Shown: one piece after another, positions 1 through 31,007 of the stretch
Numbering within the stretch: position 1 is the first letter of the stretch
How the letters are laid out: each line of letters starts with the position of its first letter
From: Anaerolineales bacterium
GTDB lineage: Bacteria; Chloroflexota; Anaerolineae; Anaerolineales; E44-bin32
Length of the DNA stretch: 31,007 nucleotides
Reading direction: 5' to 3'
Assembly (NCBI GenBank): GCA_030668545.1
Contig: DAOUTT010000001.1
Location: forward strand, 1-31,007
The notes under the pieces: generated by a model
Seen by the model: the letters and a program-made list of their open reading frames with translations, nothing else
Told to the model about the DNA's origin: nothing
The model's database searches: none
Made by a program: the position numbers and the translations under genes

Positions 1-2
1 AC

Positions 3-728
3 CTGCATAATCTCCGTCCTTCGCTTAAAGAATGTGAGCAGGAGATACACATTGAAAGCCCTTCCGTCAATCAAATCGCAGATATTTATGCACAACTGAG
101 CACTCAGACGAATTATATTTTATCCCTCCATTCATCCTCAGGATTAACCGATTCATTTAGAAACGCGCAAAAAGCCAGTCAACAGTTCCTGGGGAGGATG
201 GACATCCATGTGGTCGACTCCCAGACCACATCTATCGGGTTGGGATTGGTGGTCCAAACCTGTGTACAAGGAATGCAGCGGGGCGAATCGCTGGATAAAT
301 TGGTAAAAACCGTTCGCGGAATGATCACCCGCCTCTACACAGTCATGTTTCTTGATGATCTTTCTTATCTGGCACGAAAACAAATCGTAAGTCAGTCTCA
401 GGCAATTCTGGGAAATATGTTGGGGGTTATCCCCTTCCTGACTATCGAAAATGGTGACCTTCAACCCATGGAAAAGGTCCGATCTAGACCACGGGCGCTT
501 GAAAAGTTGATCGAATTCGTTTGTGAATTTTCTGGAGTAGATCACCTGGGTATCCTCCATGGATATGGAAAGCCAACGCAAGACGCACTTTATATCGCTG
601 AACGACTGCGTTCTTTATACCCGAGCTCGCCGATTACACAGGTATGTTACGGTCCTACGCTCGCACCGTTCATCGGCTTCAACGGTCTCGGGGCAATCGT
701 GCTCGAATCTAAAGAAGAATCCATATGA
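3..728 (+). CDS. DegV/FakB family protein, divergent paralog, 5'-truncated by the window edge
   Basis: The frame of the 198..728 ORF has no stop back to base 3 (...PSVNQIADIYAQLSTQTNYILSLHSSSGLTDSFRNAQKASQQFLGRMDIHVVDSQTTSIGLGL...). It carries DegV-type segments (VVDS..SIGLG; P.LTIENG.L.P.EKVRS). Stop overlaps the next ATG (ATGA). Confidence 0.85.
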   Translation: MHNLRPSLKECEQEIHIESPSVNQIADIYAQLSTQTNYILSLHSSSGLTDSFRNAQKASQQFLGRMDIHVVDSQTTSIGLGLVVQTCVQGMQRGESLDKLVKTVRGMITRLYTVMFLDDLSYLARKQIVSQSQAILGNMLGVIPFLTIENGDLQPMEKVRSRPRALEKLIEFVCEFSGVDHLGILHGYGKPTQDALYIAERLRSLYPSSPITQVCYGPTLAPFIGFNGLGAIVLESKEESI

Positions 729-1573
729 CCACCGAAAACAGTCCCTTTGCCATCGTAACGGACAGTACAGCTGACATCCCTATTGATACGGCAGAATCCC
801 TGAACATCTCCGTGATTCCAGCGGTGTTGACCTTGGACGGCGAAACGTATTTAGATGGTCTTGATATATCAAGAGCTGAGTTCTACCAGAGAATGCCAGA
901 CCTGCGGACACCTCCCACAACGGCTGTGCCATCCGTACTCGTCTTCGAAGAGACCTACCAACGCCTGTTTGAAAGCGGTGTCGAGCGCATCCTTTCTATC
1001 CACTTATCTTCCTATCTCAGCGGCATGGTCAATACCGCTAAGCAGGCAGCACACAACTTTGACGACCGCGTGAAAGTATTTGACAGCAGCCAGCTCTCCC
1101 TGGGTGTTGGCTTCCAAGCCATCGAGGCTGCCCAATCGGTCATGAAAGGATTGGTTTTCGACCAAGTTGTGAGTACGGCCAAACGATTTCGAGAGAGAGC
1201 GTATGTCGTTGCGCTGATCGATCGACTCGAATATATGCGCCGAAGCGGACGAGTTACCTGGCTTCGTGCCAATATCGGTGATTTTCTTCAAATCAAGCAA
1301 CTAGTGGAAGTAAAAGATGGTCTCGTAAATGCGCTTACACGAACTCGTACCTACACGAAGGCTTTCGAGCAATTAATCTCGATAGCCTCTACCTGGAAAA
1401 ATATTGAACGTCTCGCCGTGCTCCATTCCGGAGCGCCTGAAAGAGCTGAGGAGCTCACCGAGCAGGTGGTCGGCATGTGCCCTAACCCTTTGATGATCGT
1501 CGATATAACCACGACCATCGGTGTCCACGTTGGTCCAGGATGCGTTGGGCTCGCTGTTATAACACATGATTAA
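725..1573 (+). CDS. DegV/FakB fatty-acid-binding protein
   Basis: IVTDSTADIP N-terminus, TTAVPS, HLSSYLSG, YMRRSGRV and IGVHVGPG motifs typical of DegV. Confidence 0.93.
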   Translation: MTTENSPFAIVTDSTADIPIDTAESLNISVIPAVLTLDGETYLDGLDISRAEFYQRMPDLRTPPTTAVPSVLVFEETYQRLFESGVERILSIHLSSYLSGMVNTAKQAAHNFDDRVKVFDSSQLSLGVGFQAIEAAQSVMKGLVFDQVVSTAKRFRERAYVVALIDRLEYMRRSGRVTWLRANIGDFLQIKQLVEVKDGLVNALTRTRTYTKAFEQLISIASTWKNIERLAVLHSGAPERAEELTEQVVGMCPNPLMIVDITTTIGVHVGPGCVGLAVITHD

Positions 1574-1612
1574 CTCTGGCACTTTTACACCTTCCCACGT
1601 ATATTTAATATT

Positions 1613-4231
1613 ATGAACCCAGCCCTAGACAAACTCTCAAAGTTTCTTCGACTTGAAGCCGAGCGCGGCTATGATAATCGAGCGGTAGTAAGCGGTCTTC
1701 AGCAGATGCTACAACCCTGGGCGGAAGAAGCGAAAGCGTCAAACTTGGCGGATTCGTCCATCGAACTGGTCGTCTCCCGTCTAAGTGACTACGGCCGGCT
1801 CTCCCCAAACTCCCGCTATGAATCGCTCCAGGGTCTGTGGAACCGGCTTCGCAAGGTTCATCCTGAGCTTGCTGACGACCTTCTGCTTAAACCACCCACC
1901 GGGGACTCTCCCCCTTCTCAAGAGGCTGCGGTTATCGAAGCAGACATCGGGGACTCCCCCCCTTCTAAAGAGGCCGCGGTTATCGAAGCAGACATCGGGG
2001 ACTCCCCCCCTGCTATAGAGGCCGCGGTTATTGACGCAGATACCCGGGAACCCATTAAAACCCAGGATGACCTCCCCTCAACTCCATTACAGGAAAGCGC
2101 TGAGGAGAAAGCTGCTCCACCCGCAGCGGACCTGGAAAAGAAAGATTCCACCCCACCCTCACCTCCTGTCGCGCTCACCGCGCCCTTAACCACCGTACAA
2201 GGGATCGGGCCTAAGTCAGCGAAGACGCTTTCAAAGCTGGGCCTTGAGAATCTAGGCGACCTCCTCTGGCATCTTCCCCGGCGTTACGATGATTACTCCC
2301 AGCTCGAAACGATCAACCGTCTCTGGTATGGCCAGGATGTTACGGTCATCGGAACGATCGAGAAAATCGAGATGCGTGCAGTTCGTGGCGGTCGCATGAA
2401 GCTCACCGAAGCCGTGGTGAGCGATGGAACCGGATCCCTGCGGGTCACCTGGTTTAATCAGCCGTGGATTGCGAATAAATTAAAACCCGGCCGCGGTATT
2501 GTGTTATCCGGGAAAGTCGATCAGTACCTCGGTCGACTCACGATGAACAGTCCAGAGTGGGAGCCGCTCGAACGGCATCAACTTCATACGAATCGAATCG
2601 TGCCGGTTTACCCTCTGACAGCTGGCGTATCTGGAAAGTGGCTGCGGCGTGTAATCCACTCGGTCGTTCAGCGCTTGGCACCTCGTGTCCCGGACCCAAT
2701 CCCAGCCGAGATTCGCCAATCTGCAGATCTCGTTCCCTTAAGCGTCGCCCTGCAGCAAATCCATTTCCCTGACGACCAGGATCAACTTAATAAGGCACAG
2801 CACCGGCTGGCCTTTGGCGAGATGTTCATGCTCCAGCTGGGCGTATTGCGGCAAAAACAGGATTGGGAGCAGCTCGTTTCCGAACCCCTTCAGGTCGAAG
2901 ATCAATGGCTCGACCACTTCACATCTAACCTTCCATACACACTCACTAATGCCCAGAAAGGGGCGCTGGACGACATCCGAAAGGATATGGCCTCTTCGAA
3001 ACCAATGAATCGCTTGCTCCAGGGAGATGTTGGCTCTGGGAAAACTGTGGTTGCCGCGGCTGCCATTGGCATTACCGCTTCCAACAAGGCGCAATCCGCT
3101 TTTATGGCACCCACGAGCATCCTTGCCGACCAACACTTTCATACCCTGCGCGAACTGCTTCCCGTTTCAGCACAAATTCCTGAAGAATCCATCCGGCTGC
3201 TTATCGGTGCCACTCCCGAAGCAGAGAAAAACGAGATTCGCCAAGGGTTAGAAGAGGGCGTAATCCAAGTCATCATTGGAACCCACGCGCTGATCGAAGG
3301 TCCGGTAAACTTCAAACAACTTGGTCTGGTGATCATCGACGAGCAGCATCGCTTCGGTGTCGAGCAGCGGGCAGCCCTACGCGACAAAGGACAGAACCCG
3401 AATCTATTGGTTATGACCGCGACACCGATTCCGCGATCCCTCGCGCTGACAGTCTTCGGCGATCTGGATCTAACCCTTCTGGATGAAATGCCTCCCGGCC
3501 GCCAACCAGTGGATACCCGCGTATTATTACCGCGTGAGCGTTCACGCGCACATGTGTTCGTTGACAGCCAAATAGAAAAAGGAAAACAGGCTTTCATCAT
3601 CTATCCACTCGTCGAGGGCTCGGAGAAGGTCCAGACGAAGGCTGCAGTCGATGAACATCAGATATTACAAGAGAATGTCTTCCCTTCGCACAAGGTTGGT
3701 TTGCTTCACGGACGTATGCGCCAGGAAGAAAAAGAGCAGGTCATGAATGAATTTCGGAAAGGCGAGAATGATGTCCTGGTGTCCACTTCTGTCGTTGAGG
3801 TGGGCATGGATATCCCCAATGCGACAGTGATGCTTATCGAAGGGGCAAATCATTTTGGACTAGCGCAGCTTCACCAATTCAGAGGCCGCGTAGGCCGGGG
3901 GGATTCTCAGTCCTATTGTCTTCTAATTCCTGACCGCGACGATGATGTTGAGAATGCCCGCCTGACCGCCATGCAAGCGACCAATGACGGCTTCGAACTC
4001 GCCGATTTGGATCTCGAACAACGCGGTCCAGGCGATTTCCTTGGCACTCGCCAATCGGGTTTTGCACAGCTCCGCGCAGCTCAACTCACGGATATCCGCC
4101 TGATTGAGAAAGCACGTCGAGAGGCAATCCGCCTTTTCGAAGAGGATCCAGAACTTACTAAACCCGAGCATGAGGCGCTTGCACTGGAGCTGGCACGCTT
4201 CTGGTCTATCGAGAAGGGAGAGATCAGCTGA
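1613..4231 (+). CDS. recG: ATP-dependent DNA helicase RecG with N-terminal helical extension and low-complexity linker
   Basis: Wedge domain (HLPRRYDD, VTWFNQPW), LQGDVGSGKT Walker A, DEQHRFGV, MTATPIPRSL, QFRGRVGRG and TRG motif (RGPGDFLGTRQSG). Confidence 0.97.
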   Translation: MNPALDKLSKFLRLEAERGYDNRAVVSGLQQMLQPWAEEAKASNLADSSIELVVSRLSDYGRLSPNSRYESLQGLWNRLRKVHPELADDLLLKPPTGDSPPSQEAAVIEADIGDSPPSKEAAVIEADIGDSPPAIEAAVIDADTREPIKTQDDLPSTPLQESAEEKAAPPAADLEKKDSTPPSPPVALTAPLTTVQGIGPKSAKTLSKLGLENLGDLLWHLPRRYDDYSQLETINRLWYGQDVTVIGTIEKIEMRAVRGGRMKLTEAVVSDGTGSLRVTWFNQPWIANKLKPGRGIVLSGKVDQYLGRLTMNSPEWEPLERHQLHTNRIVPVYPLTAGVSGKWLRRVIHSVVQRLAPRVPDPIPAEIRQSADLVPLSVALQQIHFPDDQDQLNKAQHRLAFGEMFMLQLGVLRQKQDWEQLVSEPLQVEDQWLDHFTSNLPYTLTNAQKGALDDIRKDMASSKPMNRLLQGDVGSGKTVVAAAAIGITASNKAQSAFMAPTSILADQHFHTLRELLPVSAQIPEESIRLLIGATPEAEKNEIRQGLEEGVIQVIIGTHALIEGPVNFKQLGLVIIDEQHRFGVEQRAALRDKGQNPNLLVMTATPIPRSLALTVFGDLDLTLLDEMPPGRQPVDTRVLLPRERSRAHVFVDSQIEKGKQAFIIYPLVEGSEKVQTKAAVDEHQILQENVFPSHKVGLLHGRMRQEEKEQVMNEFRKGENDVLVSTSVVEVGMDIPNATVMLIEGANHFGLAQLHQFRGRVGRGDSQSYCLLIPDRDDDVENARLTAMQATNDGFELADLDLEQRGPGDFLGTRQSGFAQLRAAQLTDIRLIEKARREAIRLFEEDPELTKPEHEALALELARFWSIEKGEIS
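1901..2044 (+). repeat. In-frame tandem repeat, 3 x 48 bp (16 aa) in the RecG linker
   Basis: Units start at 1901, 1949 and 1997 and encode GDSPPSQEAAVIEADI / GDSPPSKEAAVIEADI / GDSPPAIEAAVIDADT. Confidence 0.95.
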
Positions 4232-4758
4232 TGGTACGGGCAGTTTTCCCAGGGACATTTGATCCCGTTCACTTTGGTCATATTGACATTGCCAATCGAG
4301 CCGCACGGATTTTCGATGAGCTCATCATCGCCGTATACGACAACCCGCCAAAAAACCTGCTCTTCTCAGCAGCCGAACGCTTGGAAATGGCCAACAAAGC
4401 TTTCGCCGATAATGAGCGGATTCACGCGAGCATCTTCAGTGGACTGATTGTAAATTATTGTCGTGACGTTGAAGCTAACGTGATCGTCCGCGGTTTGCGT
4501 GTTTTCTCCGATTTCGAGCACGAATTCCGCATGGCGCTGGCAAACCACCGCTTGGACTCGGATATTGACGTCGTTCTACTGATCACCAGTGAGGAGCACA
4601 GCTTTCTTACCGGCAGTACAGTCAAAGAAATCGCTTCTTTAGACGGTGATGTGACCACGCTTGTTCCAGATTTTGTACATACTGCTCTGGTAAAACGTTT
4701 TCAAGATCTCGGCGACGATGGACCCAATGTCGTCCCGATGACTGCATTGCGAGATTGA
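4231..4758 (+). CDS. coaD: Phosphopantetheine adenylyltransferase
   Basis: FPGTFDPVHFGHIDI (HxGH), IVRGLR..SDFEHE. Start overlaps the recG stop (TGATG). Confidence 0.96.
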   Translation: MVRAVFPGTFDPVHFGHIDIANRAARIFDELIIAVYDNPPKNLLFSAAERLEMANKAFADNERIHASIFSGLIVNYCRDVEANVIVRGLRVFSDFEHEFRMALANHRLDSDIDVVLLITSEEHSFLTGSTVKEIASLDGDVTTLVPDFVHTALVKRFQDLGDDGPNVVPMTALRD

Positions 4759-4858
4759 GCAATGTTGACGCAAAACCCTGTTTGGTGTACGCTTCGGCCC
4801 AAACCTTGCATCCTTGGAATCAGGTCTATCTGAACAACGGGGTGGACCGGAGGGATCT

Positions 4859-5365
4859 ATGGATATCCTGCACCTAGTGGATCGATTGGAAGAGCTCTTC
4901 AATGAGAGTTTTGCGATTCCACTGACCAATAACGTCATCGTCAACGAAGATCGAATGCTGGAGATTATCGACCAGATGCGTATCTCGATCCCTGATGAGG
5001 TGAAGAACGCTCAACAGGTTATCGCACAGCGTGATCGTGTTTTAGCCCAGGCACAGGAAGAAGCCCATCGGACGGTTAAACTGGCGAAAGATAAGGGGGA
5101 TGACATCATCGCCCGTGACGCAATCGTCGAAGCAGCCCAGAGTCGCGCTGATCAAATCATCGCTCAGGCGCGAGTCGAGGTCGAAAATATCCGCATCGAA
5201 GCCGATGATTACATCATCGAAACACTGGGAGCGCTCGAACTCGAACTCTCAAATCTAATCAACCAAGCTCGAAATGGAATCGCAAAATTAACGGCTGAAA
5301 GACAGGGTTTCGCCGGTGAGTTTGAAGATACTGTCGAGGAGGAAGAAACAGAGGCAGAGGAATAG
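4859..5365 (+). CDS. Coiled-coil protein of the SepIVA / DivIVA-like family (conserved coaD neighbour)
   Basis: GGAGGG SD before ATG 4859. MDILHLVDRLEELFNES..IPLT...V....LEIIDQMRISIPDEVK.AQ.VIAQRD pattern, followed by a long Ala/Glu/Gln coiled coil. Family assignment is from recall. Confidence 0.7.
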   Translation: MDILHLVDRLEELFNESFAIPLTNNVIVNEDRMLEIIDQMRISIPDEVKNAQQVIAQRDRVLAQAQEEAHRTVKLAKDKGDDIIARDAIVEAAQSRADQIIAQARVEVENIRIEADDYIIETLGALELELSNLINQARNGIAKLTAERQGFAGEFEDTVEEEETEAEE

Positions 5366-5408
5366 CCCGCGAAAACCACCATTGTATTGAAGCGCAGAGA
5401 AAAGTAGT

Positions 5409-5452
5409 GACCGCCCTTACCAAATTATACTTCGAGGTTCGGCGGTCTTTTT
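5409..5452. terminator. Probable terminator between convergent genes
   Basis: GACCGCC (5409-5415) / GGCGGTC (5441-5447) stem followed by TTTTT, located between converging stops. The loop is long. Confidence 0.5.
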
Positions 5453-5485
5453 ACTTAAACCAGTCGGAAACCACGCACATTCAGT

Positions 5486-7159
5486 CTAAACACCTTTGGC
5501 TGTTTCGTCTCCATTCAGTGACTGTTCCGTGATAAGTTGAGATCCATCCTGTTTCTCGCGGGAGAGGTTGGCAGCTGCCTCAATGAAACCCTTGAAAAGT
5601 GGATGGGGGCGATTAGGGCGTGATAGGAACTCAGGATGGAACTGACTTCCAACCATGAAGGGATGGTCCGTAAACTCTGCAATTTCCACAAGTTTGCCAT
5701 CCGGTGACTCCCCGGAGAAGACCATGCCTTTTGAGTTGAAAATCTCCCGGTAGTTGTTGTTGAACTCAAATCGGTGGCGATGGCGCTCTTGCACTAATGA
5801 TTGTCCGTAGGCACCAGCAGCGATCGTGCCATCAAGAAGCTGGCAAGGATACAATCCCAACCTCATCGTCCCACCTAATTCAGCAATACCCCGCTGCTCT
5901 GGGAGCAGATCGATGACAGGATGCGGCGTATTGCGGTTGAACTCCGTCGAGTTTGCATCCTCAGAATCGAACACATAGCGTCCAAATTCAATAACCATCA
6001 CCTGCATTCCAAGGCATAACCCCAGGTAAGGCACCTGTTTCTCACGGGCATAACGAGCAGCCGCGATTTTTCCCTCAATCCCGCGTGCGCCGAATCCACC
6101 GGGCACGATAATCCCGTCCGCTTGAATAAGCTCATCCCAACCTTTCCCTCGTTCCAATTCAGCAGAATGCAGCCAAAGGATATCAGCGTCTACACCCGCA
6201 GCCAACGACGCGTGGCGCACTGCCTCACGGACGCTCATATAAGCATCTTTTAGCTCAACATATTTCCCCACAATGGCAATTTTGACCTTCGGTCGAGGTT
6301 TGCGTTGCTCAGCGATCAAGGACTCCCACTCAGTCCAATCTGGTTTCTTGCGGCTTTCGAGGCCCATGCGAGACAGGACATACTTCCCAACCCCTTCCTT
6401 TTCCAGCAAGAGCGGTATTTCATAGAGAACTGAAGTCGTAGAAAGGGGAATCACGGCTCGCTCCTCGACATCGCAGAACAGGGCGATCTTCTCGCACAGG
6501 TCATGCCTAATGGGGTAATCCGACCGGGCGATGATCATGTCGGGCTGAATACCAATCGAGCGCAGTTCACGAACCGAGTGCTGGGTTGGCTTGGTCTTCA
6601 ACTCACCCGTCGCGCCGATATGAGGGAGCCAAGTGACATGGATGTAGACGGTATTCTCTCGACCCAGATTCGCGCGCATCTGCCGTAGTGCCTCAAGGAA
6701 GGGCAGCGATTCGATATCCCCAACCGTACCGCCGACTTCTACCAGGACGATCTCTGCATTTGTGGCCGTCGGGACAAGGCTGATCGTTCGTTTGATTTCA
6801 TTCGTAATATGCGGGATCACCTGGATTGTGCCCCCCAAGAAATCCCCCTTCCGCTCACGGGCTATTACTTCAGAATAAATTTGACCCGTGGTGATGTTGC
6901 AAACAGAGCTGAGGCTGGCATCGATGAAACGCTCATAATGTCCAAGGTCCAAATCAGTCTCAGCGCCATCATCCAAGACAAAGACCTCGCCATGTTGATA
7001 AGGGCTCATCGTACCCGGATCAACGTTAATATAAGGATCGAGCTTCTGGATGGAAACCGTAAAACCGCGTTCTTTCAGCACCTTACCTAATGCAGCCGCG
7101 GTGATCCCTTTGCCGACGGAGCTAACGACACCCCCGGTCAGAAAGATATACTTCTCCAC
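5486..7159 (-). CDS. pyrG: CTP synthase
   Basis: [42 protein letters not shown] (catalytic Cys), ERHRHRFE and QFHPEF motifs. Confidence 0.98.
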
Positions 7160-7190
7160 CTCAGCTCACCTCCCCCGCTCAAAGTTGGTT

Positions 7191-7231
7191 AAAAGAGAAG
7201 TGGGGAGGGTCATGTTCGTGCCCCTCCCCAC
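7191..7231 (-). terminator. Intrinsic terminator-like hairpin about 30 nt upstream of the pyrG start
   Basis: 10-bp stem (7200-7209 / 7222-7231, GTGGGGAGGG / CCCTCCCCAC) followed on the - strand by TTCTCTTTT. Confidence 0.7.
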
Positions 7232-7277
7232 CTGCTTTCGAGACTTCCGCTCGAACGGATGCCTGTTTTCCTTCTCA

Positions 7278-7649
7278 CTAGACCAGTTTCTCCAAGTCCT
7301 CGGCAGCACGCCTCATCTCGAGAAAAACCAATCCGAGTTTGGCATGCTTACGTGCCAAGACGGTCAGAACTGCGCCATTACCAATCGAGGTGAGGAGAAC
7401 GTAACCATCATCACCATGAATGTAAACCTCATCCAGGCCGCCCCGTCCGAGCTCGCCAGCGATCCGTTCGCCTAGACTGAGCATAGCCGCGGACATCGCC
7501 GAAACCCGATCCTCTTCAATGGAAGTAGGCAGTACAGCGGCGATCGTAAGACCATCAACACTCACAACAGCCGATGCTTCTACGTCAGGCGTTCTACCCT
7601 GTAAATCATGCAACCGATCGACCATGGCTTCGTGGGCTGTTTTTTCCAT
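7278..7649 (-). CDS. Roadblock/LC7 (MglB-like) domain protein
   Basis: VVSVDGLTIAA, RVSAMSAAMLSLGERIAGELGRG.L.EV.I.GDDGYVLL and LGLVFLEMRR motifs; 123 aa. Confidence 0.9.
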   Translation of the reverse strand: MEKTAHEAMVDRLHDLQGRTPDVEASAVVSVDGLTIAAVLPTSIEEDRVSAMSAAMLSLGERIAGELGRGGLDEVYIHGDDGYVLLTSIGNGAVLTVLARKHAKLGLVFLEMRRAAEDLEKLV

Positions 7650-7770
7650 CCGAATTTTCCCTAATCCATTTTATGAACCCCGACAGTCTATCATAGCCGA
7701 GGATTCTGAGCAAGAAGAATGGGCTCCTATGCCTACTTGGCGAGGTCTTCAGGACGAAGCATGTCCCTTA

Positions 7771-8327
7771 ATGTCATTGAGGGCGAAGCGACCTCCTCCA
7801 TCCTTAGCGAGAGATTGCCGCATCGCCCTAGCGGGCTCCTCGCAACGACACGCGCAGCAATGCCTTGGCCTCTTTTGTCTATTTCGAGCACAGCGAGAAA
7901 TCCCTACGATGTTACTCGTGAGGAATCCTTCATTGGAACGGATGCTCTCCCCGTGTGACGAAATACGCCCTTTAATGTCATTGCGAGCGAAGCGAAGCAA
8001 TTTCATCCTTTCTTGTCGGGAGATTGCCACGTCGCCCTATCGGGCTCCTCGCAATGACACGCGCGGCAACACCTTTCCTCTTTTGTCATTTCGAGCACAG
8101 CGAGAAATCCCTACGATGTTGCTCGTGAGGAATCCTTCTTTAGAACGGATACGTACCTGTGAGACGAAATACGCCCCATGATGTCATTGCGAGCGAAGCG
8201 AAGCAATCTCGTCCTTTCTTGTCGGGAGATTGCCACGTCACCCTATCGGGCTCCTCGCAATGACACGCGCGGCAACACCTTTCCTCTTTTGTCATTTCGA
8301 GCGCAGCGAGAAATCCCTACGATGTTG
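7771..8327. repeat. Tandem array of 3 palindromic REP-like units (periods 204 and 206 bp)
   Basis: Units start at 7771, 7975 and 8181 (ATGTCATTG...). In unit 3, TGTCATTGCGAG (8182-8193) pairs with CTCGCAATGACA (8254-8265), and GCAATCTC (8203-8210) pairs with GAGATTGC (8226-8233). Each unit also has an unpaired variant arm, TGTCATTTCGAGC(A/G)CAGCGAGAAATCCC. Confidence 0.9.
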
Positions 8328-8522
8328 TTCTGGAGGACTCCACATATAGAAAAGAGAGAATTCCCCATTCCTTAGATTCTTAAACGATGACTTGTATCGT
8401 TTCGGGGACTTCTCCCATAAGCAGGCTCCACGCTCCCTTCAGCCGGAGTACTGACCTGGATTGGGCTCACCTGTGCAAGTTTGAAATGATGGTTTTAAGT
8501 AGAAAAAGGGGCGATCGTGATG

Positions 8523-9086
8523 TTATTCGCTTTTCTTGTTAGGGACTAATCCCGAGAGCAGATGGACGATAACCTTCCCCCGCTCCAGATCGACATCACG
8601 AATAACAGATTCGATTGCCGGAAGAAGTACTTCCTCGCCATTTTCGTTGCGAACAATAAAGACATCATTGGCACCAGTCTCGAGAATCTCTGCGATTTCG
8701 CCCAGCACTTCCCCGTCCTCGCAGCAGACACTCAATCCGAGCAGCTGCCAGTGGTAGTATTCCCCCTCCTGCAGAGATTCAACCTCACCAGATTCCAGCC
8801 GGATCTCCCTATCACGCCACTGCTCAGCCGTATTTCGATCATCACAACCTTCAATCGCGAGAAGGTAGCGTCCGCGATGCAAGCGGATGGAGGTGACAAT
8901 CGAGGGTGTTGTCGTTTCACCCAGGAATATCTCCATCCCCGGGCGGACCGATTGGATCAGTTTCGAGAATTGCTCAACAACAAGCCCGCCTCGAATCCCA
9001 TGAGGACGAACAATGCGCCCGACAACCAGAAAATTCGGTGGTTGACGGGCGCTTCCCTTCTCAGGTGAATCTGAAGGTCGAACCAT
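8523..9086 (-). CDS. rimM: 16S rRNA processing protein RimM
   Basis: VVGRIVRPHGIRG, EGEYYHWQLLGL.V, ETGANDVFIV and VLLPAI motifs; position in the ffh-rpsP-KH-rimM cluster. Confidence 0.96.
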   Translation of the reverse strand: MVRPSDSPEKGSARQPPNFLVVGRIVRPHGIRGGLVVEQFSKLIQSVRPGMEIFLGETTTPSIVTSIRLHRGRYLLAIEGCDDRNTAEQWRDREIRLESGEVESLQEGEYYHWQLLGLSVCCEDGEVLGEIAEILETGANDVFIVRNENGEEVLLPAIESVIRDVDLERGKVIVHLLSGLVPNKKSE

Positions 9087-9092
9087 TCGCGA

Positions 9093-9320
9093 TTAAGGGA
9101 TATCGAGAGTGACGCGTACGCCACTTCGAGCAGCGGCTACTCTCAAGAGCACGCGCATAGCGTTTGCCACTCGGCCATTCCGCCCAATCACCCTTCCCAT
9201 ATCTTCCTCAGCGACAGATAATTCCAGCAGGACATCGCGTCCACGATTTTCTTCTGTCACCCAGACTTCTGTAGGATCATCAACGATAGACTTCGCAATA
9301 AACTCGATTAAGGATTTCAC
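9093..9320 (-). CDS. khpA: Single KH-domain RNA-binding protein (KhpA/YlqC)
   Basis: DMGRVIGRNGRVANAMR GxxG loop, 75 aa, between rpsP and rimM. Confidence 0.93.
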   Translation of the reverse strand: MKSLIEFIAKSIVDDPTEVWVTEENRGRDVLLELSVAEEDMGRVIGRNGRVANAMRVLLRVAAARSGVRVTLDIP

Positions 9321-9377
9321 TTTGGATATAACCCTCCATGAGTCCTGCTTATGTGCATTCCCACGCAGTTTCAGGAC

Positions 9378-10178
9378 TTAGGCGTCCTCGTCCTTCTCGG
9401 ATTCAGCTTCATCGTTCGTTTCGTCTTTTTCCTCGGACTCAGGTTCCGCTTCGACTTCAGGCTCAGCTTCAGGTTCCGCTTCGGCTTCAGGCTCAGCTTC
9501 AGGTTCCGCTTCGGCTTCAGGCTCAGCTTCAGGTTCCGCTTCGGCTTCAGGCTCAGCTTCAGGTTCCGTTTCGGCTTCAGATTCAGCAGCTTCTTCGGAC
9601 TCTTTGGCTTTTTCTTCGCCATCGGTAGCTTCAGCCTCGGTCTCGTCTACAACCTCGGGAGCTTCCTTTTCCTCGGTCGGAGTTTCTTCAGGCTCCGCCT
9701 CAGCCTCGGTCTCCTCTGCTGCATCGGGCTTTTCCTCTTCCTCAGCTGGAGCTTCTTCAACCTCAGGCGTTTCTTCCACAGCTTCTTTCGCCTCGTCTTT
9801 CTTGCGCGCCTTAGCTTTCTTCTTACGCTTCCCGACAAGGTCATCACGGCGTGTCCGCGGATCGATCTCCGGGAGCGCCTTTTCAGCTTCCTCTAACAGC
9901 TTCTCGAGTGGTTCTCCTTGCTTAAAGCGTTCCCAACGCTCCCAGGTTCCCAGAGCGTTAAGTGCTTGACGGACGGCATCGCTTGGCTGTGCTCCATGCT
10001 GAAGCCAGTGGAACAAACGCGCTTCATCCACCACTACGGTGGATGGTTCCGTGCGAGGATTATAGTTGCCGAGGATCTCCAAGAAACGCCCATCTCGTGG
10101 GCTTTCTTTGTCCGCAGCGACGATTCGGTAGCTCGGCTGGTTACGAGCACCCACTCGGCGTAATCGAATTCGAACCAT
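9378..10178 (-). CDS. rpsP: 30S ribosomal protein S16 with a very long acidic C-terminal tail
   Basis: MVRIRLRRVG.RNQPSYRIVAAD..SPRDGRFLEILGNYNP core, then about 150 aa rich in E/A/P. Confidence 0.96.
   Translation of the reverse strand: MVRIRLRRVGARNQPSYRIVAADKESPRDGRFLEILGNYNPRTEPSTVVVDEARLFHWLQHGAQPSDAVRQALNALGTWERWERFKQGEPLEKLLEEAEKALPEIDPRTRRDDLVGKRKKKAKARKKDEAKEAVEETPEVEEAPAEEEEKPDAAEETEAEAEPEETPTEEKEAPEVVDETEAEATDGEEKAKESEEAAESEAETEPEAEPEAEAEPEAEPEAEAEPEAEPEAEAEPEAEPEVEAEPESEEKDETNDEAESEKDEDA
9439..9586 (-). repeat. 30-bp in-frame tandem repeat (about 5 copies) in the S16 tail
   Basis: On the + strand, TCAGGTTCCGCTTCGGCTTCAGGCTCAGCT recurs at 9439, 9469, 9499, 9529 and (degenerate) 9559. 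It encodes (AEPEAEAEPE)n. Confidence 0.95.
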
Positions 10179-10285
10179 TTATCGTCCCTCTCTTTTTTCG
10201 TTTTGCCTGCTCGTGTTTCGGGGTCGAGAGGGGGCTGCCTCGGAAGGGAGGCAATTGTTACCTTTCAACCACCAACAGGCTTTGA

Positions 10286-11602
10286 TTATAACGGCCAGGA
10301 TCCCATTCTTGGAAGGCCGCGTTTCCCGATCTGCTTCATCATCTTCCGCATCTGACGGTGTTGACGCAGAAGCTGATTGATTTGTTGGACGCTCGTACCC
10401 GATCCCCGGGCGATGCGTCTCTTCCGGCTGGCGTTCAGGATTTCCGGTTTTCGTTTCTCCTGAGCGGTCATTGACTGCAATATTGCCTGCGTGAAGACCA
10501 ATTGGCTTTCGGCATCTTGGCTATCGATCTGATTGCCAGTCACGCCTGATGGTAAAGCCTCTAGCAATTTACTCACTGGCCCCATTTGACGCATCATAGC
10601 AAGCTGTTGAGCGAAATCCTCGAGCGTGAATTCCCCCTGCAAGAGCCGCTCGGCCTGCGCTTCCACTGCTTCTTTTTCGATCGCAGCTTCAGCTTTCTCG
10701 ATGATGGAAAGTACATCGCCCATCCCGAGTATTCGTGAGGCAAGCCGCTCAGGATCGAACGTCTCCAGTGCATCACGTGCTTCGCCAACGCCGATAAACT
10801 TGATCGGCATGCCCGTAATCGCACGCATCGAGATCGCTGCACCACCGCGGGCATCGCCATCCATCTTCGTCAGGATTAAACCCGTCAGGTTCACCGCTGT
10901 ATTGAACCCCTGCGCGATTTGCACGGCTTCCTGTCCCGTCATCGCATCTACGATGAGTAAAGTCTCGGTAGGATCGGTAGCCGCTTTGATCGTTCGCAGC
11001 TCTTCCATCATCGGCTCATCGATTTGCAGGCGCCCGGCAGTGTCGATGATAACGACACTCACCCCACCTTTGCGCGCCTTATCAAAACCGTCTGTGCATA
11101 TCTTCGCCGGGTTTCGATCCGTGCTTGTGAAGACCGGAACATCGATCTCTGCACCCAGGACTTCTAACTGCGTGGCTGCTGCGGGTCGATAGGGATCGGC
11201 GGCGATGAGCATGGTTCGTTCGCCCTGCCCTTTGAGTTTGCGGGCAAGCTTCGCGGCCGTTGTTGTCTTTCCAGATCCCTGCAACCCAACCAGCAGGATA
11301 ACGCGTGGTTTGGCGCCTTGGAGCCGTAAATGTTCTGGCTCACCCAGTACAGCGACCAACTCCTGGTGGATAATGCGGATCACCTGCTGCGCTGGATTCA
11401 ATGAGCGCGATACATCTTCACCCAAAGCGCGTTCTTTAACGTGCTTTAACAGGTCCTTAACAACTTGGTAATGTACGTCTGCTTCTAAGAGCGCCAGCCG
11501 GATCTCACGCAGGGCAGAATCAATATCCTCTGGCCTAAGTTTGCCGTGTCGGCTGAGCTCTTTAAAGACAGTTTGTAGTTTGGTCGAAAGTGACTCAAAC
11601 AC
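10286..11602 (-). CDS. ffh: Signal recognition particle protein Ffh
   Basis: GLQGSGKTTT, DTAGR, TKMDGDARGGAA and SRILGMGD motifs plus M-domain. GTG at 11602 gives the usual MFESL N-terminus; the ORF track start is 11620. Confidence 0.97.
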   Translation of the reverse strand: MFESLSTKLQTVFKELSRHGKLRPEDIDSALREIRLALLEADVHYQVVKDLLKHVKERALGEDVSRSLNPAQQVIRIIHQELVAVLGEPEHLRLQGAKPRVILLVGLQGSGKTTTAAKLARKLKGQGERTMLIAADPYRPAAATQLEVLGAEIDVPVFTSTDRNPAKICTDGFDKARKGGVSVVIIDTAGRLQIDEPMMEELRTIKAATDPTETLLIVDAMTGQEAVQIAQGFNTAVNLTGLILTKMDGDARGGAAISMRAITGMPIKFIGVGEARDALETFDPERLASRILGMGDVLSIIEKAEAAIEKEAVEAQAERLLQGEFTLEDFAQQLAMMRQMGPVSKLLEALPSGVTGNQIDSQDAESQLVFTQAILQSMTAQEKRKPEILNASRKRRIARGSGTSVQQINQLLRQHRQMRKMMKQIGKRGLPRMGSWPL

Positions 11603-11701
11603 GTTCGCAAATAACCCCAATACGCAATACGCCGATCGGTCATTTTACGAACAGCGACCGTCCGGCGGGTCGTAAGTCGTATTCGACTTTATTACTGGAG
11701 A

Positions 11702-11730
11702 ATTGTAGCCTGCCCGATGGTCTTGGTCAA
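11702..11730 (-). promoter_or_regulatory. Sigma70-type promoter for the ffh-rpsP-khpA-rimM run
   Basis: TTGACC (11730-11725), 17-nt spacer, TACAAT (11707-11702). Confidence 0.7.
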
Positions 11731-14402
11731 GGGATACCTTCGCTTCGCATGTGATCGAGGATATTTCGACCAATACGCTCCGCAATAATCGTATTCTGAC
11801 CCTCGATGACAACGACCACTACGTAACTGTTTTCGTGGTTGAACAGCCCGCCCTGATACCAGCCAAGGCTCTCGCCAGCTTCACCCGTCAGGGCTTCTGA
11901 ACGTTGGCCAAAGGGTTGCCCTTGTGCACCACCAAGCATCTCGATAACCTGGTTTCGGACGCTTGGATCTAAAACCTGACGATCTGCACCCAAAGGTAGG
12001 ATGTCAACCCAGTCCCCTTCCAGAGGTCGGTAAGCGTCCACGACCCGGAGAGCTGGCATACCCGGGTCTGAAATCAAACCTGCAAACGCCCGGGCGAGCT
12101 GCAGCGGGCTTATCGTCAGATTCCCTTGACCTACCGCTGCCAGCCCCAACGTGACTTCACTGGAGAGGTCATTTGGATCCGATGGTTCACCGGTTGGCAG
12201 GCGAATTTCCGGGCGCTCATGGAAACCAAATGCCTCGAGCAAGTTATTAAAATCATCAGCGCCTAATTCCAAGCCGAGTTTGACGAATGGCGCAGGACAT
12301 CCATTCTGGAGGGCCTTGATGTAGTCTGCATCGCTATCAGGGAGAAGCGTTAACAAGCATGCAAGTGATTGACCGTTCACTTCTACGGGTGTCTCAAAGT
12401 TTGGAGCCAAATCACCCGGTTCAGCGATACCCGTCTGCATGCTCCATGCAAGAATGTAGGGGCTTAGAACCATTCCGGGTTGATATCTTCCCTGAGTGAC
12501 TCGGTTCAATAATGGAGATGAAGGATCTGTCACTATGTCCTGCCACTCTTGGTCGAATCGATTTGGATCGTACGATGGCGATGATGCCATGGCCAGAATA
12601 TCCCCGGTTTGTGCATCCAGCAGGACAATTCCGCCCTGGTAGCCAGTGAGTTGATCCACGACGGCTTCCTGTAATTGGCTGTCCAGTGTCAAGCGGAGAT
12701 CGCTGCCGGGTGGAGGATGTCCGCTAGTAAGCTGTGACCACCCTATCGCAATCGGATTATCTCCCTCACTCCCCCGTAGAAGCCCATCCATGACGCTTTC
12801 TAAGCCGGATAAACCATAGGTAAAGGAGTCATATCCAATAACCGTCGCACTTTGAGGATGTGGATAAAATCGTTGATATGAGCCGAGGCTGCCCGTTGAT
12901 TCAGCGAGCAGTTCTCCGCTCTCATCCATTATCGACCCTCGTTTCGTATATAACTCTTCCACCGCTCTGCGCGGGTTATCGGTCCTGCTTACAAGGATGG
13001 GGGCTCGATAAACTGTCCACCAACCTAAAGTGACTGCCAGCGCTCCCCATGCAACGAGACTCCCATAATACAGCGCAGTAAGTGGGAGTGTGAAGATTTC
13101 ATTCCTCTCGGTTTTCCCTGAGAGTAGAAGAAGAATGCCCAGAAGGAGGAAGCTCGTAACAAGCGATGATCCCCCATAGGACACGAACGGTAAAGTCACC
13201 CCAACCAGCGGAAGCAGGCGGATATTCCCGCCGATGATCAACACTGCTTGCAGCCCGAGCGAGATACTGATGCCTGCAGAGAGCAACGCTCCAAATGGAT
13301 CCCGTGATCGAAAAGCGACGCGCAATCCCCTACTAACAAGCACGGCAAATAATGCGATGACAGCCAAGCCACCAAGCAGGCCAAATTCTTCTGTAATCGC
13401 GGTGAAGATGAAATCAGTATGAACAGCGGGAACAAATCCAGGTGACCCCAAACCAAAACCGCTCCCAATTACACCGCCGGAGGCTAATGCGATCAACGAC
13501 TGCACCACTTGGTACGACCCTCCAATCGGATCCGGCCATGGGTTTATCCATGCCGTGATCCGCTGACCAACGACATCAAAGAGGAAGTACCCCAATGCGC
13601 CAGCAAGTATTCCAAAAATCGAGGCAAGGATAATGATCCACCATCGTCCGGTTGCCAAATAAAGTAGGAGAGCAAGTAGCGCCAGGAAGAGCATCCCCAT
13701 CCCTAGATCCCGCTGGACGAGCAGGAGAACCACCGAGAGCGACCAGATGACAATCAAGGGAAGCAGCGTGGAAAACGACGGGAGTCCCTCATCTCGATGG
13801 AATGTGAAACGCAGCTTGTCACTCAGAAAGGATGCGAGAAAGGCAACCAAAAGCAGCCGAAGAGGTTCTGATGGCTGGAGATAAACCCCGCAACATCCGA
13901 GCCAGAGTCTGGGTTCGCCTCCAGTGGGATGCGTGCCGAAAACCAGTGTTAAGACCATCAACACCAGGCCTACGCTCATCCACACATACCTGTAGCGCCG
14001 CAGCCATGATAGATGCCTATCCCCGTGGAGAACTGCATAGAGGACGGTGATACTAACGATGAACCAACCCGTCTGCCGAAGACCGAAGCTCGGAAATAAC
14101 CGCCAAATGGCGAGCAAGCCCCAGCCAGTGAGCAGAAAAGCCGTTGGCAGTAATATGGGATCGCGATCAGGATTCGTGCGCTGGAGGGCCCGGCGCGTGA
14201 GCCAAAAACCAAAAACCCAAACGGGAAGAACGAGAAAATGACCCCAGCGGTCTCCAAAAGCTACCCATTGATCTAGGCGGGCTGCAGTTGCGAAAGACAA
14301 TGCCAAGGCAGTGAAGAGCAAAAAGAGGAACGCGAGGCTTCCAAGGAATACCTCGCGCTCCTCACTTGTTCGTTCTTGATCAGCTAAGATATCGATCCAC
14401 AA
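11727..14402 (-). CDS. Fusion of a SEDS (RodA/FtsW) glycosyltransferase and a PbpA-like penicillin-binding domain with degenerate catalytic motifs
   Basis: N-half: DPILLP..LL.GWGL..IWRL, RLW, QPSE, QRDLG, HTDFIF, TLPFVSYGGSS. C-half after one more TM helix: NPR..RGSI.D..G..LA.S..Y.R.YP..GY...GLE..L.G pedestal and transpeptidase fold. A probable TTG start at 14402 has an AGAGGT SD; the ORF track start is 14462. Confidence 0.9.
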   Translation of the reverse strand: MWIDILADQERTSEEREVFLGSLAFLFLLFTALALSFATAARLDQWVAFGDRWGHFLVLPVWVFGFWLTRRALQRTNPDRDPILLPTAFLLTGWGLLAIWRLFPSFGLRQTGWFIVSITVLYAVLHGDRHLSWLRRYRYVWMSVGLVLMVLTLVFGTHPTGGEPRLWLGCCGVYLQPSEPLRLLLVAFLASFLSDKLRFTFHRDEGLPSFSTLLPLIVIWSLSVVLLLVQRDLGMGMLFLALLALLLYLATGRWWIIILASIFGILAGALGYFLFDVVGQRITAWINPWPDPIGGSYQVVQSLIALASGGVIGSGFGLGSPGFVPAVHTDFIFTAITEEFGLLGGLAVIALFAVLVSRGLRVAFRSRDPFGALLSAGISISLGLQAVLIIGGNIRLLPLVGVTLPFVSYGGSSLVTSFLLLGILLLLSGKTERNEIFTLPLTALYYGSLVAWGALAVTLGWWTVYRAPILVSRTDNPRRAVEELYTKRGSIMDESGELLAESTGSLGSYQRFYPHPQSATVIGYDSFTYGLSGLESVMDGLLRGSEGDNPIAIGWSQLTSGHPPPGSDLRLTLDSQLQEAVVDQLTGYQGGIVLLDAQTGDILAMASSPSYDPNRFDQEWQDIVTDPSSPLLNRVTQGRYQPGMVLSPYILAWSMQTGIAEPGDLAPNFETPVEVNGQSLACLLTLLPDSDADYIKALQNGCPAPFVKLGLELGADDFNNLLEAFGFHERPEIRLPTGEPSDPNDLSSEVTLGLAAVGQGNLTISPLQLARAFAGLISDPGMPALRVVDAYRPLEGDWVDILPLGADRQVLDPSVRNQVIEMLGGAQGQPFGQRSEALTGEAGESLGWYQGGLFNHENSYVVVVVIEGQNTIIAERIGRNILDHMRSEGIP

Positions 14403-15246
14403 GTAAAGAGTACCTCTTACGCACCGCTTCTGAAATGATGTCCGGGTTCGTGGCAATTGCATCTTCTAGCGCAGTGTGACATTCGCAGCTCACTTCTTCA
14501 GGGAGTTCTGCAACAAGATGCGCAATTACTTCCTGGGCGAGGTTGGTATTCTTCTTAACGGTTTGGAATACCATTTCCACCGTGACTGGCTCCTCGGCTT
14601 GATGCCAGACATCGTAATCTGTGACATGCGCCATTACGGCGTAGCACATCTCAGCTTCCCTGGCGAGGAATGCTTCAGGAGAAGTCGTCATCACAATAAT
14701 GGACATTCCCCAAGCACGATATATATTGGATTCAGCACGGGTGGAGAAACGCGGTCCTTCGATCGTGATGTAGCACCCTCCACGATGGACGCTCCCGCTT
14801 ACTTCCTCAGTGCTGGATGCAAGGGTCTCGGAGAGATCAGGACAAAATGGGTCAGCGACACTGATATGTGTCACTAAACCGCTCTCGAAGAACGAACGTG
14901 GCCTAGAAACTGTATGATCAAATAGCTGATCAGGGATTACAATCTCACCCGGCACATAATCCTCACGCAGCGATCCGCAGGCGCTGATCGAAAGAACGCG
15001 CTCCACGCCGAACATTTTCAGGGCATATATATTCGCACGGTAATTCACGGTAGTCGGGGGATAGATATGGCCTATCCCATGGCGGGCCAAGAAGACTACT
15101 TTTCGACCATTTAACTTGCCTATCGCAAGCGGCGAACTAGGTTCGCCAAAGGGTGTCGAGATCTGTTGCATCTCTACGTCAGTCAGATCTGGCATGTCAT
15201 ATGTGCCCGACCCACCAATCACACCGAGAACAGGTTGTTCATCCAT
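14380..15246 (-). CDS. mtnP: S-methyl-5'-thioadenosine phosphorylase (MTAP/PNP family)
   Basis: GVIGGSG, FLARHG.GH, NYRANIYALK, EGPRFSTRAES, MT..PEAFLARE and TDYD motifs. Confidence 0.92.
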   Translation of the reverse strand: MDEQPVLGVIGGSGTYDMPDLTDVEMQQISTPFGEPSSPLAIGKLNGRKVVFLARHGIGHIYPPTTVNYRANIYALKMFGVERVLSISACGSLREDYVPGEIVIPDQLFDHTVSRPRSFFESGLVTHISVADPFCPDLSETLASSTEEVSGSVHRGGCYITIEGPRFSTRAESNIYRAWGMSIIVMTTSPEAFLAREAEMCYAVMAHVTDYDVWHQAEEPVTVEMVFQTVKKNTNLAQEVIAHLVAELPEEVSCECHTALEDAIATNPDIISEAVRKRYSLLVDRYLS

Positions 15247-15393
15247 AATCTCTCTCTTGTTTATTGCTATCTTAGCATAGGCTCGAGTTAGAAATCTCCA
15301 CTTTCATGCACCTGTTGCCCTGTAGTTTATATGACTATACGAATTTTCTTGGCTCACGTGAAGGACTTTACAATAAAAATATGTTCGCTCCTT

Positions 15394-15834
15394 TTAATCC
15401 ATATCATCTTCAACAACGGGTGCTTCCATTAGGAATTCAACTCTACCAAAGGCAATCTGGTCGCCATATGTGAGGACCAACGGTCCTTCGAGCGCTATAC
15501 CGTTGACTGTCGTCCCATTCCGCGAACCTAAATCCTCTAACCACCATTGTCCCTCGTGAAAGGATAACCGCGCATGATGCGCGGATGCTGTTTCATCCTG
15601 AAGCACTAATGAATTATCGGCTGCTCGACCAATCCGATTATTTGCGATGAGAGAGTGTCTTACATCAACGTTCGAACCGTCAGCTAATACAAGAACCGCG
15701 GGAGGGTAGTGTATTTCAGAGACTCGATGGGATTGTATCTCCTTCCAAAGAAAGAGAAGGATCACGCCCAGAAAAGCGTAGAGGATCAGACCCAAGACAA
15801 CCCTGATCACAAGTAGTACTAACCCTGGAGTCAT
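15394..15834 (-). CDS. FhaB/FipA-like protein: N-terminal TM helix plus FHA domain
   Basis: Hydrophobic N-terminus (LLVIRVVLGLILYAFLGVILLFLW). FHA motifs IGR, SAHHA and DLGSRNGT. ATG overlaps the upstream stop. Confidence 0.9.
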   Translation of the reverse strand: MTPGLVLLVIRVVLGLILYAFLGVILLFLWKEIQSHRVSEIHYPPAVLVLADGSNVDVRHSLIANNRIGRAADNSLVLQDETASAHHARLSFHEGQWWLEDLGSRNGTTVNGIALEGPLVLTYGDQIAFGRVEFLMEAPVVEDDMD

Positions 15835-16652
15835 TCCTGCCGTTTTTTCTTCTTGGGGATCACTCGAGTTCGTTGGTCACCGGAAGGGCGCGGTGGAAAT
15901 GGAGGTGAATAAGCTGGCGTTTCACCGGGCGGTCCTCCAGGGTCCTCTCCGTATACCAGCCGGTTTCCCGCCAGGTTGATTACATCTCCCGACTGTAGGA
16001 CATGATGTTTAATTGCACGCCCGTTGATCACAGTGCCTGCGGAGGAACCTAGATCAAACGCTTCAAACCGCCCTTCTCTTGCTCGAATTTGAGAATGTGT
16101 TCTAGAGATTCGCGGGTCATCGATGATGAGTTGATTGTCTAGCCGGCGGCCGATATTGATAACAGGTCGATCCAGGGGGAAGTGGCGATCCCCATTGACA
16201 ATCAAGTATGCACCCTTGGGAAGCACACCCGGATTGGTCTTGGGTTCAGTATGCATAGCCTGTGTGAACTCAAGCGGGCTGGTGCTGTGCCAGGCGACAA
16301 CCCTCACCTCTTTCGGGCCTAAAGTAGGATCGACTGCGATTGTCACAATCGGTTCACGAAAGACCAGGTAATCACAATCGCGCGCAACTTGTAGAAGCCC
16401 TTGCGAGAAACCTTCCTGCAGGTGTGGCGCTTGATCTAGAATTGCCTGCGCATCATCAGGGTTTAGCGTGAGCGCGTATTGATCAGGGACGAAGGGTTTG
16501 CCATCCTCCGTCCTGCGAATACCCTCATCCATCGCCCGTGAGAGTTGGGCAGCGACCAGAGCAGGTGAAAACTGAACCCCGAGCAATTTGCTCAGGGCGC
16601 CCTCGACGAATCTCTCAATTTGTGACTCGATATGGTCGATTGGATTAGCCAC
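15831..16652 (-). CDS. FhaA-like protein (DUF3662-type N-domain plus FHA domain), paralog 1
   Basis: N-domain (IE..IERFVEG.L...F.P..VA..L.RAMD...VPDQY.L.LNP.D). FHA motifs IGRRLDN, ISRTH and DLGSSAGT. Confidence 0.88.
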   Translation of the reverse strand: MANPIDHIESQIERFVEGALSKLLGVQFSPALVAAQLSRAMDEGIRRTEDGKPFVPDQYALTLNPDDAQAILDQAPHLQEGFSQGLLQVARDCDYLVFREPIVTIAVDPTLGPKEVRVVAWHSTSPLEFTQAMHTEPKTNPGVLPKGAYLIVNGDRHFPLDRPVINIGRRLDNQLIIDDPRISRTHSQIRAREGRFEAFDLGSSAGTVINGRAIKHHVLQSGDVINLAGNRLVYGEDPGGPPGETPAYSPPFPPRPSGDQRTRVIPKKKKRQE

Positions 16653-16722
16653 GTTAGCTGAGTCTCTTAACTGGAAAATTTACCATTCTGCGTGCAATCA
16701 TAGCACAAATAATAGCTGCGAT

Positions 16723-17577
16723 TTATTTGTTCTTGTCAGGGGGGTCAGAATCAAGTTGTCTCAATTGTGTTGTGATCCTAAAATCCAAGGGGGTTATGCG
16801 ACCATCCGTAGGCTCTACCGCAGGCACCGGTTTGTATGGCGGAGTCACTTCCGGTGGACCACCGGTATCTTCTCCATAGATCAATTCGACTTTCGCAACA
16901 TTAATTACATCTCCTGGTTGGAGCGAATGGTCCTGGACCTTAATCCCATTAACATAGGTTCCGGCTGTAGAATTGAGGTCGTGGAGGATATATTTGCCGC
17001 GGCTGGCTAACAACCGTAAATGTTGCCTTGAAACTCGAGGATCATCGATTACCAGATCATTGTCCAACCGACGACCAATTTTGATCAACGCGGTTGATAG
17101 CGGGAAATGCCGTCTGCCTTCGACGACGAGAAAAGCGCCTGCTGGGGGTCTGTCGGTATCATACTCCTCGATCGGCGTGATCTCGCCTTGAATATCCAGT
17201 GGATTACTACTGTGCCAACCAATGACGCGAACCCCATCTTGAGGGAGTGTGGGGTCTGTTGAAAGCGTGAAATGGACTTCTCTTGCAAAGAGAAAATCTG
17301 CATCTTGCAGAGCTTGCCTAAAATCCCGGGATATTTCCATTTGCAGATCATCGGGCAATTGACCGATTTGTCTTAAGCCTTCCGGGTTAACGCTTAATGT
17401 GAATTGATCAGGGGCATATTCACGCCCATTAGAATCAACGCGCGCCGCCCCAATCGTCTCTTTTGCGAATAGGTGAGCAAACTCTTCCATAGGGAGATCT
17501 CTAATATCGAGATTCCCTAAGGATTTCTTAAGCGCTTTCTCTATCGCTTTTTGAATCTGAATTAATCGATCGTCCAT
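16723..17577 (-). CDS. FhaA-like protein (DUF3662-type N-domain plus FHA domain), paralog 2
   Basis: Colinear with paralog 1 (APDQFTLSVNP, DPTL...VRVIGWHS, GAFLVVEGRRHFPL, IGRRLDN, VSRQH, DLNSTAGT, YGEDTGGPP). Confidence 0.88.
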   Translation of the reverse strand: MDDRLIQIQKAIEKALKKSLGNLDIRDLPMEEFAHLFAKETIGAARVDSNGREYAPDQFTLSVNPEGLRQIGQLPDDLQMEISRDFRQALQDADFLFAREVHFTLSTDPTLPQDGVRVIGWHSSNPLDIQGEITPIEEYDTDRPPAGAFLVVEGRRHFPLSTALIKIGRRLDNDLVIDDPRVSRQHLRLLASRGKYILHDLNSTAGTYVNGIKVQDHSLQPGDVINVAKVELIYGEDTGGPPEVTPPYKPVPAVEPTDGRITPLDFRITTQLRQLDSDPPDKNK

Positions 17578-17584
17578 TCCTATG

Positions 17585-17590
17585 ATTATA
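17585..17590 (-). promoter_or_regulatory. -10 box placed for a leaderless fhaA2 transcript
   Basis: Perfect TATAAT exactly 7 nt before ATG 17577, with no properly spaced SD. Confidence 0.55.
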
Positions 17591-17644
17591 CCTATCCTCC
17601 GTTCTTCGTTAAAAGGGCAATTCGTACTATATACTAGAGGTGTG

Positions 17645-18052
17645 ATGCAGCCCGCATTCGAAGAGATCGAACATACTGCCGATTGGGCATTGCGCGTTCA
17701 CGGTCAAAATTTAACCGATTTATTCCGCAATGCCGCCCTTGGCATGCTTTCAATGCTAGACATTGAACCTGTACCTGGAAAGACGGAAAAGCGTGTTTTC
17801 GAACTAAAGGCGGAAGACACCGAGACGTTGCTGGTTTCCTGGCTGGAAGAGCTGCTCTACCCGCTCGAGGTTGAGAATGCTGCAGTTGTCGATTTCCAGG
17901 TTGAAGTGCTGGAAAAAGTACTACTAAAGGCAACGATCGAGTTGAAGAAAATCGCATCGATTAAGAAAGAGATTAAGGCCGTCACCTTTAACGAACTTGA
18001 TATTCGTACCGTGGATTCCGGCTATGAGACGATTATCGTCTTTGATGTTTAG
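17645..18052 (+). CDS. Archease (RtcB activator)
   Basis: FEEIEHTADWAL, LVSWLEELLY and EIKAVTF motifs, FDV C-terminus; directly upstream of rtcB. GTG 17642 is an alternative in-frame start. Confidence 0.93.
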   Translation: MQPAFEEIEHTADWALRVHGQNLTDLFRNAALGMLSMLDIEPVPGKTEKRVFELKAEDTETLLVSWLEELLYPLEVENAAVVDFQVEVLEKVLLKATIELKKIASIKKEIKAVTFNELDIRTVDSGYETIIVFDV

Positions 18053-18061
18053 GCTTAGGAG

Positions 18062-19522
18062 ATGGTGATAATGGTAGAGAAAAAAGATCTAATAAAAATC
18101 ACGGATGTCACCTGGGAAATCCCCACCTCTTATCGAGAGGATATGCGCGTTCCAGTGCGGATATTCGCGGATGAAACTTTGATCGATGCCGCATTAGGCG
18201 ACAAATCCTTCGATCAGGCTGTTAACACCACGACACTCCCGGGGCTTGTGAGTCCTGTCGTCGTTATGCCGGACGTTCACCAGGGTTACGGTTTTCCAAT
18301 TGGTGGCGTTGCCGCGAGCAGGTATCCGAATGGCATCATCTCCCCGGGCGCGATCGGTTACGACATCAATTGCGGAGTGAGGCTGCTCGCGAGCGGAATT
18401 TCACTTGAAGATGTACGGGGAGAACTCCCCGATCTCGCTTCAGCGCTCGATGCTAATTGCCCAAGCGGGGTCGGCGTCGGTGGAAGTGTGCGGCTCACAA
18501 CCAAGGAGTTGGATAAAGTATGCCGACAGGGTAGTACCTGGGCGTTGAAAAACAATTACGCCCGCAGGGATGATCTCGAGCGAACAGAAGAGCAAGGTCA
18601 GATTCACGGCGCCGATCCTTCCAGTATTAGCTCTCGCGCTAAACAGCGCGGCAAGGGCCAACTCGGGACACTAGGAGCAGGCAATCACTTCATCGAGATC
18701 GATGTCGTTGAAGAGATCTTCCATGAAGCAGCCGCGGACGCTATGGGGCTGGCGGAGGGGTTGCTAACCGTCCAGATTCACTGCGGCTCGCGAGGGTTTG
18801 GACACCAGATCTGCTCCGATTATGTCCGCGAATTTCAGAGCGCTGTAAAGCGCTATGGGATCAAATTGCCTGACCGCGAACTGGTCTGCGCGCCTCTGAA
18901 TTCTCCGGAGGGTAAACGATACAAGGCGGCGATGGCGTGCGCAGCAAACTACGCCTTTTGCAATCGACAAGTACTGTCGCATCATGTCCGCCGTTCTTTC
19001 GAGCAAGTGCTCGCCGGCAGAGTGCCAGATTGGGACCTTCACCAGGTATACGACATTGCTCATAATATGGGGAAAACCGAAACCCATATCGTCGATGGTG
19101 AAAAAGTGCGTGTTTGTGTGCACCGCAAAGGGGCAACTCGTGCTTTCGGTCCCGGATTCGAGGGGCTGCCAGAAGTCTACAAACCCTTCGGTCAGCCTGT
19201 CCTGGTCCCCGGCAGCATGGGTACTGCATCCTGGGTTCTCCTGGGAACAGAGGAGAGCATGACAAAATCGTTTGGGTCGTCATGCCATGGCGCTGGACGA
19301 GTGATGAGCCGCAGGCAAGCGAAGCGGGAAGTTAGGGGCCAAGACCTGCGACAAGAACTTGAGGCACAGGGCATCATCATCCACGCGGGCTCCATGCCCG
19401 GTTTGGCAGAAGAAGCGCCAAAAGCATATAAGGACGTGGATGCTGTAGTCGATGTTGTCGTTCGGGCAGGTATCGCCGCCAAGGTCGCTCGCCTTCGACC
19501 CGTCGTGGTGATCAAAGGGTGA
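18062..19522 (+). CDS. rtcB: RNA-splicing/repair ligase RtcB (long archaeal/eukaryote-like type)
   Basis: [58 protein letters not shown] and EEAP.AYK motifs. ATG 18071 fits the AGGAG SD better. Confidence 0.97.
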
Positions 19523-19550
19523 GAATATAATTAACCTCTTCGTGAAAAAC

Positions 19551-19590
19551 AAAATGGGCTGTCCAAAACAAGTACGGGACAGCCCATTTT
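19551..19590. terminator. Bidirectional terminator between rtcB and tyrS
   Basis: Perfect 14-bp stem, AAAATGGGCTGTCC (19551-19564) / GGACAGCCCATTTT (19577-19590), between convergent stops. Confidence 0.85.
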
Positions 19591-19605
19591 CGTAACCCAC
19601 TCTGG

Positions 19606-20838
19606 TTATTCTGGCATAAGTCTCAGGAAACGGCGTTTCCCAACCTTCAGGATTACAGGCTGTTTTACATCGAGAGCCATGTTCGCATCCTCGAGCACTT
19701 CTCCATCCAGTCGGACACCACTTTGCTTGATCAAACGTCTGGCTTCGCTTTTGCTGCTCACTAATCCAGAATCCACCATCACATCGACAATGGTTCCTGC
19801 AGACAAGACGCTGTACTCCGGCATCTCCTTGGGATCCTCGTGCTCCTGGAAAACTCGGCGAAAAGCCGCTTCGGCAGGCTCAACTTCTTCTTCGCCCTGG
19901 TAGATCGCTACGATCTCGCGTGCCAGGCGCATTTTCACATCGCGTGGATGCAGCTTACTTTCGTCCAATCCCCGCTCGATCTCGGCGATTTCATCCGGAT
20001 TCAAGCGCGTCACCAAACGGAAATAATCCATCATCGCCGAATCTGGAAGCGACATCACTTTTCCATACATCTCCTCGGGGGTTTCATCGATTCCGATGTA
20101 ATTCCCCGTGCTCTTCGCCATTCGCATATGCCCATCTGTCCCTACGAGTACAGGCGTGGTTAATGCGACTTGAGGGTGCAATCCCATGGCCTCCTGCAGT
20201 TTTCGGCCAGCAAGCAAATTGAAGAGCTGCTCGGTTCCACCAAGTTGAACATCTGCCTTCAGCATTGTTGCGTCATATCCCTGAAGCACGCCGTAGAAAA
20301 ACTCGTGCAGCCAGATCGGGTCACCCTTTTCAAAACGTTTAGAGAAATTATCACGCACCAGGAATTGCTGAACCGTGAAAAGACTCGCCATCTCGATGAT
20401 CTGCTCCATGGAAAGTTCTGAAAGCCATTCATGGTTGTACCGGACTTCAGTTTTCTCAGAATCAAGGATTTTAAAAGCCTGATCCGTATAGGTCTTCGCG
20501 TTTTCCATGACTTGATCATGGCTCAGACGCGGGCGCGCTTTGTCTTTGTCCGAAGGATCGCCTACCAGTGCAGTAAAGGTTCCTATGACAAATATTGCTT
20601 GATGACCGAGATCTTGAAATTGCTTGAGCTTCCTCATGGTCACGGTATGACCGAGGTGAAGATCCGGCGACGTTGGGTCGTATCCGCAATAGACGCGAAT
20701 CGGCTCCCCATTCTCTGCAGAATGGATCAGCTTCTCTTTGAGCTCTGCTTGCATCGCCTCTTTTAACTTCTCGTCCCCCATTTCGACACCTTGCATCAAG
20801 ATGGCGATTTGTTCTTCGATCGGTTTGCTCTGAGACAT
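19606..20838 (-). CDS. tyrS: Tyrosine--tRNA ligase with C-terminal S4 domain
   Basis: YCGYDPTSPDLHLGH, QGYD...ADVQLGGTEQLFNL, KMSKS-equivalent RMAKS, and S4 domain (SKSEARRLIKQSGV..DG...LKVGKRRF). Confidence 0.97.
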   Translation of the reverse strand: MSQSKPIEEQIAILMQGVEMGDEKLKEAMQAELKEKLIHSAENGEPIRVYCGYDPTSPDLHLGHTVTMRKLKQFQDLGHQAIFVIGTFTALVGDPSDKDKARPRLSHDQVMENAKTYTDQAFKILDSEKTEVRYNHEWLSELSMEQIIEMASLFTVQQFLVRDNFSKRFEKGDPIWLHEFFYGVLQGYDATMLKADVQLGGTEQLFNLLAGRKLQEAMGLHPQVALTTPVLVGTDGHMRMAKSTGNYIGIDETPEEMYGKVMSLPDSAMMDYFRLVTRLNPDEIAEIERGLDESKLHPRDVKMRLAREIVAIYQGEEEVEPAEAAFRRVFQEHEDPKEMPEYSVLSAGTIVDVMVDSGLVSSKSEARRLIKQSGVRLDGEVLEDANMALDVKQPVILKVGKRRFLRLMPE

Positions 20839-21077
20839 TCAGTCTGCTCCTATTAATCTATAGGGTTCTAGGTAATAATAGATCAAGCGCGGGCCGCATG
20901 CGCCCACGCTTGGTTAGCTAGCTTGTACTCCTCATAATTGAGGATCTCAGCCCGGGAACATACAGCCGAACGTGCATAGGGGGCGGTCAACGCCCCAGTG
21001 ATAGATGTAGCTGCATCGTCCCTTTAATCCATTCTTTCGCATGACGATGCAATCATAACATATGCCGGAGCCAGCAT

Positions 21078-21641
21078 TCACTGTGACTGTTCGGATCCCT
21101 TCCGCCGGCAAACCCACACATCGCCTTCGAGCTCAGGCTCAAGGAGATCCACTTGCCCGGTGATCATCGCCGCCAGCTGATCCCCGCTTTCGATCCCCGT
21201 CTTTTCCTCTCGTCCAAATGGTCCTCTGATGCTCGTCGGTGTTTGAAAAGTGAAGACGCTCTGGTCGCCAACGACCATCACATACCAACCCGCTCCTCTC
21301 CTTGTTAACCGAAGAGAGTCGATCTCCCCCCACATCATCTCCAACCTGCGCAAAGGCGTCTGATAGACAAGACCACTTTCTGATACGGTAATTTTCGTAT
21401 TCCGTTCCATCGAATTGGAGAAGGAGCTAGCCAATGCGGCAAGCAGAAAGAGGGTGGTAAAGATGAGGGCAACCAAAGAGATCGTACCTAAGCGTGCCAA
21501 TAGCACAGCGTCCAGAATCCCCAAGGAAAGCACCAAGAGCCAGACGATCCGTTCCCCGGATCGATTGAGCGTAATCAAACGGTAGGATTTCTTTGTGTTG
21601 AAATCGGAAAATGCCTTCAAGAAGTCTGGACGTTCTTTCAC
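21078..21641 (-). CDS. Hypothetical membrane protein (two TM helices followed by a small beta-rich, possibly PH-like, domain)
   Basis: 187-aa ORF co-oriented with its neighbours, with two hydrophobic segments followed by I.V.E.GL.Y.TPLR...M.W.EI. Confidence 0.65.
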   Translation of the reverse strand: MKERPDFLKAFSDFNTKKSYRLITLNRSGERIVWLLVLSLGILDAVLLARLGTISLVALIFTTLFLLAALASSFSNSMERNTKITVSESGLVYQTPLRRLEMMWGEIDSLRLTRRGAGWYVMVVGDQSVFTFQTPTSIRGPFGREEKTGIESGDQLAAMITGQVDLLEPELEGDVWVCRRKGSEQSQ

Positions 21642-21727
21642 CTCAAGCTCCTCGCTTACAGATCCTCATTTGCCATCCAGAAAAACCCCGATCTTTTTCT
21701 CACTCCTTGAGTTGAATGAGGGTCCGT

Positions 21728-22627
21728 TCACAAGGGTCTCTCGCGAATCACCCGCTTGGAAATGCGTTCACCCGCAAGGCCAACAAGCAATACTCCAGCC
21801 AGTGTAACCAACATCCCAGCCCACGCTCGCCGGGGTATCGTCTCCCCGATCAACCAGGGAGAGATGAGCGCGGTCCCAATGGGCATCAAGTTTAGGGTGA
21901 TGCTCATTTCAAAGGCTTTCAGCTTCTGGCGGGCGTGATTCCAGATTAAAAACGCAAGCATGGAGCTGGGCACAATTAGCCAGAGCATTATTCCCCAAGT
22001 CGACCTTGGTGGAAATGCTTGCACAGGTGAAATGAAGAGTATGGCAAATCCGCCAATACCCATCGGCAAGGCGGCAAGGGTTAGAGAGTCAACCTTCTTT
22101 TCCCGAGCAATCGAACGGCCTATCAAGCCGTTGATCGTGTACGCGAGAACGCCTATGAGCGTTAGCGCGATCGAGTAGAAATCATCGAGATCAACACTCA
22201 TTCCAAAAAATACCAACCCTCCTGCGAGGGCAATGACAAGCCCCAGCCATTGAAGTGAGGCAGGTCTTTCTTTAAGGAAGGCTGCTCCTAGAAGAACCGT
22301 GAGTATGGGAATACCATTGAGCAAGAATGCAGATGTAGTCGCGTCTAATTTCTCCAATCCCTTGAACATCGCTAGGCTCCCAATGGCAAAACCAGCGAAT
22401 CCCATAATACACAGGCGGAGCCAATCTTGTGTATTTAGAACTCGCAGATTCCCTCGAGAAAAGAAAAACAGCAGTGGCAGGAAGAGAAGAAAAGCACTGA
22501 TATATCTGAGGCTGGCAATATCAAATGGTGAGAGATCCTCAAGGAGGATTTTTATTAAAGGGGGAGATATCGACCAGATGAGAACTACAGTTAACGCTTC
22601 CACATAAGGAAATGACCGTCTAAGCAC
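21728..22627 (-). CDS. EamA/DMT family transporter
   Basis: About 10 hydrophobic helices with a duplicated EamA pattern (LIWS....IK, LRY, GL....ATTSAFL....P). Probable GTG start at 22627 overlaps the ltaE stop; the ORF track start is 22651. Confidence 0.92.
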
Positions 22628-23672
22628 GAAGGAACAGCTCCTTAAAAGCATCCGTTACTTTAGCCAACGCCTCATCGTCAACCCAATAATGTATAACCAG
22701 CCGCATCTGGCCAGCCGGCGTTGCGTTGATTCTTATGCCCCTATCGGCAAACCGACGCACTAAATCCTCTCCCGAAATTGGCGCTCCATCATCGAGTTTC
22801 AGGAAAATCATATTTGTCGCCGGTGTTTCATAATCCAAGGATATTCCTGGGAGCTCAACAAGAGTTTCTGCAAGCAGGCGGGCTTTGTTGTGATCTTCCC
22901 TCAGCCGGTCCACCATACTCTCAAGAGCCACGACCCCCGCCGCTGCGAGCACGCCCGCTTGCCGCATTCCCCCACCCAACATTTTCCGCGCACGGTGAGT
23001 TTTTTGAATAAAGGCTTTTTCTCCGCAGATGACCGATCCCGCCGGAGCGCACAAACCCTTCGAGAGACAGAACGTCACCGAATCGGCGGATGCGACCAGC
23101 TCGGCAGGGGATACATCCAGGGCAATCGCAGCGTTAAATATCCGCGCCCCATCGATATGCATGCCCAGCCCATGTTCTTTGGTAATGCGCCCCACTTCCT
23201 GTGTGTAATCTACGCTCAACACCGACCCCCCACAGCGATTGTGAGTATTTTCAAGGCAGACGAGTCGGCTAATTGGAAAATGATCGTTATCCACACGAAT
23301 GGCCGCTTCAATCTCATCGTATGGAACCATGCCATTATCCCTATTCCTGACAACGAAGGTATGGATACCACCCAGCGCTGATACGCCTCCCGCCTCATAT
23401 AGATATGTATGCGAACGATCCCCAATGATGATTTCATCGCCGCGGGCGCAGTGAGCCAGAATGGCCGCCAGGTTCCCCATCGTGCCAGACGGCACGAAGA
23501 GTGCCGCTTCCTTGCCTAGCATCTGCGCGGAAAGCTCCTGTAAATGGTTTACAGTCGGATCCTCGCCGTAAACATCGTCCCCCAGCTCGGCGTTCGCCAT
23601 TGCCTCCCGCATCTCAGGGGTTGGTTCTGTTACTGTATCAGACCGTAGATCGATCCATTCCATTGCCATCAT
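22620..23672 (-). CDS. ltaE: Low-specificity L-threonine aldolase (PLP)
   Basis: [55 protein letters not shown] (PLP lysine) and GGGMRQAG motifs. Confidence 0.96.
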
Positions 23673-23761
23673 CCTTTTCAGTTGCCCGTCAGCCTGAGCC
23701 CTCTATTCCAGTGAATTCGTCAAGCTTGAAGCTCCATGTTCGATAGAACCCATGGATGTAC

Positions 23762-24682
23762 TTACTGCTGACGCAAGTTCTTAAGGATGGACTCGAAATC
23801 CTCTGGAAGCGGTGAATTGAATTTCGTTCGCTGATCATTTCCAAGAAGACGAATAGTTAATTGACCCGCGTGCAGCAGTTGCCGTTCCGCAGGCAGCGTG
23901 GGTTTGCTGCGGCCATAAACCCGATCCCCCACGATTGGACAATCAATAAACGACAGGTGAACACGGATCTGGTGGGTTCGACCAGTTTCAGGTCGGACTT
24001 CCAGGAATGAATGCTCAAGGAACCGCTCATGAGTGTGATACGTTGTTACCGCCTCCCGTCCCCGGCTTTGTGACACAACCGCCATTTTTTGACGGTGCTT
24101 GGCGTCGCGGCCAATTGGCGCGTCTATCTTCCCCGATGGGGTCGGTGGGTTTGAATCCGTAAGTGCATAATAGACTTTCTTCACTTGTCGTTCCTGAAAT
24201 TGTCCCTGAAGAAATTGGTGAGCTTCATCGTGTTTAGCGAAGATGATGAGACCGGAAGTGTCCTTATCAAGCCGATGAACCACACCGGGGCGCCCTTCAT
24301 CACCGATGCCGCGAATATCTGGAGCATGGGCCAGGACTGCTTGAACCAACGTTCCTGTTTCGTGGCCCACGGAAGGATGGACGACAATACCCGGCTCCTT
24401 GTTAATGACCAGGAGATCTTGATCTTCATAAACAACGTCTATCGGGATCGCTTCAGGCTGTAAATCTGTGCGGGTTGGCTCAGGTATCGAGATTTGAAGA
24501 TCCTCGCCACCGTCAAGACGGTAGCCTGTTTTCTTGACAACTAAGCGATTAACACTGACCGAGCCGCTGCGAATGAGCTTCTGCACTTGAGAGCGGGAGA
24601 GATCTGCCAGGTAAGTCGCGATTACGACGTCAAGCCTACCACCTGGCTCCGGTGCGAGGAAGCGAACAGTCTGTGCACCCAC
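23762..24682 (-). CDS. rluD: RluA/RluD family pseudouridine synthase with S4 domain
   Basis: RLD...A......SRS..QKLI..G.V.VN S4 domain, VHRLDKDTSG (catalytic Asp), TGRTHQIRVH and P.VGD..YG motifs. Confidence 0.93.
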   Translation of the reverse strand: MGAQTVRFLAPEPGGRLDVVIATYLADLSRSQVQKLIRSGSVSVNRLVVKKTGYRLDGGEDLQISIPEPTRTDLQPEAIPIDVVYEDQDLLVINKEPGIVVHPSVGHETGTLVQAVLAHAPDIRGIGDEGRPGVVHRLDKDTSGLIIFAKHDEAHQFLQGQFQERQVKKVYYALTDSNPPTPSGKIDAPIGRDAKHRQKMAVVSQSRGREAVTTYHTHERFLEHSFLEVRPETGRTHQIRVHLSFIDCPIVGDRVYGRSKPTLPAERQLLHAGQLTIRLLGNDQRTKFNSPLPEDFESILKNLRQQ

Positions 24683-24687
24683 TAATT

Positions 24688-25230
24688 TTATTCCGAATGA
24701 CCTTCGAGGTTCCGACCTACATTCTCTTCGACGGAATCAGCCTCGTCTCGTTCCTTAGCTCGTCGTTCGTCAACCCACATGGAAACTACAAGAAGCGCTG
24801 CGCCAATGGATATAGAGGCGTCAGCTACATTGAAGACCGCAAAACCGCCTACAGAAACGAAGTCTGTTACCGTACCTTGATACAACCGGCTAAGCAGGTT
24901 GCCCGTTGCCCCCCCCAACATGAGCCCCAATGCAATCCGTGTTGCCAGTTGCTCGCGAGGGATCTGGGGGAAGTAGTAGAGGATGGCGCCAATTACAATA
25001 ATCGCAATCACGGTGAAAATCGCACCGCCAGAGGGGAAGATCCCAAAAGCCGCTCCTGTATTGTTCCAATGGACGATGCGTGCAAATGGTCGAAGCCAGT
25101 CAAATGGAACCCAGGATTCACCGACCGCCAGATTTGTTCTTACCAGGTATTTTGTCCACTGATCCAATGCGACGACAACGCCGGCGACACCGATCAGGAA
25201 TCCATAATCACGCAGCAATGATCGTTTCAC
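24688..25230 (-). CDS. lspA: Lipoprotein signal peptidase II
   Basis: DQWTK, N.GAAFG, GA.GNL..R..G.VTDF and FNVAD motifs; downstream of ileS. Confidence 0.94.
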   Translation of the reverse strand: MKRSLLRDYGFLIGVAGVVVALDQWTKYLVRTNLAVGESWVPFDWLRPFARIVHWNNTGAAFGIFPSGGAIFTVIAIIVIGAILYYFPQIPREQLATRIALGLMLGGATGNLLSRLYQGTVTDFVSVGGFAVFNVADASISIGAALLVVSMWVDERRAKERDEADSVEENVGRNLEGHSE

Positions 25231-25299
25231 TTAAGGTTGCAACCTCCTTCATCAGATAGCCTTGATTGTACCGTAACGCCCCATCAATTGGGATTCTTG

Positions 25300-25337
25300 A
25301 AGCGGGTTTCCCTGTGCACCCTCCGGGAAACCCGCTT
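25300..25337. terminator. Strong hairpin after ileS (terminator or mRNA-stabilising stem)
   Basis: 13-bp perfect stem, AAGCGGGTTTCCC (25300-25312) / GGGAAACCCGCTT (25325-25337). The U-tract is weak on the coding (-) strand. Confidence 0.55.
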
Positions 25338-25376
25338 TCTTTCCTACGCCTACGAGGAATGCTCTCTTGGTGGCTC

Positions 25377-28300
25377 CTAACCTTCGACTTTCCGTAGGGC
25401 AACCTGCAATGATTCTCCATCGAAGTGATGCTCGGTCGTGATCCCCCCCTGCGGGTCTGCACTCGGCTGCATACTATCAGCGATGACTTCCCCTTGAATA
25501 TATCCGCGGTGCGCATCGATGGCCTCAGCGAGTTTGTCACTCGCCGCATATTGCACTTCGATGGCATCATCCACCTGAAGATCCGCTTGCCTGCGCAAGT
25601 CCTGCACGCGGCGTACGAACTCCCGTGCCAACCCTTCAAGGACCAATTCTTCTGTCAACTCCGTAACCAACGCCGCTACATAGGGTCCTTCCGCAACAGC
25701 GGAAAAACCCTCGTGGGCTTCGATGCGAATCTCCACTTCGTCTGTCGTCAACTGGATGACTTGACCCTCGATTGTCACCTCGACTGGTTCCCCCGCCAGC
25801 AGAGCAGATGCACTTTTAGGTTGATCTAGCTTTCCAACAGCGTCACGAATCGCGGGGAAGAGCGAGCCGTATTTCTGCCCTAGCTGCTTTGGTAATGCCT
25901 TGAGTTGGTACTCGACCGCTTCTGCAGCGGCATCGAGCAAGCGTACTTTTTTGACATTTAATTCATCATGGATTAGCGCATCGTAACGATCGACAATCGC
26001 TCGTTCCTCTGAACCTGCGACAGCGAAAGCCACTTCGGACAGGGGTTGCCGTAGTTTCCTGTTTGCTTTATTCCGCGCTGCATGTCCCATGGAGACGAGC
26101 ATTTGGACGAATTTCATCTCCCTCAACAAATCCTCTTCCACCTCAGCCGTATCCACTTCCGGCCAGGCGCGGTGGTGGATACTCTCAAGCGCTTCATCAT
26201 CGATGCTCCGTACGAGGTTTTGGTAGATCGTTTCCACAACAAATGGCGTGAAGGGAGCTAGAACATGGATCAAGGTCAGCAACGCTCGATAGAGCGCCGT
26301 ATATGCTGCATGTTTATCCGCATCCGAGGCTTTATCTACACCGGTTTTCGCCCAGAAGCGGCGCCTGCTCCGACGGAGATACCAGTTGCTCAAGTCATCC
26401 AGGAAATTCCCGATCACTTTGGTAGCACGGTCTGGCTCGAAAGCTTCAAGAGCATGTGTGACCTGATCGATTGTCTGCAGCGAGCGTGAGATAATCCATC
26501 GATCCATAACACTGAACTGAACATCAGCGCTGTCGGTAGGAGTCCACCCATCGAGATTGGCATAGGTGACGAAGAAGGCATACACATTCCAAAGTGGTAT
26601 CAGGAACTGCCGCCGTGCTTCAGTCGCGGACTCATATCCAAAAAGCAGGTCCTTCTCAGGCTTGTGGCTGCAATAGACCCAGCGCATGACGTCTACGCCC
26701 ATGGCGTCGGCGGCTTGGTTAAACTCGATCATATTGCCCCAGGATTTGTGCATCGCTTGCCCATCTTCAGCCAGCAGTGTCGCGTAGGTAAACACGTGTT
26801 TGAAAGGCGATTTCCGCTCGAGAATCGTGCTTAAAGCCAGCAAACTATAGAACCAGTTTCGGAACTGTCCCGGGAACGATTCGCTAATTAGATCGGCAGG
26901 ATACCACTCCGACCAATACTCCTTATCGGTGTTGTAGCGTAGCGTGCTCATCGCTACGACCCCCGCATCCAACCAGGGGTTTCCAACATCTGGGATTCGA
27001 TTGACAACCGCGCCACATTCACTGCATTCAATCTTCACAGCATCGATATAGGGCCGGTGCGGTGTGTGTCCCTCAAAAACGCCCCAGCCTTCAACCGCTC
27101 TCGCTTCAAGTTCCTCTCGACTTCCGATTACCTCGAAATGCTTACAAGATTCGCACTCCCAGATTGGGAGGGCAAGCCCGTAATACCGCTTCTTCGAGAT
27201 CATCCAGTTGTGCATATTCCGCAGCCAATCGAGCTCACGCTCCAACCCGAAGGAGGGGTGCCATGCTGTGTCTTCCTTGACGACCTCCATAATTTGATAA
27301 CGTAGGTTGTCCAACTTCTCCTCTTCTGTGACCTGCTCATAAGGCTTGTCTAGTTGATCGCCCATATTGATGAACCATTCATCCACAAGGTGGAATACAA
27401 GCTCTTCCCCACAACGCCAACAGACCGGGTAGCGGTGGGTATAATCCTCGATCTTGTAGGTCAAGCCCTTTTCTGTCAGATTTTGGAATATTGGTTGAGC
27501 AACCTTCTGGACATTCATCTCCGAAAGCCAGTCAAAACCATCGAGGAATAGACCGTCACCGTTTAGCGGTGCAATCACCGGCAGGCCATGTTCCTTGCTC
27601 AATTGGAAGTCCTCTGCGCCACAACCTGGGGCGATGTGGACGATTCCAGTTCCCTCGTCTTCGCCCACCTCATCCCAAAGGATCACCCGGTGTGCTTCAG
27701 GAGCACCGTGTTCTTTTTGAACGGGCAGTTCATCAAACGGACCATCATACATCCAGCCTTCCATTTCTTGGCCTTTAAGCTCCGCTTCAATTTCGTAGTC
27801 GCCCTTCAAAACATGCAGTGTCCCTCTACTCAGATAGAAAACATCATCGCCCTGCCGAACCCTGACATAATCCAAATCGGAACCGACGGCGGCAGCGACA
27901 TTGCTCGTGAGCGTCCATGGCGTAGTCGTCCAAACGAGCAAGCTCTCACGCTCTCGACCACGAAGTGGAAAACGTAACGTGATACTCGGGTGGGCAATCT
28001 CCTTATATCCCTCGGTCACAATCTCATGCTGGCTCAAACCCGTACCGCAACGCACGCACCACGGCATAACGTCACGGCCTTTAAAAATCCATCCCCGGTC
28101 GTAACAGGATTTGAGCGTGGCCCAAATGGTGTAATTATTGTCATCTGAAAAAGTGAAATAGGATCCGCCTAATTCCGGCATACCCAAACGGCCAACGATG
28201 GATTCAACGCTGCCCGTTACCGGTCCATGCGGTCCTTCCACTGTGATTTGCTCGGACGGATCCTCCGCCATCTTATCCCGCAGAGTGCGCAGCATGTCGG

Positions 28301-28739
28301 GATCATTCCAATCCATCCAGAAACCCAGGCGGATGCTCTGTTCTGTCTGCACGGCAGAGTATTTCAGGACTTGTTGCTTGCACAAATTAACAAAGCGATC
28401 GAGGCCGAACTCTTCAATTTCACGCTTGCTGTTGAAACCCATCTCCCGCTCGACGTTGACCTCGACCCACAAACCCTGGCAATCGAAACCATTCTGGTAC
28501 CGCGTTTGAAATCCCTGCATGGCTTTAAATCGATGGAAGAGATCCTTGTATGTCCGCCCCCAACCGTGATGAACCCCCATGGGATTGTTGGCTGTGATCG
28601 GACCATCAATGAAGGACCAACGCGGACTTTTTGACCTCAGTGCGACGAGGTTCTTGAAAGCTTGAATGTCATCCCAAAATGTTAAAACATCTTTTTCTAG
28701 CGCGATGAAATCAACCTGGTTGTCTACGGATTTAAACAT
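25377..28739 (-). CDS. ileS: Isoleucine--tRNA ligase, type 2 (IleRS2)
   Basis: DGPITANNPMGVHH, GFDCQGL.VE, WTTTPWTL (CP1 editing), GTGIVHIAPG, W.ISKKRYYG..LP.W, DVGNPWLDAG, ESFPGQFRNWFY, LSNWYLRRSRRRFW, and IleRS2 C-terminus (EGLAREFVRRVQDLRR). Confidence 0.97.
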   Translation of the reverse strand: MFKSVDNQVDFIALEKDVLTFWDDIQAFKNLVALRSKSPRWSFIDGPITANNPMGVHHGWGRTYKDLFHRFKAMQGFQTRYQNGFDCQGLWVEVNVEREMGFNSKREIEEFGLDRFVNLCKQQVLKYSAVQTEQSIRLGFWMDWNDPDMLRTLRDKMAEDPSEQITVEGPHGPVTGSVESIVGRLGMPELGGSYFTFSDDNNYTIWATLKSCYDRGWIFKGRDVMPWCVRCGTGLSQHEIVTEGYKEIAHPSITLRFPLRGRERESLLVWTTTPWTLTSNVAAAVGSDLDYVRVRQGDDVFYLSRGTLHVLKGDYEIEAELKGQEMEGWMYDGPFDELPVQKEHGAPEAHRVILWDEVGEDEGTGIVHIAPGCGAEDFQLSKEHGLPVIAPLNGDGLFLDGFDWLSEMNVQKVAQPIFQNLTEKGLTYKIEDYTHRYPVCWRCGEELVFHLVDEWFINMGDQLDKPYEQVTEEEKLDNLRYQIMEVVKEDTAWHPSFGLERELDWLRNMHNWMISKKRYYGLALPIWECESCKHFEVIGSREELEARAVEGWGVFEGHTPHRPYIDAVKIECSECGAVVNRIPDVGNPWLDAGVVAMSTLRYNTDKEYWSEWYPADLISESFPGQFRNWFYSLLALSTILERKSPFKHVFTYATLLAEDGQAMHKSWGNMIEFNQAADAMGVDVMRWVYCSHKPEKDLLFGYESATEARRQFLIPLWNVYAFFVTYANLDGWTPTDSADVQFSVMDRWIISRSLQTIDQVTHALEAFEPDRATKVIGNFLDDLSNWYLRRSRRRFWAKTGVDKASDADKHAAYTALYRALLTLIHVLAPFTPFVVETIYQNLVRSIDDEALESIHHRAWPEVDTAEVEEDLLREMKFVQMLVSMGHAARNKANRKLRQPLSEVAFAVAGSEERAIVDRYDALIHDELNVKKVRLLDAAAEAVEYQLKALPKQLGQKYGSLFPAIRDAVGKLDQPKSASALLAGEPVEVTIEGQVIQLTTDEVEIRIEAHEGFSAVAEGPYVAALVTELTEELVLEGLAREFVRRVQDLRRQADLQVDDAIEVQYAASDKLAEAIDAHRGYIQGEVIADSMQPSADPQGGITTEHHFDGESLQVALRKVEG

Positions 28740-28747
28740 CTAACACC

Positions 28748-29458
28748 TCACGGTTCAAGCTCAATGACCAAACGTTTATTGATCGCGCCTTTGCTCTTGT
28801 AGTCCACGATGCGGATCTGACCTACTTCTTCAGTATTGGCGACGTGGGTCCCACCGTCGGCTTGGAGGTCAAGTCCTTCGATTTCCACCACTCGTACTTC
28901 TTGAATCATAGGTGGCAGGAGATTTATTTTCGTTCGAATCAAGTCAGGGATCTGGAAAGCTTCTACCCGCGGTAAGATTGCCGTCTTAACTAATCTAGCT
29001 GCGCGAACCTCAATATTGATTTTCTCTTCGATCTCGGCGACGAGTTCCTTATGCATGGACTCAAATTCAAAATCCATTCGTCCACGTAGGGGTTGCATGT
29101 TTCCACCAGTTACGCTTGCTTCATAATCTCGCCATATCACCCCACATAGGATGTGCATCGCGGTGTGGACGCGCATTAGCTGGAAGCGTCGCTCCCAATC
29201 CAACTCACCATCGACCTCCGCGCTGGTTTCGGGGGGGGCTCCATCAATTTCATGCCAGATCTCACCATCGACCTTGCGAACTAGCTTCACAGCTAGAGTT
29301 TGGTTCCCCGATTGAATTACTCCGAAATCGCAAGGTTGTCCACCACCGCCGGGGTAAAACACGGTTCGGTCCAGGGAAATCCCGTGCTCCGAGACACCTG
29401 TAACTTGAGCGGTGAAGGTCTTTAAATACGAGTCACCGTAGAACAGCAATTCTGTCAT
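28748..29458 (-). CDS. AlaX-type (AlaXp) free-standing aminoacyl-tRNA editing protein
   Basis: LFY.DSYL..F.A.V, LDRTVFYP.GGGQP.D.G, HTAMH (29167-29153), R.DF and ADGGTHV (28858-28844) motifs; 236 aa. Confidence 0.92.
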   Translation of the reverse strand: MTELLFYGDSYLKTFTAQVTGVSEHGISLDRTVFYPGGGGQPCDFGVIQSGNQTLAVKLVRKVDGEIWHEIDGAPPETSAEVDGELDWERRFQLMRVHTAMHILCGVIWRDYEASVTGGNMQPLRGRMDFEFESMHKELVAEIEEKINIEVRAARLVKTAILPRVEAFQIPDLIRTKINLLPPMIQEVRVVEIEGLDLQADGGTHVANTEEVGQIRIVDYKSKGAINKRLVIELEP

Positions 29459-29524
29459 CGTTTATTCCCTTCTGTCCATGTACACCAAGTTAACCTTAAT
29501 AAATTCTGCTCGGCACCTCATTAA

Positions 29525-29802
29525 AATTAAGTGCTCACGTCCCAAACAGGGACGAGAGCAAAATCCTCCCGTGGTACCACCCTGATTCCCGCCAACGACG
29601 GGCTCTCAGTCAAGTACGACCATAAAAAACTCTGGCTTATACCTGCGCCCGTGATAACGGCGGGCGATCCCGGCTTCCTTACTTACGATGTACTGCGTTC
29701 GGGTTGCAGCTCCGGAGGGATTTTCCGACTGGTATCCTGACCCGGCTCTCACCAATCCCGGGCTCGCTTACAGGCAGACTCAGGCGTACTCGTCTCCATC
29801 AA
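29525..29802 (-). promoter_or_regulatory. T-box riboswitch, Ile-specific (AUC specifier), transcription-attenuation type
   Basis: On the - strand: stem I GATGGAGACGAGTA...AGCGA (AG bulge)...GGTGAGA (29753-29747)...GAAA-ATC-CCTCC (specifier 29721-29719). CCGTTA box at 29660-29655. T-box AATCAGGGTGGTACCACG at about 29587-29570, whose antiterminator partner is CGTCCCT. Terminator CTCGTCCC-TGTTT-GGGACGTGAG at 29556-29534. Confidence 0.93.
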
Positions 29803-29832
29803 AGCTTTTTCTTCTATTGAATTTACTTGCCC

Positions 29833-29861
29833 ATTATGCCATACGCGCAAACATGGGTCAA
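29833..29861 (-). promoter_or_regulatory. Sigma70-type promoter of the T-box leader
   Basis: TTGACC (29861-29856), 17-nt spacer ending TGG, CATAAT (29838-29833). Confidence 0.7.
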
Positions 29862-29985
29862 TGACCCAGCGCCAACATCGTTCAAAATCGATAAAGACGG
29901 ACTAAATCAACGTGCCAGAACTAAGCTAGAAGCAATTGAGTCTTATCATGAGACTCGTATTGCTACATCGCAAGGATGGCGGTTT

Positions 29986-30828
29986 TTATTGGACCACCCG
30001 GTCCGGATACAAATGCTCGAAAAGCGCGTACAGGTTGCCTTGATGAAGCTGCTCAGCCAAACCACCAAGCAAAATGCGGCTCTTCCCACAAGATTCGATG
30101 TCGATCTGGGAAAGGTAAGCATCATAATCTTTTCGTCGACTCGCCTGTCGCACATGACTCCGTATTTTATTCAAGTATGCGATATTATCCTGAACCTTAG
30201 ATGTTATTTCGCCGCGCAGAAAGGTTTCTCCATGTCCTTGGACAAGATTCTCCAGCTTCATCTTTGGGAGACGTTTCATGCTCTCGATCATGATGTCAAA
30301 ATCGCCGTCTACGATATACGGCAACGGCATGAGAATGTCACCCGAAAAAAGAACCCGATCCTCCACAAGGAGCACACCAATACCATCGGGGCTGTGGCCT
30401 GGGAGGTGGATCAGCCGGAGAGATCGCTTTCCAATCTGAAGACTCAAAGTTCCTTTTTCGAAGACTACATCTGGGAGAACAATCTTCAGATTCCGGAATT
30501 CTCGATTGCTTCGCTTTGCTGCTGCCAGAGTTTGTTTACCTTTAGTATCAAGTAAAGTGCGGCAGAGTGTGTGACTGAGGATTGTTGCGTTGGGAAACCA
30601 GCAATTGCCCAAGGTGTGGTCGGAGTGATAGTGAGTGTTGATGATATAGCGGACCGGTTTGGCCAATCGCCCTTCAAGAAAATCACGAATTTCTCTGGTT
30701 TCTTCGGGGTAAGCTAGTGTATCGATGAGAATGGACCAGTCCTGGCCAACAATGGCCCCTGCATTCACCTGCGCATAAAGCTGGCTGGTGAATACATAGA
30801 CATCCTCAGCTACCCGCTCTCGAATCAT
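29986..30828 (-). CDS. MBL-fold metallo-hydrolase (substrate unknown)
   Basis: ILIDT, INTHYHSDHTLGN (HxHxDH), PGHSPD, LFSGD and QGHG motifs. Confidence 0.92.
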   Translation of the reverse strand: MIRERVAEDVYVFTSQLYAQVNAGAIVGQDWSILIDTLAYPEETREIRDFLEGRLAKPVRYIINTHYHSDHTLGNCWFPNATILSHTLCRTLLDTKGKQTLAAAKRSNREFRNLKIVLPDVVFEKGTLSLQIGKRSLRLIHLPGHSPDGIGVLLVEDRVLFSGDILMPLPYIVDGDFDIMIESMKRLPKMKLENLVQGHGETFLRGEITSKVQDNIAYLNKIRSHVRQASRRKDYDAYLSQIDIESCGKSRILLGGLAEQLHQGNLYALFEHLYPDRVVQ

Positions 30829-30856
30829 GCCTGCTCCTGTGTGACTGCAAGTTGAA

Positions 30857-30886
30857 AGGATAGCATAGGGGGTAAACCGATGTCAA
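30857..30886 (-). promoter_or_regulatory. Sigma70-type promoter of the MBL hydrolase gene
   Basis: TTGACA (30886-30881), 18-nt spacer ending TGC, TATCCT (30862-30857). Confidence 0.65.
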
Positions 30887-30924
30887 GAAGACTTAACATA
30901 AATGCTGTTTTTGCTCAGATTTGG

Positions 30925-30954
30925 GGTTTTCCTTACTTTGTTCCTCGAAATGAC
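30925..30954 (-). repeat. Solitary degenerate arm of the REP-like family
   Basis: The - strand reads GTCATTTCGAGGAACAAAGTAAGGAAAACC, resembling the GTCATTTCGAGC.CAGCGAGAAATCCC arm in the 7771-8327 array. Confidence 0.45.
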
Positions 30955-31007
30955 GCGGAAGAGGAGCCAGGCGATCACTATATCTGGGTGAGGCTGGATG
31001 TATGGAT

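Follow-up and report, generated by a model that had tools for sequence, protein, structure and literature searches.

Penicillin-binding proteins of class B (bPBPs) have two jobs, namely cross-linking and the allosteric activation of a SEDS polymerase. In a 31,007-nucleotide stretch of DNA from an Anaerolineales bacterium (contig DAOUTT010000001.1, hereafter the window), one gene joins a SEDS glycosyltransferase to a PbpA-type bPBP whose transpeptidase motifs have all been replaced. This raises two questions. First, is the transpeptidase module really inactive, and is that a property of the lineage or an accident of one strain? Second, why would a bPBP partner be kept after its own chemistry was lost? 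A preliminary description, made from the sequence, had answered with a glycan polymerase permanently tethered to a pseudo-transpeptidase that acts as activator, scaffold or muropeptide sensor.

Overall architecture of the fusion

The fusion gene occupies positions 11727-14402 of the window on the reverse strand and encodes 891 aa in one intact ORF from a TTG at 14402, a form whose length and start call agree with those of all close relatives. An in-frame ATG at 14462 gives a longer ORF (11727-14462, reverse strand) of 911 aa, and residues are numbered throughout in this 911-aa form (P0002). Three Pfam domains were found in the polypeptide: FTSW_RODA_SPOVE (PF01098) at residues 126-449 (1.3e-73; 248.5 bits, the cut-off being 26.4), PBP_dimer_2 (PF21922) at 508-588 (4e-11) and Transpeptidase (PF00905) at 610-850 (4.2e-26). 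The last match is partial, covering profile positions 1-222 of 299, and the profile fails to align with the C-terminal third of the domain.

From the N-terminus, the protein consists of a SEDS (RodA/FtsW-type) glycosyltransferase domain (PF01098; residues 96-450, positions 13113-14177), a short cytoplasmic linker with an eleventh transmembrane (TM) helix as the bPBP membrane anchor (451-491, 12990-13112), a PbpA-type pedestal or head region (PF21922; 492-605, 12648-12989) and a transpeptidase (TP) fold domain without catalytic motifs (PF00905; 606-911, 11730-12647), all on the reverse strand. Glycosyltransferase, pedestal and transpeptidase domains are combined in one chain, as in a natural SEDS-bPBP fusion. 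The AlphaFold2 (AF2) model (pLDDT 82.5, pTM 0.73, with pLDDT mostly 85-95 in the TP domain) places the extra TM helix at 455-485, and in a Foldseek search the TP domain superposed on PbpA of M. tuberculosis (3un7, TMt 0.79) and on the Coriobacteriia TP domain 4mnr (TMt 0.81). TM anchor, pedestal and penicilloyl-serine transferase fold of a PbpA-type bPBP are all present by Pfam, AF2 and Foldseek. The single-ORF layout of the preliminary description is borne out, and the structure prediction it had suggested gives the fold that it expected.

The transpeptidase module lacks the catalytic residues

In a phmmer alignment with M. tuberculosis PbpA (3un7, 2.4e-28), PGSTFK stands opposite PGMVLS and SCN opposite GCP. 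The SxxK motif is represented by MVLS (residues 664-667, positions 12462-12473, reverse strand), with Ser replaced by Met and Lys by Ser, and the SxN motif by GCP (721-723, 12294-12302, reverse strand), both at the positions described earlier. The Lys is missing in all members of the dead clade, and the SxN position reads G/A-C-P family-wide, unless the region is deleted. As for the third motif, the earlier assignment of KTG to LTG (11883-11891, reverse strand) is right in that LTG is there and the lysine is absent, but the register can be fixed only to within about five residues; MAFFT alignments put the KTG equivalent either at 853-855 or at 858-860, beyond the end of the Pfam match. This uncertainty is immaterial to the conclusion, because K716 and K728 are the only lysines within 606-911 and neither is conserved; residues 729-911 contain no Lys at all, hence no K(T/S)G.

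The preliminary description would have given up its reading if another Ser/Lys pair occupied the cleft. No conserved replacement Ser, Lys or His was found among the columns of 606-911, none of which exceeds 14% Lys across 74 dead representatives, and an alternative catalytic Ser/Lys/His is ruled out at the family level by this column survey. As far as its residues tell, the TP module is a pseudo-enzyme that has lost all three motifs family-wide. It is very improbable that the module has stayed a transpeptidase, or is some other hydrolase-type enzyme, by means of non-canonical residues. The overall fold is intact, and the Ser position is occupied by Ser in 9 and by Thr in 20 of the 74 dead representatives; but it is Met in the window gene, the motif Lys, SxN and KTG are missing from all dead members, no TP column conserves Lys or His, and the C-terminal third escapes the Pfam profile.

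The Cys pair that flanks the SxN loop has been kept, as noted before. C722, within GCP, and C702 (12357-12359) do not vary among close relatives, and 86% of dead-clade representatives have them, as against 45-73% of live fusions.

The SEDS half keeps its active-site residues

W187, E199, D252 and D350 of the SEDS domain align with W102, E114, D159 and D262 of E. coli RodA (8tj3_B), and are invariant or nearly so across the family. D262 is the active-site reference in E. coli RodA (PMC10449877), and its equivalent, the D350 codon in the HTD motif, lies at 13413-13415 on the reverse strand. The RLW, QPSE and HTD motifs pointed out earlier are indeed present (as RLWLG, QPSE and HTD, aligned with RodA W102, E114 and D262), and the possibility that the SEDS domain too is inactive finds no support in these residues. 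Since the NCBIfam equivalog scores (ftsW 244 bits, rodA 215 bits) are both below their cut-offs, the domain fits neither the canonical FtsW nor the canonical RodA. We infer from the retained residues that the SEDS half is probably a functional polymerase.

Distribution and origin of the dead module

All 120 of 120 close homologues (45-96% identity) are fused, are about 890 aa long and lack the SxxK lysine; YQPG, G/A-C-P, RLWLG, QPSE and H(T/S)D are conserved among them. The preliminary description had proposed a survey of homologues for consistent motif loss; among these 120 the loss is consistent, with no intact motifs or split genes. Over a wider range, 74 of the 96 usable fused cluster representatives (50% identity) are dead and 22 are live. 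In a tree of 67 pedestal and TP modules, the dead rows form one side of a branch with 100% support, with motif state explained by one change, and the split separates Anaerolineae-type Chloroflexota from the rest. The loss of SxxK, SxN and KTG thus appears, from the tree, to be one event on an ancestral branch. Three independent motif changes had been put forward as an argument against simple decay; it is not decay, but the changes trace to one ancestral branch and not to this strain.

The chance that the fusion is a strain-specific pseudogene, a frameshift repair or an assembly chimera is vanishingly small. The same architecture with the same dead motifs occurs in hundreds of independent assemblies, including the complete genome of the isolate Leptolinea sp. 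HRD-7 (L022), and six relatives of 77-96% identity show zero stops or indels. With hundreds of intact relatives and no indels in six close ones, a pseudogene or assembly artefact is ruled out; the gene is real and conserved, as the intact ORF had led the earlier reader to believe.

Did fusion cause the inactivation? In four or five basal lineages the dead module is a separate, translationally coupled gene, and these split dead forms (L054, L055, L056, L059 and L060) have proper stop/ATG junctions. The Coriobacteriia fusions (L044, L045, L049 and L066) keep SxxK, SxN and KTG intact, and because they are on the live side of the module tree, their fusion would be an independent event. Split dead genes and live Coriobacteriia fusions together rule out fusion as the cause of inactivation. 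Inactivation thus does not seem to need fusion, which is newly found here, and the permanent tether of the preliminary description fails as an explanation of the dead state. Within the dead clade, the free tree needs four changes in fusion architecture, while the 27 fused dead rows can be forced into one group without rejection (p-AU 0.33). The order in which the module would have died first and been fused later depends on rooting the module tree on the live side.

Selection is relaxed in the catalytic core only

Among the six relatives mentioned above, dN/dS is 0.06-0.13 (about 0.07) for SEDS, 0.08-0.30 for the pedestal and 0.17-0.28 (about 0.2) for the TP domain; the corresponding control, pairs of live PbpA, gives 0.09-0.39 for the module. 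The dN/dS of the TP domain, which the preliminary description had asked for, is that of purifying selection. Over deeper distances, the pairwise identity of TM helix and pedestal relative to SEDS is 0.80 in dead and 0.82 in live proteins, whereas that of the TP core is 0.52 in dead against 0.94 in live ones, and the dead TP core is the least conserved part of the protein (mean pairwise identity 0.24). Going by these identities, relaxation appears to be limited to the catalytic core, while TM helix and pedestal are conserved as in active relatives. The conserved pedestal residues R493, N496, R498, R508 and G509 lie at or beside the predicted contact with SEDS ECL4.

Not all of the TP core is drifting. 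Conserved around the former cleft are YxPG (Y660, G663), C702-C722 and G778, together with, in close relatives, Q779 (of GQ), W868 and E887. A core that keeps YxPG, the Cys pair, GQ, W868 and E887 with a dN/dS of about 0.2 counts against a pure tether; these residues are not obviously needed by one, so a ligand-binding role is conceivable. Members of 808-820 aa, in which about 70 residues of the TP core are deleted, point the opposite way. It is on balance unlikely that the dead cleft now binds something else, for instance uncross-linked stem peptides, muropeptides or another protein, and in this way acts as sensor for, or gate of, the polymerase to which it is fused, rather than being a passive activator only. 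It would fit the confidently predicted (AF2) fold and low dN/dS of the core and the conservation of Y660, G663, C702-C722 and G778 (Q779, W868 and E887 in close relatives), but the core is the least conserved part by identity (0.24) and by its ratio to SEDS (0.52), several lineages have deleted the SxN region entirely, and live PBPs, too, conserve most of the residues retained, whose role may be structural alone.

Predicted docking on the SEDS domain

In the structures of RodA-PBP2 and FtsWI, the activating contact is made where the TM helix of the bPBP meets SEDS TM8-9 and the pedestal base meets ECL4. When the SEDS domain and the dead module were predicted as two chains, an ipSAE of 0.78 was obtained, with 0.00 for the best control; among 80 solved complexes 58 reach this value, and among 110 mismatched pairs 2 do. 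The predicted contacts are between SEDS residues 312-343 and 357-416 and module residues 456-505, 526 and 578-582, and include residues 456-491 of the TM anchor, which pack on SEDS TM8-9. The dead module is thus predicted to dock on SEDS TM8-9/ECL4. The score may stem from solved complexes of RodA-PBP2 and FtsW-FtsI that the model has learnt, and speaks of likeness, not of function.

Gene neighbourhood and wall synthases of the genome

Upstream of the fusion, three FHA-domain genes occupy 15394-17577 on the reverse strand: two FhaA-like genes (16723-17577 and 15831-16652; FhaA_N and FHA domains each) and an FhaB-like gene (15394-15834; FHA domain, best NCBIfam match FhaB/FipA at 82 bits, below the 125-bit cut-off). 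This synteny is kept in relatives. The only gene between the fhaB-like gene and the fusion encodes S-methyl-5'-thioadenosine (MTA) phosphorylase (14380-15246, reverse strand; Pfam PNP_UDP_1, NCBIfam TIGR01694 with 308 bits, above the cut-off). Its 3' end overlaps the start of the fusion by 23 nt, and this adjacency is kept across the dead clade; ffh lies downstream. No PP2C phosphatase gene was found between fhaB and SEDS and no Hanks kinase gene downstream, the nine Pkinase matches of the genome being all on other contigs. A search of the cytoplasmic N-tail and the SEDS-TM linker for a conserved phospho-acceptor Thr for the FHA proteins returned none; conservation there is limited to an RRE motif ahead of TM1 and to S448.

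Elsewhere, the genome contains the wall loci murD-ftsW-murG, minCD-rodA and mreD-PBP2 as well as an FtsI-like bPBP. Its FtsW/FtsI and RodA/PBP2/MreB sets are complete, and the fusion is a third SEDS; five other Anaerolineae-type genomes have exactly three SEDS genes each. Further synthases are a MecA_N-type bPBP with intact motifs, one live class A PBP (aPBP) and at least six YkuD (L,D-transpeptidase) genes. The inventory the earlier reader had called for thus amounts to three live bPBPs, an aPBP and at least six YkuD genes, and the other cross-linkers considered there do exist. The MecA_N-type "orphan" bPBP was considered as a dedicated cross-linker in trans and rejected as non-discriminating, being equally common where PbpA is alive: it occurs in this genome and in four of five other dead-clade genomes, and also in three of four Chloroflexota with a live PbpA. 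No specific trans cross-linker for the fusion was singled out in this genome comparison.

A third SEDS beyond two complete sets, conserved beside FHA signalling proteins and MTA phosphorylase and not beside wall genes, might also be a non-enzymatic relic with a regulatory or scaffolding role, or make another product, such as glycan left uncross-linked for a special layer in the envelope of filamentous Anaerolineae. We consider this improbable, since all known SEDS catalytic-site residues are invariant, SEDS is the most constrained part (dN/dS of about 0.07), and the sequence holds no pointer to a different substrate.

Proposed role of the dead module

We propose that the fusion is probably a functional third SEDS polymerase whose dead PbpA module serves as a non-catalytic activator or scaffold, with cross-linking done in trans. 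It would descend from an actinobacterial-type rodA-pbpA pair behind fhaA/fhaB. A single loss, in the lineage's ancestor, would have deprived the PbpA partner of its acyl-enzyme machinery (SxxK, SxN and KTG), and a later step would have joined the pair in most members, probably by loss of a stop codon at an overlapping ATGA-type junction. What preserved the dead module would be that its TM helix and pedestal continue to dock on SEDS TM8-9/ECL4, the contact through which a bPBP activates SEDS; it would therefore be a built-in non-catalytic activator or scaffold. Throughout the Anaerolineae lineage all cross-linking residues are lost and yet selection persists, so that docking on the polymerase and switching it on are probably the only reasons for which the partner is retained. 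The glycan strands would be cross-linked by the three live bPBPs, the aPBPs and several L,D-transpeptidases. From the preliminary description this keeps the pseudo-enzyme activator, in line with the SEDS residues, the conserved TM helix and pedestal and the predicted docking; the tether is not the cause of the dead state.

A more elaborate version, which we regard as unlikely, makes the dead module a pseudo-enzyme receptor: the cleft (YxPG, the disulfide-linked GCP loop, GQ, W868 and E887) would bind an un-cross-linked stem peptide or a partner cross-linker and, controlled by phospho-threonine (FHA) signalling, gate the polymerase by way of the contact between pedestal and ECL4. If so, it would amount to a third machine for wall synthesis, self-contained, gated by signals and peculiar to filamentous Anaerolineae.

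If the dead module is a non-catalytic activator, the two jobs of a bPBP, separable in model organisms only by engineered mutations, would have been separated naturally here. A whole bacterial class has kept a bPBP partner very long after its chemistry was lost, with selection concentrated on the TM/pedestal contact, which would be natural and independent support for the model that bPBPs activate SEDS. It also offers a ready system for SEDS activation without transpeptidase background, with a cultured isolate of complete genome, Leptolinea sp. HRD-7. In annotation, such proteins go under FtsW/RodA or are taken for "bifunctional" synthases, and their PBP half would be mis-scored as a beta-lactam target.

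Comparison with known systems

The nearest well-known counterpart is the RodA (Rv0017c)/PbpA (Rv0016c) pair of M. tuberculosis. 3un7 is the best sequence match of the pedestal and TP region (2.4e-28) and one of its best fold matches (TMt of about 0.79, with 0.81 for 4mnr); both have a PBP_dimer_2-type pedestal and the Cys pair around the SxN loop, and, as in the fhaA-fhaB-pstP-rodA-pbpA-pknA-pknB operon, fhaA/fhaB lie upstream and SEDS directly before the PbpA module. Differently, the actinomycete relatives found here mostly have two genes where the Anaerolineales gene is one ORF, the pstP position is taken by MTA phosphorylase in the window with no kinase on the contig, and M. tuberculosis PbpA is live and binds beta-lactams (acyl-enzymes 3upn, 3upo and 3upp), whereas SxxK, SxN and KTG are gone here. 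The Coriobacteriia fusions (TP domains 4MNR, 4JBF, 4N1X and 4QJG) share the order of SEDS, TM helix, PbpA-type pedestal and TP in about 900 aa, the fold (TMt of about 0.8) and the upstream fhaA and fhaB, but have intact motifs, were crystallised with bound beta-lactams and fall on the live side of the tree.

A full-text search found no description of dead SEDS-bPBP fusions or of Chloroflexota wall synthases; it returned only the general survey PMC12516126, taken here apart from its list of 117. In that part of the survey, natural SEDS-pedestal-TPase fusions are treated as "bifunctional class B synthases", with no mention of dead ones, and from these the Anaerolineae fusion differs in that its two modules are not both competent, the TP motifs being lost. 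The same part summarises that dead canonical bPBPs support division if another bPBP cross-links (Sassine 2017; Shrestha 2025). As summarised there, for B. subtilis PBP2b with PBP3 and C. difficile SpoVD with PBP3 the protein is needed while its TPase activity is dispensable, another bPBP doing the cross-linking, much as proposed here; these proteins, however, are naturally active and their inactivation was engineered, whereas the loss in Anaerolineae is natural, complete, ancient, lineage-fixed and usually found in a fusion. SEDS polymerases require their bPBP (bioRxiv 10.1101/358663). Compared with RodA-PBP2 of E. coli and T. thermophilus (8TJ3, 6PL5) and FtsWI of P. aeruginosa (8BH1), the SEDS residues align and the predicted interface is similar; those complexes consist of two chains with a live TP domain and a PBP_dimer-type pedestal, whereas the Anaerolineales fusion is one chain with a short PbpA-type pedestal and a dead TP domain.

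Architecture of the fusion protein and its transpeptidase motifs

The fusion gene is on the minus strand, within a single uninterrupted frame of 911 codons (11727..14462, ATG at 14462), to which residue numbers here refer. Relatives are uniformly 891 aa long and their gene calls start at the position of TTG 14402, so the gene is likely 11727-14402, as in the preliminary description. Pfam assigns residues 126-449 to FTSW_RODA_SPOVE (1.3e-73), 508-588 to PBP_dimer_2, a PbpA-type pedestal, and 610-850 to Transpeptidase (TP; 4.2e-26, covering only profile positions 1-222 of 299). The AF2 model, built on a 62-row alignment (mean pLDDT 82.5, pTM 0.73), shows the SEDS helices and an extra long helix (455-485), followed by a confidently folded pedestal and TP domain (pLDDT mostly 85-95). 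With Foldseek, the pedestal/TP half matches M. tuberculosis PbpA (3un7, TMt 0.79) and the TP domains of Coriobacteriia fusions (4mnr, 4jbf and others, TMt about 0.8). The proposed joining of a SEDS domain, a further TM helix and a PbpA-like pedestal plus TP fold is borne out.

In the phmmer alignment with M. tuberculosis PbpA, PGSTFK is aligned with PGMVLS and SCN with GCP; the window coordinates given for the three motifs in the preliminary description are exact. The register of KTG differs by about five residues between alignments, which leaves the conclusion of motif loss intact, because the only lysines of the TP domain are K716 and K728 and neither is conserved. The replacement of all three motifs (the "dead" state, as opposed to "live") is therefore upheld. 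Across dead members, Lys occurs in at most 14% of sequences at every TP-domain column, and no newly conserved Ser or His was found there. Residues still conserved are R654, Y660, G663, the C702-C722 pair (which had been described as kept), G778, W868 and E887, with Q779 invariant too among close relatives. On the SEDS side, W187, E199, D252 and D350 align with W102, E114, D159 and D262 of E. coli RodA, the last of which serves as the active-site reference (PMC10449877), and the catalytic Asp position is retained as claimed.

Distribution and origin of the dead state

All 120 homologues listed, which come from MAGs of Anaerolineales and Chloroflexota and share 45-96% identity, are fused proteins about 890 aa long. 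In them YQPG is never followed by SxxK, the next motif reads G/A-C-P, and KTG is missing; RLWLG, QPSE and H(T/S)D are conserved. The motif loss is thus consistent among the Chloroflexota homologues listed, and the strain-specific accident considered in the preliminary description is at odds with the fused dead state that they share. When 1.84 billion cluster representatives were searched exhaustively with HMMER, 2792 matched at E<=1e-30, and the usable rows in the best 150 of these comprise 74 fused dead versus 22 fused live representatives.

SEDS and PbpA-like ORFs were also extracted from 80 named genome loci. Every Anaerolineae-type module among them is dead (Anaerolineales, Anaerolineaceae, Leptolinea, Longilinea, Brevefilum, Caldilineaceae, Ardenticatenaceae and Promineifilaceae). 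Other Chloroflexota (Limnocylindrales included), Actinomycetota and Bacillota carry live motifs, mostly in two genes, and Coriobacteriia are fused and live. In some dead lineages the protein is only 808-820 aa long, with roughly 70 residues deleted around what was the SxN loop. A sub-clade of dead fusions (L031, L032, L035, L038 and L040; 808-841-aa forms) has lost this region, so that its catalytic core is eroded further; L037 and L039, too partial for the tree, also lack it in the alignment. L041 (JBLIMP010000114.1), titled Cellvibrionaceae and binned as a gammaproteobacterium, has a typical Anaerolineae-type locus with S-methyl-5'-thioadenosine (MTA) phosphorylase and dead fusion, and groups with Ardenticatenaceae in the tree described below, so that a binning error is more probable than gene transfer.

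A maximum-likelihood tree of 67 modules separates all 31 dead rows from the rest by a branch with 100% support. A single change on this tree accounts for the motif state, and the three motif changes described earlier as independent thus trace to one ancestral branch rather than to this strain. The dead module is a separate gene in five loci (Ardenticatenaceae, Promineifilaceae and three other MAGs), with coupled junctions, the ATG overlapping or just following the SEDS stop in four and lying 71 nt downstream in one. The four split loci included in the tree are basal within the dead clade, and therefore fusion is not required for inactivation; with a root on the live side, inactivation preceded fusion. 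A set of 25 fused rows forms a clade with 97% support, and a single fusion event within the dead clade is not rejected (p-AU 0.33).

Selection on the individual domains

Nei-Gojobori dN/dS was calculated for the window and five relatives (77-96% identity), which have no indels in 891 codons. The values are 0.06-0.13 for the SEDS domain, 0.08-0.30 for the pedestal and 0.17-0.28 for the TP part, where the preliminary description had called for this check. For live PbpA modules, the values in control pairs from actinobacteria are 0.09-0.39. The dN(module)/dN(SEDS) ratio is 1.1-1.9 in these live pairs and 1.3-2.0 in three more distant dead pairs. Relaxation of the dead module is visible at deep divergence and is local: relative to SEDS, mean pairwise identity is 0.80 in dead and 0.82 in live fusions for TM plus pedestal, and 0.52 and 0.94, respectively, for the TP core (664-911). 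Given the constraint that persists in this core, a role in binding or sensing is conceivable, though we consider it improbable.

Predicted docking of the module on SEDS

When residues 21-455 and 456-911 were given to a complex predictor as two chains, ipSAE was 0.78 in three runs versus 0.00 for the best of three controls. Of 80 solved complexes 58 score this high, as do 2 of 110 mismatched pairs, counts that are only rough here given the use of our own alignment. On the module side, the predicted contact is made by the extra TM helix and the part of the pedestal next to the membrane (456-505, 526 and 578-582), and on SEDS by 357-416 (TM8-9 region) and 312-343 (large extracellular loop), which is the arrangement of the solved SEDS-bPBP (class B penicillin-binding protein) complexes 6PL5 and 8TJ3. 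The score indicates likeness rather than binding, and may reflect the predictor's memory of these complexes. Within the dead clade, the contact residues R493, N496 and R498 do not vary; the latter two are conserved in live relatives too.

Gene neighbourhood

Throughout the dead clade, in fused and split loci alike, the genes keep the order fhaA(-fhaA)-fhaB-MTA phosphorylase-fusion; in live relatives, fhaA-fhaB is followed, after a gap of roughly 1 kb, by rodA-pbpA. No conserved Thr that could serve as an FHA docking site was found in the cytoplasmic segments of the fusion. Situated between fhaB and the SEDS gene at 14380-15246 (minus strand), the gene for the methionine-salvage enzyme MTA phosphorylase (TIGR01694, above cut-off) overlaps the beginning of the fusion gene. 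Its position is kept across the dead clade (loci L016-L060) and at L068, a live locus of Chloroflexota; pstP occupies this place in the M. tuberculosis operon. In one MAG (L030:4990-8328), a frame of 1113 codons without a stop holds both MTA phosphorylase and SEDS::dead-PbpA, which are either a triple fusion or merely two genes that share a frame. At 15831-17577 (minus strand) there are two FhaA-like genes in tandem (FhaA_N plus FHA), both conserved in the closest relatives (L016-L019, L097 and L099); most other loci examined have only one FhaA-like match. A 266-aa ORF at 9378-10178 (minus strand) has a ribosomal protein S16 domain at residues 8-66 and seems to be S16 with a C-terminal extension of about 200 residues; the relatives L097 and L098 have a gene of 247-280 aa at the corresponding position.

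Other wall synthases in the genome

The source genome (MAG, 2.29 Mb, 83% complete) encodes a second SEDS protein, FtsW of the dcw cluster (murD-ftsW-murG), and a further one, RodA adjoining minCD. The suggested inventory of cross-linkers yielded three bPBPs with intact SxxK, SxN and KTG (PBP2-like after mreD, FtsI-like and MecA_N-type) and at least six YkuD L,D-transpeptidases. The genome further has a class A PBP that is live, another with a degenerate TP part, and two MreB homologues; its nine Hanks kinases all lie on contigs other than that of the window. Each of five other Anaerolineae-type genomes has exactly three SEDS genes and the same FtsI-like and PBP2-like partners. The MecA_N bPBP is without specific support as a dedicated cross-linker, since it is equally frequent in Chloroflexota with live PbpA. 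The degenerate class A PBP-like protein (L006, G000:C51:3959-7360, ORF 316-3246, 977-aa frame) has a well-matched GT51 transglycosylase domain (3e-33), matches TP only weakly (7e-6) with neither SxxK nor KTG, and carries Ig-like domains at its C terminus; a protein with 36% identity occurs in another Anaerolineae genome (L128). In the genome of L026 (CP070785.1), several PBP genes (FtsI-like, class A) look split into fragments, which suggests frameshift errors in the assembly and makes counts from it unreliable.

Proposed role and comparison with known systems

Most likely, the fusion would be an active SEDS polymerase whose built-in non-catalytic PbpA module acts as activator or scaffold through the TM/pedestal contact, with cross-linking left to other synthases. 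This activator/scaffold reading fits two published findings, namely that SEDS polymerases require their bPBP (bioRxiv 10.1101/358663) and, as summarised in PMC12516126, that dead canonical bPBPs can still support division when a second bPBP cross-links. Our full-text literature search found no description of a naturally dead, lineage-wide SEDS-bPBP fusion. Natural SEDS-bPBP fusions as such are already published (PMC12516126), and structures exist for the TP domains of live ones, as the Foldseek matches show.
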